A stretch of DNA of 64,000 bases, from contig JAJXZW010000005.1 in NCBI GenBank assembly GCA_021779855.1, forward strand, positions 23,949 through 87,948, written 5' to 3'. The notes beneath the pieces are model-generated. The model did not search any database, had not been told where the DNA came from, and worked only from the letters and a program-made list of their open reading frames with translations. How positions within the stretch are numbered: position 1 is the first letter of the stretch; each line of letters opens with the position of its first letter. Below are positions 1 to 64,000 of the stretch, piece after piece. This DNA is from Actinomycetes bacterium. GTDB taxonomy: Bacteria; Actinomycetota; Acidimicrobiia; Acidimicrobiales; RAAP-2. Made by a program: the position numbers and the translations under genes.

Positions 1-51
1 AGCCGACGACCTCGGCGGAGGGGACTGGCGGGTCACGTTCCGGCCGGCGCC

Positions 52-423
52 ATGACCGACGAGGGAACCGGGCGTGGCCCCTCGAGCGAGAGGGACCAGG
101 CGGACCCCGGGGCGACGGACGTGATCGGCGTGGCCCGGGGCGCCCTCGGTGACGTCTACGACCCCGAGCTCGGCCTGGACCTCGTGACGCTCGGTCTCGT
201 CTACGACGTCCGGGAGGAAGCCGGCACGGTGTTCATCGAGATGACGCTCACGACCCCCGGCTGCCCGGCGGCGGAGAGCCTGCCCGAGATCGCCCGCGCC
301 GTCGTCGCCACCGCGCTCGCCGGCGCCGCCGCGGTGGAGGTCACGGTGGTGTGGGAGCCGCCGTGGAGCCCGACCATGATGAGCGAGAGAGCCCTCTCGG
401 CGCTGGGCTTGCACGTCAGGTGA
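52..423 (+). CDS. Metal-sulfur cluster biosynthesis protein (DUF59/SufT/PaaD-like)
   Basis: VYDPELGLDLVTLGLVY, MTLTTPGCP and VWEPPWSP motifs of the FeS_assembly_P/DUF59 family. Confidence 0.85.
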   Translation: MTDEGTGRGPSSERDQADPGATDVIGVARGALGDVYDPELGLDLVTLGLVYDVREEAGTVFIEMTLTTPGCPAAESLPEIARAVVATALAGAAAVEVTVVWEPPWSPTMMSERALSALGLHVR

Positions 424-439
424 CCCGCGGAGGACGGCG

Positions 440-811
440 ATGTCCCCGGTGCGCGTCGACGTGGTGCGGGTGTACGACGACCCTGGCCGCTCGGGCACCG
501 AGCACCGGGTGCTCGTCGATCGTCTGTGGCCACGGGGGATGAGCAAGGAGTCGGTCGACTTCGACGAGTGGGCGAGGGACGTCGCCCCGAGCACCGAGCT
601 GCGGCGCTGGTACGGGCACGAGCCCGAGCGCTTCAGGGAGTTCGCCCGCCGCTACCGGATCGAGCTCCGTGACGACCCCGCCGTCCCGGCGCTCGCCCGC
701 CTGCGTCAGGAGGCCCGCCGGCGCCGTCTCGTCCTCTTGACCGCGACCCGCGACGTCGATCACTCCGGCGCCGCGGTGCTCCGCTCGGTCCTGCAGCGCG
801 CCGAACGCTGA
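440..811 (+). CDS. DUF488 (YeaO-like) protein
   Basis: RVLVDRLWPRGMSKE, APSTELRRWYGH and F.EFARRY motifs. Confidence 0.88.
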   Translation: MSPVRVDVVRVYDDPGRSGTEHRVLVDRLWPRGMSKESVDFDEWARDVAPSTELRRWYGHEPERFREFARRYRIELRDDPAVPALARLRQEARRRRLVLLTATRDVDHSGAAVLRSVLQRAER

Positions 812-812
812 C

Positions 813-1799
813 GTGGGCACCCGGCGATTCACCCTCGAGCCGCCGGCCCCGTTCCGCCTCGACCTCACCGCGTGGGCACTGCGTCGGCGGCCCCACAACC
901 AGGTCGACTCCTGGGACGGCGAAACCTGGCGTCGGTCGCTACCGACCCGCGAGGGGACGGTGGGGCTCGCCGTGACCCAGGAGGGGTCGACGGGCGGCCC
1001 CCGGCTCGTGGTCCGGGTCACCCGATCTCGAGCCGCGCCCGATGAGTCGGTCCTCGAGGGGGCACGCCGGGTCGTCACCCGCGTCCTCGGGCTCGAGGCG
1101 GACCTGGGCGGCTTCTACGACCTCGCCCGGGGGGATCGGCGCCTCGACGACCTGGCGCAACGGTTCCTCGGCGTGCGGCCCCCGCGCTTTCCTAGCGTCT
1201 TCGAGACGCTCGTGAACGCGGTGGCGTGCCAGCAGCTCTCCCTCACCGTGGGGATCCACCTCTTGAACCGGCTGGCCACCCAGCTCGACCCGGCGGGTGA
1301 GACGACGCCGGCCCTCCCGACACCCGAGCGCCTGGCCGGCGCCGATCCCCACGAGCTGCGGGCCCTCGGCTTCAGCGGCGCGAAGGCAAGGACGCTCGTG
1401 ACCCTCGGGCAGAGGGTGAGTTCCGGCGAGGTTGACCTCGAGGCGCTCGGCAGCCTGGACGGCCGGACGGCCCGTGACGTCCTCGTCGGACTGCCGGGGA
1501 TCGGGCGCTGGAGTGCCGAGTACACGCTCCTGCGCGGCCTCGGCCGTCTCGACGTGCTGCCCGGGGACGACGTCGGCGCCCAGAACAACCTGCGCCGTCG
1601 CTTCGGGCTCGGCCCCGACGACGGCTACGACGCGGTGCTCGCGCTTTCGCGCGCCTGGTGGCCCTACGGCGGACTCGTCTACCTCCACCTCCTCCTCGAC
1701 CACCTGGCCGAGGAGGGGTGTGTCGAACCCTCCTCGTCCCACGAGCAGGAGAAGCCGGCCCCCGTCCCCGGCCCGCCACGACGTCACGGCGCGACCTGA
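813..1799 (+). CDS. alkA: DNA-3-methyladenine glycosylase II (AlkA family, no Ada domain)
   Basis: FETLVNAVACQQLS, HhH motif LPGIGRWSAEY, catalytic region DVLPGDDVG. Confidence 0.85.
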   Translation: MGTRRFTLEPPAPFRLDLTAWALRRRPHNQVDSWDGETWRRSLPTREGTVGLAVTQEGSTGGPRLVVRVTRSRAAPDESVLEGARRVVTRVLGLEADLGGFYDLARGDRRLDDLAQRFLGVRPPRFPSVFETLVNAVACQQLSLTVGIHLLNRLATQLDPAGETTPALPTPERLAGADPHELRALGFSGAKARTLVTLGQRVSSGEVDLEALGSLDGRTARDVLVGLPGIGRWSAEYTLLRGLGRLDVLPGDDVGAQNNLRRRFGLGPDDGYDAVLALSRAWWPYGGLVYLHLLLDHLAEEGCVEPSSSHEQEKPAPVPGPPRRHGAT

Positions 1800-2040
1800 G
1801 GACCGCGTTCCCTGGGCCACCCCGGACAGAGTCCGCGGCGGGCGATGACGGCCGCCACAGCACCCGCCCACGACGTGACCGTAATCTCCGATGGATGTCG
1901 CGGTGCACGAACGGGCCGCGGACTCTCTACCAATCCGTCGATAGGCTCCGACGAGCAACATCGTGGCCCGTTAGTTTCTGGAAAGAGGCGATGACGGCGG
2001 GGAGCCGCCGGAACGTCTCCAGGTGCGACCGGGGCGTGCT

Positions 2041-2222
2041 CCCTTCACCAGGCCCGGCGAGACCCTCCGCCTCGGCGGGACGAAGGCTCTCCGCAGCACA
2101 GCCCAAACGACGTGTGCCGGGTGGTGGCCGGGGTCACGGTCCACCAATCGCTCGACGCGGCGACGAGTCTCGCGCGCGAGGGCATCTCGGCTCGCGTGAT
2201 CGACGCGTACTCGGTGAATCCG
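2041..2222 (+). pseudogene. Decayed transketolase C-terminal domain fragment
   Basis: PFTRPGETLRLGGTKALRS, then a frame change near 2100 to SPNDVCRVVAGVTVHQSLDAATSLAREGISARVIDAYSVNP. This matches the GGSKVLRS...AGITVHEAL.AA..L..EGI.ARVIDLYSVKP pattern. No start or intact end. Confidence 0.65.
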
Positions 2223-2496
2223 CCCGCCTTGATCCCGACGCTCGCCATCCGTCGGCTCCCAACGGTGCGCCACGCGCCGCGGGTCCGGCGGGCAGGGCGC
2301 CAGCGGGCGCCGAGTACGGCCACTACATCTCGGCAGTGCACCTGCCGCACGTCTGCTGCCGGATCACCGGCGACGCCCACGCGACTTCGGGGACCCTTCG
2401 GCCGCCGTAGTCGGATCCTTCGACTCCGAGAAGTCCCGGGTCAGCGGTCACGTCCGAGTCCTGGAACCCGACGAGTGGAGTTCAGCGCCCGGCGTG

Positions 2497-3306
2497 TCAC
2501 CGAGGGGCGTTCGCTGGGCCCGTCTTCGGAGTCGGTCCAGCCCGGAAGCGGTTCAGCCAAACGTCGAATTCGGTCGCGACGATCCGCTCGCCGGTCAGCC
2601 CCTCCGCCTCAGCCGAGGCGAGGAACACGACGGGCGGCCCCATTATCTCCGGGGGTAGGAGCCCGCTCCTGGCCGCCTCGGGCAGCTCGTCGGGGATCAT
2701 GCCGGTGGCGGTGGCCCCTCCCGGCAGGAGGATGTTGACCGCCACCCCGTAGGGGCGCAGGTCCTCGGTCATGATGAGGCTGAGCGCCTCGGCACCGGCG
2801 CGCGACGGCCCGTAGGGCACGAAGCCGCGCCGGCGCATCGTCTCGTGGTTCATCGACACGTTGATCAAGCGGCCCCGTCCCCGAGAGACAAAGTGCGGGG
2901 CGAAAGCCTTGGCCACCAAGAAGTAGCCCGTGAGGTTCGTGGCGACCACGTCCGTGAAGCGGTCCTCGGGCACCTCGAAGAAGGGCCGGGGGTCCTCGAA
3001 GAAGCGCGGGTTGACCGTGCGCATGCCGATCCCGGCGTTGTTGACCACCACGTCGATCCCGCCCCATCGTCGGACCAGCTCGCCGACGGCCTCCGTGACC
3101 GACGACGGCTCTCGGACGTCCAGGGCGAGGGCCTCTGCCGCCAATCCGTTCCCGGTCCGGAGGGCGACCGCTTCGTCGAGCCTGGCGGTCGGACGGGCGG
3201 CCATCGCGACCGTCGCCCCCGCGCGCAGGAGGGCGTCCGCCATCGCCGCGCCGAGTCCGCTGGTGGCACCGGTGACCACGACCTTGACGCCAGCGAGGTC
3301 CGTCAC
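2497..3306 (-). CDS. SDR family oxidoreductase
   Basis: VTGATSGLG Rossmann motif, NNAG, YGPSR (YxxxK-like with Arg). Confidence 0.85.
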   Translation of the reverse strand: MTDLAGVKVVVTGATSGLGAAMADALLRAGATVAMAARPTARLDEAVALRTGNGLAAEALALDVREPSSVTEAVGELVRRWGGIDVVVNNAGIGMRTVNPRFFEDPRPFFEVPEDRFTDVVATNLTGYFLVAKAFAPHFVSRGRGRLINVSMNHETMRRRGFVPYGPSRAGAEALSLIMTEDLRPYGVAVNILLPGGATATGMIPDELPEAARSGLLPPEIMGPPVVFLASAEAEGLTGERIVATEFDVWLNRFRAGPTPKTGPANAPR

Positions 3307-3424
3307 CTTGTTATCCGCCTGCCTCGAAACTCGGTCATCGTCTCACCCACAGACCGCCCCGCTCCCGGGCGGGACACCAACCGGACCACGACCGCTGTCG
3401 ATCGGCCCACCTCCCCCGTGCTCG

Positions 3425-4309
3425 TCACAGCCGGGCGGGCTCGATGGCGGCCAGATCGCTCATGACGGGACCGAAGGTCTCTTCGAGCCACGAAGCCGGC
3501 CGGTCGCCCACGGGGCCGGTGACCAGAGTGGACACGCCGACACGGGCCAGGGCCTCGGCGCCGCGCAGCACCTCGTCCGCCCCGACTCCCGCCGGCAGGT
3601 CGCGGTAGCTGGCGGTCACCTCGATCTCGTTGGGATCCCTTCCCACCTCGTCGCAGTGCCGGCGCAAGACGTCGAGCTTGGCGGCGATCTCGTCCGGGCC
3701 GCCGAAGATGTTGCAGGCGTCGGCGTACCGGGCGACCAGGCGGAGGGTCTTGCGCTCGCCGCTGCCCCCGATGAGGATGCGGGGACGGGGCCGGCTGACG
3801 GGGAGCGGGCTGCACAGAGTCTCCGCGAGCTGGTAGTGGCGACCTTCGTAGGGCCCGTTGTCCTCGCCCCACATCTGCAGGCAGATCTCGATCGCCTCCT
3901 CGAGACGCTCGAAGCGCTCGCTCAGGGGCGGGAACGGGACTCCCAGACCCTCGTGCTCCCGCTCGTACCAGGCGGCGCCGATGCCGAGCTCGGCGCGACC
4001 CTGCGACAGGACGTCCAGCGTCGTGACGATCTTGGCCAACAGGCCGGGGTGGCGATAGGTGACGCCGGTGACCAGCAGGCGGAGTCGCAGGCGGTCCGTG
4101 GCTCCGGCCACGAAGCCGAGAGCCGTATAGCCCTCCAGCATCGGATCCTCGGCCGGGGCCATCCGGTCCATCTGGAAGTAGTGGTCCATGAAGGAGAGGG
4201 TGCGCACACCGATCGCCTCGGCCCGCCCGGCCAGGTCCCTCACACCCGGGCCGATTCCCGTGGGGCCGCCCGCCCAGTCGAAGCGGTGGACATGAAGATC
4301 TAGTTGCAT
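3425..4309 (-). CDS. LLM-class F420-dependent oxidoreductase
   Basis: MDHYFQM, LLVTGVTYRHPGLLAKIVTTLDVLSQGRAELGIGAAW, ILIGGSGERKTLRLVARYADACN. Confidence 0.88.
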   Translation of the reverse strand: MQLDLHVHRFDWAGGPTGIGPGVRDLAGRAEAIGVRTLSFMDHYFQMDRMAPAEDPMLEGYTALGFVAGATDRLRLRLLVTGVTYRHPGLLAKIVTTLDVLSQGRAELGIGAAWYEREHEGLGVPFPPLSERFERLEEAIEICLQMWGEDNGPYEGRHYQLAETLCSPLPVSRPRPRILIGGSGERKTLRLVARYADACNIFGGPDEIAAKLDVLRRHCDEVGRDPNEIEVTASYRDLPAGVGADEVLRGAEALARVGVSTLVTGPVGDRPASWLEETFGPVMSDLAAIEPARL

Positions 4310-4921
4310 CGCGCCCCTCTACTCCCACCTGTCTGCGTAGCCGATTGGCCAAGCGCAAGGGGAGCGTATAGCCTCCGCCCGGCGACGCGACGAGGCCCGT
4401 TCGCCGCACTTGGGGGACGGGGCCGACGGACTTCTCTACGGCCCGGCAGCGACCTCCGTCGGCACCCTCGGTTCCGACGCCGTCGGCGACGGCGCGGGCC
4501 GTCGCGTACTGCCCCTTGCGCTCAGTGGCTCCCGATCATCCCCGTGAGCCTCTCCACCGATTCCTCGCTCTGGTGGAGGGCGGCGCGCGGGTCGACCGGT
4601 TCGCCGCCTCGGCGCGAGGGCCGACGTCGGGCGCCCCGACGACACCGCCCGGCCCGCAGGGCCGTTCGCCCGTCACGCGCACGGTGTCGCGCACCCCCGG
4701 GCATCGGGGACAGTGATTTCCGCCCGCCCGGAGCCCGGGCCCCCGGGCGTTCTTCATCGTCGCGGGTCCGGTCGGGATGTCGGGAGGAGTGGGGACGGAC
4801 CCGACGTCGGCGCCCCTCGACTGCGGGGTCGCGCCTCGAACCTGGAGTGCCTTCGCCGCGTCCTCGGAGATCGAGAACCGGGCCGCCGTCCCGTTGACGT
4901 CCGAGCGGCCCCGCTAACGGG

Positions 4922-4994
4922 TGGAGGTGATGGGATTCGAACCCACTGCCTCTACATTGCGAACGTAGCGCTCTACCAATTGAGCTACACCCCC
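4922..4994 (-). tRNA. tRNA-Ala(CGC)
   Basis: Minus strand GGGGGTG TAGCTCAATTGGTAGAGC ... CTACG TT CGC AA TGTAG ... GTGGG TTCGAAT CCCAT CACCTCC A. The acceptor stem pairs; CCA is not encoded (CCC follows). Confidence 0.97.
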
Positions 4995-5009
4995 GCTGAG
5001 GGGGCCATC

Positions 5010-5849
5010 CTACCCGAAGGCGCGCCGGGCCCCGTACGGGACGGAGCGTGAGGGGATCTCGGCCCACTCGTCGCGCTCGTCCCACTGCTCGTCCCACCGG
5101 TCCCACCCGTCGGACGCGGCCACCGGCTCGTCCTCGTAGGGCTCGGGCGCGTAGGCGACCGGGGCCGGGTACTCGCGCCGCGACCGGCCCCGCGAGACCG
5201 AGAGGTACCCCTGGCTCACGGCGAACAGCGCGAGCGCGACGTAGGCGACGACGAGGAACCAGGCCAGGTAGGCGAGATCGGCGACGAGCGAGACCGAGGT
5301 CACCAAGGCCAGCGCGCTGAAGAACACCGCCGAGCCGACGAGGCCCACCGTGATGCGCCGGCGCTGGATGCGGGTCGAGGTCCGCCGCCGCGGTGGCTCG
5401 TCGTGGGCGAGTGACGCCGGGGTGGGGAGCGAAGAGTAGGCGCGCGCGTAGGGGCTCGCGCTCGTCGGGCGAGACCCGCGACTCGGACGCGGCGCGACGG
5501 AGCGGCCGACCGCGGCGCCCTCGTCGCGATCGAAGTCGTAGTCCTCGCTCCACTCCTCCCACGAGCCGCGCGACTCCAGTGAGCGGTACGTGTCGTCGGG
5601 GTGAACGAGGGTGAGGCGGGGCCGTCGCGGCGCGTACGCGCTCGGCCCGCCCGTCGCGGCCGCGGCCGCGGGCTCCTCGTACTCGTCGAGCCGGTGCGCG
5701 GGCGCGACCGCGTAGCCCTGGCGACTGAGGATCTCGTGCTCGGCGTGGAAGCTCTCGATCGAGCGCTCGGAGCGCACCTCGCGGACCTTGCGCACGACGA
5801 TCGGGGTCAGCAGCGCCAGCCAGAGGAGGGCGAGGAAGATCAGCAGCAC
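5010..5849 (-). CDS. Membrane protein, possibly GlpR/SepX-like divisome-associated
   Basis: N-terminal TM helix, low-complexity charged middle, two further TM helices. Position next to tRNA-Ala resembles actinobacterial glpR (inference). Confidence 0.6.
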   Translation of the reverse strand: MLLIFLALLWLALLTPIVVRKVREVRSERSIESFHAEHEILSRQGYAVAPAHRLDEYEEPAAAAATGGPSAYAPRRPRLTLVHPDDTYRSLESRGSWEEWSEDYDFDRDEGAAVGRSVAPRPSRGSRPTSASPYARAYSSLPTPASLAHDEPPRRRTSTRIQRRRITVGLVGSAVFFSALALVTSVSLVADLAYLAWFLVVAYVALALFAVSQGYLSVSRGRSRREYPAPVAYAPEPYEDEPVAASDGWDRWDEQWDERDEWAEIPSRSVPYGARRAFG

Positions 5850-5922
5850 GAGCGTCGCCTCATCCTCCGGTCCGCCGACATTGCGCCAAATGTACCGGTG
5901 GGACCGGGAAAACTGGTGGATA

Positions 5923-6600
5923 TCAGGCCTCGTGGAGGCCGCACTCGTCCTTGTCGAGCCCGACCCAGCGACCCGATCGGCGACCCTCGCCGGGTCGGGG
6001 GCGCTGGGTCATCGCGGCGCACCCGATCGACCCGTAGCCCTCGGCCCAGAGGGGGTGCGCGGGCAGGTCGTGGCTCGCGAGGTAGTAGGCGACGTCGTCG
6101 TCGGTCCACGTCGCGAGGGGGTTCACCTTCACGAGGGAGAAGCGTCGGTCCCAGCTGACGACCGGGGCGGCGTCGCGCGTGGGCGCGTCGACCCTCTTCA
6201 GGGAGGTGATCCAGGCGGTGCGCCCGGACAGGACCCGCGTGAGGGGCTCGACCTTTCGCAGCTCGCAACACCGAGCGGTGCCGCAGGGCCACGCCTCGGC
6301 CTCGGACGGCGGCGTCGTGCGCGTCACTCGGAGCGACCACTCCCGCTCCAGGCGGTCGACGAACTCCAGGGTCTCGGCGAAGTGGCCGCCGGTGTCGAGG
6401 AAGACCACCTCGACCGAGGGCCGGATCGACCGGGCCATGTGCAGCAGGGCCACGTCCTCGAAGGAGCACGCGAGCACGGCCCCCGAGCCGAAGCGGCGGA
6501 ACGCCCAGCCCAGGACGGCGAGCGGGGGAGCGGTCTCGAGGCGCGCGTCCTCGCGCCCCAGCTCCTCGAGGAGGGCCTCGTCGGGCGCGTACGCGGACAT
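5923..6600 (-). CDS. cysH: APS/PAPS reductase
   Basis: VFLDTGGHFAETL, RCCELRKVEPL, KVNPLATW, GYGSIGC, C-terminal ECGLH. Confidence 0.92.
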   Translation of the reverse strand: MSAYAPDEALLEELGREDARLETAPPLAVLGWAFRRFGSGAVLACSFEDVALLHMARSIRPSVEVVFLDTGGHFAETLEFVDRLEREWSLRVTRTTPPSEAEAWPCGTARCCELRKVEPLTRVLSGRTAWITSLKRVDAPTRDAAPVVSWDRRFSLVKVNPLATWTDDDVAYYLASHDLPAHPLWAEGYGSIGCAAMTQRPRPGEGRRSGRWVGLDKDECGLHEA

Positions 6601-6624
6601 GGGAGCTAATGCCTAACTTTCTCT

Positions 6625-6645
6625 AGTGTATTTGTAGAATACACT
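6625..6645. promoter_or_regulatory. Inverted-repeat operator between divergent cysH and cysD
   Basis: AGTGTATT-N5-AATACACT, a perfect 8-bp IR in the A/T-rich 57-bp intergenic gap. Confidence 0.7.
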
Positions 6646-6657
6646 GGTGGACAGCCC

Positions 6658-7584
6658 ATGACTGCGCTCGTCCCCCCTCCCACAGCCCCCGGACTCGACC
6701 ACCTCGACGCCCTGGAGTCCCACGCCCTGTTCATCCTGCGCGAGGTCGTCGCCGAGTGCGAGCGGCCGGTCCTTCTTTTCTCGGGGGGCAAGGACTCGGC
6801 CGTCCTGTTGCACCTCGCGGCCAAGGCCTTCGCCCCCCAGGGTCTGCCCTTCCCGGTGCTGCACGTCGACACCGGCCACAACTTCCCCGAGGTCCTCGAC
6901 TTCCGGGACCGCGCGGCCGCGCGCCTGGGGGCGCGCCTCCTCGTGGCGCGGGTCCAGGACTCGATCGACCGCGGTCGCGTCGCCAATCCCGGGGCCCTCG
7001 CCTCGCGGAACCGCCTCCAGTCGGTCACCCTGCTCGACGCGATCGCCGAGCACGGCTTCGACGCTGCCTTCGGCGGGGCCCGGCGCGACGAGGACAAGGC
7101 CCGGGCCAAGGAGCGCATCCTGAGCTTCCGCGACGAGTTCGGCCAGTGGGACCCGCGCCGCCAGCGGCCGGAGCTCTGGCGCCTCTACCAGGGCCGGGTC
7201 AACCCCGGCGAGCACGTGCGCGCCTTCCCCCTGTCGGACTGGACCGAGCTCGACGTCTGGCAGTACATAGCGCGCGAGCGGCTCGACCTGCCGTCGATCT
7301 ACTTCGCCCACGAGCGGCCCGTGGTCCGGCGCGACGGCATGTGGCTCGCGGTCGGGGAGTTCGTCCAGCCCCGCGACGCAGAGCGCGTCGAGGTGCGCGA
7401 GGTGCGCTTTCGCACCGTGGGCGACGCCACCGGGACCGGCGCGGTGCTCTCGGGGGCGCGCACCCTCGAGGAGGTCGTCGCCGAGGTGGCCGCCGCCACC
7501 GTCTCGGAGCGCGGCGCCACCCGCGGCGACGACCGGTTCTCCGAGACCTCGATGGAGGACCGCAAGCGCGAGGGCTACTTCTAG
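6658..7584 (+). CDS. cysD: Sulfate adenylyltransferase subunit 2
   Basis: LFSGGKDS, HVDTGHNFPEV, GARRDEDKARAKER, RFRTVGD, MEDRKREGYF. Confidence 0.96.
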   Translation: MTALVPPPTAPGLDHLDALESHALFILREVVAECERPVLLFSGGKDSAVLLHLAAKAFAPQGLPFPVLHVDTGHNFPEVLDFRDRAAARLGARLLVARVQDSIDRGRVANPGALASRNRLQSVTLLDAIAEHGFDAAFGGARRDEDKARAKERILSFRDEFGQWDPRRQRPELWRLYQGRVNPGEHVRAFPLSDWTELDVWQYIARERLDLPSIYFAHERPVVRRDGMWLAVGEFVQPRDAERVEVREVRFRTVGDATGTGAVLSGARTLEEVVAEVAAATVSERGATRGDDRFSETSMEDRKREGYF

Positions 7585-8853
7585 ATGCCCGTCGCCACCA
7601 AGGACGTGCTGCACCTGGCCACCGTCGGCTCGGTCGACGACGGCAAGTCCACCCTCATCGGCCGGCTCCTCGTCGACACCCGCCTGGTCGCCGACGACCA
7701 GCTCGACGCCGTGGCCGCGGCCTCCGAGCGGCGCGGGGTGGGCGACCTCGACCTCAGCTTCGTCACCGACGGCCTGCGGGCCGAGCGCGAGCAGGGCATC
7801 ACCATCGACGTCGCCTACCGCTACGCGACGACGCCCACGCGCAAGCTGGTGATCGCCGACTGCCCGGGACACGTCCAGTACACGCGCAACATGGCCACGG
7901 GCTCCTCGACGGCCGACCTGGCCCTGGTGGCGGTCGACGTGGCGGCCGGGCTGAAGGAGCAGACCCGACGCCACCTCGTGATCGCCGCCCTGCTGGGGGT
8001 GCGGGCCCTCGTCGTCGCGGTGAACAAGATGGACACGGTCGAGTGGTCGCGGGCCGCCTACGAGCGGGTCGTCACCGAGGTCCGGGCCCTCGCCCGGGTG
8101 CTGGGCGCCGCCTCCGTGGTGGCCGTGCCGGTGTCGGCCCTCTACGGCGACAACGTCGTCGAGCGCTCCGCGCGGGCCCCGTGGTACGGGGGCCCGACCG
8201 TGCTCGAGGCCCTCGAGGCGAGCGACGCGGGCGCCTGGGAGCGCAGCTGCGGCTCGCGCCTGCCGATCCAGTGGGTCCTGCGCCAGCCGGGCGGCGGGCG
8301 CACCTACGCCGGGCTCGTCGCGGGCGAGGCGCTGCGCGTCGGCGACGCCGTGACCCTCCTGCCGGCCGGGATCGAGACGTCGATCCGCTCCATCCGCTTC
8401 GGGGGGCGGTCCCTCGACGAGGCCGCCGTGGGGATCGCGGCGGACGTGGAGCTCGACGACGAGACCGACGCGGGTCGCGGCGACCTCATCGCGACGGCCC
8501 CGCTGCCCCGGGTGACCCGCGAGCTTGAGGCGACGGTCTGCTGGTTCGGCGACGACCCCCTCGAGCTCACCGGGCGCCGGCTGCGCCTCAAGCACACCAG
8601 CCGCACCACCCCGGTCAGGGTCCGCGCGATCGAGGGGCGCCTCGACGTGGGCTCCCTCGAGGTCGCCGACGCCGACGCGCTGGCGACCAACGAGATCGGC
8701 TTCGTCACCCTCGCCACGGCCGAGCCGCTCGTCGTCGACGACTACCGCGAGGACCGGGTGACCGGTAGCTTCGTGCTGGTCGACGAGACCTCCCACGCCA
8801 CCGTCGCCGCCGGCATGGTCGGCCGACCCCCGTTCGCGACGGCCCGTCGGTAG
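7585..8853 (+). CDS. cysN: Sulfate adenylyltransferase subunit 1 (GTPase, no CysC fusion)
   Basis: GSVDDGKSTLIGRLL, GLRAEREQGITIDVAYRY, DCPGHVQYTRNMATG, NKMD; abuts cysD. Confidence 0.95.
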   Translation: MPVATKDVLHLATVGSVDDGKSTLIGRLLVDTRLVADDQLDAVAAASERRGVGDLDLSFVTDGLRAEREQGITIDVAYRYATTPTRKLVIADCPGHVQYTRNMATGSSTADLALVAVDVAAGLKEQTRRHLVIAALLGVRALVVAVNKMDTVEWSRAAYERVVTEVRALARVLGAASVVAVPVSALYGDNVVERSARAPWYGGPTVLEALEASDAGAWERSCGSRLPIQWVLRQPGGGRTYAGLVAGEALRVGDAVTLLPAGIETSIRSIRFGGRSLDEAAVGIAADVELDDETDAGRGDLIATAPLPRVTRELEATVCWFGDDPLELTGRRLRLKHTSRTTPVRVRAIEGRLDVGSLEVADADALATNEIGFVTLATAEPLVVDDYREDRVTGSFVLVDETSHATVAAGMVGRPPFATARR

Positions 8854-8868
8854 TAGCGTCGCTCCCCG

Positions 8869-10131
8869 GTGAGCGATCCCGGCGACGTCCTCGGCCCGCC
8901 GCCGGCCACCGCGACCCCGCCGCCGCTCTCGCGCAACCGCAACTTCCGCCTGGTGTGGATCGGCCAGGTCCTCTCGGGGCTCGGCACCGAGTTCGGCTAC
9001 CTCGCCTATCCCCTATTGATCCTCGCCCTCACGGGCTCGGCGGTGCTCGCGGGCGCGGTCGCCACCATCACCTCGGTCGTCGCTTTCCTCGTGCGCCTGC
9101 CGGCCGGGGCCCTCGCGGACCGGTGGGACCGCCGGGCCACCATGGTCGTCTGCGACGCCGTGCGCACGCTCGCCCTGGCGGCGCTCGCGGCGCTCGTCGC
9201 GACCCACCACGTCACCTGGTGGGTCGTGCTCATCGCGGCCACCATCGACCGCGTCGGCGACACCCTCTTCACCCCGGCCTCCAGCGCGGCCCTGCCGGCG
9301 ATAGTCCACGACAGCCAGCTGGAGTCGGCCTGGGCCGCCTCCGAGGGGCGCCAGTACGGGGCGAGCCTCCTCGGCCCGGCCCTCGGCGGCGTCCTCTACG
9401 GGATCGCCCGGAGTCTCCCCTTCATCGCGGACGCCGTCTCGTACGGCGCCTCGGTGGCGACCTCGGGCGCACTGCGGGGCCGCTTCACCCCCGAGCGTGA
9501 CACGCCCCGGGCGAGCCTGTGGCGCGAGACGGTCGAGGGCGTCCGCTTCACCCTGGGCACCCCCCTCCTGCGCGCCGTGGTGATCCAGGCGCCGCTCATC
9601 AACTTCGCGATTAGCGGTGCGCTCTTCACCGTGATCGTGGGGCTGCGCCTCCACGGCGCGTCGCCCGGCGTCGTCGGGCTCACCGAGGCCCTGGCCATGA
9701 CCGGCGGGCTCGTCGGGGCGGTCCTCTCGTCGAGGATCCAGCCCCACCTCACCCTCACCCGCGCGGTCAACCTCCTCACCGTGGGCGGGACGGTCGTGCT
9801 CGCGCTCGCCGCCCTCGTCATGCCCTCGCCCCTCGTGGCGGCGCCCCTCGCGCTGCCGCTGCTCATCGCGCCGACCACCAACGCCGTGCTCTTCGCCGCC
9901 ATGTTCCGCGCCACCCCCGAGGAGCTGCGCGGTCGGGTGACCAACACCCTCATGCAGCTGACGACCGCCCTGGCCGCCCTCGCGCCGGTGGTCGCGGGGG
10001 TCGTGACCGCGCGGCTGTCGGCCCGTTGGGCCCTCGGGGTCTTCGCCGCGGCGATGGCCGTCGCGGCGCTCGTCGCCCAGCGCGTGGGCCCGGCCCTCGA
10101 GACCGCTCCCGCGACCGCCGCGGGGGCGTGA
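8869..10131 (+). CDS. MFS transporter (H+ antiporter / macrolide-efflux-like)
   Basis: About 12 hydrophobic helices, motif A-like GALADRWDRR, typical RNRNFRLVWIGQ start. Confidence 0.88.
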   Translation: MSDPGDVLGPPPATATPPPLSRNRNFRLVWIGQVLSGLGTEFGYLAYPLLILALTGSAVLAGAVATITSVVAFLVRLPAGALADRWDRRATMVVCDAVRTLALAALAALVATHHVTWWVVLIAATIDRVGDTLFTPASSAALPAIVHDSQLESAWAASEGRQYGASLLGPALGGVLYGIARSLPFIADAVSYGASVATSGALRGRFTPERDTPRASLWRETVEGVRFTLGTPLLRAVVIQAPLINFAISGALFTVIVGLRLHGASPGVVGLTEALAMTGGLVGAVLSSRIQPHLTLTRAVNLLTVGGTVVLALAALVMPSPLVAAPLALPLLIAPTTNAVLFAAMFRATPEELRGRVTNTLMQLTTALAALAPVVAGVVTARLSARWALGVFAAAMAVAALVAQRVGPALETAPATAAGA

Positions 10132-10142
10132 CCCGCTCATGT

Positions 10143-10183
10143 AGTCATGAGTCTTGACAATCATCACTCATGACTGATACGGT
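10143..10183 (+). promoter_or_regulatory. Sigma-70-type promoter overlapped by a 10-bp inverted repeat (probable MarR operator)
   Basis: AGTCATGAGT-N13-ACTCATGACT (10143-10175) enclosing TTGACA (10154-10159); TACGGT at 10178-10183; GTG start at 10190. Confidence 0.7.
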
Positions 10184-10189
10184 CCACCC

Positions 10190-10630
10190 GTGGAGCTGCT
10201 CGCCCGGTCACTCGTCACCGCGGTGCTGCGCGCCCGGCGCACGCTGGTGCGGGTCGTGCACACCGAGCTCGAGGAGGCCGGGTTCGAGGACCTGCCGCGC
10301 ACCGGCGTGCTCTACCTGAGCCACCTCGAGGACGAGCCGCTCTCGGTGGGCGCCCTCGCCGCGGCCACCGATCTGCCCAAGCAGATGGTGAGTCAGGTCG
10401 TCGACACCCTCGTGACCCGCGGCTACGCCCGCCGGGAGCCCGACGCCCTCGACCGGCGACGGGTGATCGTGTCGCTCACCCCCCGCGGACGCGCCGCGGC
10501 CGCGGTCGCCCGGGAGGCCGCGGCCGCGCGCGTGGGCGCGCTCGTCGAGCGCGAGGGCACCGCGCGGGTCCGCGACGCCCTAGAGGTGCTCGGCGCCCTC
10601 GCCGAGGTCGCCGCCGAGGTCGCGACCTGA
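10190..10630 (+). CDS. MarR family regulator
   Basis: Winged-helix pattern LPKQMVSQVVDTLVTRGYARREPDALDRRRVIVSLTPRG. Confidence 0.9.
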   Translation: MELLARSLVTAVLRARRTLVRVVHTELEEAGFEDLPRTGVLYLSHLEDEPLSVGALAAATDLPKQMVSQVVDTLVTRGYARREPDALDRRRVIVSLTPRGRAAAAVAREAAAARVGALVEREGTARVRDALEVLGALAEVAAEVAT

Positions 10631-10860
10631 TGTTCGGCGCCGGGCGACTCCTCCTCTCGTTCACCCGCTCGTGGCGACCCTGGCAGCGCTACGCCCTCGC
10701 CGTCGCGCTGGTCGCGGCGGGGATCGGCCTGCTGGGGGTCGGCGTCGGTCGCGGCGCCGTCCTCGTCGTCGTCGGGGCCCTCGTGCTGGTGCGCGCCGCG
10801 TCGCGCCGGCGCACGGCGCGCGCGCGAGGCGACGAGACCCCCACCCCGCGGGGCTCTTAG
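10630..10860 (+). CDS. Small two-helix membrane protein
   Basis: TGATG coupling to marR, two hydrophobic segments, typical codon usage. Confidence 0.55.
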   Translation: MFGAGRLLLSFTRSWRPWQRYALAVALVAAGIGLLGVGVGRGAVLVVVGALVLVRAASRRRTARARGDETPTPRGS

Positions 10861-10871
10861 GGCCTTCTTAG
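10855..10871 (+). promoter_or_regulatory. OmpR-family direct repeat (MprA-box-like) upstream of HtrA-like protease
   Basis: TCTTAG-GGCCT-TCTTAG, a perfect hexamer repeat with a 5-nt spacer. Confidence 0.55.
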
Positions 10872-10937
10872 CGCGACCGAAGAGCACCTTCACCCGGCCC
10901 CTTTAGGGTCGGGTGTCGTAGAGCTGGAGGGAACGAG

Positions 10938-12296
10938 ATGGACGTCGACAACACCCCCGAGAACGGCCCCGAGAGCGCACCCCCCGGCGAGGCGTCCGAG
11001 TCGATCCCCGAGCCCGTCGTCGCCGAGGCCGCCGAGGGCGCCCCGACCCCCGACGCCGGCGAGTCGTGGGGCCGCGGGCCCGTGAGCGTGCCCGGCCGGC
11101 CGCGCGGCGACTCCTGGCTGGTGCGCGCGGCCGCCGCGGCCGTGCTGGTGCTCTCGATCGGGGGCGTGGGCTTCGTGCTCGGCCACTGGGTCGACCGCCC
11201 CGCGGCCCCGACCTACGCCTTCCCCTACGAGCCGTCGGGCTCGGGCGGCTCGATCACGGTCCCGGGGTTCGGCAACGTGCCCTTCCCGGGCTTCGGCCCG
11301 GGCACCGGCGCGCCCGGCTCGACCGCCACCCAGTCGAACTCGCGCGCCGCCAAGGTCGCGGCCAAGGTGAGCCCGGGCCTCGTCGACGTCGTGTCCAGCT
11401 ACGACTACGCCGGCGCCACCGGTGAGGGGACGGGGATGGTCCTGACCAAGGGCGGGCTCGTCCTCACCAACAACCACGTCATCGAGGGCGCGTCGTCGAT
11501 CACCGTGCGCAGCGTCGCCACCGGCCAGACCTACCCCGCGACGGTCGTCGGCTACGACGTCTCGGCCGACGTGGCCCTCCTGCAGGTCCAGGGCGCGTCG
11601 AACCTGCCGACCGTGCGGATCGCCGCGACGGGCCCCTCGGTCGGCGACACCATCGTCGGGATCGGCAACGCCGGTGGCCTCGACGGCACTCCCCGCTATG
11701 CCGCCGGCAAGGTCGTCTCGCTCAACCAGACGATCACCGCGAGCGACGAGAACAACCCGAGCGGCTCCGAGACCCTGTCGGGCCTGATCGAGATCAACGC
11801 CGACATCCTGCCCGGCGACTCGGGCGGGCCGCTCGTCAACGCCCGGGGCCGGGTCGTGGGCATGGACACGGCCGGCTCCTCGACCAACGGCGGCTTCGGC
11901 TTCGCGCCCTCCGGCGCCGCGAACCAGGGCTACGCCATCCCCATCGACACCGCGATGAAGGTCGTCACGGCGATCAAGGACGGGCAGTCCTCGGCGACCG
12001 TGCACGTGGGCGACACCCCGTTCCTCGGCATCCTGGTCGACGGGGCGCGCCCGGGCGGCACCACGAACGGGGTCACGGTGGCCCAGGTCCTGCCCAACGG
12101 GCCGGCGGCCCAGTCGGGCCTGGTGGCCGGGGACACGATCACCGCGATCGACGCGACGCCGGTCACGAACGGCAGCTCGCTGCAGGCGGCCATCTTGGCC
12201 CTCCACGTGGGCCAGAGCGTGACCGTCGCCTACACGACCCCCGGCGGGACGACCTCGAGCGCGACGCTGACCCTGGGCTCGGGCCCGGCCCAGTAG
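10938..12296 (+). CDS. HtrA/PepD-like S1C serine protease with TM anchor and PDZ domain
   Basis: LTNNHVI (His), DVALL (Asp), GDSGGPL (Ser), C-terminal PDZ-like GPAAQSGLVAGDTI. Confidence 0.92.
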   Translation: MDVDNTPENGPESAPPGEASESIPEPVVAEAAEGAPTPDAGESWGRGPVSVPGRPRGDSWLVRAAAAAVLVLSIGGVGFVLGHWVDRPAAPTYAFPYEPSGSGGSITVPGFGNVPFPGFGPGTGAPGSTATQSNSRAAKVAAKVSPGLVDVVSSYDYAGATGEGTGMVLTKGGLVLTNNHVIEGASSITVRSVATGQTYPATVVGYDVSADVALLQVQGASNLPTVRIAATGPSVGDTIVGIGNAGGLDGTPRYAAGKVVSLNQTITASDENNPSGSETLSGLIEINADILPGDSGGPLVNARGRVVGMDTAGSSTNGGFGFAPSGAANQGYAIPIDTAMKVVTAIKDGQSSATVHVGDTPFLGILVDGARPGGTTNGVTVAQVLPNGPAAQSGLVAGDTITAIDATPVTNGSSLQAAILALHVGQSVTVAYTTPGGTTSSATLTLGSGPAQ

Positions 12297-12298
12297 GC

Positions 12299-12586
12299 CT
12301 AGGGGCCCTCGACGACGTAGGCCCGCACCGTGGCCGCGCCCTCGCGCAGGGCGCGCGCCGCGGTGTAGGCCTCGCCCTCGTACCAGGCGACGGCCGCCTC
12401 GAGCGAGTCGAACTCGATCACCACCGAGCGGCGGGGCGGCGCCGCGCCCTCGAGTGACGCGGTGCGCCCCCCGCGCGCGAGGTAGCGCCCGCCGGCCGCG
12501 GCGACGGCCGGCCCCGAGAGCGCCTTGTAGCGCTCGTAGCGCTCGGGGTCGGTGACCTCGATCTCGAAGACCACGTACGCGCTCAT
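12299..12586 (-). CDS. DUF1330 protein
   Basis: MSAYVVFEIEVTDPERYERY, GGRYLARGG, VVIEFDS.E.A..WY. Confidence 0.85.
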   Translation of the reverse strand: MSAYVVFEIEVTDPERYERYKALSGPAVAAAGGRYLARGGRTASLEGAAPPRRSVVIEFDSLEAAVAWYEGEAYTAARALREGAATVRAYVVEGP

Positions 12587-12595
12587 CGTCCCTCC

Positions 12596-13603
12596 TCAGC
12601 CGAGCAGCCGCTCGAAGCGCAGGCTCCTCACCCCGATCACCGAGAGCGAGTTGCCGGCCCCGTTGAGGACCCACACCCACGGGCCGGCGACCGCCACCGC
12701 TAGGGGGTCGTCGAGATGGTAGGCCGTGCCGCCCAGCACGCGCAGGAGCCGCCCGGTGCGCGCGTCGAGGACCGTGAGGGCGTTGCCCGCGGCGTCGGTG
12801 ACGTAGACCCGGCCCCCGGAGGCGGCCACCCCCCACGGGGAGCGGAGGCGGTCCCGGCGAGCGGCCACGACGGCGACGCGCCGCGCGGTCGTCGCGTCGA
12901 AGACGCTCAGCGACGACGAGCCGGCGTTGGTGACGTAGACCCGCCGTCCGGCGGCCGCCAGGCCCACCGGCGCCGACAGGCGCGCCGCCCCCCGGCGCAC
13001 GACGCGCACGAGCCGGCCGGTGCCCGCGTCGAGGACCGTGAGCGAGGCCGTGCCCTCGTCGAGCACCCACAGCCGCCCCCCGACGACCACGAGGGCCCGC
13101 GGGCTCGAGAGCGCGTTCGTCGGGCTCGGGCGCACCACGCGCTCGATCCGGCCGGACGTGGCGTCGAGGGCGACGAGGGTCCCCGCGGCGTCGGCGGCCC
13201 AGACGAGGCCGCCGGCGACCGCGAGCGCGACCGGCGTGGCGAGCTCGTGGCGCGGCGCGCGGACGGTGCGCCGGTGGCGGCCGGTCGAGGCGTCGAACAC
13301 GCTAAGCGTCGAGGTCGCCCGGTCGGCGACCCAGAGCGTGCCGCCGGCCACGGCCAGCGCCGTGGGCTCCGCGAGGCCGTTCGCCGGGCGCGACCCGATC
13401 GTGCGCACCGGCGCGACGCGCGCGACGCTGAAGGCGCTGAGCGAGGAGTTCCCGGCGCTCGCCACCCACACGGCCGAGGCCGTGGCGGCCAGGGCCACCG
13501 GGCCGTCGAGCCCGCTCGAGGCCCCGGCCGGCGCGCCGAGCGCCAGGACGCCGAGCGCGACGAGGGCGACGGCGGCCCTCGCGCGCCGGCCGCGGCCGCC
13601 CAC
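12596..13603 (-). CDS. Secreted beta-propeller repeat protein (YVTN/NHL-like)
   Basis: Signal peptide, then about 7 repeats of P.ALAV.GG.(L/V)WV.....L.V.DA.TG. Confidence 0.75.
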   Translation of the reverse strand: MGGRGRRARAAVALVALGVLALGAPAGASSGLDGPVALAATASAVWVASAGNSSLSAFSVARVAPVRTIGSRPANGLAEPTALAVAGGTLWVADRATSTLSVFDASTGRHRRTVRAPRHELATPVALAVAGGLVWAADAAGTLVALDATSGRIERVVRPSPTNALSSPRALVVVGGRLWVLDEGTASLTVLDAGTGRLVRVVRRGAARLSAPVGLAAAGRRVYVTNAGSSSLSVFDATTARRVAVVAARRDRLRSPWGVAASGGRVYVTDAAGNALTVLDARTGRLLRVLGGTAYHLDDPLAVAVAGPWVWVLNGAGNSLSVIGVRSLRFERLLG

Positions 13604-14055
13604 TAGAACTGGACCAGCATCGTGATCAGGGCCAGGGCGATGACGGCGAGGCCGGTGTCCACCGACAGCCGCAGCCGGCGGCCCTCGCCGGCCGGGGCGC
13701 GGCCCTCGCGGGCGGCCTCGCGGGCGACCTCGGCCTCGAGGGGCAGCGTGCGCGCCTCGAGGTGCCCGGCGGCCAGCACGTAGAGCACGATCCCCACGAT
13801 GACCCAGGCGTGGTCGAGCGACACCGACGCGTCGCCGGTCAGAGCCAGGACGAGCCCGGTCACCGGCAGCAGGTGGACGAGCCGCGCGGCCCAGTTGGGG
13901 CCCTTGGGCAGGCGCCGCGCCTGGGTCCCGGCGTCGGCGCCCCGGGCGACGGCGTCGGCGGCGGTGCGCATGGCGACCAGCACGATCAGCACGGCGACGG
14001 CCGTCATCACGTGGACGAGGAAGACGAGGTCGTAGCCGACCGAGGTCGCGATCAC
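13603..14055 (-). CDS. Four-helix membrane protein (DUF2269-like)
   Basis: LVFLVHV, four hydrophobic segments, coupled to flanking genes. Confidence 0.55.
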   Translation of the reverse strand: MIATSVGYDLVFLVHVMTAVAVLIVLVAMRTAADAVARGADAGTQARRLPKGPNWAARLVHLLPVTGLVLALTGDASVSLDHAWVIVGIVLYVLAAGHLEARTLPLEAEVAREAAREGRAPAGEGRRLRLSVDTGLAVIALALITMLVQF

Positions 14056-14996
14056 GGCTCCGAGAGTAACGTCTCGGCCGCGCCGTACGGGTCGGCGCGG
14101 CCCTCGAGGAGCATCTCGACGGCGGCCTCCAGGGCCGCGCCGGCGGCGCGTGCCGCGGCGCGCTCGCGCAACGCCGCGGCGACGACCGCCTCGAGCTGGG
14201 CGCGCGCGTGGGTCCGGCGGCGCTCGGCCAGCCCGACCCCGTCGAGGTGGGCCCGGTGCGCGTCGAGGGCCGCGAGCAGGTCGCCGACCCCCTCCCCGGA
14301 GGTGGCGACGGTCTCGACGATCGGGGGCCGCCAGTCGCGCGCCCCGCCGAGGTCGAGCATCTGCTCGAGGTCGCGACGGGTCTCGCGCACGCCGGCGCGG
14401 TCGGCCTTGTTGATCACGAAGACGTCGGCCACCTCGAGCAGCCCGGCCTTGTTGGCCTGCATCGCGTCGCCCCAGCCGGGGTTGGTCACCACGACCGTCG
14501 TGTCGGCGGCCGAGGCGATGTCGACCTCCATCTGGCCCACCCCGACCGTCTCGACGAGGACGAGGCGCGAGCCCGTCGCCCCGAGGACCCGCACCGCGTC
14601 GGGGACGGCCAGCGAGAGGCCGCCCAGGTGGCCGCGGGTGGCCATGGAGCGGATGAAGACCCGGTCGTCGGTGGCGTGGGCCTGCATGCGGATCCGGTCG
14701 CCCAGGATCGCGCCCCCGGTGAAGGGCGAGGTCGGGTCGACGCAGAGCACCCCCAGGCGCCCCTCGCCCTCGGGACGCGCCGGGAGGGCGGCCGCGATGT
14801 ACTGGTCGGTGAGGGTCGACTTGCCCGCCCCGGGCGGGCCGGTCACGCCCACGACGTAGGGGACGGGGGTGCGGTACGCCAGGGCCGCCGTCGCGCGCAG
14901 GGCCTCCCCTCCCCCCTCGACGTAGGAGAGCAGCCGCGCCAGCGCGGCGCGCGAGCCCGCGCGGGCCTCGTCGAGGAGCTCGGCCGGCGCCCTCAC
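14052..14996 (-). CDS. meaB: Methylmalonyl-CoA mutase-associated GTPase
   Basis: GPPGAGKST, VDPTSPFTGGAILGDRIRM, FIRSMATRG, ETVGVGQ, NKAD. Confidence 0.93.
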   Translation of the reverse strand: MRAPAELLDEARAGSRAALARLLSYVEGGGEALRATAALAYRTPVPYVVGVTGPPGAGKSTLTDQYIAAALPARPEGEGRLGVLCVDPTSPFTGGAILGDRIRMQAHATDDRVFIRSMATRGHLGGLSLAVPDAVRVLGATGSRLVLVETVGVGQMEVDIASAADTTVVVTNPGWGDAMQANKAGLLEVADVFVINKADRAGVRETRRDLEQMLDLGGARDWRPPIVETVATSGEGVGDLLAALDAHRAHLDGVGLAERRRTHARAQLEAVVAAALRERAAARAAGAALEAAVEMLLEGRADPYGAAETLLSEP

Positions 14997-16258
14997 GCGC
15001 GGCGCTCGACGGCCGCGCCGAGTGAGCGCAGGCGCCCGACGAAGTCGTCGTAGCCGCGCTCGACGTGCTCGAGGCCGCTCACCACGGTCTCGCCCTCGGC
15101 CACCAGGCCGGCCAGGGCGAGGGCGGCGGCCGCTCGGATGTCGGTCGCGCGCACGTCGGTGCCGGTGAGCCCCTCGACGCCGCGCACCACCGCGTGGTGG
15201 CCCTCGGTGGTGATGCGGGCCCCCAGGCGGATCAGCTCGTCGACGTAGCGGAACCGCCCGACGAAGAGGTTCTCGGTGACGACCGACACCCCCTCGGCGA
15301 CGGCCAGGATCGTGGTGAGCAGCGGCTTGTAGTCGGTGGCCACCCCCGGGTAGGGCAGGGTGGCGACGTCGACCCCCCGCAGCCGGCCGGTCGCGGTCGC
15401 CGCGACGCCGGGCCCCTCGCGGTCGACCATCACGCCCATCGCCTCGAGCTTGCGCAGGAGCATGACCATGTGGTCGGGCCGGGCGTCGAGCACCCGGACG
15501 CTGCCGCCGGTGATGGCCGCGGCGGCCAGGTAGGTCGCCGACACGACCCGGTCGGTGACGACCTCGTGGACGGCCGGGGAGAGGCGCTCCACCCCCTCGA
15601 CGGTGAGACGGGAGGTCCCGAGCCCCTCGACGCGCGCGCCCATCGCGATCAGCTGGCGACCGAGGTCCTCGACCTCGGGCTCGCGCGCCGCGTTGTCGAT
15701 GACCGTGCGGCCCTGGGCCAGGACCGCGGCCATGAGCAGGTTGTCGGTCGCGGTGTGGCTCGGGTACTCGAGCACCACGCGCGTCGCGCGCAGGCGCGGC
15801 TCGCTCGACACCGCGTGGATCGAGGTGCGGTCGTTGGAGAAGCGCGCGCCCATCGAGCTGAGCCCCTCGGTGTGGAAGTTGATCGGGCGCTGGCCGAAGT
15901 CGTCGCCGCCGGGCAGGGCCATGTGGGCCTCGCCGCAGCGCGCGAGCAGCGGGCCGAGCACGACGATCGAGGCGCGCATCGCCTCGAAGAGGTGCGCCGG
16001 CGCGTAGGGGGCGAGCGCGCCCGCCTCGGGGACCCGGACCACCAGCTCGTGGGGGGCCGGCCGGGCCACCTCGCAGCCGAGGGCCACCAGCAGCTCGCCC
16101 ATCACGGTGACGTCCGAGATGTCGGGCACGTTGGTGAGCCGGTGCTCGCCGGTGGCGAGCAGGCAGGCGGCCATCTGCTTGAGCACCGCGTTCTTCGCCC
16201 CGAGGGCGCTCACCTCGCCCGCGAGCGCGCCGGAGGGCTTCAGGACGAGGGAGGCCAC
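14993..16258 (-). CDS. murA: UDP-N-acetylglucosamine 1-carboxyvinyltransferase
   Basis: GAKNAVLK, MRASIVVLGPLLAR, NAAREPEV, TLPYPGVATD, TDIRAAAAL, HVERGY. Confidence 0.95.
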   Translation of the reverse strand: MASLVLKPSGALAGEVSALGAKNAVLKQMAACLLATGEHRLTNVPDISDVTVMGELLVALGCEVARPAPHELVVRVPEAGALAPYAPAHLFEAMRASIVVLGPLLARCGEAHMALPGGDDFGQRPINFHTEGLSSMGARFSNDRTSIHAVSSEPRLRATRVVLEYPSHTATDNLLMAAVLAQGRTVIDNAAREPEVEDLGRQLIAMGARVEGLGTSRLTVEGVERLSPAVHEVVTDRVVSATYLAAAAITGGSVRVLDARPDHMVMLLRKLEAMGVMVDREGPGVAATATGRLRGVDVATLPYPGVATDYKPLLTTILAVAEGVSVVTENLFVGRFRYVDELIRLGARITTEGHHAVVRGVEGLTGTDVRATDIRAAAALALAGLVAEGETVVSGLEHVERGYDDFVGRLRSLGAAVERRA

Positions 16259-16331
16259 GGCTCCAGTATGGCCCGCACGCGCCCGCCGCCCCCGTTTGGG
16301 GTGGTCAGGGGGACGGGGTTACGCTGTCTTC

Positions 16332-17321
16332 GTGCGTCAGCCGACCCAGCCCGACCGCAACATCGCCCTCGAGCTGGTCCGGGTCACCGAGGCCGCGGCC
16401 ATCGCCGCCGCGCGCTGGGCCGGGCGCGGCGACAAGATGTCGGCCGACCGGGCCGCGGTCGACGCGATGCGCTTCGTCCTGGGGGCCGTGGCGATGGACG
16501 GGATCGTCGTCATCGGCGAGGGCGAGAAGGACCACGCGCCCATGCTCTACAACGGCGAGCGGGTCGGCGACGGCCGCCCGCCCGAGGTCGACGTGGCGGT
16601 CGACCCCATCGACGGCACGACCCTGACGGCCCAGGGCCGCAACGGGGCCCTGGCGGTGATCGCGCTGTCCGAGCGGGGCACGATGTTCGACCCGGGCCCG
16701 TGCTTCTACATGAAGAAGGTCGCGGTCGGCCCGCGGGGCCGGGGCGCCGTCGACGTCAACGCCTCGGCGACCGACAACCTCACGGAGCTCTCGCGGCGCC
16801 TGAACAAGCCCGTCCAGGAGCTCGGCGTCGTGATCCTCGACCGGCCCCGCCACGCCGACCTCATCGCCGAGGTCCGCGAGGCCGGGGCGCGGGTGCTCTC
16901 GATCACCGACGGCGACGTCGCCGGCGCCATCGCCACCGGGTGGCCCAACTCCGGCGCCGACATCCTGCTCGGGATCGGCGGCACGCCCGAGGGCGTCATC
17001 GCCGCGGCGGCCCTGCACGGCCTCGGCGGCGAGATCCAGGGGGTGCTCCACGCCCACAACGACGAGGTCCGCGCCCAGGCCGAGGCCCAGGGCTACGACT
17101 TCGACCGGGTGCTCACCACCCACGACCTCGTGGCGAGCGAGAACTGCTTCTTCGCCTGCACCGCCATCACCGACGGGGACTTCCTGCGCGGGGTGCGCTT
17201 CTACGACTTCGGCGCGACCACCCAGTCGCTGGTGGTGCGCTCGCGCACCGGCACGGTGCGCACGATCGAGACCTTCCACCGCCACGACAAGCTCCAGGAG
17301 TTCAACGCCGCCGGGTTCTAG
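16332..17321 (+). CDS. glpX: Class II fructose-1,6-bisphosphatase
   Basis: DRNIALELVRVTEAAA, VIGEGEKDHAPML, DPIDGT, DGDVAG, GGTPEGV. Start set at GTG 16332. Confidence 0.95.
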   Translation: MRQPTQPDRNIALELVRVTEAAAIAAARWAGRGDKMSADRAAVDAMRFVLGAVAMDGIVVIGEGEKDHAPMLYNGERVGDGRPPEVDVAVDPIDGTTLTAQGRNGALAVIALSERGTMFDPGPCFYMKKVAVGPRGRGAVDVNASATDNLTELSRRLNKPVQELGVVILDRPRHADLIAEVREAGARVLSITDGDVAGAIATGWPNSGADILLGIGGTPEGVIAAAALHGLGGEIQGVLHAHNDEVRAQAEAQGYDFDRVLTTHDLVASENCFFACTAITDGDFLRGVRFYDFGATTQSLVVRSRTGTVRTIETFHRHDKLQEFNAAGF

Positions 17322-17394
17322 TGGCGCGGGGCCCCGGGCTCCGTTAGTCTCCGCTCACGGAGCCGCGTCGGCGGCACCGACGAAGGGGGGCGCG

Positions 17395-17826
17395 ATGAAC
17401 GTCTCAGCAATCCTCGACCTCAAGGGGCGCGAGGTGGCCACCGTCGGGCGCGACGCGACGATCGCCGAGGCGCTGGCGATCCTCGCCGAGCGGCGCATCG
17501 GGGCGCTCGTGGTGACCGGCGCGCATCCGCCCTTCGCGGGCATCGTCTCCGAGCGCGACGCGGTGCGGGCCCTCGCCGCCGGCGGCCCGGCCGCCCTGGG
17601 GGACCCGGTCGCGGCGCACATGTCGAGCGAGGTGAGCGTCTGCGCGGAGTCGACCGACCTGCTGGTGGTGCTCGCCACCATGACCGAGCGGCGGTTCCGC
17701 CACGTCCCGGTCGTCGAGGGGGGCCAGCTCGTCGGCCTCGTGTCGATCGGCGACGTCGTCAAGGCCCGGCTCGACCAGCTCGAGAGCGAGAAGCGCGAGC
17801 TCCTGGAGTACGTCTCGGCGCGCTGA
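17395..17826 (+). CDS. CBS domain protein
   Basis: Tandem CBS pair: GIVSERDAV and RHVPVVEGGQLVGLVSIGDVVK. Confidence 0.9.
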   Translation: MNVSAILDLKGREVATVGRDATIAEALAILAERRIGALVVTGAHPPFAGIVSERDAVRALAAGGPAALGDPVAAHMSSEVSVCAESTDLLVVLATMTERRFRHVPVVEGGQLVGLVSIGDVVKARLDQLESEKRELLEYVSAR

Positions 17827-18257
17827 TCAGCGCGCGGCGGCCGCGCGCAGGCGCAGCTCGGCGCGCGCCACCGCCTCGAGGGCCTCGACGTAGGCCGAGG
17901 GGTCGTCGGCGGACGAGGCCGCCGCCGCGGCGCCCTGGGCCCGCTCGAGGGCCGCCTGGGCCCGGCCGACGTCGATCTCGTCGACCCGCTCGGCGACGCT
18001 CGCCAGCAGCGTCGCGCGCGTCTCGCCCTCGGCCTCGCCCGGGCCGACCGCGAAGGAGCCGGCGTGCACCGCGAAGCTCACCTCGCCCTCCTCGGTGCCC
18101 TCCACGCGCACCACCGTCGACACCACGTCGCCCACGGTCGGCGCGTAGCCGGCCATGACCGTGAAGTCGCCCTCGGAGGAGCGCGCCACCAGCGCGCGAG
18201 CCGCCCCGCGCCACAAGACGGCCTCGGGGGCCAGCACCTCGACGCTGAGCGTGGCCA

Positions 18258-18258
<1 letters not shown>
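17827..18258 (-). CDS. atpC: ATP synthase F1 epsilon
   Basis: MATLSVEVLAPE, EGDFTVMAGYAP, last gene of atp operon, ATG overlaps the atpD stop. Confidence 0.88.
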
Positions 18259-20589
<2,331 letters not shown>

Positions 20590-20596
20590 GATCGGC

Positions 20597-22114
<1,518 letters not shown>

Positions 22115-22124
22115 GGCTGGTCTC

Positions 22125-23045
22125 CTACTCGTTGGCGGCCGGCCCGTCGAGGGCCGACACGAGGCCGCGCGTCGCGGCCACGGCGTCGCGCAGCGTGCCG
22201 AGGCGGCCGCGCGTCGTGGCGTCCAGGCGGAGGTCCCCCACCTGGACGAGGACTCCCCCGAGCAGGTCGGGCTCGACGTCGACCTGCAGTTCGACCGGCA
22301 AGCCGGTCAGGGCGTTCAGGCTGGCGCGCAGCGCCTCGCGGCTCGCGTCGTCGAGCGCGCGGGCGCTGCGCACGCGGGCCACGCGCCACTCGCGCACGGC
22401 GGCCACGTAGTCGACGAGGAAGTCGAGGGTGCCGATCACGTCACGCGGCCGCCCGCCGATCACGACGAAGCGCGCGAGGGAGAGCGCCACGGCGTCGGCC
22501 CGGGCGCCCAGGAGGTCGTCGGTCAGCCCGAGGCGGACCTCGAGCGGGGCGTCGCGGTCGAGCAGGACCCGGCGCAGCGCGGGGTTGGCCTCGATGGTGC
22601 GGGCCCACTCGAAGAGCTCGGTCTCGACCCGGGCGAAGCGCTCGGTGGCGACGTCCTCCATCAGGGCGTCGGTGTAGCCGGCCACCCGGTGGCGCGCCTC
22701 GAGCAGGCCGAGCCCGGGCAGCTCGAGCGCGCCGGTCTCGGCGAGGGAGCGCGCGGCGTGGGCGAGCTCCTCGAAGGACCGGGGCACCTCGGGCGCCGGC
22801 GACTCGGTCGCGGCGTAGGCCGCCAGGCGCACGGTCGGGGGGCTCACCTTCCCGGTGAGCAGGTCGCGCACCACGGCGCCGCGGGCGAGCGGCGCGATCG
22901 AGGTGTCGGTGAGGGCCGTGTCGAGGGTGCGCTGGTCGCGCACCGTGTCCACCAGGGCGCGCAGGTCGGCGACGACGACCGCGAGGTCGTCCCCGGACAG
23001 GCGTCCGAGGAGGGCGGTGGCGAAGCCTTCGAGCTTGGCGAGCAT
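22125..23045 (-). CDS. atpH: ATP synthase F1 delta (long actinobacterial form)
   Basis: C-terminal [17 protein letters not shown], position between atpF and atpA. Confidence 0.85.
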
Positions 23046-23047
23046 GA

Positions 23048-23569
23048 CTAGCGGTTCGACCCCCGCGCGGCCTCGGCCCGGAGGGCCGCGATGGCCTCGC
23101 GCACGAGGTCCTCGTGGGCGCTCTGGTCGACCTCGCGGCCGACGATCTTGGCGACGAGGTCGAAGACGATCTCGCCGATCCGGGCCGAGGCGCCGTCGAC
23201 GGCGCGCTGGCGGGCGGCGTCGACCTCGACCTGGGCGCCCGAGAGGATGCGCTCGTACTCGGCCTGGGCCCGCCCGGTGGCGTCGGCCCTGAGCTGGTCC
23301 GACGTGGCCTGGGCGGCCGCCACGATCTGGCGGGCCTGGTCGCGGGCGTCGGCCAGCACGCGGGCGCGCTCGTCCTCGGCCTGGGCGGCCTCGGTCCGCG
23401 CGGCCTCGGCGGCGGCCAGCGAGGCGCGCACCTTCTCCTGACGGCTCTCCATGGCCTTGACGATCGGCGGGAGGAAGTAGCGCCAGGCGATCAAGAGGAG
23501 GACGACGAAGACGACCAACTCGACGATGAACGTCCCGTTGGGCAGGAGGAAGATGGAGGTGGCGAGCAT
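23048..23569 (-). CDS. atpF: ATP synthase Fo b
   Basis: FLLPNGTFIVEL TM segment followed by Ala-rich coiled coil. Confidence 0.93.
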   Translation of the reverse strand: MLATSIFLLPNGTFIVELVVFVVLLLIAWRYFLPPIVKAMESRQEKVRASLAAAEAARTEAAQAEDERARVLADARDQARQIVAAAQATSDQLRADATGRAQAEYERILSGAQVEVDAARQRAVDGASARIGEIVFDLVAKIVGREVDQSAHEDLVREAIAALRAEAARGSNR

Positions 23570-23607
23570 GGTGGGCCGGCTTTCCTAGCGGACGGGGCGA
23601 GCCCTGG

Positions 23608-23877
23608 TCAGTGCTTCTGGAACACGTAGACGAAGACGACCATAAAGAGCAGGTTGATGAAGTACATCGCCTCCACCAGGCCGACCGTCAAGAAGAAGTA
23701 CGTCCTCGCCTTGTTTTCGATCTCGGGCTGACGCGCGATGGCCGCGATGGTCTGGCTCCCCGCCAGGCCGTCGCCGATCGCCGCGCCGATGGCGCCACCG
23801 CCGAGGGCGAGACCGCCACCGATGAGCGCCCCGGCGTTGCGAACGGCGTCGCTGATCGCTGTGGTGTCCGTTGCCAT
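23608..23877 (-). CDS. atpE: ATP synthase Fo c
   Basis: [22 protein letters not shown] loop, [10 protein letters not shown]. Confidence 0.97.
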
Positions 23878-23899
23878 TATCTACTCCTCCTGGGATGGT

Positions 23900-24697
23900 T
23901 CACTGCAGGACCTCGTGGGCGAGCGGGGCGGGGGCCGCCGGCTCATGCGCCTCGTGCACCTCGTTCGGCTCGTCGTGGCTCATCGCGAAGCCGAAGTAGA
24001 GCATCGTGAGGAGCGTGAAGATGAAGGCCTGGATCGTGCCGAGCAGGCCGGTGTCGAAGAACTTCCAGACGATCTCGAGCGGCGGGGTCACGTAGATCGG
24101 CAGGAGGGTCAGCATCACCACGAGCATCAGGCCGCCCGAGAAGATGTTGCCGAAGAGACGGAACGTCAGGGTGATCGGCTTGGTGATCTCCTCGATCACG
24201 TTGATCGGGGCGAGGGCCTTGAACGGTTGGGCGTAGTGGCGGAAGTAGCCCCGGAAGCCGCGGGCGCGGAACGACTCGACGTGGGCCCAGACGATGACGA
24301 ACAGCGCCATCGCCAGGGGCAGGTTCACGTCGCTGGTGGGCGCGGGGAAGATGTCCCCCGACTGGCCCGGGCGCAGCGCGGTGGGCAGGAAGTCGAGCCA
24401 GTTGGAGATGAGGATGAAGAGGAAGAGGGTGACCCCGACCGGCACGAAGCGACGGCCCTGGGGGCCGATGGCCGAGTCGGCCAGCTCCGAGACCTGCTCG
24501 GTGAGCACCTCCCAGACGATCTGGATCTTGCTCGGCACGCCGTCGGTGAGCTTCTTGCGCATCCAGAAGCCCAGCCCGAGGAAGATGGCCGCCGCGAGCA
24601 GGGTGCCCAGGACGATGTCCTCGTCGATCGTGAGACCGGCGAGGTGCCAGTAGGGGTGTTCCCCGACGGAGATGGTCTTAGCCGCAGCGAACAGCAT
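23900..24697 (-). CDS. atpB: ATP synthase Fo a
   Basis: APTSDVN, TLTFRLFGNIFSG, IQAFIFTLLT. Confidence 0.96.
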   Translation of the reverse strand: MLFAAAKTISVGEHPYWHLAGLTIDEDIVLGTLLAAAIFLGLGFWMRKKLTDGVPSKIQIVWEVLTEQVSELADSAIGPQGRRFVPVGVTLFLFILISNWLDFLPTALRPGQSGDIFPAPTSDVNLPLAMALFVIVWAHVESFRARGFRGYFRHYAQPFKALAPINVIEEITKPITLTFRLFGNIFSGGLMLVVMLTLLPIYVTPPLEIVWKFFDTGLLGTIQAFIFTLLTMLYFGFAMSHDEPNEVHEAHEPAAPAPLAHEVLQ

Positions 24698-24702
24698 CGG
24701 CC

Positions 24703-25113
24703 CTACTCCACTCCTCCCTGGCTCGCCACGACGCGCAGGACGTTCACGACGAAGACGATCTGATACAGCACGAGCCCGACAACAATACCCACTCCCAGGG
24801 GGGCGTCGAGCCAGATGAGTACGAGGGCCACCGCCGTGACCAGCGCCAGCCGGCCGGTGGTGCGCCCCCCGAGCTGGCGGCGGACCGCCTTGGTGCTCTT
24901 GGCCTGGCTGCCGACCTCGACGCGGGCCGCCTGGCGGTCCAACAGGCGTAGGTTCACCACGGCCAAGGCGACCCCGAGGGCGACCCCGAGGGCCGCGACC
25001 GGCGAGGCCACGAAGAAGGCCACGAAGAAGCCGACCACCCCGACGGCGAGCGCCGAGAAGGCGGTCCGGCGCAGCAGGCGCGGGAGCGTCGAAGCGGGGA
25101 GGTTCTCTAGCAC
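24703..25113 (-). CDS. atpI: ATP synthase accessory protein I
   Basis: Four TM helices immediately upstream of atpB; start uncertain (GTG 25113 chosen). Confidence 0.7.
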   Translation of the reverse strand: MLENLPASTLPRLLRRTAFSALAVGVVGFFVAFFVASPVAALGVALGVALAVVNLRLLDRQAARVEVGSQAKSTKAVRRQLGGRTTGRLALVTAVALVLIWLDAPLGVGIVVGLVLYQIVFVVNVLRVVASQGGVE

Positions 25114-25124
25114 GGACGGAAGAT

Positions 25125-25382
25125 TCACAGGTAGCGCCGCACGAGAGAGATGACGCTCGCCACGGCTGCCGCCGCCCCCAACACTATCCCGACGAGCAGA
25201 CCGGCCGGCGAGGCGTGCCACCACCGGTCCAGGTAGATGCCGAGGACGACCCCGAGCGCGAGGCAGACGGCGCTCGACGTGCCCATCGCGGCGAACGCGG
25301 CCGCCACCGACGGCGGTCCCTCGCGCTGTCCGCCCTGGTCCGACGGGGCACGGCCCTGGTCGTCGCCGTGCCCGCCGTTCAC
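25125..25382 (-). CDS. AtpZ/AtpI-family small membrane protein
   Basis: LGVVLGIYLDRWWHASPAGLLVGIVLG motif; GTGA overlap with the wecA stop. Confidence 0.75.
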   Translation of the reverse strand: MNGGHGDDQGRAPSDQGGQREGPPSVAAAFAAMGTSSAVCLALGVVLGIYLDRWWHASPAGLLVGIVLGAAAAVASVISLVRRYL

Positions 25383-26530
25383 CGGCCGACCCGCTCGCGC
25401 GGGGACGCCGGCGGCTGGGGCGCCGAGCGGGTGCGCCGGAGCCACCCGAGCAGCGGGCTGAACCAGGTCACCAGGGCGATCGCGAGCACCGCGACGCCCA
25501 GGGGGATGAAGACGTTGGCCCGGTTGTCGAACAGCGGCACCAGCACGAAGCCGCAGAGCAGGGCCGTCCACGCCCAGAGGATCACCACCGTGCGGCGGTG
25601 CCCGTGGCCCAGGCGCATGAGGCGGTGGTGGATGTGGTTCTTGTCGGGGGTGTCGAAGCCCTGGCCGGAGGCGGTGCGCCGGATGAAGGCCCAGGCGGCG
25701 TCGATGAGGGGCACGCCCAGGATGAAGACCGGGATGAGCAGCGGGGCGAAGAAGAAGAAGGTGACCCCGCTCGCCGGAGCGGTCCGCCCGCCGATCACCA
25801 TGGTCGAGGCGCTCATGAGCAGCCCCAGCATCAAGGAGCCGGCGTCGCCCATGAACAGCTTCGCCGGGTGGAAGTTGTCGCGCAGGAAGCCCACGCAGAT
25901 GCCGAAGGTGACGGCCGCGATCAGCGGCCCGATGTTGGACACGGGCAGCAGCCCGAGCGTCTCGAGGCGCAGCCCGTAGACGCACAGCGTGCCCGAGGCG
26001 ATCGCCACGATCCCGGCGGCGAGCCCGTCGAGACCGTCGATCAGGTTGATGGCGTTGCTCAGGGCCACGACCCACACCGCCGTGATCACCGGCAGGATCG
26101 ACGGGCCGAGGACGACGAACCCGGCGAAGGGGAGCTTCAGCTGGTACATCGTCGCGCCCGAGAAGTAGAGGATCGAGGCGGCCAGGAACTGGCCGGCCAC
26201 CTTGGCCGGGGCGCTCATGTCCCGGAAGTCGTCGACCATGCCCACCACGAAGATCACCCCGGCGGCGAGCAGGACGCCGAAGCCCTCGTGCGAGGCGGTC
26301 AGCACCGGGCGCAGCGACGGGACGAGGAGCGTCGCGAGGAGCCCCGCGCACAGCCCGACCAGCATCGCCGCGCCGCCCCCGTAGGGCGTGACGGCCTGGT
26401 GGACCTTGCGCTCGTCGGGCTGGGCGGTGTAGCCGATCTCGAGCGAGAGGCGGCGGGCCGGACGGTCGACGAGCGCCGTCACCACCGCCGCCACGAGGGC
26501 GACGACCCCGTAGGCGACCAGTCGACCCAC
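25379..26530 (-). CDS. MraY/WecA family undecaprenyl-phosphate GlcNAc-1-P transferase
   Basis: GMVDD, NAINLIDGLDGLAAG, FMGDAGS, DKNHIHHRL. Confidence 0.92.
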   Translation of the reverse strand: MGRLVAYGVVALVAAVVTALVDRPARRLSLEIGYTAQPDERKVHQAVTPYGGGAAMLVGLCAGLLATLLVPSLRPVLTASHEGFGVLLAAGVIFVVGMVDDFRDMSAPAKVAGQFLAASILYFSGATMYQLKLPFAGFVVLGPSILPVITAVWVVALSNAINLIDGLDGLAAGIVAIASGTLCVYGLRLETLGLLPVSNIGPLIAAVTFGICVGFLRDNFHPAKLFMGDAGSLMLGLLMSASTMVIGGRTAPASGVTFFFFAPLLIPVFILGVPLIDAAWAFIRRTASGQGFDTPDKNHIHHRLMRLGHGHRRTVVILWAWTALLCGFVLVPLFDNRANVFIPLGVAVLAIALVTWFSPLLGWLRRTRSAPQPPASPRERVGR

Positions 26531-26533
26531 GAC

Positions 26534-27820
26534 CTAGCCCGCGAACCCCTGGTACGGGTTGAACGCCGCGCAGAGCGCCGCGACGTCCCGGCGGACCGCG
26601 GCGAGGACGGCGTCGTCGTCGCGGCCGCGCAGCGCACGGGCCATGAGCCCGGCCACCGTGGTGAACTCCGCCTCGCCGAGCCCGGCGGTCGTCTCGGCGG
26701 CCGTGCCGACGCGCAGCCCGGAGGTGACGAAGGCGCTGCGCGGGTCGTCGGGGATGGTGTTGCGGTTCGTCGTGATCCCGGCGCGGTCCAGCGCCTCCTG
26801 GGCGGCCTTGCCGGTGAGCTCGGCGTCGAAGTCGCGCAGGTCGAGCAGCACCATGTGGTTGTCGGTGCCGCCCGAGACGAGCCGGAAGCCCTCGCCGGCC
26901 AGGGCCGCCGCGAAGGCGCGGGAGTTGGCGACGACCCGGTGGGCGTAGTCGGCGAAGGCCGGCTGGGCGGCCTCGCGGAACGCGACGGCCTTGGCGGCGA
27001 TGACGTGCTCGAGCGGGCCGCCCTGCTGGCCCGGGAAGACGGCCGAGTCGATCTTCTTCGCGTGCTCCTCGCGACACAGGATGGCCCCGCCGCGGGGCCC
27101 GCGCAGGGTCTTGTGCGTCGTGAAGGTCACCACGTCGGCGTAGGGCACGGGCGAGGGGTGCGCGCCGCCGGCGATGAGCCCCGCGACGTGGGCCGAGTCG
27201 ACCATGAGGTAGGCCCCGACCTCGTCGGCGATCTCCCGGAACGGCACCGGGTCGATGACCCGGCTGTAGGCCGTGGCGCCGGCCACGATGAGCCGCGGGC
27301 GGTGCTCGCGGGCGAGGTCGCGCACGTTGTCGAAGTCGATGACCTCGCCCGGGGCCTCGGAGTCGTCGCCGCGGGGCGTGACCCCGTAGGACACGAAGCG
27401 CCAGAAGGTCGAGGTGATCGACGCCGGCGAGCCGTGGGTGAGGTGGCCGCCCTGGTCCAGGCGCATCGCCAGGATCGTGTCGCCCGGCTCGAGGAGCGCC
27501 TCGTAGGCCGCCACGTTGGCGTTGGCCCCGCAGTGGGGCTGGACGTTGGCGTGGTCGGCCCCGAAGAGCGCCGTCAGCCGACGCCGGGCGAGGTCCTCGA
27601 CCTCGTCGACGACCTGGTTGCCGCCGTAGTAGCGCCGCCCGGGGTAGCCCTCGGCGTACTTGTTGGTGAGGATGGACCCGGCCGCCGCCAGCACCGCCGG
27701 CGAGGCGAAGTTCTCGCTGGCGATCAGCTGGAGCGTCGTCGTCTGGCGCGCCCACTCGTCGCCCAGCAGGGCCACCACCTCGTCGTCGGTGATCCAGCGG
27801 TCGAGGGGCGAGGGGCTCAC
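26534..27820 (-). CDS. glyA: Serine hydroxymethyltransferase
   Basis: [40 protein letters not shown]; GTG start overlaps the rpiB stop. Confidence 0.97.
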
Positions 27821-28275
27821 GGCTGCTCCTTGGCGCGGGCGGCGTCGAGCGCCGCGATCTTGTCGATCCGGGTCTGGTGGCGGGGCTCGGGCGAGGCGAG
27901 GAGGTACGCCCGCACGGCCTCGACGGCCACGCTCGGCCCGGTCGTGCGCCCACCCAGGCAGACGACGTTGGCGTGGTTGTGCTCGCGCGCGAGGTGACCG
28001 CTCGTCACGTCGTGGACGACCGCGGCGCGCACGCCCGCGATCTTGTTCGCGGCGATCGCGATCCCGATCCCCGACCCGCAGCAGGCGACCCCGAGGTCGG
28101 CGCGGCCCCCGACGACGGCCCGGCCCACGGCCGCCCCGAAGTCGGGGTAGTCCACCGACGGGCTCGGCGCGTCGGTGCCGAGGTCGAGGACCTCGTGGCC
28201 CCAGGACTCGATCGCGGTGCGCAGCACCGCCTTGAGCTCGAAGCCGGCGTGGTCGGAGCCCATCGCGATCCGCAT
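27817..28275 (-). CDS. rpiB: Ribose-5-phosphate isomerase B
   Basis: [37 protein letters not shown]. Confidence 0.94.
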
Positions 28276-28330
28276 AGCGCACCCACCCTACCCGTGGCCC
28301 TCGCCCGGCCGGGGGGGCAATACTGCCGGG

Positions 28331-29812
28331 GTGACCCTCGATCCCCGCACGCCGGTCGTCGTCGGGGTCGGCCAGGTGACCGTGCCCCCCGACGCCGGCC
28401 ACGGCTACGACGGGCGCCCGACGCCCCTCGGGCTCATGTGCGGCGCGCTCGAGGCGGCCGCCGCCGACGCGGGCCCGCGCGGCGCGCTGCTCGCGCGCCT
28501 CGACGAGGTCGTGGCCATCAGCTCGTTCGTCTGGCGCGCCCGGGACCCGGCCGCCCTGGTCCTCGAGACCCTCGGCCTCGCCCCGCGGGCCACCGCGCTC
28601 GCCCCGACCGGGGGCAGCCAGCCCCAGCGGCTGGTGGCCGCGGCGGCGCGGCGCATCGCCGCCGGCGGGCTCGACGCGGTCGCCATCGTCGGCGCCGAGG
28701 CGATGTACGCCCACCGCCTCGCCCGCCGCGAGGGCCGACCGGTCGACTGGCCCGGCCACGAGGACGGGCCGGCCCCCGTGACGACGGGCCGCGACCCCTT
28801 CACGCCCGAGGAGCGGCGCCACGGCCTCGCCCTGCCGGTCGGGGTCTACCCGCTCTTCGAGAACGCCCGGCGGGCCCGGTCGGGCTGGTCGATCGACGAG
28901 CACCGGGCCCGCCTCGGGACGCTGTGGGCCGGCTTCGCCCGGGTGGCCCGCGAGAACCCCTACGCCTGGCGGCGCGACGGCCCCGACGCCGCCACCATCG
29001 CGACGCCGACGTCGGACAACCGGATGATCGGCTTCCCCTACACCAAGCTGCTCGTGGCCAACCTGCCGGTCGACATGGGCGCGTGCCTCGTGCTCACCTC
29101 CTACGAGCGGGCGCGCGAGCTCGGCGTGGCCGAGGAGAAGATGGTCTTCCCCCAGTGCGCCGCCGAGGCCGACGACCACTGGTTCGTCTCGGAGCGCCCC
29201 GACCTCGACGCCTCCCCCGCCATGGGGGCCGTCTGGGGGGCGCTCCGCGAGTTCGGCGTCGACGGATCGGTCGAGCTCGTCGACCTCTACAGCTGCTTCC
29301 CCACCGTCGTCCAGACGGCCGCCGAGGTGATCGGCCTCGACCCCTTCGACGCGGCGCGGCCCCCGACGGTGACCGGCGGGCTCACCTTCGCCGGCGGGCC
29401 GGGCAACAACTACGTCACCCACGCGATCGCGACCATGGTCGAGCGGCTCCGCGCCCGGCCCGAGGCGACCGGGCTCGTCACCGGCCTGGGGTGGTTCTCG
29501 ACCGAGCACGCCTGGGGCGCCTACCGCGCCGCGCCCCCTCCGGCGGGCTTCCGCTGGCGCGACGCCCGCGCCGCGGTCGACGCGACCCCGCGGGTCGAGG
29601 TCACGAGCGGCGACGGCCCGCTCGTCGTCGAGACCTACACCGTGACCCACCGCTCCGACGGGTCCTTTGAGCGGCTCGTCGTGTGCGGGCGCCAGGCCGA
29701 CGGCCGACGGCGGTGGGCCCACAGCGAGGACCCCGACCTGTGCGCGGGTGCCGAGGAGCACGAGCTGCTCGGGACCCGTCTCGCGGTGCGCGACGGCCGG
29801 GTGCGGCCCTAG
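28331..29812 (+). CDS. Thiolase-like acetyl-CoA acetyltransferase with C-terminal extra domain
   Basis: [48 protein letters not shown]. Confidence 0.85.
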
Positions 29813-29897
29813 GGGCGGTGGGACGAGGCCGGCGTCCCGAGCTGCGGTCCGTCGTCCCCGACGGGGATCGCGACTCGAACCCGGTCGAGCCCACCCC

Positions 29898-30503
29898 TCA
29901 CGGCTCGGCCAGCGCCGCGGCGATCGCCGCGGCGCTGAGGGCGCCCTCGCGCACCACGACGGCGCTCGGGCCCGTCACCTCGACCACCGACGAGACGGCC
30001 GCCGCGCGGGTCCCGCCGTCGAGCACGCCGGCCAGCCCGTCGCGCCCGGTGAAGCACGCCGCGACGTCCTCGGCGCTGGTGCAGGGCGGCTCGCCGTGCT
30101 CGTTCGCGCTGGTCACCGCGAGCGGCCCGGTGCGCTCGAGCAGCGCGCGCACCGGCGGGTCGGCCGGGACGCGCACCCCGAGGGTGCCCCCGGCCGCGTG
30201 CACGCGCCCGGCGAGCTCCTCGGGCGCCCTCACCACCAGGGTGAGGGCGCCGGGCCAGTAGCGCTCGGCCAGCCGCTCGCCGAGGGGCCCGAGCGCCACC
30301 CCCAGGGGCCCGAGGTCCTCGGGGCGGGCCACCAGGACCGGCAGGGCGACCGACGCGGGTCGGCGCTTCAGCGCGAAGACGGCGGCGATCGCCGCGGGGC
30401 GGTCGAGCCGCGCGGCGAGCCCGTAGACGGTGTCGGTGGGCACCGCGACCACCCCGCCCGCGTCGAGGGCCTCGACGGCCTCCTCGAGGGAGAGGCGCCT
30501 CAT
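29898..30503 (-). CDS. tsaC: L-threonylcarbamoyladenylate synthase (Sua5/TsaC)
   Basis: [29 protein letters not shown]. Confidence 0.93.
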
Positions 30504-31327
30504 CGCCGGCGCCCGATCAGGACGCGGTCGCGACCGGCGAGGTCGCGACGGTCGACCGCCTCGAGGCCGGCGTCGCGGGCCGCGGCCAGCGCCGCCGGGC
30601 CCTGGCGGTCGCCGTGCTCGAGCACGAGCGCGCCGCCCGGGGCGAGCCACGCCGGGGCGGCCGCGACGATCGCCGCCGCGTCGGCGAACCCGGCCACGCC
30701 GTCGTGGTCGGGGGCGACGAGCGCGCCGCGGGGCTCGTGGGCGAGGACCGGGTCGAGCCCGGCCAGCTCCTCGGCCCCCACGTAGGGCGGGTTCGCCACG
30801 ACGAGGTGGACCCGGCCGCGCCAGGACGCGTCGAGTCCGCCGAACCAGTCCGAGCGCACGAACGAGACCTCGGTGAGGCCGTGCTTGCGCGCGTTGGCCC
30901 GCGCCACCGCGAGGGCCCCCTCGGAGACGTCGACGCCGATCACGCGCGCGCCGAGGCCGCGCGCGGCGAGCTCCTGGGCGATCGCCAGGCCGATGGCGCC
31001 CGACCCGCAGCCCAGGTCGAGCACGACGGGGGCCGCCTCGTCGAGGCGGGCCAGCTCGGCCAGCGCGTGGTCGACCAGTTCCTCGGTCTCGGGCCGCGGG
31101 ATCAGGACGCGGGGGTCGACGTCGAGGTCGAGGCCGCGGAACGGCCAGTGGCCGAGCACGTACTGCAGGGGCTCGCCCCCCAGCCGACGCCGCCCGGCGG
31201 CGCGCACCGCCGCGGCCGCGTCGGGGTCGCCGCCGACGGCGTACTCCTCGACGATCCAGCGGGCCTCGCGGGCGGCCAGGCCGCTCGCCACGAGCTCCTC
31301 GACCAGCGAGGGCCTAGCGTCGACCAC
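30500..31327 (-). CDS. prmC: Release factor glutamine methyltransferase
   Basis: [28 protein letters not shown]. Confidence 0.95.
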
Positions 31328-32393
31328 TCTCGGCGAGCTGGTGGGCGCGCTTGTCGGCGAGCAGGGCGTCCACGTAGGGGTCGAGGTCACCGTTCAACAC
31401 GGCGTCGAGGGCGTAGGTCGTCAGGTTGATCCGGTGGTCGGTGACCCGGTTCTCCTTGAAGTTGTAGGTCCGGATCTTCTCGCTGCGCCCCCCGCCGCCC
31501 ACCTGGGAGCGCTTCAGTCCGGAGAGCGCGGCCGCCTGGGCCTCCTGGGCCGCCGCGAGCAGCCGCGAGCGCAGCACCAGCAGGGCCTTCGCCCGGTTCT
31601 GGATCTGGCTCTTCTCGTCCTGCATCGACACCACGATGCCGGTCGGCAGGTGGGTGACACGCACCGCCGAGTCGGTCGTGTTCACGCTCTGGCCCCCGGG
31701 GCCCGAGGAGCGGTAGACGTCGATCTTGAGGTCGTTGGGGTTGATCTCGACGTCGACCTCCTCGGCCTCGGGCAGGATCGTGACCGTCGCCGACGACGTG
31801 TGGACCCGCCCCTTGGCCTCGGTGACCGGGACGCGCTGGACCCGGTGCACCCCGGCCTCGAACTGGAGCCGGCTCCAGGCGTCCTCGCCCTTGACGAGGT
31901 AGGTGGCCTCGTCGAGTCCGCCCTGATCGCTCGGGCGCTCCTCGATCACCTCGACCCGCCACCCCCGCAGGGCCGCGTAGCGCTTGTACATCGTCGCGAG
32001 GTCGGCCGCGAAGAGGTTGGCCTCCTCGCCGCCCTCGGCGCCGCGGATCTCCATGATCACGTTGCGCCCCTCGTTGGGGTCGTGGGGCAAGAGCAGGGAC
32101 TCGAGGCGCTCCTCGAGGCCGGCGATGCGCGACTCGGCGTCGTCGACCTCCTCGCGCCACAGCTCGCGCTCGGCCCCCTCGGACTCGGTCAGCATCTCGC
32201 GCGCGGTCACCAGGTCCTCGCGGGCCGTGCGCAGGTCGCTCCAGGTGGTGGTGACCTCGGTCAGCTCCTTGTGGCGCCGCGAGAGGTCGCGCAGGCGCGC
32301 CCGGTCGTCGGCGACGTCGGGCCGGGCCAGCTCCTCCTCGACCGCGCGCAACTCGTCGGCCAGGGCGTCGAGGGTCTCGTCCAGGGAGCGCAC
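31314..32393 (-). CDS. prfA: Peptide chain release factor 1
   Basis: GGEEA, PVT anticodon motif, [12 protein letters not shown]. Confidence 0.97.
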
Positions 32394-32409
32394 GACGCCT
32401 CGACGGCGA

Positions 32410-32631
32410 TCAGGACTTGGTGCGCGGCTTGGCCTTCTGCGCGTAGCGGCGCTGGAACCGCTCGACGCGGCCGCCGGTGTCGACGAGCTTCTGCTTGCCG
32501 GTGAAGAAGGGGTGGCACTCGTTGCACAGCTCCACGTGCAGCTCGGACTTGGTCGAGCCCACCGTGAAGGTGTTGCCGCACGAGCAGGTCACGGTCGCGG
32601 GGCCGTAGTGGGGGTGGATGTCGGACTTCAT
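32410..32631 (-). CDS. rpmE: 50S ribosomal protein L31 (Zn-binding type)
   Basis: [23 protein letters not shown]. Confidence 0.97.
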
Positions 32632-32671
32632 AGCGCTCCTTAACGAAAGCGAAGAGACAGTCTAGCGGGGC

Positions 32672-34306
32672 TCAGCTCGTGGGCGACGGGCCCTTGGCGA
32701 TCTCGCCCAGGAACTCCTCGTTCGACCGGGTGGTCTTCAGGCGGTCGATCAGCAGCTCCAGCCCGGCCGCCTCGCGGCCCTCGGCCGCCAGCCCGTTGAG
32801 GACCCGGCGCAGCCGCCAGACCTGGGGCAGGGCCTCGCGGCTGAAGAGGAGCTCCTCTTTGCGCGTGGACGAGCCGTTCACGTCGATGGCCGGGTAGAGG
32901 CGGCGCTCGGCCAGGCGGCGGTCGAGACGCAGCTCCATGTTGCCGGTGCCCTTGAACTCCTCGAAGATGACCTCGTCCATCTTCGAGCCCGTCTCGACGA
33001 GCGCGCTCGCGAGGATCGTCAGCGACCCGCCCTCCTCGATGTTGCGCGCGGCGCCGAAGAACTTCTTGGGCGGGTAGAGGGCGCCCGAGTCGACGCCGCC
33101 GGACATGATGCGCCCGGTCGCCGGGGCGGCCAGGTTGTAGGCGCGGGCGAGTCGGGTGATGCCGTCGAGGATGATGACGACGTCCTTCTGCTGCTCCACC
33201 AGCCGCTTGGCCCGCTCGATCGCGAGCTCGGCGACGTGGGTGTGCTCCTCGGCCGGGCGGTCGAAGGTCGAGGAGATGACCTCGCCGTGCACCGAGCGGC
33301 GCAGGTCGGTGACCTCCTCGGGCCGCTCGTCGACGAGCAGCACCATCAGGTGGACCTCGGGGTTGTTCGCCTCGATGGACTGGGCGATCTGCTTCATGAC
33401 CGTCGTCTTGCCGGCCTTGGGCGGTGAGACGATGAGGCCGCGCTGGCCCTTGCCGATCGGGGCGAGCAGGTCGACGATCCGCGGGGTGAGGTCGGTCTTG
33501 CCCTCGTTGGTCTCGAGGCGGAGCTTCTCGTCGGGGAAGAGGGGCGTGAGGTCCTCGAAGCGCGGGCGCATCTTGGCGACCTCGGGATCGAAGCCGGCGA
33601 CCTTGTCCACGCGCAGCAGCGCCGGGTACTTCTCGTTCGAGGCGGCCGGACGGTAGCCGCCGGCGACGGCGTCGCCCTTGCGCAGGCCGTAGCGGCGCAC
33701 CATGTTGATCGAGACGTAGACGTCGTTGGGCGACGGGTGGTACCCCCGCGTGCGCAAGAAGCCGTAGCCGTCGTCGCGCAGGTCGAGCAGGCCCTCGACC
33801 TCGATGAGCTCGCCGGCGTAGGGCTGGTCGGCGTTGGGCATCGCGTCGCCCCCGAAGCGCTCGCGGCCACGGTTGCGCCGGTTGCGCCGGTTGCGCGAGC
33901 CCGGCTCGTTGAAGTCGCGGGGCTGGCGCTCGGGTCGGCCCGGGGCGTGCGTGCGCCCGGCGCTCCCGTCGCCGTTGGTGGAGGGCTCGGCCGGGGCCTC
34001 GGCCGGGCGGGCGTCGCCCGACGCGGCGGGCGCGGCGGCGCGCTCGGGGGCCGGGCCGGCGACCGGCGGGTCGGCGTCGAACTCACCCAGGAACGCCTCG
34101 AAGTCCTCGGGCGTGGCGACGGTGCGACGCGAGCGCACCGCGCGGCTGGCCGGCGCGGGCGCGTCGGTGCCCATGATCGCCTCGATGAGGGCCGACTTGG
34201 TGGCGCGGGTCGAGACGTCGACGCCCTTCACCTTGGCGATCGTCTGGAGGTCCTCACGCGTCTTGGACTCGAGGTCCGCGCGGTCTGGGGAGGGCTTGAC
34301 AGCCAT
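32672..34306 (-). CDS. rho: Transcription termination factor Rho
   Basis: [28 protein letters not shown]; N-terminal insertion. Confidence 0.97.
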
Positions 34307-34455
34307 GCATGATCCTTTCTCACCGCCGGCGTGGGTACGCCAGGGCCGAGGAGAAAAACGAGGAGTCGTCTCGGAAGAACACCGCAGTCCGGCGGAGCCG
34401 AGCGGACGACCTCACCATTGTAGCGGTTCGGCCGGGGGGCGCCAACACCCCGTCT

Positions 34456-35493
34456 CTAGTCCAGCACCCCGAGCAGCGCGGGCAGCGTGGCGTCGACGAC
34501 CTCGGGCGCGCGCGTGTGGGCCACGGCGGTGTCGGGGTCCTTCAGCCCGTTGCCGGTGAGCACGCAGACCACCGTCGAGTCGGCCGGGGCACCGTACTTG
34601 AAGAGCCCGGCCACCGACGCCGCCGAGGCCGGCTCGCAGAAGACGGACTCGTGGCGCGCGACGAAGCCGTACGCCTCGAGGATCTCCTCGTCGGTGACGG
34701 CCCGGACGTCGCCGAGGGACTCGTGGACCACCTCGAGGGCCCGCACCCAGCTGGCCGGGTTGCCGATGCGGATCGCCGTGGCGATGGTCTCGGGGTTCGC
34801 CACCGGGTGGCCGAGCACGATCGGCGCGGCGCCGGCCGCCTGGAAGCCCCACATGCGCGGCAGGGTGTCGCAGCGCCGCGCCGCGTGGTACTGGGTGAAG
34901 CCCCGCCAGTAGGCGGTGATGTTGCCGGCGTTGCCCACCGGGATCGCCACGATGTCGGGCGCGCGGCCGAGCTCGTCGACCAGCTCGAACGCGGCCGTCT
35001 TCTGGCCCTCGATCCGGTCGGGGTTGATCGAGTTCACGATCGTGATCGGCAGGTGCTGGCAGAGCTCGCGCGCCAGGTTGAGGGCCTGGTCGAAGTTGCC
35101 GCGGATCTGCAGCACGCGCGCGCCGTAGACCATGGCCTGGGCCAGCTTGCCCAGGGCGATCTTGCCCTCGGGGACGAGGACCACGCAGTCCAACCCGGCG
35201 CGCGCGGCGTACGCCGCGGCCGCGGCCGAGGTGTTGCCCGTCGAGCCGCAGATCACCGTGCGCGCGCCCTGGGCGCGCGCCTTGGTGATGGCCATCGTCA
35301 TCCCGCGGTCCTTGAACGATCCCGTCGGGTTCATGCCGTCGAACTTCAGCCACACGTGGGCCCCGACGCGCTCGGAGACCCGCTCGGCGTAGAGCAGGGG
35401 CGTGTTGCCCTCGTACAGGGTCACCACGTCCTCGACGCCGTCGAGGTCGAGCCACTCGGCGTAGTGGCCCAGCAGCCCCGGCCAGCCGATCAC
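34456..35493 (-). CDS. thrC: Threonine synthase
   Basis: [40 protein letters not shown]. Confidence 0.96.
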
Positions 35494-36785
35494 GCCACGC
35501 CCCCGAGGACCCGCGTGCAGGCCCCCACCCGATCCACCGCCGAGAGGGCGGTGAGATCGTCCACGGTCGCGCGCACGTCCCGGTCGCGCGCCGCGTGGGT
35601 GAGGAACGAGAGTCGGGCCTCGTCGGCGAGGCCGGACTGCTCCATCGAGCGGATCGAGACGCCGTGGCGGCCGAAGACCCCCGCCACCTCCGCGAGGACC
35701 CCCGGCCGGTCGACCACGTCGACCGAGAGGTAGTAGGCGCTCTCCAGGTCGCCGGCCTCCACGAGCTCGAGGGTACGGTCCCCGCTGAAGGGCGCGTCGT
35801 GGCGGCCGCTGACCCGGTTGCGCGCGGCGTCCAGGACGTCGCCGAGGACCGCCGTCGCCGACGGCTCGCCGCCGGCCCCCTGGCCGAGCCACATCAGCGG
35901 GCCGGCCTTGGCGCCCTCAACGAAGACGGCGTTGGTGGCCCCGCTCACGGCCGCCAGGGGGTGCGCGAGGGGCACCAGGGTCGGGTGGACGCGGCGCGAG
36001 ACCCCGCTCTCGCCGACGCGCTCGGCGACGGCCAGCAGCTTGATCACGTAGCCGGCGTGGCGGGCGAACTCGACGTCGACCGGCCGCACGCCGGTGATCC
36101 CCTCGTGGGCGACCTCCTCCCCGGCGAGGGGCGTGCCGAAGGCCAGCGCCGAGAGGATCGCGACCTTCGCCGCGGCGTCGACGCCCTCGACGTCGGCGCG
36201 GGGATCGGCCTCGGCGTAGCCCAGCGCCTGGGCCTCGGCCAGGGCGCCGGCGTAGTCCGAGCCCTCCCGGGTCATGCGGGTGAGGATGAAGTTCGTCGTG
36301 CCGTTCACGATGCCCAGGACCCGGCTGATCCGCTCGCCCGCGAGCGAGGTGCGCAGGGCGCGCAGGATCGGGATCGCGCCGCCGACGGCCGCCTCGTAGA
36401 AGAGGTCGGCCCCGTTCTCGTGGGCGAGGCGCGCCAGGGCGTTGCCCTGCGCGGCCATGAGGGCCTTGTTCGCCGTCACGACCGAGACGCCGCGCTCGAG
36501 CGCCGCGCGGACGTACCCGCCGGCCGGCTCGAGTCCCCCGGCCACCTCGACCAGGACGTCGAGGTCCCTGGCGAGCAGCGACGCGACGTCGTCGGTGAGC
36601 AGCGACGGGTCGACCCCGGGGTGGGCCTTGGCGAGGTCGCGCACCGCCACGCCGACGAGCTCGAGCGGCGCGGTGGCCCCGTCGAGGAGGGCGTGACGGC
36701 GACCCGGGTCGGTGAGGATCCCCACGAGGGCCGCGCCGATGTTGCCCGCGCCGATGATGCCGACGCGCACGGCCCCGCTCTCCAT
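35490..36785 (-). CDS. hom: Homoserine dehydrogenase with ACT domain
   Basis: [31 protein letters not shown]-terminal DRPGVLA ACT domain. Confidence 0.95.
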
Positions 36786-36814
36786 CGATCAAGGGTAACC
36801 CACGCCCCTGCGGG

Positions 36815-38086
36815 TCACTCCACCTCGAGGCGGGCGAGGTCGTCGAAGGTCTCGCGCCGCAGGACGGCCCTCGCCGCGCCGTCGCGCACGAAGACGACGG
36901 CCGGGCGGGGGACCCGGTTGTAGTTCGAGGCCATCGAGTACCCGTAGGCGCCGGTGACCGGGGTCACCACGACGTCGCCGCGACCCGTGGCCTCCGGCAG
37001 GAACCCCTCGTCGACCAGGACGTCACCGCTCTCGCAGTGCTTGCCGACGAGGCGCACGCGCCGCGGGCGCGGCGCGAGCGGGCGGGCGAGGTCGAACGCC
37101 TCGTAGCCCGAGCCGTAGAGGACGGGCCGGGGGTTATCGCTCATCCCCCCGTCGACCGCGACGTAGGTCCGCACGGCCAGCTCCTTGACGACCCCGACCC
37201 GGTAGAGCGTGACGGCAGCCTGGGCGACGAGCGCGCGACCCGGTTCGGCGACGATCCGCACCGCGGGGTCGAGCCCGGCGTCCGCGGCGGCCGAGCGCAC
37301 CGCCGCCGCCCACGCGGTGATCGACGGCGCGCTCTCCCCCTCGACGTAGGGCACCCCGAGCCCGCCGCCGACGCACAGCTCCTCGAACCCGTCGCCCCGG
37401 GTGAACTCGACGAGGGTCCGCACAGACTCCTCGAAGGCGCGCGTCTCGAAGATCTGCGAGCCGATGTGCGCGTGAACCCCGCGGACCCGAACCCCCGCGA
37501 GGGCGCGCAGCCGCTCGATCGCCCGCCGGGCCGCGCCCGAGGCGACCGAGAAGCCGAACTTCGTGTCCTCCTGGCCGGTGCGCACGTACTCGTGGGTGTG
37601 GGCCTCGACCCCGGGCGTCACCCGCACCAGAACGTCGAGCGAGCGCCCCGCGAGGAGTCGGTCCAGCGCCTCGATCTCCTCGGCGTTGTCGACGACCACC
37701 CGGTGCACCCCCACGTCGAGCGCCCGGGCGAGCTCGTCGTCGGACTTGTTGTTGCCGTGCAGGATCAACCGGTCGGCCGGCACCCCGGCCCGCAGGGCCA
37801 GGTCCAGCTCACCCCCGGTCGCCACGTCGACGCACAGGCGCGACTCGTGGGCCAGTCGCGCGACGGCCCCGCACAGGAAGGACTTGGAGGCGAAGGCCAC
37901 CCCGTCGTCGAAGGCGGCGGCGGCCTCCTCACACCGGTGGCGCAGGGTCGCCTCGTCGTAGACGAACAGCGGCGTCGAGAACCGCTCGGCGAGCTCGGCC
38001 AGGTCGACGCCGCCGATCGACACGCCGTCCGCGCGCACCTCGGCGGTGTCGGGCAGCAACGTGAGCGGGACGGGGCCGGTTCCCAT
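36815..38086 (-). CDS. lysA: Diaminopimelate decarboxylase
   Basis: FASKSF, HGNNKS, HIGSQI, EPGR, GKHCESGD, GAYGYSMASNYN. Confidence 0.96.
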   Translation of the reverse strand: MGTGPVPLTLLPDTAEVRADGVSIGGVDLAELAERFSTPLFVYDEATLRHRCEEAAAAFDDGVAFASKSFLCGAVARLAHESRLCVDVATGGELDLALRAGVPADRLILHGNNKSDDELARALDVGVHRVVVDNAEEIEALDRLLAGRSLDVLVRVTPGVEAHTHEYVRTGQEDTKFGFSVASGAARRAIERLRALAGVRVRGVHAHIGSQIFETRAFEESVRTLVEFTRGDGFEELCVGGGLGVPYVEGESAPSITAWAAAVRSAAADAGLDPAVRIVAEPGRALVAQAAVTLYRVGVVKELAVRTYVAVDGGMSDNPRPVLYGSGYEAFDLARPLAPRPRRVRLVGKHCESGDVLVDEGFLPEATGRGDVVVTPVTGAYGYSMASNYNRVPRPAVVFVRDGAARAVLRRETFDDLARLEVE

Positions 38087-38157
38087 GGGACGACCTTACG
38101 GGAGGCCGCCGGACGGCCCGAGCCGCGGGTGAGGGAGTCCGGTAGTGTGGTCGGGCC

Positions 38158-38232
38158 GCCCCCGTAGCTCAGCGGATAGAGCATTGGCCTCCGGAGCCAT
38201 GTGCGCAGGTTCGAGTCCTGCCGGGGGCGCCA
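38158..38232 (+). tRNA. tRNA-Arg(CCG)
   Basis: GCCCCCG TAGCTCAGCGGATAGAGC ATTGGC CT CCG GA GCCAT ... GCAGG TTCGAGT CCTGC CGGGGGC G CCA. Confidence 0.97.
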
Positions 38233-38643
38233 CGGGTTTCCATACTCCATTAGGTGTCACACGGCCCCCCGGATGCCTCACTGTCCATCACCGGCACACC
38301 ACTGCGCGCCAGACGATCTGTCCCACGGCTGTCCCTGGCAACCTCCCGGGCCACAGACCAGCAGCTGCTCGACTCCCTAGATGGCGCCCGGAGGACGAAC
38401 GACGCGGGCCAAGGAACGCCCGAACGTGGAGCCGCCGCCCTCTCCGCCTGACCCGACCAGGGACGCCACGCCGGTCACGGCGTGGCGCCGGTGAGGTCGG
38501 AGATCCGGGGCGCCTGACGGTCATCTCCGTCAAGCGGCAGACCATCGAGTCCTCACTCCTCTGACGTGGCACGACGCATCCCGGCGACGCACCGACCTCC
38601 GAGTGGACCGGTGGCGTAGACCGAACACGCGCGGTCCCGGAAC

Positions 38644-39120
38644 TCACGGCCCGCGCTCCACCGTGAACATGAAGCAGCCAGCCAGTACGTTGCGGGCGTG
38701 GAGGTAGGCGACCTCGGGCTTCGAAAGGAGCCCGTCGATGACGCCCTCGGCGGCGGCCCCTCCTTCGGCGATCCGGTTCTCCACCTGGCGGCCCCGAGCG
38801 TCGTAGGCACGAAAGACCAGTTGTCGTTGACGGAACCCGTGGGGGTAAGAACGAGTTGTCTCGTAGCCCGCGCAACGTTCGGCGTGAATGAAGATCGGTC
38901 CGACCTCCACATACGGGCCCCCGATTGGCGCGGCTCGGTGCGCAATGAGCACCACCTTCTCGCCAACCGCAGCTTCTCGCAGACAGCATCGCAAGGGCGT
39001 GCCGCCCGCGTCGACGTTGGTCATGACAACCACGTCGTTGCCGAAGTCATCCTTGCCCCTCGCCCGCACCGTGTCCAGGTAGCCCGGATCGAGTGCCCGG
39101 ATGCGAAAGGTGGTGCTCAC
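38644..39120 (-). CDS. DUF1203 protein
   Basis: GTPLRCCLREA, GPYVEVGPIFIHAERC, YLHARNVLAGCF. Confidence 0.85.
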   Translation of the reverse strand: MSTTFRIRALDPGYLDTVRARGKDDFGNDVVVMTNVDAGGTPLRCCLREAAVGEKVVLIAHRAAPIGGPYVEVGPIFIHAERCAGYETTRSYPHGFRQRQLVFRAYDARGRQVENRIAEGGAAAEGVIDGLLSKPEVAYLHARNVLAGCFMFTVERGP

Positions 39121-39383
39121 AGGTCCCCGCTCCCCCTCGTCACTTGGCATCTGGGTAGACAACGTGCGGGACTCGGGACTCGTGAGGTGAGCCCTCTGCG
39201 TGCCACGGACAGGGCGCGGCCCCGCCGTCCCTCTTCGCCGCGGTCAGGGCCGTGCGGACACCCGCGGGAGCGACAGGGCCACGCTTCACCTCACGCGCCG
39301 GCCATGGTTGTCGTTAGATGGGGTGTGAACCGATGGTTCCCCGCGGCGGTGCCTCCTCGACCGAAGATCGAGGGTGACCGATT

Positions 39384-39863
39384 GTGAGCCTCCCGCCCTT
39401 CGAAAGCGTGGTCGTGGAACACGGGCCGGTCGTGTTGCGGATCTGCCGGGCCGTGGTCGGACCCCACGACGCCGACGACGTGTGGTCCGAGACCTTCATC
39501 GCCGCGCTGGCGGCCTACCCCCGATTAGCACCCGACAGCAACGTGCGAGGATGGCTCGCCACCATCGCGCACCGGAAGGGGATCGATTGGATCCGCGCGA
39601 GGGATCGTGCCCCACTGCCGGTGGACCGCTTGCCCGAGGTCCCCGGGCGCTCCGCTGAGCCAGTAATTCGTGACGACTCCCTTTGGAGCGCCGTCGCCGC
39701 CCTTCCCACCAAGCAACGGGGGGCCGTTCTCTATCACTACGTCGCCGGCCTCCCCTACGCCGAGGTCGGCCGGCTCCTTGACTCGAGCGAGGCCGCCGCG
39801 CGGCGGGCCGCATCGGACGGCGTACGTGCCCTTCGCTCAACCGTGACCCGGGAGAGATCATGA
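39384..39863 (+). CDS. ECF RNA polymerase sigma factor
   Basis: ADDVWSETFIAAL, WLATIAHRKGID, region 4 LPYAEVGRLLDSSEAAARRA. Confidence 0.88.
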   Translation: MSLPPFESVVVEHGPVVLRICRAVVGPHDADDVWSETFIAALAAYPRLAPDSNVRGWLATIAHRKGIDWIRARDRAPLPVDRLPEVPGRSAEPVIRDDSLWSAVAALPTKQRGAVLYHYVAGLPYAEVGRLLDSSEAAARRAASDGVRALRSTVTRERS

Positions 39864-40480
39864 CCTCCGAACCCAACATCCTCAACCGCCTTCGCCACGA
39901 CGGCGACGTGCCGATCGCCGCGGTAGAACGACTCCACGAGCGACTCGTCGAGGCCGCCTCGAGAGGCGATCTCTTGGACGTCGCCTACCGCGTCCTCGAT
40001 ACCCCGGTCGGCCCACTGCTCTTGGCCGCGACCCCCGCGGGACTCGTCCGCGTCGCGTTCGCCAACCAGGGCCACGACGAGGTGCTCGACGACCTTGCCC
40101 GCCGGGTGAGCCCTCGGGTGCTGCATGCCCCTTCCCGGCTCGACCCCGCAGCCGGTCAACTACACGAGTACTTCTCCGGGCGCCGCCGCCGCTTCGACAT
40201 CCCACTCGACCTGCAACTCGCGCACGGCTTCCGCCGCCTGGTGCTCGACTGCCTCGCCGACCTTGACTACGGATCGACGGCGTCCTACGCGGCCGTCGCC
40301 GCCGCCATCGGCAAGCCGAAGGCGGTCCGGGCGGTCGGCACCGCGTGCGCCACCAATCCCGTACCTGTCGTTATCCCCTGCCACCGGATCGTGCGCAGTG
40401 ACGGCGGGGCGGGCGACTACGTCGGCGGCGCCAACACGAAGCGCGTCCTGCTCGCCCTCGAGATCGGGAACCGACCGTGA
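39860..40480 (+). CDS. ogt: Methylated-DNA--protein-cysteine methyltransferase
   Basis: DTPVGPLLLAAT, AVRAVGTACATNP, PCHR active site; ATGA overlap with the sigma gene. Confidence 0.93.
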   Translation: MTSEPNILNRLRHDGDVPIAAVERLHERLVEAASRGDLLDVAYRVLDTPVGPLLLAATPAGLVRVAFANQGHDEVLDDLARRVSPRVLHAPSRLDPAAGQLHEYFSGRRRRFDIPLDLQLAHGFRRLVLDCLADLDYGSTASYAAVAAAIGKPKAVRAVGTACATNPVPVVIPCHRIVRSDGGAGDYVGGANTKRVLLALEIGNRP

Positions 40481-40697
40481 CGTCCCGATCACCCAAGCAT
40501 CGACTGGAGTGTGCCACGCAACCGAGGGACTCAACACCCCGGGCGGGGTGAGCCGAACCTCCGCCTTGAGCGCAGCGCGCCGACCCGCCCGCGACGACTG
40601 CGAGTAGACAGAACGTTCAGGGTTCTGCGACGGGCCGGTGGGGCGCGGACCTGCCTGCAACCAGCCAGAACGCTCAGGCGATGACGGTGGAGGCAGG

Positions 40698-40769
40698 GGC
40701 CTCCGGAGCCGTGTGCTCGGGTTCGAGTCCCGCCGGGGGCGCCACGGGCTTCCTCGCTCCACTAGGTGT
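40698..40769 (+). repeat. Diverged copy of tRNA-Arg 3' half plus 25 downstream bases (att-like)
   Basis: GGCCTCCGGAGCC...GGGTTCGAGTCCCGCCGGGGGCGCCA...CTCCACTAGGTGT; lacks the D arm and 5' acceptor strand. Confidence 0.9.
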
Positions 40770-40905
40770 TGCGGCTCTTCGGAGTCCGACGGGCCCCGCG
40801 CACCGGACGACGATCGAGCCGAGCACCCTGCGGTTGGGTCTGCCGGCGTGCCGAGGCGCTCGGATGCGGTGGTTCTGGAGATCGGCGGGGCATCCAGCGG
40901 CGAAC

Positions 40906-41052
40906 GACACGAACGCGAACCTCTCAGGCGTGACGTTCTCCGGGGTGCGAGCGGGACCTACTGGAAGGTCGACCGTCTGGTACGGCGCCACGACTTGCCC
41001 TGACGGGACCGAGGTGGGTCCCTCACGCACGTGCGTTGGACGCGGATTCTGA
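40906..41052 (+). pseudogene. Pentapeptide-repeat protein C-terminal remnant
   Basis: DTNANLSGVTFSGV followed by VWYGATTCPDGTEVGPSRTC; the upstream frame runs into the att copy. Confidence 0.45.
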
Positions 41053-41245
41053 GCTCTTGCTCCTGAATGGGAATCCCACGTCGTCCGTGCGAAATGCTGC
41101 GTCCGGTTGTCCCATCGGCTCGTCGGGGGGGCGGTCCGGACCGCGAGGGTTTGAGTGAACACACCTACGGGTACTTTTGGCGCGGCCGTGGCCCAATGGC
41201 GCTCGGTGAGCGAGGAGTTTGATCTGCGGCTGGCCGGCGCGACGA

Positions 41246-41725
41246 CTAGGAGTTCACGTTCGTCCAGAACGCACCATCGTGGGCGTAGGTGGTCCCGGTC
41301 GTGGCGTTAATCAGGTATGCGCACACCCCGTGGACGCCGAGGTTACGCGAGCCGAAGGCGGCCGTCACCGAGTAGGCGCCCGACACCGGTTGGTTCGTCC
41401 ACACGGTGAGTCCGTACACCGAGGCCGGCGTGAACAGGGCACGCACGCTCTCGCCGGCGAAGGTGGGCGCGCAACCTCCCGCCCGGTTGAACTGCTCCCA
41501 GGCCACGACTCGATTGGCGGGTCCGCTCGCGACCCCTGAGATAACGTAATTGAAGTTCGTGCCCATCGGGTTTGTCGCGGGGCCGCGGAGGGTCATCGAG
41601 TCCCCCGCTGCCCCCGCGGGAGCGGTCACCGCGAGCGCGCCGCCCGTGAGCGCGGCGCCAATAACTACCGCCCCGAGGGCTCGCGTGGTTCCGTTCCGCG
41701 CCAACGCCTTAGGTGAGAGTTCCAT
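41246..41725 (-). CDS. Secreted hypothetical protein
   Basis: Signal peptide ending A-G-A-A, beta-rich body with two Cys, GGAGG upstream of the ATG. Confidence 0.7.
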   Translation of the reverse strand: MELSPKALARNGTTRALGAVVIGAALTGGALAVTAPAGAAGDSMTLRGPATNPMGTNFNYVISGVASGPANRVVAWEQFNRAGGCAPTFAGESVRALFTPASVYGLTVWTNQPVSGAYSVTAAFGSRNLGVHGVCAYLINATTGTTYAHDGAFWTNVNS

Positions 41726-42069
41726 GGTGCCTCCCGAATGGACCTGTGCTCGGCGCCGCCATGGCGCCGACGAGGTCGAGCGTATAATCCGTTGGCTGTT
41801 CGCGCTCGCTCACTGCCCGGGGTGTTCGGGTCCCCAGTGCGGTTGACGTCCCCCGTGCGTGGTGGCCCCTCCCGTTCCCGTTGCAAACGGCCTACGATGC
41901 TCGCGTCGCGGCCGATCGAGGACGGGGTCAGAACTGCCGACTCACCCCCGAGATCCTTCGCTAGAACGCCCCCCAATCCGCCTCCGTAAGTGGTCGGTCT
42001 GCACGCAGCACGCTAGACACGTGGGGAGCGTGGCATCGACTGCTCGAGGACCCCACGTAGGACTCACGC

Positions 42070-43167
42070 CTAGGCCCCGAGCGATCCCGTACCGCTGACG
42101 ATGGTGGACGACGTGAGTGCGGGTTTCTTGGCCGTCGTCTTGGGGCACTTCCACCGGTCGGTGCCGCTAGTGGAGGGCGTGCAGCCCAGGGCGATTGAGG
42201 TCACCGTGTACGCGGGTGGTCCGGCGGGCGGAGGCACGCTGAAGCGGGCGTAGGGGGCCTTCCACTCGACCTTCAGTCCGGTCCTCGCGGAGGTCCAGCG
42301 TACCGAGCTGCTACCCGTGATCAACCACAGATTCTCCCAGGTGACCGGTCCGAAGGTCGCGCCGTCCTGCAGGGGCAGGGTCGGAGGTCCCCCCGGTGCG
42401 TTCTGAGCGATGGCCGTGATCATCGAGACGGCGCACTGCGCACAGCCGCTGGTCCACCCGGGCTCGGTCAGCGGCGCAATCGATCCCGTGCCCACCGCGG
42501 CGCCAACCTCGGCCTGGCCGTTGGACTGGCCGGTCACCGAGACCGGCACCTCGTTGGGTGTCAGGGCGCTCTGCCCCGGCCGAGGCATGAACACGAACAG
42601 CGAGCCCTTCGAGGATCCCACCACGTGCACGGTCACCTCGATGGCGACCTTCCGGGAGTTGGACAGCGCGATGAAGGCGGTGAGGTCCACGCGAGATCCG
42701 CAGGCGAGCGCCTGGTCCTTGTTGATATTCCAGAAGCTCGTATTCGCTTCGCCGTGCCGCAGGTAGAGGGAGTAGTAAGTGGTGGCGCCCGAGGTGAGGT
42801 TGTGGTTGTGTTCGAAACCCACTTCGAGTTCGTCCCCGGGTACGTAGAAGGAGAAGTAGGTGTAGCCCGCGTCGGTGGTCGACGCGACAGGCTTGCCCTT
42901 CGAGACCACCCCCACGTACTGGCGCGTGACGAAGTCGCTCTGGGTGCAGGGGAGGGTTATGATCGCGTTGGCGCCAAAGCCCTTCTCCCCCGCGAATATC
43001 GCCGACGAGCAGACGCGGTAGAAGGGGCCGCCGATTCCCTTGCTCGGGCAGGCGGTCAGCGAGGCCGTGGCCACGGCGGCCGTGGCCACGACGACGCTAC
43101 CGCCTGAGAGCAGGACGAGCGCGGCCACCAGGCGTAGTCCAGACCCACCGATGTGTCTCACGATCAT
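42070..43167 (-). CDS. Secreted Cys-containing beta-sandwich protein, possibly YrpD-like
   Basis: Signal peptide; GIGG, AIITLP, AGYTYFSF, ELEVGFEH, GSRVDLT; RBS GGGAGG. Confidence 0.65.
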   Translation of the reverse strand: MIVRHIGGSGLRLVAALVLLSGGSVVVATAAVATASLTACPSKGIGGPFYRVCSSAIFAGEKGFGANAIITLPCTQSDFVTRQYVGVVSKGKPVASTTDAGYTYFSFYVPGDELEVGFEHNHNLTSGATTYYSLYLRHGEANTSFWNINKDQALACGSRVDLTAFIALSNSRKVAIEVTVHVVGSSKGSLFVFMPRPGQSALTPNEVPVSVTGQSNGQAEVGAAVGTGSIAPLTEPGWTSGCAQCAVSMITAIAQNAPGGPPTLPLQDGATFGPVTWENLWLITGSSSVRWTSARTGLKVEWKAPYARFSVPPPAGPPAYTVTSIALGCTPSTSGTDRWKCPKTTAKKPALTSSTIVSGTGSLGA

Positions 43168-43188
43168 CCTCCCTATAGTTCGCCGCCA

Positions 43189-43217
43189 CCTCTACTCTCG
43201 TCCAGCCGGAATGTCAA
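43189..43217 (-). promoter_or_regulatory. Sigma-70-type promoter of the 42070-43167 gene
   Basis: Minus strand TTGACA-N17-TAGAGG. Confidence 0.6.
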
Positions 43218-43445
43218 GGGACGCCCGCGCGTGGCCGTCCGGTGGCGTTCATGCCCCCGTCGGGGTTACGGGGGATCTTGCTCGAGCGACGCTCGACGGA
43301 TGAATGCACCCCGATGTAGCCGTGCCTCGTCACGTCTGGGCCGAAGAGGGCCGGTGATTCGTGGGTCTCCTGCTCACACGTCTCGGTCGTGCCGGAAACG
43401 GCACCACCCCCGGGGGCGACCGAGCCCGCTCAAGAGCGAACCGTC

Positions 43446-43484
43446 GGTGTCACACGGCCTCCCGGATAAGCCACTGTCCGTCAC
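43446..43484 (+). repeat. Second copy of the sequence just downstream of tRNA-Arg (38253-38291)
   Basis: GGTGTCACACGGCC.CCCGGAT....CACTGTCC.TCAC, 33/39 identical. Confidence 0.8.
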
Positions 43485-43821
43485 GGGAAACCCACCGCGC
43501 AAGACCCTCGGATGGGTGCCCCCATCGCAAAGGTTGGCCGAAGTGTTGCGTTGAGGGCCTGAGACCGCCGTCGATTCCTTGCGACATCAATGCGACAGCG
43601 AGACCCCTCTCGCGTCAATAGCCGTCTTAGGAACTGCACTAGCGCACGTCGCAGTCTACGCCCGACAACGCGCCCAGGGCCCGCACGAGCGCCTGCGTGC
43701 CGTCGCGCCCGCCGCCCTGGGCCTGGAGCGCGACGTCCACCCCCAGGCCGGTGCGACGCCGGCGGCGACGTGGTCACCGCCGCCACGCCGACCACCGCGA
43801 CCGCCTCGGCCTGCTCCGCGG

Positions 43822-44817
43822 TCAGGTCAGCACGTACCGGCCCCGGTCGTTCCCACTACGGGCCACACGGCCCTCGTCCTCGAGCAGGTCGAGGTGACCG
43901 ACCACCTCGGAGATGCCGAGCAGGACCGAGAAGTCCCGGGCCTCGGGGAACAGCTCCGAGGCGAGCTCGTAGACCGTGGCGTCCCCGAGGCGTCGGACGA
44001 GCCGGGCGATGTCGGCCGCCCGGCGCGCGTGATGGCGTCGCGTCGTGTGGACCAGGGTCGCGACGGCCGAGAAGCGAGGACCGTGGCCGGGCAGGACGAC
44101 CAGCGGATCGAGGCGGACGAAGCGCTCGAGGGAGGCGAGGTACTCGACGAGGCTCCGCCGCCGGCCGTCGGGATAGGCCGGGTCGGGCTCGAGCACCGGG
44201 TTCGGGGTGACCGAGGCGAGCAGGTGGTCGCCGGAGACGAGCACCCGAGCGTCCGCGTCGAAGAGCGAGACGTGGCCGACCGCGTGCCCGGGCGTCACGT
44301 GGACCCGCCAGTCTCGCCCGCCGGCGGCGAGCAGGTCACCGTCGTCGAGGAGGCGGAGGCGGCCCTCGTCGATCGGGTGGGCCAGGTGGCGGACGTCTTG
44401 GAAGAAGGCGCCGGCCGTGGCCCGCAGCGAATCGGGGAGCCCGAGCCGGCCGGCGAGCTCGAGGAGCGCCGGCCGATTGGCGGCGGCGCCGGTGACCTTG
44501 GGCACCTCGGCCCGCCCGCACAGGACCGGGGCGTCGGCCACCTCGGCGAGCCACCCGGCGGCGCCGAAGTGGTCCGGGTGGCCGTGGGTGACCACCACCT
44601 GATCGACGTCGGCCAGCTCCCGGCCGACCTCCCGGAGCGCGGCGGTCAGGATGTCGGTGCTGTCGGCCCACCGCATACCCGGATCGACCACGGTCAGGGG
44701 CTCATCGAGGAGGAGGTAGCAGTTGACGTCGCCCACGGGGAACGGCGTCGGCAGCGCCACGGCCACGATGCCCTCGGGCACGTGCTCGACCACCGGGGCC
44801 AGGAGCCGGGAGCTCAC
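43822..44817 (-). CDS. MBL-fold metallo-hydrolase
   Basis: THGHPDHFG, TPGHAVGH, SGDHLL, LPGHGP. Confidence 0.9.
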   Translation of the reverse strand: MSSRLLAPVVEHVPEGIVAVALPTPFPVGDVNCYLLLDEPLTVVDPGMRWADSTDILTAALREVGRELADVDQVVVTHGHPDHFGAAGWLAEVADAPVLCGRAEVPKVTGAAANRPALLELAGRLGLPDSLRATAGAFFQDVRHLAHPIDEGRLRLLDDGDLLAAGGRDWRVHVTPGHAVGHVSLFDADARVLVSGDHLLASVTPNPVLEPDPAYPDGRRRSLVEYLASLERFVRLDPLVVLPGHGPRFSAVATLVHTTRRHHARRAADIARLVRRLGDATVYELASELFPEARDFSVLLGISEVVGHLDLLEDEGRVARSGNDRGRYVLT

Positions 44818-45422
44818 GGCCTCGCCCGGCGGGCTTCGGGACCGGGGGCGGCGATGCCCGACCACAGGAGCGCTATGAGGCGCTCGGCGGTCGCGTCCAC
44901 GTCGATGCCCCCTCGGCTGAGCAGGGCCTGGAGCCCGACGGCCACGACCGAGCCGTAGACGGCGGTGGTGGCCACCTCCACGTCGAGCGCGACGAGGTCA
45001 CCGGCCTCGATGCCCTGGATGAGGATCTGGCGGACCGGAGCGTGGAAGGCGGCGTCGATGCCCGCCGCGATCGCCCCGATCCGCCCGGCCCGCCCGAGGT
45101 TCAACAACAGCAGCCGGGAGGCGCCCGGGTTGGCGGCCAGGTGCGCCAGCTGCGCCCGCACGACGGCCGCGAGGCGCCCTCGCGCGTCCCGCGCTCGTCC
45201 CTGCGCGATGGCCACCGACGCCTCCAGGTCGTCGAGCATGGTCCGCAGGACGAAGGCGAGCAGCTCCTCCTTGCCGGCGAAGTAGTAGTAGAGGGTCGCT
45301 CGGGGGATGCCGCTCGCCACCGCGACGTCCTCCATGCGGACGTCGTCGAACGTGACGGCGAAGCCCGACGCCCCCGACGCGAGCTGGGTCGCCAGCCGCT
45401 CCGGCACCGGTCGGGTGCTCAC
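44814..45422 (-). CDS. TetR family regulator
   Basis: MEDVAVASGIPRATLYYYFAGKEELL; start uncertain. Confidence 0.88.
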   Translation of the reverse strand: MSTRPVPERLATQLASGASGFAVTFDDVRMEDVAVASGIPRATLYYYFAGKEELLAFVLRTMLDDLEASVAIAQGRARDARGRLAAVVRAQLAHLAANPGASRLLLLNLGRAGRIGAIAAGIDAAFHAPVRQILIQGIEAGDLVALDVEVATTAVYGSVVAVGLQALLSRGGIDVDATAERLIALLWSGIAAPGPEARRARP

Positions 45423-45680
45423 GGCACGCTCCGCCCTGGACTGGACGCAGAGATTGAACGCACCGTCCAACCATAGATCCCGCGCCCCGGCGGCCCAACC
45501 CGCCCGCGCGGCGTCTCAGGGGTGCTCCCGGGGGATCGAGCGACGAACGGAGTCCACCCCGGGCGGGAGGATCGGGGGCGGCGCCGCGGCGAACTCCAGG
45601 GAGCGACCCGGCGGTCCGGGGCGGGCGTCGGCGCACGGCGACGCGGACCAGTCGGGTCAGGCTCGTGACGGGTCGCGCCG

Positions 45681-45783
45681 TAGGAGACTGTCGAACAAGT
45701 CGTGATCCGCCGTTTCGGTAAGCCTGTGAAGGGACTACAGCGCCGTGAGTCGGTGACCTTGGGACTGGTTCAACAGAGTCCTA
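45681..45783. mobile_element. MITE-like element / internally deleted IS
   Basis: Terminal inverted repeats TAGGAGACTGTCGAACAAGTC vs TAGGACTCTGTTGAACCAGTC (17/21), flanking TA/TAG duplication, no ORF. Confidence 0.6.
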
Positions 45784-45828
45784 GGCGGGCGACGACCTCA
45801 CGGGTTCGGCCCCGGGACCGGGTTCTCC

Positions 45829-47421
45829 TCACCGGGCGTGCGCGAGATCCTCCTCCGTGACCGGCCGGGTGACGAAGGCGCCGACCACGGCGGTCGCCAC
45901 GCAGACGATCAGGGCGACGAGGAGCGCCAGGTGGAGACCGGACATGAACGCGGCGTGGCTGGCCGACGTGATGGCGACCCGCAGCGGCGCGGGCTCGCCG
46001 CCACCGATGGGCGCCAGGCCCTGGGCGACCAGTTGCTTGGCCGCGCCCAGCTGACGAGCGGTCGGGAAAGGGACGCCGGCGCTGCGAAGGGCCGGGACGA
46101 AGGTCGCGCCCACCCGGGTCGTGAGGATCGAGCCGAGCACGCTCGCTCCGAGGGCTCCCCCGACCTGGAGGCCGGTCGCCTGGAGGCCGCCGGCGATGCC
46201 CGCCTCGGTCGGCGGCGCGCTGGCGACGATGGCATCCGAGGCCGCCACGATCACGATGCCGACCCCGAGCCCGACGAGGACGAACGCCGGCCAGAGGTGC
46301 ACGTAGGACGACTCGGCGCGCAAGGTGAGGAGCAGTCCGAACGCGACCGACATGGCAATCATCCCGATCGGGATGGCGACGTGCGGCCCGAGCCGCTCGT
46401 TGAGCAGGGCCCCGAGCGGCGCCGCGACGGCGAAGATGGCCGTGAGCGGCAGCAGGCGGAGCCCGGCGGCCACCGGGTCGTAGCCGTGGACGTTCTCGAG
46501 GTAGAGGGTGACGAAGAAGAGGACCCCGAACATGGCGAAGAAGGCCAGGGTCACCGCGGCCGTGCCGAGCGGGAGCGACCGCCGCCGGAAGAGGGCCGGC
46601 GGCAGGAGCGGCGCGCGAACCCGGCGCTCGACGATGGCGCACACCACGAGCAGCGCCAGGCCGCCGAGCAGGAGGAGCAGCGTGCTCGCCGCGCCCCAAC
46701 CCCACGACTCGGCCTTCACGATCGCGAACACCACGCAGAACAGCCCCGCGCCGAGGGCGAGCAGACCGGGCCCGTCGATGGGTCTCGGGTGCGGATCACG
46801 GCTCTCGAGCAGGACGAGCGCCCCGACGACGAGCGCCAGGGCGCCGATGGGCACGTTGATGTAGAAGACCGACTCCCACGACACGTGCTCGACGAGCGCC
46901 CCGGCCACGATCGGGCCGGCGGCGATCGACACGGCCGACGCGCTGCCCCAGATGCCGATCGCCTGGTTGAGCCGCTCGGGGGGGAAGGTGTTGCGCAAGA
47001 TGGCGAGCGTGTTCGGCAAGATGATCGCACCGAACAGGCCCTGGACGGCGCGGAAGGCGATCACGCCGCCGATCGAGCCGATCTCGCCGACGGCGAGCGA
47101 GGAGAGGGCGAACCCGACCACGCCGACGAGGAAGAGGCGTCGGCGCCCGAGGCGGTCCCCCACCATGCCCATCGGGATGAGCGCCACCGCCAGGACGAGC
47201 AGGTAGGCGTTCGTCACCCACTGGAGGTCGGCGAGCGATCCGTGCAAGGAGCGCGCGATGTAGGGGTTGGCGACGGCGACCACGGTGGCGTCGAGACCCA
47301 CCATGATGACGCCGAAGGCGATCGCCACGAGGACGAGCGCCGGGCGTCCCCTCCTCGGACCGACCGTGCCTCCCCGCCGGGATGCGCCACGGCGTCCGTC
47401 GCTCAGGCGCGTGTGGTCCAT
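45829..47421 (-). CDS. DHA2 (EmrB/QacA) 14-TM MFS efflux pump
   Basis: LDATVVAVANP, QWVTNAYLL, GDRLGRRR, WESVFYINVPIG. Confidence 0.92.
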   Translation of the reverse strand: MDHTRLSDGRRGASRRGGTVGPRRGRPALVLVAIAFGVIMVGLDATVVAVANPYIARSLHGSLADLQWVTNAYLLVLAVALIPMGMVGDRLGRRRLFLVGVVGFALSSLAVGEIGSIGGVIAFRAVQGLFGAIILPNTLAILRNTFPPERLNQAIGIWGSASAVSIAAGPIVAGALVEHVSWESVFYINVPIGALALVVGALVLLESRDPHPRPIDGPGLLALGAGLFCVVFAIVKAESWGWGAASTLLLLLGGLALLVVCAIVERRVRAPLLPPALFRRRSLPLGTAAVTLAFFAMFGVLFFVTLYLENVHGYDPVAAGLRLLPLTAIFAVAAPLGALLNERLGPHVAIPIGMIAMSVAFGLLLTLRAESSYVHLWPAFVLVGLGVGIVIVAASDAIVASAPPTEAGIAGGLQATGLQVGGALGASVLGSILTTRVGATFVPALRSAGVPFPTARQLGAAKQLVAQGLAPIGGGEPAPLRVAITSASHAAFMSGLHLALLVALIVCVATAVVGAFVTRPVTEEDLAHAR

Positions 47422-47497
47422 CCGGACCTCGACGGTAGCTCCGGGGCGCGACCTCGCCGGTCGAGGGACGGGACCACCCACCGACCCACGCGCCCGC

Positions 47498-49201
47498 TCA
47501 CGGGGACGAACGTCCCGTGAGCGCATCGCCGACGTCGGCGGCGGTCCCGTCGGCCCGGACGATGTAGACGTCACACGACGCGGCGCGCACCAAGTCGGCG
47601 GTCGCGCTGGCGTCGAACAGCCGGGCGAGGCCGCCGTGGTGCGGCGGGCCGGTCACGATGAGCCGGGCGTCGTGCTCCTCGGCGAACGCGGCGACTCGCC
47701 GGCCGACGTCCCCGTGGCTGCCCACGACGCGCAGGAGGTGCCCGCTGACCGGAATCCCCGCGTCCTCGAGGCGACGCAGCGCCTCGGTCGCCGCGAGGGC
47801 CGCCGTCGCCGCGGGCTCCGAGTCGGCGGCGTCCTCCACGGCGACGTCGGTTTCGATGACGTGGAGCACCTCGACGGGGGCGCCCAGCAGGCGGGCGAGG
47901 TCGCTGGTCGCCCGGATGACGGCGGTCGCGTCGTCGACTCCGTCCAGCGCCAGGACGACGGGCCGACCGAGGGGCGGCACCGCCCGACCCGGCGGGACCT
48001 CTCCGACCACCTGCTCCTCCCCCCCCGCCTCGGCCGCGTCGAGCAGCCGGTGGCCGCTGGCGAGGACCGCGATGGCGACCGCCACCGTTCCGGCGCCGAG
48101 GTAGAAGGGGACGTGGACGTCGAAGTGCGCGGCGAGCCGGGCCGCCACGTAGGGGGCGAGGCCGCCGCCGATGAAGCGGACGAACCCGTAGGCGGCCGAC
48201 GCCGTGGGACGCTCGACGGGGGAGACGAGCATGACGGCCTGGGTGGTGAGGGTGTTGTTGAGCCCCACGAAGGCGCCCGAGATGATGACGGCGACGACGA
48301 GCACCGCCCGGTGGGAGGTGAACGCCCCGATCACGACGAGGTCGATGGCGAGGAGGGCGAGGTTCACGTACAGCGTCCTGGGGGTGCCGAAGCGCTGCTG
48401 GAGGCGCGGGGCGACGAACACGGCGAAGACGGCGACGAGCACCCCCCAGCCGGTGAAGGTGTAGCCGAGGTCGTGGATGCTGAGGTGCATCGGGAACGGG
48501 GTGTACGCCAGCAGGGTGAAGAAGCCCCAGTTGTAGAGCAGGGCGGTGACGCTCATGGTGCCGAGCCCGCGGTGACGCAGCGCCGCGAGGGGTTCGACGA
48601 TCGAGGTCCGCCGCGCCGGCTTGGGCGTCTTGTCGACCAGCACCAGGGTGGCGATGAGCGAGATCGCCATCAGGGTGGTGACGCCGAAGAACGGCCCCCG
48701 CCAGGAGATCCCCCCCAACTCGCCGCCGACGAGGGGCCCGAGGCCGATGCCGACGCCGAGCGCGGTCTCGTACAAGACGATGGCCCCGGCGAAACCGCCG
48801 CTGGCCGAGGCGACGATGACCGCCAGCGACGTGGCGATGAACAGGGCGTTGCCGAGCCCCCAGCCGGCCCGGAAGCCGATGATGCCGTCGATGCTGCCCG
48901 AGGCGCCCGCCAGGGCGCTGAACACCACGATGAGCACCAACCCGACGACGAGCGTGCGCTTGGCGCCGATGCGGCTCGAGACGAACCCGGTCACGAGCAT
49001 GGCGACGGCCGTCACCACCAGGTAGCTCGTGAACAGCAGCTCGACGCTGCTCGGCGAGGCCTTCAGCTGCTTGGCGAGCGCCGGAAGGATCGGGTCGACG
49101 AGCCCGATGCCCATGAACGACACCACGCAGGCGAAGGCCACCGCCCACACCGCCTTGGGCTGGCGGAACGGGCTGGCGGCGGCGCCGTGGGCGGTGCTCA
49201 C
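47498..49201 (-). CDS. MFS transporter fused to C-terminal universal stress protein domain
   Basis: 12-TM MFS (AVWAVAFACVVSFMGIGLVDPILP) then RPVVLALDG...VLHV...ARLIVTG...LVRAASCDVYIVR. Confidence 0.85.
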   Translation of the reverse strand: MSTAHGAAASPFRQPKAVWAVAFACVVSFMGIGLVDPILPALAKQLKASPSSVELLFTSYLVVTAVAMLVTGFVSSRIGAKRTLVVGLVLIVVFSALAGASGSIDGIIGFRAGWGLGNALFIATSLAVIVASASGGFAGAIVLYETALGVGIGLGPLVGGELGGISWRGPFFGVTTLMAISLIATLVLVDKTPKPARRTSIVEPLAALRHRGLGTMSVTALLYNWGFFTLLAYTPFPMHLSIHDLGYTFTGWGVLVAVFAVFVAPRLQQRFGTPRTLYVNLALLAIDLVVIGAFTSHRAVLVVAVIISGAFVGLNNTLTTQAVMLVSPVERPTASAAYGFVRFIGGGLAPYVAARLAAHFDVHVPFYLGAGTVAVAIAVLASGHRLLDAAEAGGEEQVVGEVPPGRAVPPLGRPVVLALDGVDDATAVIRATSDLARLLGAPVEVLHVIETDVAVEDAADSEPAATAALAATEALRRLEDAGIPVSGHLLRVVGSHGDVGRRVAAFAEEHDARLIVTGPPHHGGLARLFDASATADLVRAASCDVYIVRADGTAADVGDALTGRSSP

Positions 49202-49656
49202 CGCGGCACCAACGAGGTGGCGGCGGGCGCGACGTCGAAGGGCCCGAGGTCGCCCAGGGCCTCGAGGTCGCCCTGGGCGTCTCGGAGGCGCCGGGTCACC
49301 TCGGCGGGCAGGCGGGCGAGGAGACCGGCGACGACGTCGGCACCGGTCTCCCGGCGAGCGGCCACGAGCCGCCCGCCGGCGGCGGTCAGAGCGACGAGCA
49401 CCACCCGGCCGTCGTCCTCATCGGGCCGCCGTTCGACGAGCCCGTCGTGCTCGAGGCGACTGACGAGCGCCGTCGCGGACGGCTGGGACACGCCCGTGAG
49501 GGCGGCGAGCCGGGTGAGCCGGAGGGGACCGAGGCGCTCGAGCGCGTGGAGCACCGAGGCGGCCGTCAGGCTGACGTCGCGGGGCATCTGGCGCACGACC
49601 AGCGACGCCACGCCGTAGAGGGCGCGGGCGAGATCTCGCTCACTCCCTCGGGCCAT
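49198..49656 (-). CDS. MarR family regulator
   Basis: LTRLAALTGVSQPSATALVSRLEHDGLVERRPDEDDGRVVLVALT. Confidence 0.9.
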   Translation of the reverse strand: MARGSERDLARALYGVASLVVRQMPRDVSLTAASVLHALERLGPLRLTRLAALTGVSQPSATALVSRLEHDGLVERRPDEDDGRVVLVALTAAGGRLVAARRETGADVVAGLLARLPAEVTRRLRDAQGDLEALGDLGPFDVAPAATSLVPR

Positions 49657-49668
49657 CCACTTAGGGTA

Positions 49669-49680
49669 CTCTATATAGAG
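49669..49680. promoter_or_regulatory. Palindromic operator / shared -10 region in a 30-bp divergent gap
   Basis: CTCTATATAGAG, a perfect 12-bp palindrome. Confidence 0.6.
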
Positions 49681-49686
49681 GACGCT

Positions 49687-50361
49687 ATGGAAGACGCCCG
49701 GCAGCCAGTTCGACCAGTGGTGACCATCTCGGCGGCCTACGGCGCCGGGGGTGGCTTCATCGGGCCCCAGGTGGCCGACCGTCTCGGCGTCACCTTCATC
49801 GACCGGGCGGTCTCGGCCGAGGTGGCGGCCGAGATGGCCGAGCGGACCGAGGCCGTCGAGGGCTTCGAGGACGAGATGGGCGACACCGTGACCCGCTGGC
49901 TGACGCTGTTCGCCGGCACCGCGGGGATCTTCGGCATGACCTCTCCCGACGACTACCAGTTCCACGACGAGCGCTCCTACAAGGAGCACGTGGACACCGT
50001 GCTCCACCGCGAGGCCCTCGGCGGGGCCGTCATCTTGGGGCGGGGCGGCCAGGTCGTGCTGCACACCATCCCCGCCGCCCTCCACGTCCGCCTCGACGGC
50101 CCCGTCGAGCGACGCATCGCCCAGGCGGTCGAGTTCAGCGGCATCTCCGAGCCGGACGCCCGCCGGGCCCAGCGCCACATCGACGCCGCGCGCCACCGCT
50201 ACGTCAGCCGGCTGTACCACGCCAACGTGGCCGATCCCCGCTGGTACCACCTCGTCATCGACGCCACCGCCGTGCCTTGGGCGACGTGCGTGGAGATCAT
50301 CGTGACCGCGATTGAGGGGCGGGACCAGATCCGCCGCCTCGGATCACCCACGACGAGGTGA
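49687..50361 (+). CDS. Cytidylate kinase-like family protein
   Basis: VTISAAYGAGG, AVILGRGG, LHVRLDGP, YHLVIDAT. Confidence 0.85.
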   Translation: MEDARQPVRPVVTISAAYGAGGGFIGPQVADRLGVTFIDRAVSAEVAAEMAERTEAVEGFEDEMGDTVTRWLTLFAGTAGIFGMTSPDDYQFHDERSYKEHVDTVLHREALGGAVILGRGGQVVLHTIPAALHVRLDGPVERRIAQAVEFSGISEPDARRAQRHIDAARHRYVSRLYHANVADPRWYHLVIDATAVPWATCVEIIVTAIEGRDQIRRLGSPTTR

Positions 50362-50764
50362 GCCGAGCGCTCGACCGGCCCCGGTCGAGCCGCGCGGAGG
50401 CCGGTGCGCGGCTCGCCTGGTGCTGAGGTGCCGCCGGCCCCCACCAGAACCAGCCCTCGCCGCCGCGGCGGCGGCGAGGTGGTCGGACGCCAAGGGAGCC
50501 GGCGAGCGGCCGCCCGGGATCGAACCGGGACCGGACCCTTTCCCGACGACCGGGCACCCGGCGCCGCCACCGTGGCCTCGCACCCCGCCGGCCCGGGCCG
50601 GCGGGCGTGACGGACCGAACTGAGGTCGAGCGCCGAGGCGCCCAGGTGCCGGCCGGGCTCGACGCCGGGCTCGACGAGCTCCGGCACGGCGCCGGCCCGC
50701 GGGGCCTGGGCGCTCCCGCCGCCCGAGGGCGAAGGCTCCCTTCAGCGCAGCCGACCGGCCCTCA

Positions 50765-52708
50765 TCACCCCAGGGAGTCGTCGAGCCGGGCGCCGGGGGC
50801 GATGTCGCCGTCGGCGGCCAGCTCGGCGTCGCCGTTGTGGCTGGCCCCGTTGGACACGGCCCTCTCACGGAACGGATCGGACCCGTTGCCATTGGCGGTG
50901 CCTCCTCCGACCCCATCGACGTGCGCCCGTCCGGCGTCCTCGCCCCCGGCGCCCGCGACGGCGACGGCGACGGCCGCCGCCTCGCGCACACCGTGGTCGA
51001 GGGTGGACCCCGCCTCTTCGTGGACGAAGTGCTTACCCCGCAGCGCCGACGCCAGCGCGGCGATGACGCTCATCACCGCGGCGAAGCTCAAGATCAGCAC
51101 GAGGCCGTGCTTGAACGGCGCGCCGATCAGCTGGGGGAAGAACGCCCGGCCGGTGAGGGTGGCCGCCTGGTGGGCGGGCAAGGCCGAGAGCACCTTGGAC
51201 CCGAGGAGCTGCTTCAGGGGGTTGTAGCCCAAGAAGGCGGCGAACAGGTAGCCGAGGGGCGGTAGGTGCGACAACTGGCCGGCGACGGTCGCCGGCACGC
51301 CGTGGGCCACGAGGCCCTGGTGCATGGCGGCCGGCACCTTGGAGTTGAGCCCCAGCACCATGAGGGTGAAGAAGAGCCCCATCGACAGCGGCATGCCCAC
51401 GTTGCCGAAGGTGACCCGCATGCCCGAGCCCACGCCCCGCTCGCGGGCGGGGAGCGAGTTCATGATGGAGGCGGTGTTCGGCGAGGCGAAGAGCCCCATG
51501 GCGATGCCGCTCAACAGCATGACCAGGGCGAAGGGCACGTAGGAGAAGTTCGGCGGGAAGGCCATCATGACCAGGTACGACACCGCCGACAGCACCATCC
51601 CCACCGTGGCGAAGGGCCGCGCCCCGTAGCGGTCCGACAGCTTGCCCGAGATCGGTCCGGCGAGGACGAATCCCCCCATCCACGGCAGCATGTAGATACC
51701 CGACCACAGCGGGGTGTTCACGAAGTCGTAGCCGTGCTGGGGGAGCCAGATGCCCTGGAACCAGATGATGAGCATGAACTGCATGCCGCCCCGTCCCACC
51801 GCCCCCAAGAACTGGGCCAGGTTGCCAGCGGTGAACGCCCGGTTGCGGAAGAGCGACAGGCGGAACATCGGCTCCTTTACGCGTAGCTCGACGATCACGA
51901 ACACGATGAGGAGCGCCAGGCCGCCGAATATCATCTCCAGGACGAACGGGTTCGACCAGCCCGTGAGCGAGTGGCCGTAGGGCTTGATCCCGTAGGTGAC
52001 GCCCACCAGCACCATCGCGAGACCCGCGGCGAAGGCGACGTTGCCCGCCCAGTCGAGCTTGGCCTTGACGTGGATGCCGATCTCCTTCAGCTTCATGTAC
52101 GCCCAGATGGTGCCGAAGATGCCGATGGGCACGTTCACCAGGAAGACCCAGCGCCACCCCACCTTGGAGAGCAGACCGCCCGCCAGGATGCCGAAGAAGC
52201 TCCCGAAGATGGAGGCGACCATGTTCGTGCCGAGGGCGAGGCCGAGCTGCTCGGTGGGGAAGGCGTCGGTGATGATGGCCGCGGAGTTCGCCATGAGCAG
52301 CGCACCGCCGATCGCCTGGAACATCCGCAGGAAGACCAGCTCCAGGGCGCCGGCCGAGCCGTGACTCCACACGAGTGAGAGCAGGATCGAGCCGAGCGTG
52401 AAGACGGCGAAGCCGAGGTTGTACATCCGCACCCGGCCGAACATGTCCCCGATGCGCCCCACCGCCACCACCAGCACCGCCGTTACCAGCATGTAGCCCA
52501 TCAGGATCCACAGCAGGTAGGGGAAGTTCGACGGATCGAGCGGGTTGAGGTTGATGCCCCGGAAGATGACCGGCAGGGCGATGATCAAGCTAGTGGCGTT
52601 CATCGAGGCGAGGATGACCCCGATCGTGGTGTTGGAGAGGACCACCCACTTGTAGTGCGGCCCCACCTGGGTGGTGCGGGGCGCCGACAGTCTCGAGAGC
52701 ATGCTCAT
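50765..52708 (-). CDS. MFS transporter (DHA2-like) with low-complexity C-terminal tail
   Basis: YKWVVLSNTTIG, GRIGDMFGRVRMY, WRWVFLVNVPIG. Confidence 0.92.
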   Translation of the reverse strand: MSMLSRLSAPRTTQVGPHYKWVVLSNTTIGVILASMNATSLIIALPVIFRGINLNPLDPSNFPYLLWILMGYMLVTAVLVVAVGRIGDMFGRVRMYNLGFAVFTLGSILLSLVWSHGSAGALELVFLRMFQAIGGALLMANSAAIITDAFPTEQLGLALGTNMVASIFGSFFGILAGGLLSKVGWRWVFLVNVPIGIFGTIWAYMKLKEIGIHVKAKLDWAGNVAFAAGLAMVLVGVTYGIKPYGHSLTGWSNPFVLEMIFGGLALLIVFVIVELRVKEPMFRLSLFRNRAFTAGNLAQFLGAVGRGGMQFMLIIWFQGIWLPQHGYDFVNTPLWSGIYMLPWMGGFVLAGPISGKLSDRYGARPFATVGMVLSAVSYLVMMAFPPNFSYVPFALVMLLSGIAMGLFASPNTASIMNSLPARERGVGSGMRVTFGNVGMPLSMGLFFTLMVLGLNSKVPAAMHQGLVAHGVPATVAGQLSHLPPLGYLFAAFLGYNPLKQLLGSKVLSALPAHQAATLTGRAFFPQLIGAPFKHGLVLILSFAAVMSVIAALASALRGKHFVHEEAGSTLDHGVREAAAVAVAVAGAGGEDAGRAHVDGVGGGTANGNGSDPFRERAVSNGASHNGDAELAADGDIAPGARLDDSLG

Positions 52709-53232
52709 CGCGTCACGGCCTTTCGCGTCGCGCCGGCGACCGCACCGGTGCGCTCCTCGTCGGCGACGAGCGCCTCGAGCACGTCGAGCGCCTCGGCCAA
52801 CGTGGCCCGCTGGGTGCGGCCCAGGCGACCGAGGCGGTCCGCCAGCCAGGCGTTCCCCTTCCGGCGCTGCTCGTCGACGAACACCCGCCCCTCGGGGGTG
52901 ATTGCCACGTTCACTCCCCGCCGGTCGATCGGGTTCCGCCGCCGCTCGACCAAGCCGACCTCCTCGAGGTGGTCGGTCGCCCGGGTGGCCGCCGAGGAGG
53001 GAAGGCACTCGGCATCGGCCAGCTCGCCGATCGCCAGCTCGCCGTGCGCGGCCACCGTGGCGAGCGCCGAGTACAGCGCGATGCTCATCCCCGACGGGTC
53101 CTGACGCCGCAACTGGCGACCCAGTCGAACCATCGTCACCCTGAGCCTCCCGGCAAGGGCCGAGGGCCCGGTGGCATCCCTCGGTGTGGCCACACCGCCA
53201 CGGCGGGCGGCTCGTGGGTTCGACAGCGTCAT
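52705..53232 (-). CDS. MarR family regulator
   Basis: LADAECLPSSAATRATDHLEEVGLVERRRNPIDRR; GGAGGTG RBS. Confidence 0.88.
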   Translation of the reverse strand: MTLSNPRAARRGGVATPRDATGPSALAGRLRVTMVRLGRQLRRQDPSGMSIALYSALATVAAHGELAIGELADAECLPSSAATRATDHLEEVGLVERRRNPIDRRGVNVAITPEGRVFVDEQRRKGNAWLADRLGRLGRTQRATLAEALDVLEALVADEERTGAVAGATRKAVTR

Positions 53233-53339
53233 CGGCCACCTCCATGTGCGGCAGAGTTCTGTACAACGGATAACTACTGCGAAGCATACTCATCCGTGGA
53301 CGCGCCCGGGTCGACGGGCGCCCGCCCCCCGCACGGTCC

Positions 53340-53727
53340 GAGCGCCCACGCCAACGACGAGCACCGCGGCGACGGCACGGGCCCTCACGCCCGCGCCCGG
53401 TGCCTCGTCGCCTACGGGCCCCGTGACGTCGCGGTCGCCGCCATCACGGTGTGGTCGGCCGGCACCGGGCGGCCGGGGCTGATCGAGCCGATGGGCGTGC
53501 GCCGCGAGCACCGCGGTCGGGGCCACGGCACCGCGATCACGCGGGCCGGGCTGGCCGCACTGCGCGAGCTCGGCTCCTCGAGCGCGGTCGTGGCCACCCC
53601 GAGCTCGAACGCGGCCGCGATCGCCACCCACGTGTCGGCCGGCATGGAGCGCCTCCGGGACCCGGGACCGGCGCCGCGACGCCGCCGGGTAGCCGCCGGC
53701 GCGCCACCGCGACGCGCGGGGCCGTGA
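53340..53727 (+). pseudogene. 5'-truncated GNAT acetyltransferase
   Basis: ARCLVAY, AITVWSAG.GRPGLIEPMGV..EHRGRGHG, TPSSN..AIAT..SAG; no credible N-terminal half. Confidence 0.65.
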
Positions 53728-53728
53728 A

Positions 53729-53757
53729 TTGAACCTAAGAACGCATGTACGTACAAT
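53729..53757 (+). promoter_or_regulatory. Leaderless promoter with overlapping GntR(HutC)-type palindrome
   Basis: TTGAAC-N17-TACAAT, TGTACGTACA palindrome at 53746-53755, GTG start at 53764. Confidence 0.8.
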
Positions 53758-53763
53758 TATCGC

Positions 53764-54603
53764 GTGACGCCGCTCGACTTCGTGGTCTCCCTGGCCCTCA
53801 TCTCGGTGGCGGCGGGGGTCCTCGGGTCGCTCGTGGGCCTCGGGGGCGGGGTCGTGATCGTCCCCACCCTCACGCTGCTGTACCACGTGGACATCCGCCT
53901 GGCCATCGGCGCGAGCATCGTCTCGGTGATCGCCACCTCGAGCGGCGCGGCGGCGGCCTACGTCCGCGACCGGATGGCGAACCTGCGCGCCGGGATGTTC
54001 CTCGAGGTCGCCACGACCACCGGGGCGCTGACCGGGGCGTACCTCACGACGCTCCTCCCCGCCCGGTTCCTGTTCGTCTTCTTCGGGCTCATCCTCGCCT
54101 ACTCCTCGGTCGCGACCTTCCGGCGCCGCCACGCCGACGCGCCGCTCACGGCGTCCGACGACCGGCTCGCCAACTACTTCGACCTGCACGGCTCCTACCA
54201 CGACCTGGCGGAGGGTCGCGAGATCCCCTACAAGGTCGTCGGCACCAAGCTCGGACTCTCGATCATGTACGTCGCCGGGCTGGTGAGCGCCCTGCTCGGC
54301 ATCGGCTCGGGGGCGCTCAAGGTACCGGCCATGGACAGCGCGATGCACCTGCCGATGAAGGTCTCCTCGGCGACGAGCAACTTCATGATCGGGGTGACGG
54401 CCGCGGCCAGCGCCGGCGTCTACTTCGTGCGGGGCCAGATCGACCCGATCATCGCCGCCCCGGTGGCCGCGGGCGTCCTGCTCGGGGCGACCGTCGGCGC
54501 CCGGATCCTCGGCCGAGCCGCCAGCAAGACCATCCGGATACTCTTTGTCGTGGTCCTCGTGGTCATCTCGCTCGAGATGCTCCAGAAGGGGGTCCTCGCG
54601 TGA
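53764..54603 (+). CDS. Sulfite exporter TauE/SafE family
   Basis: GSLVGLGGGVVIVP, SALLGIGSGALKVPAM, SSATSNFMIGVTAA. Confidence 0.92.
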   Translation: MTPLDFVVSLALISVAAGVLGSLVGLGGGVVIVPTLTLLYHVDIRLAIGASIVSVIATSSGAAAAYVRDRMANLRAGMFLEVATTTGALTGAYLTTLLPARFLFVFFGLILAYSSVATFRRRHADAPLTASDDRLANYFDLHGSYHDLAEGREIPYKVVGTKLGLSIMYVAGLVSALLGIGSGALKVPAMDSAMHLPMKVSSATSNFMIGVTAAASAGVYFVRGQIDPIIAAPVAAGVLLGATVGARILGRAASKTIRILFVVVLVVISLEMLQKGVLA

Positions 54604-55094
54604 GCGGCGCCGGTCGAGGGCCGGGCCGCCACCCGGCCGGCCCCTCGGGCGCGACGTGGCGGGGCGCGCGTCGGGCGCCCACCCCCGCCGAGGCGGCGCG
54701 CACGGCCCAGAAGGTCCGCCGGGTCGAGCTCGCGATCAGCCTCGTCCTGCGGGTCGGCGTCGTGACGAGCGTGCTCGTCATCGCCGTGGGCCTCGGCCTG
54801 ATGTTCGCCCATCACGGGTCCTACCTGGCGCTGCGCGGGCCCCTCTCCTACCGGGCGCTCACCTCGACCTCGACGTCGTTCCCGCACTCCTTCAGCGCGC
54901 TCGGCCACGCCCTGGCCCACGACGAGGGCCGCGGGGTCGTGGTGCTCGGGGTCTTGATCTTGATCCTCACCCCGGTGCTGCGGGTCGCCGTCGGCGTCGT
55001 GTCCTTCGCCTACGAGAAGGACGCGCCGATGGCCCTCGTCACGCTCTTCGTCCTCGCGGTCCTCGTGGGCTCGTTCTTCCTCGCGGGGGCGTGA
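54600..55094 (+). CDS. DUF1634 membrane protein
   Basis: ISLVLRVGV, GVLILILTPVLRVA; usual partner of TauE; GTGA overlap. Confidence 0.85.
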   Translation: MSGAGRGPGRHPAGPSGATWRGARRAPTPAEAARTAQKVRRVELAISLVLRVGVVTSVLVIAVGLGLMFAHHGSYLALRGPLSYRALTSTSTSFPHSFSALGHALAHDEGRGVVVLGVLILILTPVLRVAVGVVSFAYEKDAPMALVTLFVLAVLVGSFFLAGA

Positions 55095-55843
55095 TGGCGG
55101 GCGTGCTGGACCGGTCGAGCCCGCTGCCCCTCTGGGCCCAGACGGCCGAGGACCTGCGCCGGCGGCTGCTCGAGGGCGAGTTCACCGAGCGCTTCCCCAC
55201 CGACGAGGAGCTGACCCGCGCCTACGGGATCAGCCGCCAGACCGTGCGCGAGGCCGTGCGCCACCTGGCCGCCGAGGGGCTGGTCGTGCGCCAGCGGGGG
55301 CGGGGCTCGTCGGTGACACCCCCGGTCCTCGAGCAGCCCCTGCACTCCCTCTACAGCCTGGCCTCGACGGTGCGCGCCGGGGGCATCGAGGAGCGCAGCG
55401 AGGTCCTCGCCGCGCGACGCCAGCCGGCGGCGGCCGACGTCGCCGCGCACCTCGCCGTCGAGGTCGGCGACGAGGTCGTCTACATCGAGCGGCTCCGCTT
55501 CGCCGGGGCCGAGCCGATCGCCTGGGACCGGTCCTCGCTCCGGGGGGACCGGGCCGGAGGGCTCCTCGAGGCCGACCTCTCCAGCGGTGGGCTCTACGAA
55601 CTCCTCGTCGAGCACTGCGCCCTGCGCATCACCGGGGGCTGGGAGCGCATCCGCCCGGTCGTCCCCGAGCCCGCCGAGCGCCGGCTGCTGCGCCTGCCCC
55701 CGCGGGTGGCGGCCTTCTCGATCGAGCGCCTCGCCCTCGTGGGTGAGACCCCGCTCGAGTGGCGCCGCAGCCTCATCCGGGGCGACCGCTACTCGCTCGT
55801 CGCCCAGTGGCCGCCGGGCCCGCGGCCGAGCGCCGGAGGCTGA
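55094..55843 (+). CDS. GntR family regulator (HutC/UTRA type)
   Basis: FPTDEELTRAYGISRQTVREAV, QRGRGS, UTRA-like C-terminus RGDRY. Confidence 0.92.
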   Translation: MAGVLDRSSPLPLWAQTAEDLRRRLLEGEFTERFPTDEELTRAYGISRQTVREAVRHLAAEGLVVRQRGRGSSVTPPVLEQPLHSLYSLASTVRAGGIEERSEVLAARRQPAAADVAAHLAVEVGDEVVYIERLRFAGAEPIAWDRSSLRGDRAGGLLEADLSSGGLYELLVEHCALRITGGWERIRPVVPEPAERRLLRLPPRVAAFSIERLALVGETPLEWRRSLIRGDRYSLVAQWPPGPRPSAGG

Positions 55844-55857
55844 GCCCCGGGGCCGAG

Positions 55858-55901
55858 CGGCCGCAACACCGCGACGCCGCGGCCCCGCGGTGTTGCGGCC
55901 G
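55858..55901. terminator. 16-bp perfect-stem hairpin after gntR
   Basis: CGGCCGCAACACCGCG-N12-CGCGGTGTTGCGGCCG; no U-tract. Confidence 0.6.
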
Positions 55902-55913
55902 TCGCCCGCTCCT

Positions 55914-55931
55914 GATACCCTGGGGGGTATC
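55914..55931. promoter_or_regulatory. CsoR/RcnR/CstR-family operator
   Basis: GATACCC-TGGG-GGGTATC: ATA/TAT flanks around C- and G-tracts, 32 bp before sqr. Confidence 0.85.
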
Positions 55932-55963
55932 CTCCGGAGGGTCCGGGGCCAGAGAGGCAGAGC

Positions 55964-57421
55964 GTGGCGCGCGTCGTCGTCCTTGGAGCGGGCATCTCGG
56001 GCCACACCGCCGCCCTGCACCTGCGCCGGGCGCTGCCGCGGGACCACGAGGTGGTCGTCGTCTCGCCCAACCGGGACTGGAACTGGATCCCGTCGAACGT
56101 CTGGGTCGGGGTCGGGCGCATGAGCGCCGAGCGGGTCACCTTCCCCCTCGCGCCCGTATACGAGCGCCAGGGGATCGTCTTCCACCAGGCCCGAGCCACG
56201 GCGCTCTTCCCCGAGGGCTCGGACCGCGAGAGCCGTCCCCACGTGGAGGTTGCCTCCACCGAGCCCGAGCGGGACGGCGCGACGGCGCTCGTCCCCTACG
56301 ACTACCTCATCAACGCGACCGGCCCGAAACTGAACTTCGCGGCGACGCCGGGTCTCGGTCCGGACGCCCACACCGCCTCGGTCTGCACGCCGGCCCACGC
56401 CCTCGACGCGGCGCAGGGACTCCGGGGCGTGATCGAGCGGGCCCGTCGCGGCGAGCGCCAGCGCGTCGTCGTCGGCGTCGGCCACGGGACCTGCACCTGC
56501 GAGGGCGCGGCCTTCGAGTATGCGTTCAACGTCGAGCACGAGTTGCGCGTGGCGGGGGTGCGCGACCTGGTCGAGGTCGTCTACTTCACCAACGAGGCCG
56601 AGTTGGGCGACTTCGGGGTGGGCGGGCTCGTGTTCGGCCACGGCGACTTCCAGACGACCTCGCAGCTCTGGACCGAGTCGCTGTTCCGCGAACGCGGGGT
56701 GAAGGCCGTCGTCGGCGCCCACGCCGATCGCATCGACGAGGGCGTCATCCACTACGAGCAGCTCGACGGATCGGAGAACACCCTCTCGTTCGACTTCGCC
56801 ATGCTCCTGCCGCCGTTCCGCGGGGTGGGGCTCTCGGCCTACGACCGCACGGGCGCCGAGGTGACCGACGAGGTGTTCGCCGGGAACGGCTTCATGCGCG
56901 TCGACGCCGACTACGCAGCGAAGTCACCCCAGGAGTGGTCGGCGGCCGACTGGCCCTCGACGTACGAGTCGCCGCGCTACCCCAACGTCTTCGCGGTCGG
57001 CATCGCCTTCGCGCCGCCCCACGCCATCTCGACCCCGCGCACCAGCCCGCGCGGCACGGTGATCTCCCCGGCCCCCCCGCGCACCGGCATGCCCTCGGGC
57101 GTGATGGGCAAGACCGTGGCGCTCACGATCGCCGACCGCATCCGCCACGGCGCCGACACCCGGGCTCGGCGCGCCTCGATGGCCGACATGGGCGCCATCT
57201 GCGTCGCCTCGGCCGGGGTGGGCCTGCGCCGCGGCTCGGCGGCGGCGATGACGATGTACCCCATCGTCCCCGACCCCGGCCGCTTCCCGGGCACCGGCCG
57301 GTCCATTCCGGACACCTTCGGCGAGATCGGCCTCGCCGGCCACTGGATCAAGTACATGCTCCACGTGCTCTTCATCTACAAGGCGAAGGCTCGGCCCTTC
57401 TGGTACCTCATCCCGGAGTAG
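55964..57421 (+). CDS. sqr: Sulfide:quinone oxidoreductase family flavoprotein
   Basis: VVVLGAGISG, WIPSNVWVG, DYLINATG, TCTCEGAAFEY, PPRTGM, ICVASAG, amphipathic C-terminus. Confidence 0.8.
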   Translation: MARVVVLGAGISGHTAALHLRRALPRDHEVVVVSPNRDWNWIPSNVWVGVGRMSAERVTFPLAPVYERQGIVFHQARATALFPEGSDRESRPHVEVASTEPERDGATALVPYDYLINATGPKLNFAATPGLGPDAHTASVCTPAHALDAAQGLRGVIERARRGERQRVVVGVGHGTCTCEGAAFEYAFNVEHELRVAGVRDLVEVVYFTNEAELGDFGVGGLVFGHGDFQTTSQLWTESLFRERGVKAVVGAHADRIDEGVIHYEQLDGSENTLSFDFAMLLPPFRGVGLSAYDRTGAEVTDEVFAGNGFMRVDADYAAKSPQEWSAADWPSTYESPRYPNVFAVGIAFAPPHAISTPRTSPRGTVISPAPPRTGMPSGVMGKTVALTIADRIRHGADTRARRASMADMGAICVASAGVGLRRGSAAAMTMYPIVPDPGRFPGTGRSIPDTFGEIGLAGHWIKYMLHVLFIYKAKARPFWYLIPE

Positions 57422-57424
57422 ACG

Positions 57425-57571
57425 ATGGACAACGTTCACGACACGATCGCCCGCGCCCCGCTGCCCACCCCGCGCACGCTGCGCCGCCGCCGGAACCTCG
57501 CCTACCAGACCTGGCGCTTCGTCGCCACCAACCTCCGTATGATCCGCATGGTCATGAAAGGGAGCCACTGA
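57425..57571 (+). CDS. 48-aa Arg-rich micro-protein
   Basis: MDNVHDTIARAPLPTPRTLRRRRNLAYQTWRFVATNLRMIRMVMKGSH; GGAG 6 nt upstream, GC3-biased codons, TGATG coupling to the next gene. Confidence 0.75.
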   Translation: MDNVHDTIARAPLPTPRTLRRRRNLAYQTWRFVATNLRMIRMVMKGSH

Positions 57572-57885
57572 TGACCGAACGAGCGACGAACGCCTCACCC
57601 GAGGCGCCCCGGGGACCCGGCGCGCTGCGCGACCCGGACCAGGCGCGCGCCGTCGCCACGCGGCTCAAGCGCGCCCAGGGCCAGATCGGCGCCGTCGTGC
57701 GCATGATCGAAGAGGGGCGCAACTGCGAGGAGATCGTGACCCAGATCGCGGCCGTCTCCAAGGCCGTGAACACCGCGGCCTTCACGATGCTCACCTCGAG
57801 CATGCGCGAGTGCCTGGCCGAGAGCACCGCCGAGTCCTCGGCACTGGCCGACCGGCTCCAGAAGCTCTTCTTGAGCCTGGCCTGA
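57571..57885 (+). CDS. CsoR/RcnR-family repressor, CstR-like
   Basis: RLKRAQGQIGAVVRMIEEGRNCEEIVTQIAAV...SSMRECL; Cys52 and Cys81, no His. Confidence 0.9.
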   Translation: MTERATNASPEAPRGPGALRDPDQARAVATRLKRAQGQIGAVVRMIEEGRNCEEIVTQIAAVSKAVNTAAFTMLTSSMRECLAESTAESSALADRLQKLFLSLA

Positions 57886-57890
57886 TAGCC

Positions 57891-59528
57891 GTGCGCGCGG
57901 TCATCATCGGTGGCGTGGCCGGCGGCATGTCCGCGGCGGCCCGCCTTCGCCGCCTCCTCGACGACGCCGAGATCGTCGTGCTGGAGAAGAGCGGCCACGT
58001 CTCCTACGCCAACTGCGGCCTGCCCTACTACGTGGGCGGGGTGATCAAGGACGAGGACGACCTCCTCTTGCAGACCCCCGACTCCCTCTACCAGCGCTTC
58101 CGCCTCGACGTGCGCGTGCGCCACGAGGCGACAGTCCTGGACACCGCCCGCAAGCGCGTGGGCGTGCGCGACCTCGACCACGACACCACCTACGAGCTCG
58201 ACTACGACGTCCTGGTGCTGAGCCCGGGCGCCCAGGCCGTCGTGCCCCCGATCCCCGGCGTCGAGCGCGCCCTGGCGCTGCGCACCGTCGAGGACGTCGA
58301 GCGCCTGCGCGACGCCGCCCTCGACGCGCGCGCGGCCGTCGTGGTCGGTGGCGGCTTCGTCGGCCTCGAGGTGGCCGAGAACCTGCACCGGCGCGGCATC
58401 GACACGACGGTGGTCGAGGCGACCGAGCAGGTCCTCGGTCCGCTCGACCCCGAGATGGCCGAGCACGTGCTCGCCGAGCTGGTGCGCCACGGCGTCGCCG
58501 TCTACCTCGGCACCGGGGTCGAGGCGGTCGACGCGGACACGGTCACCCTGGCCAACGGGGAGCGCCTCGGCGCCGACCTCGTCGTGGTGGCGATCGGCGT
58601 GCGCCCCGAGGTCCACCTCGCCCGGGCCGCCGGGCTCACCCTCGGCCCCCGGGGCGGCATCGCCGTCGACGAGTACCAGCGCACGAGCGACCCCGCCGTC
58701 TACGCGGTCGGCGACGCCGTCGAGAAGTCCGACGCGCTCGACGGCTCGGCGGCCCTGGTGCCGCTCGCCAACATCGCCAACCGCCAGGGCCGGGTCGCCG
58801 CCGACCACATCGCCGGGCGCCCGGTCCGGCCGAGGCCCGCCATCGGGACGGCGATCGTCAAGGTCTTCGACCTCACGGTCGCCGTGACCGGGTGGAGCGA
58901 GAAGCGCCTGCGGGCCGCCGGCCGGCCGGCCCAGGCCATCCACACCCACCCCAGCTCGCACGCCGGCTACTACCCCGGGGCCAAGGAGATGGCCCTCAAG
59001 CTGGTCGTCGACCCCGCGAGCGGCGCCATCCTGGGCGCCCAGGGGGTCGGCCGCGACGGGGTCGACAAGCGCATCGACGTGATCGCGACGGCCCTGCGCG
59101 CCGGGCTGCGAGCCGAGGAGCTCGCCGACCTCGAGCTCGCCTACGCGCCGCCCTTCAGCTCGGCGAAGGACCCCGTCAACATGCTCGGCTACGTCGCCGA
59201 GAACGTGCTGTCGGGCCTGGGCTCGACGGCCCAGTGGGACGAGGTCGCCGACCTGCAGTCCGAGGGGGCGCTCCTGCTCGACGTGCGCACGGCCCGCGAG
59301 TTCGCCCACGGCCGCATCCCGGGGTCGCTGAACATCCCGGTCGACGAGCTGCGCGAGCGCGTCGGGGAGATCGACGCCGCCGAGGTGCTCGTCGTGTGCC
59401 AGGTCGGCGTGCGCGGCTGGACCGCGGTGCGCATCCTGCGCGCCCTCGGGATCGACGCGCGCAACCTCGACGGCGGCTTCGAGACGTGGAGCCGGTCGCC
59501 GGCGGCCCGCTCCTTGGAGTTCGCCTAG
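57891..59528 (+). CDS. CoA-disulfide/persulfide reductase with C-terminal rhodanese domain
   Basis: IIGGVAGGMSAA, SYANCGLPYY, GGGFVGLE, YAPPFSSAKDPVN, LLDVRT..EF, VCQVGVRG. Confidence 0.93.
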   Translation: MRAVIIGGVAGGMSAAARLRRLLDDAEIVVLEKSGHVSYANCGLPYYVGGVIKDEDDLLLQTPDSLYQRFRLDVRVRHEATVLDTARKRVGVRDLDHDTTYELDYDVLVLSPGAQAVVPPIPGVERALALRTVEDVERLRDAALDARAAVVVGGGFVGLEVAENLHRRGIDTTVVEATEQVLGPLDPEMAEHVLAELVRHGVAVYLGTGVEAVDADTVTLANGERLGADLVVVAIGVRPEVHLARAAGLTLGPRGGIAVDEYQRTSDPAVYAVGDAVEKSDALDGSAALVPLANIANRQGRVAADHIAGRPVRPRPAIGTAIVKVFDLTVAVTGWSEKRLRAAGRPAQAIHTHPSSHAGYYPGAKEMALKLVVDPASGAILGAQGVGRDGVDKRIDVIATALRAGLRAEELADLELAYAPPFSSAKDPVNMLGYVAENVLSGLGSTAQWDEVADLQSEGALLLDVRTAREFAHGRIPGSLNIPVDELRERVGEIDAAEVLVVCQVGVRGWTAVRILRALGIDARNLDGGFETWSRSPAARSLEFA

Positions 59529-59596
59529 CCCCCCGCGTCGCGACGGCGCCCGAGTCAACCCCACCAACCACCAACCACCTCCAAAGGAGACAACAC

Positions 59597-59764
59597 ATGT
59601 GCCACCGGACCACCTGCCGCTCGTGCGGACGCCCGACCTGGTCGGGCTGCGGTAACCACATCGAGCAGGCCCTGGCGGGCGTGCCCAAGAGCGAGCGCTG
59701 CACCTGCGACGACAGCGGGTCGAGCTCGCGCGGCGGCTTCTTCTCGCGCCTGCGGGGCAACTAG
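59597..59764 (+). CDS. 55-aa Cys-rich micro-protein
   Basis: MCHRTTCRSCGRPTWSGCGNHIEQALAGVPKSERCTC...; strong AAAGGAG RBS 7 nt upstream. Confidence 0.85.
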   Translation: MCHRTTCRSCGRPTWSGCGNHIEQALAGVPKSERCTCDDSGSSSRGGFFSRLRGN

Positions 59765-59767
59765 CCG

Positions 59768-60541
59768 ATGACGGCGGCCGACCACTGGAGGACGGCCCTC
59801 GCCGCCTGGGCGATTCCCGAGGGGATCCTGACCCAGGCGCCCGAGAGTCCGTGGATCCACCCACCGGCGCTCTTCGGAGTGCCCGAGCGCATCGCCGAGA
59901 GCCCGAGTCACACCCGGGCGCGCGAGGCGCTCGGCGACGAGGCCAGCGTGCTCGACGTGGGCTGCGGCGGCGGCGTGGCCGCCATGGCCCTCGTCCCGCC
60001 GGCGCGACACCTGACCGGCGTCGACCACCAGGCGGCGATGCTCGAGATGTTCCGCGAGAACGCCCGCCGTCGGGGAGTCGAGTCCGACACCCTCGAGGGC
60101 GACTGGCCCGACGTCGCTGACCGGGCCCCGGTCGCCGACGTCGTGACGTGCCACCACGTCGTCTACAACGTCGGCGACGTGGTGCCCTTCCTCAGGGCCC
60201 TCGACGAGCACGCGCGCCGGCGCGTCGTCATCGAGATGCCCACCCGCCACCCGCTCGCCTCGATGAACGACGCGTGGCGTCACTTCTGGGACCTCGAGCG
60301 GCCCGAGGGGCCCACGCCGCGCGACCTCGTGGCCGTCCTCGCGGAGATGGGCGTCGACGCCCACCTCGAGACGTTCGAGTCGACCTCGACCCGCGAGGTC
60401 GACCCCGAGCAGGCCGTCGCCTTCACGCGCGTCCGCCTCTGCCTGCCGGCCTCGCGCGACGACGAGGTCCGTCGCTACCTCGCCGAGCACCCCGCACCGT
60501 CGACGCGCGCCCTGGCCACGGTGTGGTGGGACCGGACGTGA
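59768..60541 (+). CDS. Class I SAM-dependent methyltransferase
   Basis: VLDVGCGGG, ADVVTCHHVVYNV. Confidence 0.88.
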   Translation: MTAADHWRTALAAWAIPEGILTQAPESPWIHPPALFGVPERIAESPSHTRAREALGDEASVLDVGCGGGVAAMALVPPARHLTGVDHQAAMLEMFRENARRRGVESDTLEGDWPDVADRAPVADVVTCHHVVYNVGDVVPFLRALDEHARRRVVIEMPTRHPLASMNDAWRHFWDLERPEGPTPRDLVAVLAEMGVDAHLETFESTSTREVDPEQAVAFTRVRLCLPASRDDEVRRYLAEHPAPSTRALATVWWDRT

Positions 60542-60588
60542 TCTAGGTCGTCGCGTCGATCCGACCCGGCACGCGCCGGGCGGCTGAG

Positions 60589-61125
60589 CTACTGGCCGGC
60601 CCGGCCGTCGACGCGCTCGCGCAGCAGGTCGGCGTGGCCGCAGTGGCGGGCGTACTCCTCGATCAGGTGCACCACGATGTCGCGCACCTCGAGCTCCTCG
60701 CCGTGCCAGGGAACGCGCTCGCCGAGGTCCTCGATCCCCGCGAGCACCCCCTCGGCGTGGGCCACCTCGGCGCGCCAGGCGTCGAAGGCCTCGGCGACGC
60801 AGCCGGCCTCGGCGACGGCGCCGTTGAAGTCGGCGTCGGGGTCCTCCTCGCTCGCGAAGGGGTCGGCGACCTCGAGCCCCTCGATCACCCGGCGGAACCA
60901 GTGGCATTCGACGTTGGCCGAGTGGCGCACGAGGCCGAGCAGCGACATCGTCGAGGGTGCGACGGAGCGCTCGGCCAGCCCCGCCGGGTCGAGGCCGGCG
61001 CACTTGAGCTCGAGGGTCTGGCGGTAGGCGCGCAGGTAGCCCTCGAGGGTGTCGCGCTCCCCGCGCCCCGGGCGGCCCTCGCGCGGGTCGTCGGCGGGGG
61101 CGACGAACATCCCGTCGGGTCCCAT
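60589..61125 (-). CDS. DinB/DUF664 family protein
   Basis: TMSLLGLVRHSANVE, HLIEEYARHCGHADLLRE; start uncertain. Confidence 0.88.
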   Translation of the reverse strand: MGPDGMFVAPADDPREGRPGRGERDTLEGYLRAYRQTLELKCAGLDPAGLAERSVAPSTMSLLGLVRHSANVECHWFRRVIEGLEVADPFASEEDPDADFNGAVAEAGCVAEAFDAWRAEVAHAEGVLAGIEDLGERVPWHGEELEVRDIVVHLIEEYARHCGHADLLRERVDGRAGQ

Positions 61126-61318
61126 GCGCCGCACGGGGACGCGCACGTCGCTCACGCCCACGAGCCTCCCCGACCGCGCCGGCCCCGTCCAGCACGATTC
61201 CCCGTGGCGTCGCGTGGCGTTACCTACACTGGTCCGTGCGCTCACCGAGGGTCGTCCGGGCCGGGCGCGACGCCAGATAGGCCTACCGGTGGCTAACCGG
61301 GCTCGTTCGAAGGGAGTG

Positions 61319-62287
61319 ATGAGCATGTTCTTGCGCCGCCCGCTGCGCGAGCTCCTCTTCGACCCGGCGGCCGCGGCCACGTTCTTCTGGCTGGGCGGGG
61401 TGGTCGGCGCCGCGGTGATGCTCCTCACCAGCCACTGGCCCCACGACGCCGTCGTGACGACCCTCGTGGTTATGGGCATCGCCCTGCTCGCCACGGTGAC
61501 GCGGGCCCTCGTCGGCGAGCGCCGACCCCGCTGGACGCTCCAGGTCGACGCGGCGCTCGCGACCGGCCTGGTGAGCGTGGTGCTGGCGGTCGCCCCCTCC
61601 GGCTACAGCACCTTCGCGATCTTCTACGTGTGGATCGCGCTCTACGCGTCGCTCTACTTCACCCGGCTCCAGAGCGTCGTCCAGATCGCCCTGGTGGCCC
61701 TGGCCTACGGGCTGGTGCTCGCGAACGGCCCGGCCGTGGACCGCCCCGCCGCCTCCTGGATCGCCATCGTGGGCACGTGCGCGACCTTCGCGACGCTCAC
61801 CTCGACGCTCGTGAACGTGCTGCGCACGACGGCGCGCCAGGACCCCCTGACCGGGGTGGCCAACCGGCGGGTCTTCGACGAGCGCCTGGCCGAGGAGATC
61901 GAGCGGGCCCGCCGCTCGAAGGCGCCGCTGTCGGTCGTCGCGATCGACGTCGACGACTTCAAGGGCGTCAACGACCACCGGGGGCACCTCGCCGGGGACC
62001 GGGCCCTCGTGCGCCTCGTCGAGGAGTGGCGGGGCGGCCTGCGCCGCGCCACCGACTTCCTCGCGCGCCTGGGCGGCGACGAGTTCGCCGCCATCGTCGC
62101 CGACGCCGACGCCGACCAGGTCCGCCCGCTCGTCGAGCGCCTGGGCGCCGTGACGACCGACGGGGTCACCGCCTCGGTGGGCGCGGCGACCTGGGACGGC
62201 GCCGAGAGCGCGGAGGACCTCTTCCGGCGGGCCGACGCGGCGATGTTCCAGGCGAAGGCCGCCCGCAAGGCGGACCGGTCGTCCTAG
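61319..62287 (+). CDS. Membrane-bound diguanylate cyclase (GGDEF)
   Basis: About 6 TM helices, QDPLTGVANRR, DVDDFKGVND, RxxD I-site, RLGGDEF. Confidence 0.92.
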   Translation: MSMFLRRPLRELLFDPAAAATFFWLGGVVGAAVMLLTSHWPHDAVVTTLVVMGIALLATVTRALVGERRPRWTLQVDAALATGLVSVVLAVAPSGYSTFAIFYVWIALYASLYFTRLQSVVQIALVALAYGLVLANGPAVDRPAASWIAIVGTCATFATLTSTLVNVLRTTARQDPLTGVANRRVFDERLAEEIERARRSKAPLSVVAIDVDDFKGVNDHRGHLAGDRALVRLVEEWRGGLRRATDFLARLGGDEFAAIVADADADQVRPLVERLGAVTTDGVTASVGAATWDGAESAEDLFRRADAAMFQAKAARKADRSS

Positions 62288-64000
62288 GGCTCGCCCTCGA
62301 GCGCCTCGAGCTCGACGAGGTGCTCCCCCGAGGCCACCTGGTCGCCCGCCGCGACGAGCACGGCCGCCACCCGGGCGTCGCGCGGGGCGAGGACCGGGTG
62401 CTCCATCTTCATCGCCTCGACGACGAGCAGGACGTCGCCCTCGGCGACCGCGTCGCCCGGCGCGCAGCGCACCTGGGCCACCGTCCCGGGCAGGGGGCTC
62501 ACGAGGCCGGTGTCGCGACCGGGCCCGCGCGCGGCGCGCCCCGCCGCGCCCACCGGCACGGGTGACACGAGGGCGACCTCGCCGTCGATCCACACCTCGG
62601 TCCGCGCAGCGCCCTCGACCGTGACGGCGTGGCGGGTGACGCCCCCGACCTCCAGGAGGTGGCCGGTCGCCCCGTCGCCGGCCTCCTCGGCGCGCGCGCG
62701 CACGCCCACCGGCCCGAGGAGCGGGCGGTCCGCCCCGGGCGCGCGCACGCTCACCAGTGCGTCCTCGTAGCGGCCGCGCACGGTGACGAGGAGCTCTTCC
62801 CCGTCGACCTCGACGCGCACGACGTCCTCGGCGGTCCCGCCGGGCCGCCAGGCGCCCCGGGACGTCCACACCGGGTCCGCCCCTCGCGCCCGGGCGCGCG
62901 CCAGGCCCGCCAGGGCGTAGACGGCGGCCGCGAGGGCCCCGTCCGCGTCGGCCTCGCGGGCGACCTCGTCGGTCACCCGGTCGAGCAGGCCGGTGTCGAG
63001 TCGGCCCTCGACGACCTCGGGCCGGGCGAGGAGCCGGCGCAGGTAGGCGAGGTTGGTCGTGAGCCCGGCCACGCGGGCCCCGCGCAGGGACCCCTCGAGG
63101 CGGCGCAGCGCCTCCGCCCGGTCGGCGCCGTGGGCGACGACCTTGGCGAGGAGCGGGTCGTAGTAGGTCGAGACCTCGCTGCCGCGCTCGATCCACGAGT
63201 CGACCCGCACCCCGGCGGTCTCGGGGAGGTGCACGTGGGCCACCCGGCCCGACGTCGGCAGGAACCCGCGCCCCGGGTCCTCGGCGTAGAGGCGGGCCTC
63301 CAGCGCGTGGCCCCTCAGCGCCACGTCGGCCTGGCGGAGGCGCAGCGGCTCGCCCGCGGCCACCCGGACCTGCTCTTCGACCAGGTCGAGGCCGGTGACG
63401 CACTCGGTCACGGGGTGCTCGACCTGCAGGCGCGTGTTCATCTCGATGAAGTAGTACTCGTCCTCGCCGTCGACCGGCACGAGGAACTCGACGGTGCCGA
63501 GGCTCTCGTAGTCGACCGCGCGGGCCGCCTCGAGCGCCGAGCGCAGGAGCCCGTCGCGCAGGCCCGGCGCGAGGCCCGTGGTCGGGCACTCCTCGACGAC
63601 CTTCTGGTGGCGGCGCTGGAGGGTGCACTCGCGCTCGCCCAGGTGGATGAGGTTCCCGAAGGCGTCGCCCAGCACCTGGACCTCGACGTGGCGGGTGCGC
63701 CCGAGGTACCGCTCGACGAAGAGCCGGGCGTCCCCGAAGGCGGCCCCCGCCTCCCGGGCGGCCACCGGGACCACGCGCGCGAGGCCGTCGAGGTCCTCGA
63801 CGACGTGCATCCCCTTGCCCCCGCCGCCGGCCGACGGCTTCACGAGGAGGGGGAAGCCGACCGCCTCGGCGGCGGCGCGCAGCGTCGCCGCCGCGCCGTC
63901 CGCGAGGGCCAGCCCGTCGAGCGTCGGGACCCCCGCCCGGCTCACCCGCGCCTTGGCCTCGAGCTTGTCGGCCATGGCGCGCATCGCCGCGGCGCTCGGC
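62284..64000 (-). CDS. Biotin carboxylase-BCCP (acyl-CoA carboxylase alpha), 5' end outside window
   Basis: KPSAGGGGKGM, ERECTLQRRHQK, EMNTRLQVEHPVTE, EAMKME biotinylation motif. Confidence 0.95.
   Translation of the reverse strand, partial: PSAAAMRAMADKLEAKARVSRAGVPTLDGLALADGAAATLRAAAEAVGFPLLVKPSAGGGGKGMHVVEDLDGLARVVPVAAREAGAAFGDARLFVERYLGRTRHVEVQVLGDAFGNLIHLGERECTLQRRHQKVVEECPTTGLAPGLRDGLLRSALEAARAVDYESLGTVEFLVPVDGEDEYYFIEMNTRLQVEHPVTECVTGLDLVEEQVRVAAGEPLRLRQADVALRGHALEARLYAEDPGRGFLPTSGRVAHVHLPETAGVRVDSWIERGSEVSTYYDPLLAKVVAHGADRAEALRRLEGSLRGARVAGLTTNLAYLRRLLARPEVVEGRLDTGLLDRVTDEVAREADADGALAAAVYALAGLARARARGADPVWTSRGAWRPGGTAEDVVRVEVDGEELLVTVRGRYEDALVSVRAPGADRPLLGPVGVRARAEEAGDGATGHLLEVGGVTRHAVTVEGAARTEVWIDGEVALVSPVPVGAAGRAARGPGRDTGLVSPLPGTVAQVRCAPGDAVAEGDVLLVVEAMKMEHPVLAPRDARVAAVLVAAGDQVASGEHLVELEALEGEP

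What the first reader, a model, noticed from the sequence alone, without database searches (positions are those of the whole stretch)
53729..60541. Two-module sulfide/persulfide detoxification locus with a hybrid architecture and unknown partner proteins
Seen: promoter-tauE-DUF1634-gntR, a hairpin, then CsoR-type operator-sqr-48aa-cstR-like-CoADR/rhodanese-55aa-methyltransferase, all on one strand with 0-70 bp gaps. Known: the S. aureus cst locus has CstR, TauE, SQR and the persulfide dioxygenase CstB, while E. faecalis cst uses a CoA-persulfide reductase-rhodanese. Inference: this actinobacterial locus joins SQR + TauE with CoAPR but has no persulfide dioxygenase. It adds two micro-proteins and a methyltransferase and splits control between two sensors. 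It may be an undescribed route for handling reactive sulfur.
Basis: partly seen in the sequence, partly recalled or inferred. Interest (0 to 1): 0.85.

Follow-up and report, generated by a model that had tools for sequence, protein, structure and literature searches.

The report
CstR-controlled sulfide operon beside unrelated transporter operon
This stretch holds a real and widely conserved actinobacterial operon for coping with hydrogen sulfide (a sulfide-oxidising enzyme, a persulfide sensor, a CoA-persulfide reductase, two unstudied mini-proteins and a methyltransferase), and it happens to sit next to a separate, independently regulated transporter operon; the main chemistry is known, and the mini-proteins and the methyltransferase are the unknown parts.

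Summary

The "two-module locus" is a lineage-specific juxtaposition of two independent operons.
- The TauE operon has its own conserved operator and promoter.
- It occurs in 3 of 37 genomes of the genus.
- In other families it occurs without sqr.

The second operon is a common accessory unit of Acidimicrobiia and Nanopelagicales (acI), built from two cassettes.
- sqr-p48: the 48-aa gene follows sqr in 78 of 80 loci.
- operator-cstR-coaP-p55-MTase: this also occurs without sqr.
- The operator ATACCC-N4-GGGTAT precedes sqr in 65 of 80 loci.

The locus lacks a persulfide dioxygenase, but the genome does not. A rhodanese-MBL fusion resembling persulfide dioxygenases lies on another contig and is present in 30 of 37 genomes of the genus.

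My verdict is a new variant of the known cst-type reactive-sulfur systems. The unexplained parts are p48 (probably an SQR partner), the p55 family (at least 1,899 unannotated clusters, also in a PDO-type CstR operon) and the UbiG-like methyltransferase (possibly a sulfide S-methylase).

The parts
53729..53757 (+). Promoter-like site TTGAAC-17-TACAAT of the tauE operon. The palindrome TGTACGTACA (53746-53755) is embedded in it and is the likely GntR/HutC operator. The tauE GTG lies 7 nt after the -10 hexamer, so the transcript is leaderless or nearly so.
   Evidence: Consensus scan, 1 hit against 0.1 expected. ATGTACGTACAAT is identical upstream of the tauE orthologues in 5 genomes from 3 families.
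53764..54603 (+). TauE/SafE (TSUP family) membrane transporter, 279 aa. It is the only TSUP found in this genome.
   Evidence: PF01925, E 1e-48. Single tblastn hit in the genome.
54600..55094 (+). DUF1634 membrane protein, 164 aa by the public gene call. Its start overlaps the tauE stop.
   Evidence: PF07843, E 4e-25. Gene call. It follows tauE in the orthologous loci.
55094..55843 (+). GntR-family regulator of the HutC subfamily (HTH + UTRA domain), 249 aa. Its start overlaps the DUF1634 stop by 1 nt.
   Evidence: PF00392 and PF07702. Conserved downstream of tauE-DUF1634 in G001, G004 and G043, and convergent in G050.
55857..55902 (+). Hairpin with a 17-bp G+C-rich stem and no T-tract. It is the probable terminator of the tauE operon.
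   Evidence: MFE -51.7 kcal/mol, z -4.28 against shuffles.
55915..55930 (.). CsoR/CstR-type operator ATACCCTGGGGGGTAT, 34 nt upstream of the sqr GTG.
   Evidence: Unique in the window, 0 expected. Only three such sites exist in the 2.06-Mb genome. The same motif lies within 250 nt upstream of sqr in 65 of 80 related loci.
55964..57421 (+). Sulfide:quinone oxidoreductase, 485 aa. It has three catalytic-type Cys (141, 179, 413) plus an invariant Cys177.
   Evidence: PDB 3sz0 and 3hyv, E about 1e-33, with the Cys aligned. Thousands of homologues of 485 aa at 68-93% identity, which JGI names SQR. Invariant columns.
57425..57571 (+). p48, a 48-aa basic protein with an invariant core AP.PT..T.R.R.....Q..RF and a long amphipathic C-terminal helix. 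It is the proposed small partner of this SQR clade.
   Evidence: Directly downstream of sqr in 78 of 80 loci. 414 representative proteins in 1.84 billion. AF2 pLDDT 86, helix at residues 25-47. Hydrophobic moment about 0.55. No Pfam or NCBIfam family.
57571..57885 (+). CstR-like persulfide-sensing repressor of the CsoR family, 104 aa. It has Cys52 and Cys81 and contains no His at all. Its ATG overlaps the p48 stop (TGATG).
   Evidence: PF02583, E 3e-22. The best solved relative is the streptococcal CstR structure 7mq1, with both Cys aligned. Cys and His positions.
57891..59528 (+). CoA-disulfide reductase fused to rhodanese (CoA-persulfide / polysulfide reductase type), 545 aa. Cys42 lies in SYANCGLPYY and Cys503 in the rhodanese loop VVCQVGVRG.
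   Evidence: PDB 3icr E 2e-159, 8a56 (E. faecalis CoAPR) E 8e-159, 3nta E 2e-158. Cys positions.
59597..59764 (+). p55, a 55-aa Cys-rich protein with the 38-aa core M-C-x4-C-x2-C-x7-C-G-x-H-x13-C-x-C. It has a strong AAAGGAG ribosome-binding site.
   Evidence: Linked to sqr and/or coaP in most loci, with up to three paralogues per acI locus. 1,899 clusters, all named 'hypothetical'. Last gene of a PDO-type CstR operon in L126. AF2 pLDDT 73, no fold match.
59768..60541 (+). Class I SAM-dependent methyltransferase, 257 aa and UbiG-like. It starts 3 nt after the p55 stop.
   Evidence: Methyltransf_25/11/23. TIGR01983 UbiG E 5e-9. PDB UbiG 4kdr E 2e-6. It follows p55 in 21 of 80 SQR loci and in 5 of 8 SQR-less loci, once with its own operator.

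Best explanation
Two independent operons lie head to tail.

(1) tauE-DUF1634-gntR. This is an accessory, horizontally mobile transporter operon. Its transcript is leaderless or nearly so. It is auto-repressed by its own HutC-type GntR regulator at the palindrome TGTACGTACA, which overlaps the -10 hexamer, and it ends at the hairpin. Its substrate is unknown; sulfite or an organosulfonate is suggested only by the family name.

(2) sqr-p48-cstR-coaP-p55-MTase. This is an accessory reactive-sulfur stress operon, repressed by its own two-Cys CstR-like protein at ATACCC-N4-GGGTAT.

Inferred mechanism, by analogy with characterised homologues:
- Sulfide gives rise to sulfane sulfur, which modifies Cys52 and Cys81 of the repressor and releases it from DNA.
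- SQR, probably together with the amphipathic mini-protein p48 at the membrane, oxidises H2S to sulfane sulfur and passes the electrons to menaquinone.
- The CoADR-rhodanese uses NAD(P)H to strip sulfane sulfur from CoA persulfide or polysulfide. This protects the CoA pool and returns H2S to SQR.
- Net removal of sulfur is left to the rhodanese-persulfide-dioxygenase fusion encoded elsewhere, and possibly to the operon's methyltransferase.
- p55 is a metal- or sulfane-binding accessory common to actinobacterial CstR regulons.

Shown here: gene identities, catalytic residues, operator conservation, modular synteny and phyletic patterns. Inferred: every biochemical step.
For: Domains and catalytic Cys.

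Coupling within operon 2: gaps of 3 nt, an overlap, 5 nt, 68 nt and 3 nt.

Operator: unique in the window and present upstream of sqr in 65 of 80 loci from Acidimicrobiia to Nanopelagicales, Kineosporiaceae and Mycobacterium. It also heads cstR-coaP-p55-MTase in all 8 SQR-less genomes examined.

Synteny: p48 follows sqr in 78 of 80 loci. sqr-p48-cstR-coaP occurs in 29 of 80, and all six genes are co-linear in 21 of 80. The acI version adds a single-domain rhodanese, as in the E. faecalis cst-like operon.

Independence of operon 1:
- The TauE orthologue is in 3 of 37 genus genomes, against SQR in 12 of 37 and CoAPR in 21 of 37.
- tauE-DUF1634(-gntR) at 67-86% identity occurs in other families without sqr.
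- It has its own conserved operator and promoter and a strong hairpin after gntR.

PDO elsewhere: the rhodanese-MBL fusion at C21 best matches 3tp9, BpPRF 5ve3, 4ysb and ETHE1 4chl. It is present in 30 of 37 genus genomes.

A separate copper-type CsoR (C-H-C motif) with a 17-nt operator exists, so the window's regulator is not the copper sensor.

Literature: actinobacterial two-Cys CsoR-family proteins form a large cluster of candidate persulfide sensors (PMC8643695). The S. coelicolor CsoR-like/PDO/rhodanese/TauE circuit is characterised (PMC7533328). CoAPR protects the CoA pool (PMC9405070).
Against:
- SQR and a persulfide reductase in one operon look like a futile cycle unless a downstream sink exists. 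The candidate PDO has no CstR operator near it.
- The hairpin has no T-tract, so read-through from the tauE operon into sqr cannot be excluded.
- The low-molecular-weight thiol is uncertain. The MshC-like and MshA-like hits fall below the curated cut-offs, so the true substrate of the CoADR-rhodanese could be CoA persulfide, mycothiol persulfide or polysulfide.
- The roles of p48, p55 and the methyltransferase rest on gene linkage alone.
Confidence: 0.72

Rival explanations
1. TauE, SQR, CoAPR, the two micro-proteins and the methyltransferase form one integrated sulfide-detoxification pathway that works without a persulfide dioxygenase and is controlled jointly by GntR and CstR.
For: The units are adjacent and co-oriented in G000, G001 and G004. 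TauE is the only TSUP in the genome. TauE sits inside CstR-type operons in Saccharomonospora and S. coelicolor (PMC7533328). The hairpin lacks a T-tract.
Against: The adjacency is found in only 1 of 80 SQR loci from other assemblies and in 3 of 37 genus genomes. The TauE unit stands alone elsewhere and has its own operator. No CstR operator precedes tauE. A PDO-like gene is present in the genome and near-core in the genus.
Confidence: 0.1
2. The operon serves sulfide buffering, sulfur acquisition or energy gain, and detoxification is not its main role. SQR feeds sulfide electrons into the respiratory chain and stores sulfur as sulfane sulfur. The CoADR-rhodanese releases H2S again on demand for cysteine synthesis. 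This would suit streamlined Acidimicrobiia and acI cells that depend on reduced sulfur.
For: The operon is frequent in small-genome freshwater lineages: Nanopelagicales genomes of 1.4 Mb and this 2.06-Mb genome. SQR plus a reductase forms a reversible pair. SQR is an accessory trait in the genus.
Against: Control by a persulfide-type repressor and co-regulation with thioredoxin-DUF302 are typical of stress responses. No sulfur-globule or sox/dsr genes were seen next to the operon in the loci examined.
Confidence: 0.13
3. The CsoR-family protein is a metal (copper) sensor, and the flavoproteins serve a metal or oxidative-stress function unrelated to sulfide.
For: The Pfam and NCBIfam best names are metal sensors: RicR E 4e-13, FrmR, RcnR. 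The operator resembles CsoR operators.
Against: The protein contains no His at all and keeps only the two Cys, so the x-C-x-C pattern of CstR is met and the x-C-H-C pattern of copper sensors is not (PMC8643695). A genuine C-H-C CsoR lies next to a YHS/TRASH-repeat permease elsewhere in the genome. Linkage to SQR and rhodanese holds across 80 loci.
Confidence: 0.03

Closest known systems
Enterococcus faecalis / Streptococcus mitis cst-like operon (cstR-rhdA-coaP-rhdB)
   Same: A two-Cys CsoR-family repressor with a G+C-rich palindromic operator controls a CoADR-rhodanese that is about 1e-159 to the solved E. faecalis CoAPR (8a56). The acI version of the operon also carries a single-domain rhodanese.
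   Different: This operon contains SQR, which E. faecalis lacks. This genome's version has no stand-alone rhodaneses. It adds p48, p55 and a methyltransferase. The host is a high-G+C actinobacterium that probably makes mycothiol.
Staphylococcus aureus cst locus (cstR, tauE, cstA, cstB, sqr)
   Same: CstR-type control of an SQR, with a TauE gene close by.
   Different: The locus has no CstA multidomain sulfurtransferase and no CstB persulfide dioxygenase; a rhodanese-PDO fusion lies on another contig. TauE here is under a GntR regulator, not CstR. By its three Cys, the SQR is nearest to solved type I enzymes, not to the staphylococcal enzyme (described in the literature as type II), which did not appear among the PDB matches.
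Streptomyces coelicolor sulfane-sulfur circuit (CsoR-like regulator, PDO, rhodanese, TauE; PMC7533328)
   Same: An actinobacterial two-Cys CsoR-like repressor senses sulfane sulfur. It belongs to the same large actinomycete cluster of candidate sensors (PMC8643695). The Saccharomonospora version of that circuit ends with a p55-family gene.
   Different: That circuit has PDO and no SQR or CoAPR. The operon here has SQR and CoAPR and no PDO.
MddM1 / MddH H2S- and methanethiol-S-methyltransferases (PMC12904073, PMC11445057)
   Same: UbiG/UbiE-like class I SAM methyltransferases found in many Actinomycetota. They are induced by H2S and proposed to detoxify sulfide. The methyltransferase here is UbiG-like and sits in a sulfide-responsive operon.
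   Different: MddM1 is 210 aa and this protein is 257 aa, with an N-terminal extension of about 55 aa. No MddM1 sequence was available for comparison, so the relationship is untested.

Membership tests
CstR (persulfide-sensing CsoR-family repressor) | CsoR/RcnR-family fold (PF02583) | tested here: met
   E 3e-22, residues 26-99.
CstR (persulfide-sensing CsoR-family repressor) | x-C-x-C fingerprint: two conserved Cys about 29 residues apart, and no His at the copper-ligand position | tested here: met
   Cys52 and Cys81 align with both Cys of the solved streptococcal CstR 7mq1. The protein has no His at all. The position 4 residues before the second Cys is Ser, where SpCstR has Asn55 and copper sensors have His (PMC8643695).
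CstR (persulfide-sensing CsoR-family repressor) | Palindromic G+C-rich operator in the promoter of sulfur-detoxification genes | tested here: met
   ATACCCTGGGGGGTAT lies 34 nt before sqr. It is conserved in 65 of 80 loci and in 8 of 8 SQR-less coaP loci.
CstR (persulfide-sensing CsoR-family repressor) | Di-, tri- or tetrasulfide cross-linking or persulfidation by sulfane sulfur, causing release from DNA | not testable with these tools
   Needs purified protein, EMSA or anisotropy, and mass spectrometry.
CoA-persulfide reductase / CoADR-RHD | CoADR domain with a single redox Cys in the SxANCGLPYY motif | tested here: met
   SYANCGLPYY with Cys42. TIGR03385 scores 437 bits, below its 579-bit cut-off, which was set for plain CoADR.
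CoA-persulfide reductase / CoADR-RHD | C-terminal rhodanese domain with an active-site Cys | tested here: met
   PF00581, E 1e-16. VVCQVGVRG with Cys503 aligns to the rhodanese loop of 3icr.
CoA-persulfide reductase / CoADR-RHD | NAD(P)H-dependent reduction of CoA persulfide in preference to other persulfides | not testable with these tools
   Enzyme assay needed. The same fold also includes the Shewanella polysulfide reductase (3nta).
Sulfide:quinone oxidoreductase | N-terminal FAD-binding Rossmann motif and the flavoprotein disulfide reductase fold | tested here: met
   VVVLGAGISGH; Pyr_redox_2 E 4e-9. Alignment to 3sz0 over residues 2-417.
Sulfide:quinone oxidoreductase | Three conserved Cys of type I enzymes (A. 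ferrooxidans Cys128, Cys160, Cys356) | tested here: met
   Cys141, Cys179 and Cys413 align to them and are invariant in 12 homologues.
Sulfide:quinone oxidoreductase | Assignment to one of SQR types I-VI by phylogeny | not tested
   No reference set was at hand. The nearest solved relatives are type I, at about 30% identity. Published counts list mainly types II-IV in Actinobacteria (PMC5702731).
S. aureus-type cst system | Persulfide dioxygenase (CstB) and multidomain sulfurtransferase (CstA) in the CstR regulon | tested here: not met
   Neither is in the locus. The PDO-like fusion is on contig C21 and has no operator nearby.
TauE/SafE (TSUP) exporter | PF01925 membrane domain | tested here: met
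   E 1e-48, full length. The substrate is not testable here.
MddM1-type H2S/MeSH S-methyltransferase | Sequence orthology to the characterised MddM1 and S-methylation of H2S or methanethiol | not tested
Only UbiG-likeness is shared.

The most novel reading that the evidence does not exclude
The p55-methyltransferase pair is a CstR-controlled S-methylation branch. It would convert sulfide or persulfide sulfur into volatile methylated sulfur (methanethiol or DMS) in Acidimicrobiia and in the very abundant freshwater acI Actinobacteria, with the Cys-rich p55 acting as sulfane-sulfur or metal carrier. In addition, p48 would be an obligatory small subunit of a distinct actinobacterial SQR clade.
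Probability: 0.2. Interest if true: 0.7.

Novelty: new variant of a known kind. Interest (0 to 1): 0.45.

Why it matters
Persulfide-sensing cst systems have been worked out mainly in Firmicute pathogens, plus one Streptomyces circuit. This locus shows the version used by Acidimicrobiia and by Nanopelagicales (acI), which are among the most abundant freshwater bacteria. In that version SQR and a CoA-persulfide reductase sit in one CstR operon, together with three conserved components of unknown function.

- p48 follows this SQR almost without exception, which points to an overlooked SQR subunit.
- The p55 family has at least 1,899 sequence clusters, none of them annotated. It also appears in PDO-type CstR operons of a cultured genus, so it is a general but unstudied part of the actinobacterial response to reactive sulfur.
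- If the methyltransferase methylates sulfide, the operon would link sulfide stress to the production of volatile sulfur in lakes.

All of these ideas can be tested with ordinary genetics and enzymology.

Tried and rejected
- Pfam, NCBIfam and PDB searches for p48 and p55 gave nothing.
- A Foldseek search with the p55 model found no match at E 0.001 or better.
- A single-sequence homologue search for p48 found only 4 proteins, because too few words are shared. The profile search was needed.
- Supplementary neighbourhood data for PMC8643695 are not held. MddM1 sequences are not in the held text. Direct comparison with published cluster-3 neighbourhoods and with MddM1 was therefore impossible.
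- I considered whether p48 could be a read-through or frameshift extension of SQR and rejected it. The gap and frame vary (3-144 nt), and the ORF has its own start codon in most loci.
- I considered the MBL-fold gene at window 44083-44736 as a local PDO. It was not examined beyond the Pfam hit, and the clearly PDO-like candidate is the fusion on C21.
- I looked for sulfur genes next to stand-alone tauE-DUF1634 units in other families. The contexts were heterogeneous and uninformative.
- The mycothiol test was inconclusive: MshC-like 434 bits against a 485-bit cut-off, and MshA-like 377 bits against a 462-bit cut-off.

Full report
**Observation**

Pfam assigns the following:
- TauE (E 1e-48);
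- DUF1634 (E 4e-25);
- GntR + UTRA, i.e. the HutC subfamily;
- a CsoR-family repressor (E 3e-22);
- a pyridine-nucleotide disulfide reductase fused to rhodanese;
- a class I SAM methyltransferase.

The 485-aa flavoprotein is only weakly recognised by Pfam, but it matches solved sulfide:quinone reductases (3sz0 E 4e-34, 3hyv E 3e-33). Its Cys141, Cys179 and Cys413 align with the three catalytic cysteines. It belongs to a very large, length-conserved family (485 aa, 68-93% identity) that JGI names SQR.

The CoADR-rhodanese matches B. anthracis CoADR-RHD (3icr), E. faecalis CoA-persulfide reductase (8a56) and the Shewanella enzyme (3nta) at about 1e-159. It keeps Cys42 in SYANCGLPYY and Cys503 in the rhodanese loop.

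The regulator's best solved relative is the streptococcal CstR structure 7mq1. Both Cys align (Cys52, Cys81) and the protein contains no histidine. That is the x-C-x-C fingerprint of persulfide sensors, not the x-C-H-C fingerprint of copper sensors (PMC8643695).

Non-coding features also hold:
- a promoter-like TTGAAC-17-TACAAT site 7 nt before the tauE GTG;
- a 17-bp hairpin after gntR, at -51.7 kcal/mol and z -4.3;
- a unique palindrome ATACCCTGGGGGGTAT 34 nt before sqr, with 0 expected by chance.

Within the second gene group the junctions are 3 nt, a 1-nt overlap, 5 nt, 68 nt and 3 nt. The gntR-sqr gap is 120 nt.

**Comparative anatomy of the sqr operon**

I anchored 80 loci from distinct genomes on the SQR and mapped the nine proteins onto them.
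- The 48-aa ORF lies directly downstream of sqr, on the same strand, in 78 of 80 loci.
- sqr-p48-cstR-coaP occurs in 29 of 80 loci.
- All six genes are co-linear in 21 of 80 loci.
- The carriers are Acidimicrobiales/Acidimicrobiaceae and Nanopelagicales (acI) genomes, including complete 1.4-Mb Nanopelagicaceae chromosomes.

The acI version inserts a 127-aa rhodanese between cstR and coaP. This brings it closer to the E. faecalis cstR-rhdA-coaP-rhdB operon.

The operator ATACCC-N4-GGGTAT lies within 250 nt upstream of sqr in 65 of 80 loci, whether or not cstR is in the operon.

In eight genomes of the same genus that have the CoADR-rhodanese away from any sqr, the unit is operator-cstR-coaP-p55(-MTase). 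One of them carries an extra operator-p55-MTase pair.

The operon is therefore assembled from two cassettes, sqr-p48 and cstR-coaP-p55-MTase, and both answer to the same operator.

**The TauE unit is separate**

Among the 80 SQR loci, tauE-DUF1634-gntR is adjacent only in L004, a 92%-identical relative.

Counts within the 37 genomes of the genus:

| Gene | Genomes with it |
|---|---|
| This TauE orthologue | 3 of 37 |
| SQR | 12 of 37 |
| CoADR-rhodanese | 21 of 37 |

Orthologous tauE-DUF1634(-gntR) units at 67-86% identity occur in three other families with no sqr or coaP nearby. The sequence ATGTACGTACAAT, which holds the -10 hexamer and a perfect palindrome, is identical upstream of tauE in five genomes.

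The three genes overlap start to stop and are followed by the hairpin. This is a self-contained, GntR-autoregulated, probably mobile transporter operon. Its link to sulfur rests on the family name alone.

**Persulfide dioxygenase**

The locus has none, but the genome does. Contig C21 encodes a 362-aa fusion of rhodanese and a metallo-beta-lactamase domain with the THLHADH motif. Its best solved relatives are the rhodanese-MBL protein 3tp9, the PDO-rhodanese fusion BpPRF (5ve3), Myxococcus PDO (4ysb), the staphylococcal MBL protein 3r2u and human ETHE1 (4chl). It is present in 30 of 37 genomes of the genus, so it is core where the sqr operon is accessory.

The conventional route from SQR through PDO to sulfite or thiosulfate is thus available. 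The inference of a PDO-free route does not follow.

**Regulon**

The whole 2.06-Mb genome holds only three CsoR-type palindromes:
- the sqr site;
- a second 16-nt site in front of a thioredoxin (WCAPC) and DUF302 pair;
- a 17-nt variant overlapping the ATG of a second CsoR-family gene.

That second gene has the C-H-C copper fingerprint and lies next to a permease with YHS/TRASH-like repeats. The window's regulator is therefore the sulfur paralogue. It probably also controls thioredoxin-DUF302.

**The three unknowns**

*p48.*
- It has an invariant core (A11, P14, R22, Q28, R31, F32).
- There are 414 representatives among 1.84 billion proteins, nearly all 46-90 aa long.
- It has no family assignment.
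- AF2 predicts a confident long C-terminal helix (pLDDT 86). That helix is strongly amphipathic and basic.
- Its near-obligatory position after this SQR clade suggests a small subunit or membrane-interface partner.

*p55.*
- Its 38-aa core carries invariant Cys2, Cys7, Cys10, Cys18, His21 and Cys35, plus Cys37 or His38.
- acI loci carry up to three paralogues.
- At least 1,899 clusters exist, all named 'hypothetical'.
- AF2 gives a beta-hairpin plus a short helix, with no solved fold match.
- In a Saccharomonospora-like record it is the last gene of an operator-PDO/rhodanese-rhodanese-TauE-thioredoxin-CstR-p55 operon.
- It is therefore a general member of actinobacterial CstR regulons. It is probably a metal-binding or sulfane-sulfur-binding protein.

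*The methyltransferase.*
- It is UbiG-like.
- UbiG-family MddM1 enzymes of Actinomycetota methylate H2S and methanethiol and are induced by H2S (PMC12904073).
- That makes S-methylation a lead. No MddM1 sequence was available to test it.

**Mechanism (inferred)**

- Sulfane sulfur modifies the repressor's two Cys and de-represses the operon.
- SQR, possibly with p48, oxidises H2S at the membrane.
- The CoADR-rhodanese reduces CoA persulfide or polysulfide and so protects the CoA pool, as proposed for E. faecalis (PMC9405070). The released H2S returns to SQR.
- The core rhodanese-PDO, and possibly the methyltransferase, provide the sink.
- Mycothiol may be present. A mycothiol-S-transferase family gene is convergent at 60589-61155. 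MshC-like and MshA-like genes score just under the curated cut-offs.

**Comparison with known systems and verdict**

The system works like the cst and cst-like operons of Firmicutes and the S. coelicolor sulfane-sulfur circuit. Two-Cys CsoR-family proteins of actinomycetes are already recognised as a large, mostly uncharacterised cluster of candidate sensors with sulfur-detoxification neighbourhoods (PMC8643695).

What differs is the gene combination: SQR with CoAPR in one operon, PDO unlinked, and p48, p55 and a methyltransferase added. I rate it a new variant of a known kind, of moderate interest.

Noticed in passing
Own genome contig C16:85440-85455 (outside the window): This is the second 16-nt CsoR/CstR-type palindrome in the genome (ATACCCCCTGGGGTAT). 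It lies just upstream of a minus-strand thioredoxin (WCAPC) gene followed by a DUF302 gene. These are probably further members of the CstR regulon.
   Followed up: partly
Own genome contig C9:111447-113479 (outside the window): This is a second CsoR-family gene with the copper-type C-H-C fingerprint. A 17-nt palindrome (ATACCCCCATGGGGTAT) overlaps its ATG. It lies next to a permease with three YHS/TRASH-like Cys repeats and near a plain CoADR-like gene. The 16-nt versus 17-nt spacing may separate the two regulons.
   Followed up: partly
Own genome contig C21:29078-30166, minus strand (outside the window): This gene encodes a rhodanese-metallo-beta-lactamase fusion that resembles persulfide dioxygenases. 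It is present in 30 of 37 genomes of the genus. No CstR operator lies nearby.
   Followed up: partly
window 60589-61155 (-): A mycothiol-S-transferase / DinB-family gene (PF04978, E 1e-42) is convergent with the methyltransferase. It hints that the organism uses mycothiol.
   Followed up: partly
window 61325-62287 (+): A GGDEF diguanylate cyclase with an N-terminal membrane region lies downstream of the locus. No link to the operon was seen.
   Followed up: no
window about 44083-44736 (-): This is another metallo-beta-lactamase-fold gene (PF00753, E 3e-35; open frame of 391 aa), about 10 kb upstream of the locus. I did not examine whether it is related to sulfur metabolism.
   Followed up: no
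L126:973-5165 (Saccharomonospora-like record): This locus holds an operator followed by PDO-rhodanese, rhodanese-YgaP, TauE, thioredoxin, CstR and p55. It offers a cultivable-genus context in which the p55 family could be studied.
   Followed up: partly
L113:8367-11789 (G050): Two tauE-DUF1634 pairs converge on a single gntR, and an ArsR/SmtB-type regulator lies upstream. This is a duplicated form of the transporter module.
   Followed up: no
L127:3999-5171: In one freshwater contig a p55-family gene directly follows a PF03601 (YeiH-type) membrane protein. There is no CstR operator within 10 kb.
   Followed up: no

Follow-up and report, generated by a model that had tools for sequence, protein, structure and literature searches.

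The closest described counterpart of the circuit analysed here is that of ScCsoR from Streptomyces coelicolor, a repressor that binds ATACCn6GGTAT, needs both Cys37 and Cys66, and is released from its DNA by HSnH/polysulfide (Lu et al., 2020; PMC7533328). ScCsoR and Rv1766 both fall within SSN cluster 3, the 'actinomycete candidate RSSH sensors' (Fakhoury et al., 2021; PMC8643695), and actinomycete x-C-x-C proteins have been classed as candidate RSSH/persulfide sensors (PMC8643695; PMC11672702), with the reservation that they lack the wedge Asn and that their chemistry may differ (PMC11672702). Since ScCsoR recognises this operator and is released by polysulfide, and since actinomycete x-C-x-C proteins are already listed as candidates, the circuit found in a 64,000-nucleotide stretch of the genome of an uncultured actinobacterium, RAAP-2 (the window; contig JAJXZW010000005.1), represents a type known from Streptomyces.

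As in S. coelicolor, a CsoR-family repressor of an actinobacterium, without His and with its two Cys residues 29 apart, is combined with a 16-bp ATACC-n6-GGTAT operator that overlaps promoters, with autoregulation and with target genes for the handling of sulfane sulfur (the last two predicted in the case of RAAP-2), and a TauE exporter is encoded nearby. The two circuits differ in their enzymes, SQR and a CoA-persulfide reductase/rhodanese here versus a PDO-rhodanese fusion and a rhodanese there, and in the place of the sensor gene, which is third in its operon in RAAP-2 but divergently transcribed in S. coelicolor. At position Y of the W-X-Y-Z fingerprint, the clade of the RAAP-2 repressor has Ser, whereas most other actinobacterial homologs sampled have Gly.

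The CstRs of Firmicutes (S. aureus, with Cys31/Cys60; E. faecalis, S. pneumoniae and S. mitis; PDB 7MQ1-3) are similar in their Cys pair, which in S. pneumoniae CstR (SpCstR) aligns with that of the RAAP-2 protein, and in their type-2 operator, with TAC/GTA dyads around C/G tracts. A CoA-persulfide reductase (8A56) is likewise encoded in the cst operons of E. faecalis and streptococci, and sqr and tauE are found in that of S. aureus. However, identity to these proteins is only about 30-35%, their wedge Asn (x-C-N-C) is Ser in RAAP-2, neither CstA nor CstB is present here, and the S. mitis operator measures 17 bp (N7) rather than 16 bp. Compared with the Cu(I)-responsive CsoR/RicR proteins of M. 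tuberculosis, S. lividans and B. subtilis, the repressor has in common the fold family, the RLxR/Q DNA contacts and the ATACC/GGTAT arms, but it lacks the His ligand and copZ/copA neighbours, its operator dyads are 8 bp apart as against 9, and the genome's own C-H-C CsoR, with N7 sites, sits on another contig. A further two-Cys repressor of the family, TTHA1953 of Thermus thermophilus, controls sulfur-oxidation genes, with a thioredoxin gene as its most derepressed target, and the RAAP-2 regulon likewise includes a thioredoxin; the operator architecture of TTHA1953 is different (TACNNTACNNNNGTANNGTA), its regulon is the Sox pathway, distant from the regulator gene, and a response to NaHS was not seen in vitro (PMC10318464).

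Organization of the operon

Behind a single operator, sqr, orf48, cstR and the CoA-persulfide reductase/rhodanese gene are separated by gaps of 3 and 5 bases and by a 1-base overlap (Table 1), in which the stop codon of orf48 meets the start codon of cstR (TGATG); the reductase gene begins 5 nt after the cstR stop. A GAGAGG Shine-Dalgarno sequence (55952-55957) precedes sqr, the product of which contains the Pfam Pyr_redox_2 domain and has its best PDB matches in the A. ferrooxidans and Aquifex SQRs (E=4e-34). The small orf48 has no Pfam or NCBIfam match and adjoins sqr in relatives, at 50-92% identity (tblastn). The reductase comprises the Pfam domains Pyr_redox_2, Pyr_redox_dim and Rhodanese, matches 3ICR, 8A56 (the E. 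faecalis CoA-persulfide reductase) and 3NTA at E of about 1e-159, and displays the motifs SYANCGLPYY and CQVGVRG.

The gene for the Cys-rich mini-protein, which has no family match, is probably the last of the operon, and the 68-bp gap before it shows no operator and no clear terminator; in relatives, homologs of the mini-protein have an N6 site of their own, often divergent from trx. TauE is encoded just upstream of the operon. Palindrome and spacer scans found no operator in front of tauE-DUF1634-gntR, an operon that is probably under its own GntR regulator.

Table 1. Features of the sqr-cstR region (positions in the window).
Feature	Position	Strand	Remarks
Stem-loop	55857..55902	+	Perfect, 16-17 bp; after the gntR stop; terminator-like, without U tail
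Candidate -35, TTGCGG	55893..55898	+	Placed by eye; 17 nt before candidate -10
Operator, GATACCCTGGGGGGTATC	55914..55931		Perfect 18-bp palindrome, GATACCC-TGGG-GGGTATC
Candidate -10, TACCCT	55916-55921	+	Placed by eye; within left half-site of operator
Alternative -10, TATCCT	55928..55933	+	Overlaps right half-site of operator
sqr, sulfide:quinone oxidoreductase homolog	55964..57421	+	485 aa; first gene after operator
orf48, Arg-rich small ORF	57425..57571	+	48 aa; starts 3 nt past sqr stop
cstR-like repressor, x-C-S-C	57571..57885	+	104 aa; CsoR family, PF02583
CoA-disulfide/persulfide reductase with C-terminal rhodanese domain	57891..59528	+	545 aa; Pfam and PDB matches
Cys-rich mini-protein	59597..59764	+	55 aa; AAAGGAG ribosome-binding site; 68-bp gap before

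The repressor and its cysteine pair

The 104-residue protein belongs to the CsoR/RcnR family (PF02583, DUF156), with a PF02583 score of 79.1 bits (cut-off 22.8) over residues 26-99. Nine family members in the PDB match it at E of 4e-6 or better, the best being SpCstR (7MQ1, E=5.6e-11). In HMMER alignments, Cys52, Ser77 and Cys81 are aligned with C30, N55 and C59 of SpCstR, and Ser77 is paired with the copper-ligating His of Geobacillus CsoR (4M1P). The original prediction, of two Cys residues 29 apart (numbered from Met1) and of Ser at the position of the His of copper-sensing CsoR, is borne out by these alignments; Ser77 lies four residues before Cys81. The N-terminal 51 residues, as read from the sequence, contain no His and no Cys, so that the W-X-Y-Z fingerprint is x-C-S-C. 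This pattern is strongly conserved: among 120 homologs, Cys52 and Cys81 are present in all 120 and Ser77 in 119, and Arg31, Arg34, Gln38 and Gln58, in the DNA-facing RLxR region, are invariant or nearly so.

With x-C-x-C, a Y position free of His and an N-terminus that lacks the W ligand, the repressor has the residue pattern of a CstR, and its neighbours are genes of sulfide and sulfane-sulfur detoxification (SQR, CoA-persulfide reductase/rhodanese, TauE). The earlier designation as a CstR-type protein thus holds in the sense of a CsoR-family member with the CstR-type Cys pair and without His. Narrowly defined by the Firmicute CstR clusters (4 and 10, x-C-N-C), the term does not cover the protein, because Ser77 replaces the wedge Asn at the N55 position, and for the same reason the chemistry of the actinobacterial sensor may differ. 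Other subfamilies fit less well. The C-H-C pattern of the Cu(I)-binding CsoR/RicR proteins is broken by Ser77 at the His position; the H-C-H-H or H-C-H-C pattern and N-terminal His of RcnR/InrS, as well as the Pro2, Cys and His of FrmR, are absent, the N-terminus (MTERATNA) having neither His3 nor Pro2 and there being no His at Y or Z. No curated name can be assigned, because no NCBIfam model passed its cut-off (RicR, 49.8 bits against 175; FrmR, 47 against 133; RcnR, 31 against 138); homologs in the protein database carry generic names only, such as 'FrmR family' or 'metal-sensitive' regulator. Together, residue pattern and neighbourhood support the predicted role of the repressor as a probable sensor of persulfide or reactive sulfur, rather than of copper.

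The operator and the promoter of sqr

A GATACCC-N4-GGGTATC palindrome had been noticed upstream of sqr, and it is found there as a perfect repeat that ends 33 bp before the GTG start codon (55964). Its core, ATACC-N6-GGTAT (55915-55930), is a type-2 site of the CsoR family and has exactly the ATACCn6GGTAT form bound by ScCsoR (PMC7533328), in agreement with the expectation of a family-type operator. In the window the palindrome is the sole match when two mismatches are tolerated, a threshold at which 12 of 100 dinucleotide shuffles of the window contain at least one match (mean 0.12). Across the whole 2.06-Mb genome, the exact ATACC-N6-GGTAT sequence occurs twice, in comparison with about 0.13-0.24 occurrences expected from base composition and from 30 Markov-1 simulated genomes, none of which contained ATACCC-N4-GGGTAT. 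The operator is the same in six close relatives, the flanks of which differ.

A consensus scanner gave no sigma-70 promoter and no intrinsic terminator in 55700-56100; the promoter was instead assigned by visual inspection and with the help of relatives, which leaves two candidates for the -10 element (Table 1). The block GGTGTTGCG is kept in relatives that differ in sequence further upstream. At the alternative -10 position, relative to an identical operator, TATAAA or TATACA occurs in sister lineages, and the site in front of trx, on contig C16, has TATAAT there. The operator would thus cover the -10 element whichever candidate is used. Further upstream, the 3' arm of the stem-loop at 55857-55902 includes the candidate -35 element, and its 5' arm is absent from close relatives; the fold energy of 55840-55965 is -79 kcal/mol (z=-3.6).

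It had also been proposed that the repressor is autoregulated from inside the operon. For RAAP-2 this fits, because the genes are tightly packed, there is one operator and there is no second site: none was found in the operon for cstR with at most one mismatch in the ten arm bases and spacers of 5-8. The order with cstR third is, however, lineage-specific, and in sister lineages the identical operator lies directly before cstR, without sqr-orf48 between them.

The regulon in RAAP-2 and its relatives

The genome scan for further operator copies suggested by the original prediction returned one other exact ATACC-N6-GGTAT site, 37 bp upstream of trx-DUF302-PIG-L and overlapping the TATAAT element. 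The genome therefore has two such sites, each in a promoter assigned to the regulon, with that of the sensor's own operon among them, as in the ScCsoR system. Fifteen stretches from the same genus contain 24 N6 sites, each immediately in front of cstR-coaDR, sqr-orf48, trx, PIG-L, or a gene for the Cys mini-protein, for a YgaP-like TM protein or for an MMPL protein. The 16-bp site thus stands before cstR, sqr and trx in relatives as well. CoADR-RHD adjoins cstR in most relatives, and next to homologs of the repressor the N6 form of the site recurs in 18 or more genera of the class.

Spacing of sulfur and copper operators

A copper-type C-H-C paralog (RYC...HLAHC) is encoded on contig C9 of the same genome, beside a permease with YHS/TRASH-like motifs, and scores 142 bits against the NCBIfam RicR model, as compared with 50 bits for the repressor at 57571-57885. 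Its sites are 17 bp long (N7), in agreement with the TAC-X9-GTA operator of the S. lividans copper CsoR (PMC3902906). Across the class, the same difference is seen when the best upstream site with at least 9 of 10 bases is counted: the spacing was N7 at all 24 His-type loci and N6 at 20 of the 23 non-His loci, and control regions reached 9/10 only once. In five genomes that carry both paralogs, the copper sites are N7 and the sulfur sites N6, the arms and C/G tracts being otherwise near-identical. One of the exceptions is an x-C-T-C protein, the gene of which adjoins an N7 site. The spacing rule is correlative and drawn from related genomes, and it is not universal: it fails outside the class, where the cst operator of S. 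mitis is N7 (PMC8643695). No statement of the rule was found in the literature searched. The proposal that, in Actinomycetes with both sensors, the two regulons are kept apart by the 1-bp difference in dyad spacing, TAC-X8-GTA for sulfur and TAC-X9-GTA for copper, is in our judgement evenly balanced between true and false.

Proposed mechanism and alternatives

As a whole, the explanation that we consider quite probable is a CstR-type sensor of reactive sulfur that governs one operon and the trx operator and is insulated from the copper regulon. As regards DNA binding, inducer and chemistry, we infer from sequence that the reduced repressor would bind the 16-bp type-2 site ATACCCTGGGGGGTAT, with two tetramers probably taking part, as is known from characterised relatives, and that repression would result from the overlap of this site with the -10 region of the sqr promoter. 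The repressed genes would form a single transcript, sqr-orf48-cstR-coaPR/rhodanese and probably also the Cys mini-protein, and because cstR would lie within this transcript, as its third gene, the repressor would control its own production. An increase in sulfane sulfur would lead to persulfidation of the N-terminal Cys52, which may remain as Cys-SSH, as reported for ScCsoR, or may close onto Cys81 of the neighbouring protomer to give a di-, tri- or tetrasulfide, the outcome known from Firmicute CstRs. The modified repressor would then leave the DNA, and derepression would supply SQR and the CoA-persulfide reductase/sulfurtransferase, together with thioredoxin-DUF302-PIG-L through the operator on contig C16. 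Separation from copper control may derive from the missing His ligand and from the spacing of the operator dyads, TAC/GTA being separated by X8 as opposed to X9 in the sites of the copper paralog.

An alternative that is unlikely, though not implausible, is that the repressor is a general sensor of thiol oxidants and electrophiles (peroxide, disulfide stress, hypochlorite, quinones) acting through a Cys52-Cys81' disulfide, the sulfide detoxification genes being only part of a wider thiol-stress regulon. The thioredoxin and PIG-L (LmbE/Mca-like) genes in the regulon here, and the MMPL transporter in that of relatives, would accord with such a function. Thioredoxins can also plausibly act as depersulfidases, however, and the genes most common in the operon of the sensor across loci, those for SQR and CoA-persulfide reductase/rhodanese, are sulfide-specific. 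CstRs react fast with H2O2 in vitro and no ROS-specific sensor of the CsoR family is yet known (PMC11672702), but in vivo responses to sulfane sulfur are documented for the relatives that have been characterised (PMC7533328; PMC8643695). Very improbable, in our estimation, is a metal sensor that controls a redox operon, whether by two-Cys coordination of Cu(I) or in response to Ni/Co. SaCstR can bind Cu(I) in vitro, the Pfam family is named 'metal-sensitive transcriptional repressor', and weak NCBIfam matches to RicR, FrmR and RcnR exist; yet every one of these scores is far under its cut-off, Ser occupies the position of the His ligand in 119/120 homologs, an N-terminal His or Cys is absent, no metal efflux or chaperone gene is nearby, and a proper C-H-C sensor is encoded elsewhere in the genome.

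The presence of that sensor raises the question of whether the operator before sqr is bound, wholly or in part, by the copper-type CsoR of contig C9, which would cross-wire the copper and sulfide responses. This is quite improbable: while the ATACC...GGTAT arms and C/G tracts are common to both operator types and the RLxR/Q DNA-binding residues to both proteins, the sites of the paralog are N7 and the sulfur sites N6, here and in the five genomes with both paralogs; a change of 1 bp in either direction in the spacer lowers affinity 10-15-fold in the related TTHA1953 (PMC10318464); and the paralogs of S. aureus do not cross-regulate in cells (PMC8643695). Almost no credence can be given to the palindrome as a chance sequence, or as part of the terminator of the upstream gene, with no role as an operator. 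It does lie 12 nt after a strong hairpin and can itself form a small stem, and the 12 matching window shuffles (of 100, at two mismatches) point the same way, but the two exact copies in the genome, where about 0.2 are expected, are both in promoter regions of sulfur and thiol genes, and dozens of relatives have kept the operator and not the hairpin.

Implications

The reach of the ScCsoR-type circuit includes streamlined uncultured actinobacteria, in which SQR and CoA-persulfide reductase replace the PDO, and an x-C-S-C subclade of CstR-like sensors is defined; beyond the spacing rule, the locus otherwise adds little for the field. What it offers is a compact and readable regulon for reactive sulfur, some nine genes behind two operators, in the 2-Mb genome of a member of a group known solely through metagenomes. 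Should the spacing rule hold true, the length of an operator alone would predict which of the two paralogs controls a gene, and spacing would be a simple, portable route to orthogonal repressor/operator pairs. If the relationship is causal, it would explain the lack of crosstalk between two near-identical DNA-binding proteins in one cytoplasm, and would make it possible to predict their regulons from sequence alone.

Repressor identity and diagnostic residues

The window's repressor belongs to the CsoR family (PF02583, 79 bits), and among solved structures its best match is the persulfide sensor SpCstR (7MQ1-3), an identity confirmed despite the PDB label 'CsoR' (PMC8643695). Alignment with SpCstR pairs Cys52, Ser77 and Cys81 with C30, N55 and C59, while the copper-ligand His of Geobacillus CsoR pairs with Ser77; the two Cys residues and the Ser in place of His claimed in the original prediction are thus borne out and give the fingerprint x-C-S-C. 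The best 120 of 2275 database homologs all retain C52 and C81, together with R31, R34, Q38 and Q58 of the DNA-facing region, and 119/120 have S77. Firmicute CstR in the narrow sense is x-C-N-C, whereas this repressor is x-C-S-C, and that identity was rejected. Copper, Ni/Co and formaldehyde sensor identities were also rejected, since the repressor fails their definitions; its score against NCBIfam RicR is 50 bits, far under every curated cut-off.

Operator and predicted transcript organization

The window belongs to contig 13 of a 2.06 Mb assembly (51 contigs, 73% G+C), the closest named relatives of which are the metagenome bins 'Actinobacteria bacterium 21-73-9', 'Actinomycetes bacterium' and 'Acidimicrobiales bacterium'. 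The palindrome described ahead of the sqr start, GATACCCTGGGGGGTATC, is present exactly and is unique within the window. Genome-wide, exact ATACC-N6-GGTAT occurs in 2 copies, compared with ~0.13-0.24 expected, and ATACCC-N4-GGGTAT gave 0 occurrences in 30 simulated genomes. The scan for further operator copies that had been proposed yielded one more, TATACCCCCTGGGGTATA on contig 16, and no third in the genome. This site stands 37 bp ahead of a thioredoxin (trx) gene, overlaps a perfect TATAAT, and is followed by thioredoxin, DUF302 and PIG-L family genes in that order. In relatives, PIG-L is preceded by an operator of its own.

Features of the sqr-cstR locus and of related sites elsewhere in the source genome
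Feature	Location	Strand	Remark
tauE	53764-54603	+	
DUF1634	54600-55094	+	
gntR/UTRA	55094-55843	+	
Strong hairpin	55857-55902	+	
Palindrome	55914-55931		listed in + strand order
sqr	55964-57421	+	
orf48	57425-57571	+	48 codons
cstR	57571-57885	+	CsoR family
CoA-disulfide reductase/rhodanese	57891-59528	+	
Cys-rich ORF	59597-59764	+	55 codons
N6 site, contig 16	85440-85455 (L002:1501-1516)		
Thioredoxin, contig 16	L002 1464-1093	-	
DUF302, contig 16	L002 1080-682	-	
PIG-L, contig 16	L002 679-2	-	LmbE/Mca-like
N7 sites, contig 9	L003:1790-1806 and 2319-2335		
Copper-type csoR, contig 9	L003 1770-1486	-	AAGGAGG precedes

Because sqr, orf48, cstR and the reductase gene are separated by a 3-base gap, a 1-base overlap and a 5-base gap, they can hardly be other than a single predicted transcript. 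Within it, orf48 encodes an Arg-rich protein of 48 aa that is translationally coupled to cstR and matches no known family; in relatives (loci L038, L044, L046 and L059) it accompanies sqr rather than cstR, and it may be an SQR partner. The 55-aa Cys-rich mini-protein further downstream (MCHRTTCRSCGRPTWSGCGNH...) matches no Pfam or NCBIfam family; its homologs in relatives own an N6 operator, often divergent from trx, which would therefore place it in the same regulon.

Upstream, the stop codon of one gene overlaps the start of the next throughout tauE, DUF1634 and gntR/UTRA, and every close relative keeps the three in synteny with the operator. None of the three has a CsoR-type site of its own, and control of this sulfite-exporter module seems to be separate, through GntR. 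The hairpin 3' of gntR has a perfect 16-17 bp stem. Of its two arms, the 5' one is missing in close relatives and the 3' one overlaps the candidate -35 ahead of sqr; a recent inverted duplication seems to have given rise to this terminator-like structure.

Probable sensing of sulfur rather than metal

The genes predicted to share the repressor's transcript are, as judged from homology, sulfide-specific: the SQR matches the A. ferrooxidans and Aquifex enzymes (E=4e-34), and the reductase is closely related to CoA-persulfide reductases that carry a rhodanese domain (3ICR, 8A56, 3NTA; about 1e-159). Contig 9 encodes a second CsoR-family protein, which shows the full C-H-C copper signature (RYC...HLAHC) and reaches 142 bits against NCBIfam RicR; its gene is followed by a permease whose C-terminal Cys motifs are YHS/TRASH-like. 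The annotated ATG of this csoR gene probably falls within its own operator, and a GTG with a better ribosome-binding site follows 27 nt downstream. Together with the trx-side N6 site, the sulfide-specific neighbours and this separate paralog support the predicted sensing of persulfide, not copper or nickel.

In the promoter of the copper paralog itself stands ATACCCCCATGGGGTAT, an N7 site (17 bp); another N7 site, with one mismatch, is found 530 bp off, upstream of a cupredoxin-like ORF. N7 spacing is found in all His-type (His at Y) loci with an exact site, 7/7 in the genus and 15/15 in the class. When the best match within 300 bp upstream of each gene was accepted at at least 9/10 arm bases, a level attained only once in control regions, His-type loci had N7 in 24/24 cases and non-His loci N6 in 20/23, counts that overstate independence because the compared genomes are related to one another. 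In five genomes with both paralogs, each keeps its own spacing. Individual published findings are in line with this: the S. lividans Cu-CsoR operator is TAC-X9-GTA (PMC3902906), the n6 of the ScCsoR operator corresponds to X8 (PMC7533328), and TTHA1953 affinity falls 10-15-fold on a change of one spacer base in either direction (PMC10318464); the rule itself was not found stated in the literature searched. It is not universal, since N7 is also the spacing of the S. mitis cst operator (PMC8643695) and an x-C-T-C protein (L126) adjoins an N7 site.

The operator in relatives

All 24 exact N6 sites in 15 stretches fetched around same-genus homologs lie just upstream of cstR-coaDR, sqr-orf48, trx, PIG-L, the Cys mini-protein, a 66-aa YgaP-like membrane protein or an MMPL transporter. 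Six close relatives have exactly this operator, while their upstream intergenic sequence, hairpin included, differs. Across 150 genomes of the class, homologs without His at Y (mostly Gly) adjoin the same 14-bp TACC-N6-GGTA core, often near CoADR-RHD, Trx or DUF302. This genome has 2 operators compared with 4-7 separately controlled units in relatives, which fits its small size.

MMPL-family transporters (720-760 aa) stand directly behind N6 operators at L043 16662 and L046 5263, and the YgaP-like protein (PF11127) does so in several loci; to our knowledge there is no earlier description of either as a target of CstR. At another same-genus locus (L073, G010:C119:4000-10500), DUF302 follows a two-Cys CsoR-family gene that is more divergent (36% identity, ...LTFCVEHPEE). 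The locus has three N6 sites, two of them ~30 bp apart, and may represent a second sulfur-sensor lineage within the genus.

In two sister lineages (CstR 84-87% identical), tauE-DUF1634-gntR and the identical operator lead directly into cstR-coaDR, without sqr-orf48. Site-cstR-coaDR is the order in most other genus members, with sqr-orf48 elsewhere behind its own site, and the order sqr-orf48-cstR-coaDR recurs in one more distant genome (L038). The position of cstR behind sqr-orf48 is thus derived, or at least variable, and either sqr-orf48 insertion or repeated loss may account for it.

Proposed mechanism and relation to known systems

The operator would overlie the -10 region under either of two candidates, TTGCGG-N17-TACCCT, the -35 block of which is conserved in relatives, or TATCCT on the right arm, where sister lineages have TATAAA or TATACA and the trx site has TATAAT; as a consensus scanner found neither candidate, this placement is one that we infer. 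By analogy with ScCsoR, which binds ATACCn6GGTAT, needs both Cys residues and is released by HSnH (PMC7533328), the reduced protein would sit on the operator and block RNA polymerase until sulfane sulfur modified Cys52, whether or not this residue also closed onto the partner protomer's Cys81, and the DNA was released; Firmicute CstRs provide a second analogy for such release (PMC8643695). The position of cstR within a tightly packed transcript behind the operator is consistent with the predicted autoregulation from inside the operon, and because cstR lies inside the induced transcript, induction would restock the repressor too, a feedback like that described for ScCsoR.

By its fingerprint, the locus belongs to the already known actinomycete x-C-x-C CsoR-family proteins. 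These form a large group, described as 'largely uncharacterized', of candidate persulfide sensors without the wedge Asn (PMC8643695, PMC11672702), and ScCsoR is one tested member. Compared with that group, the enzyme cargo of this locus differs, and Ser at Y marks the subclade of the window's repressor.
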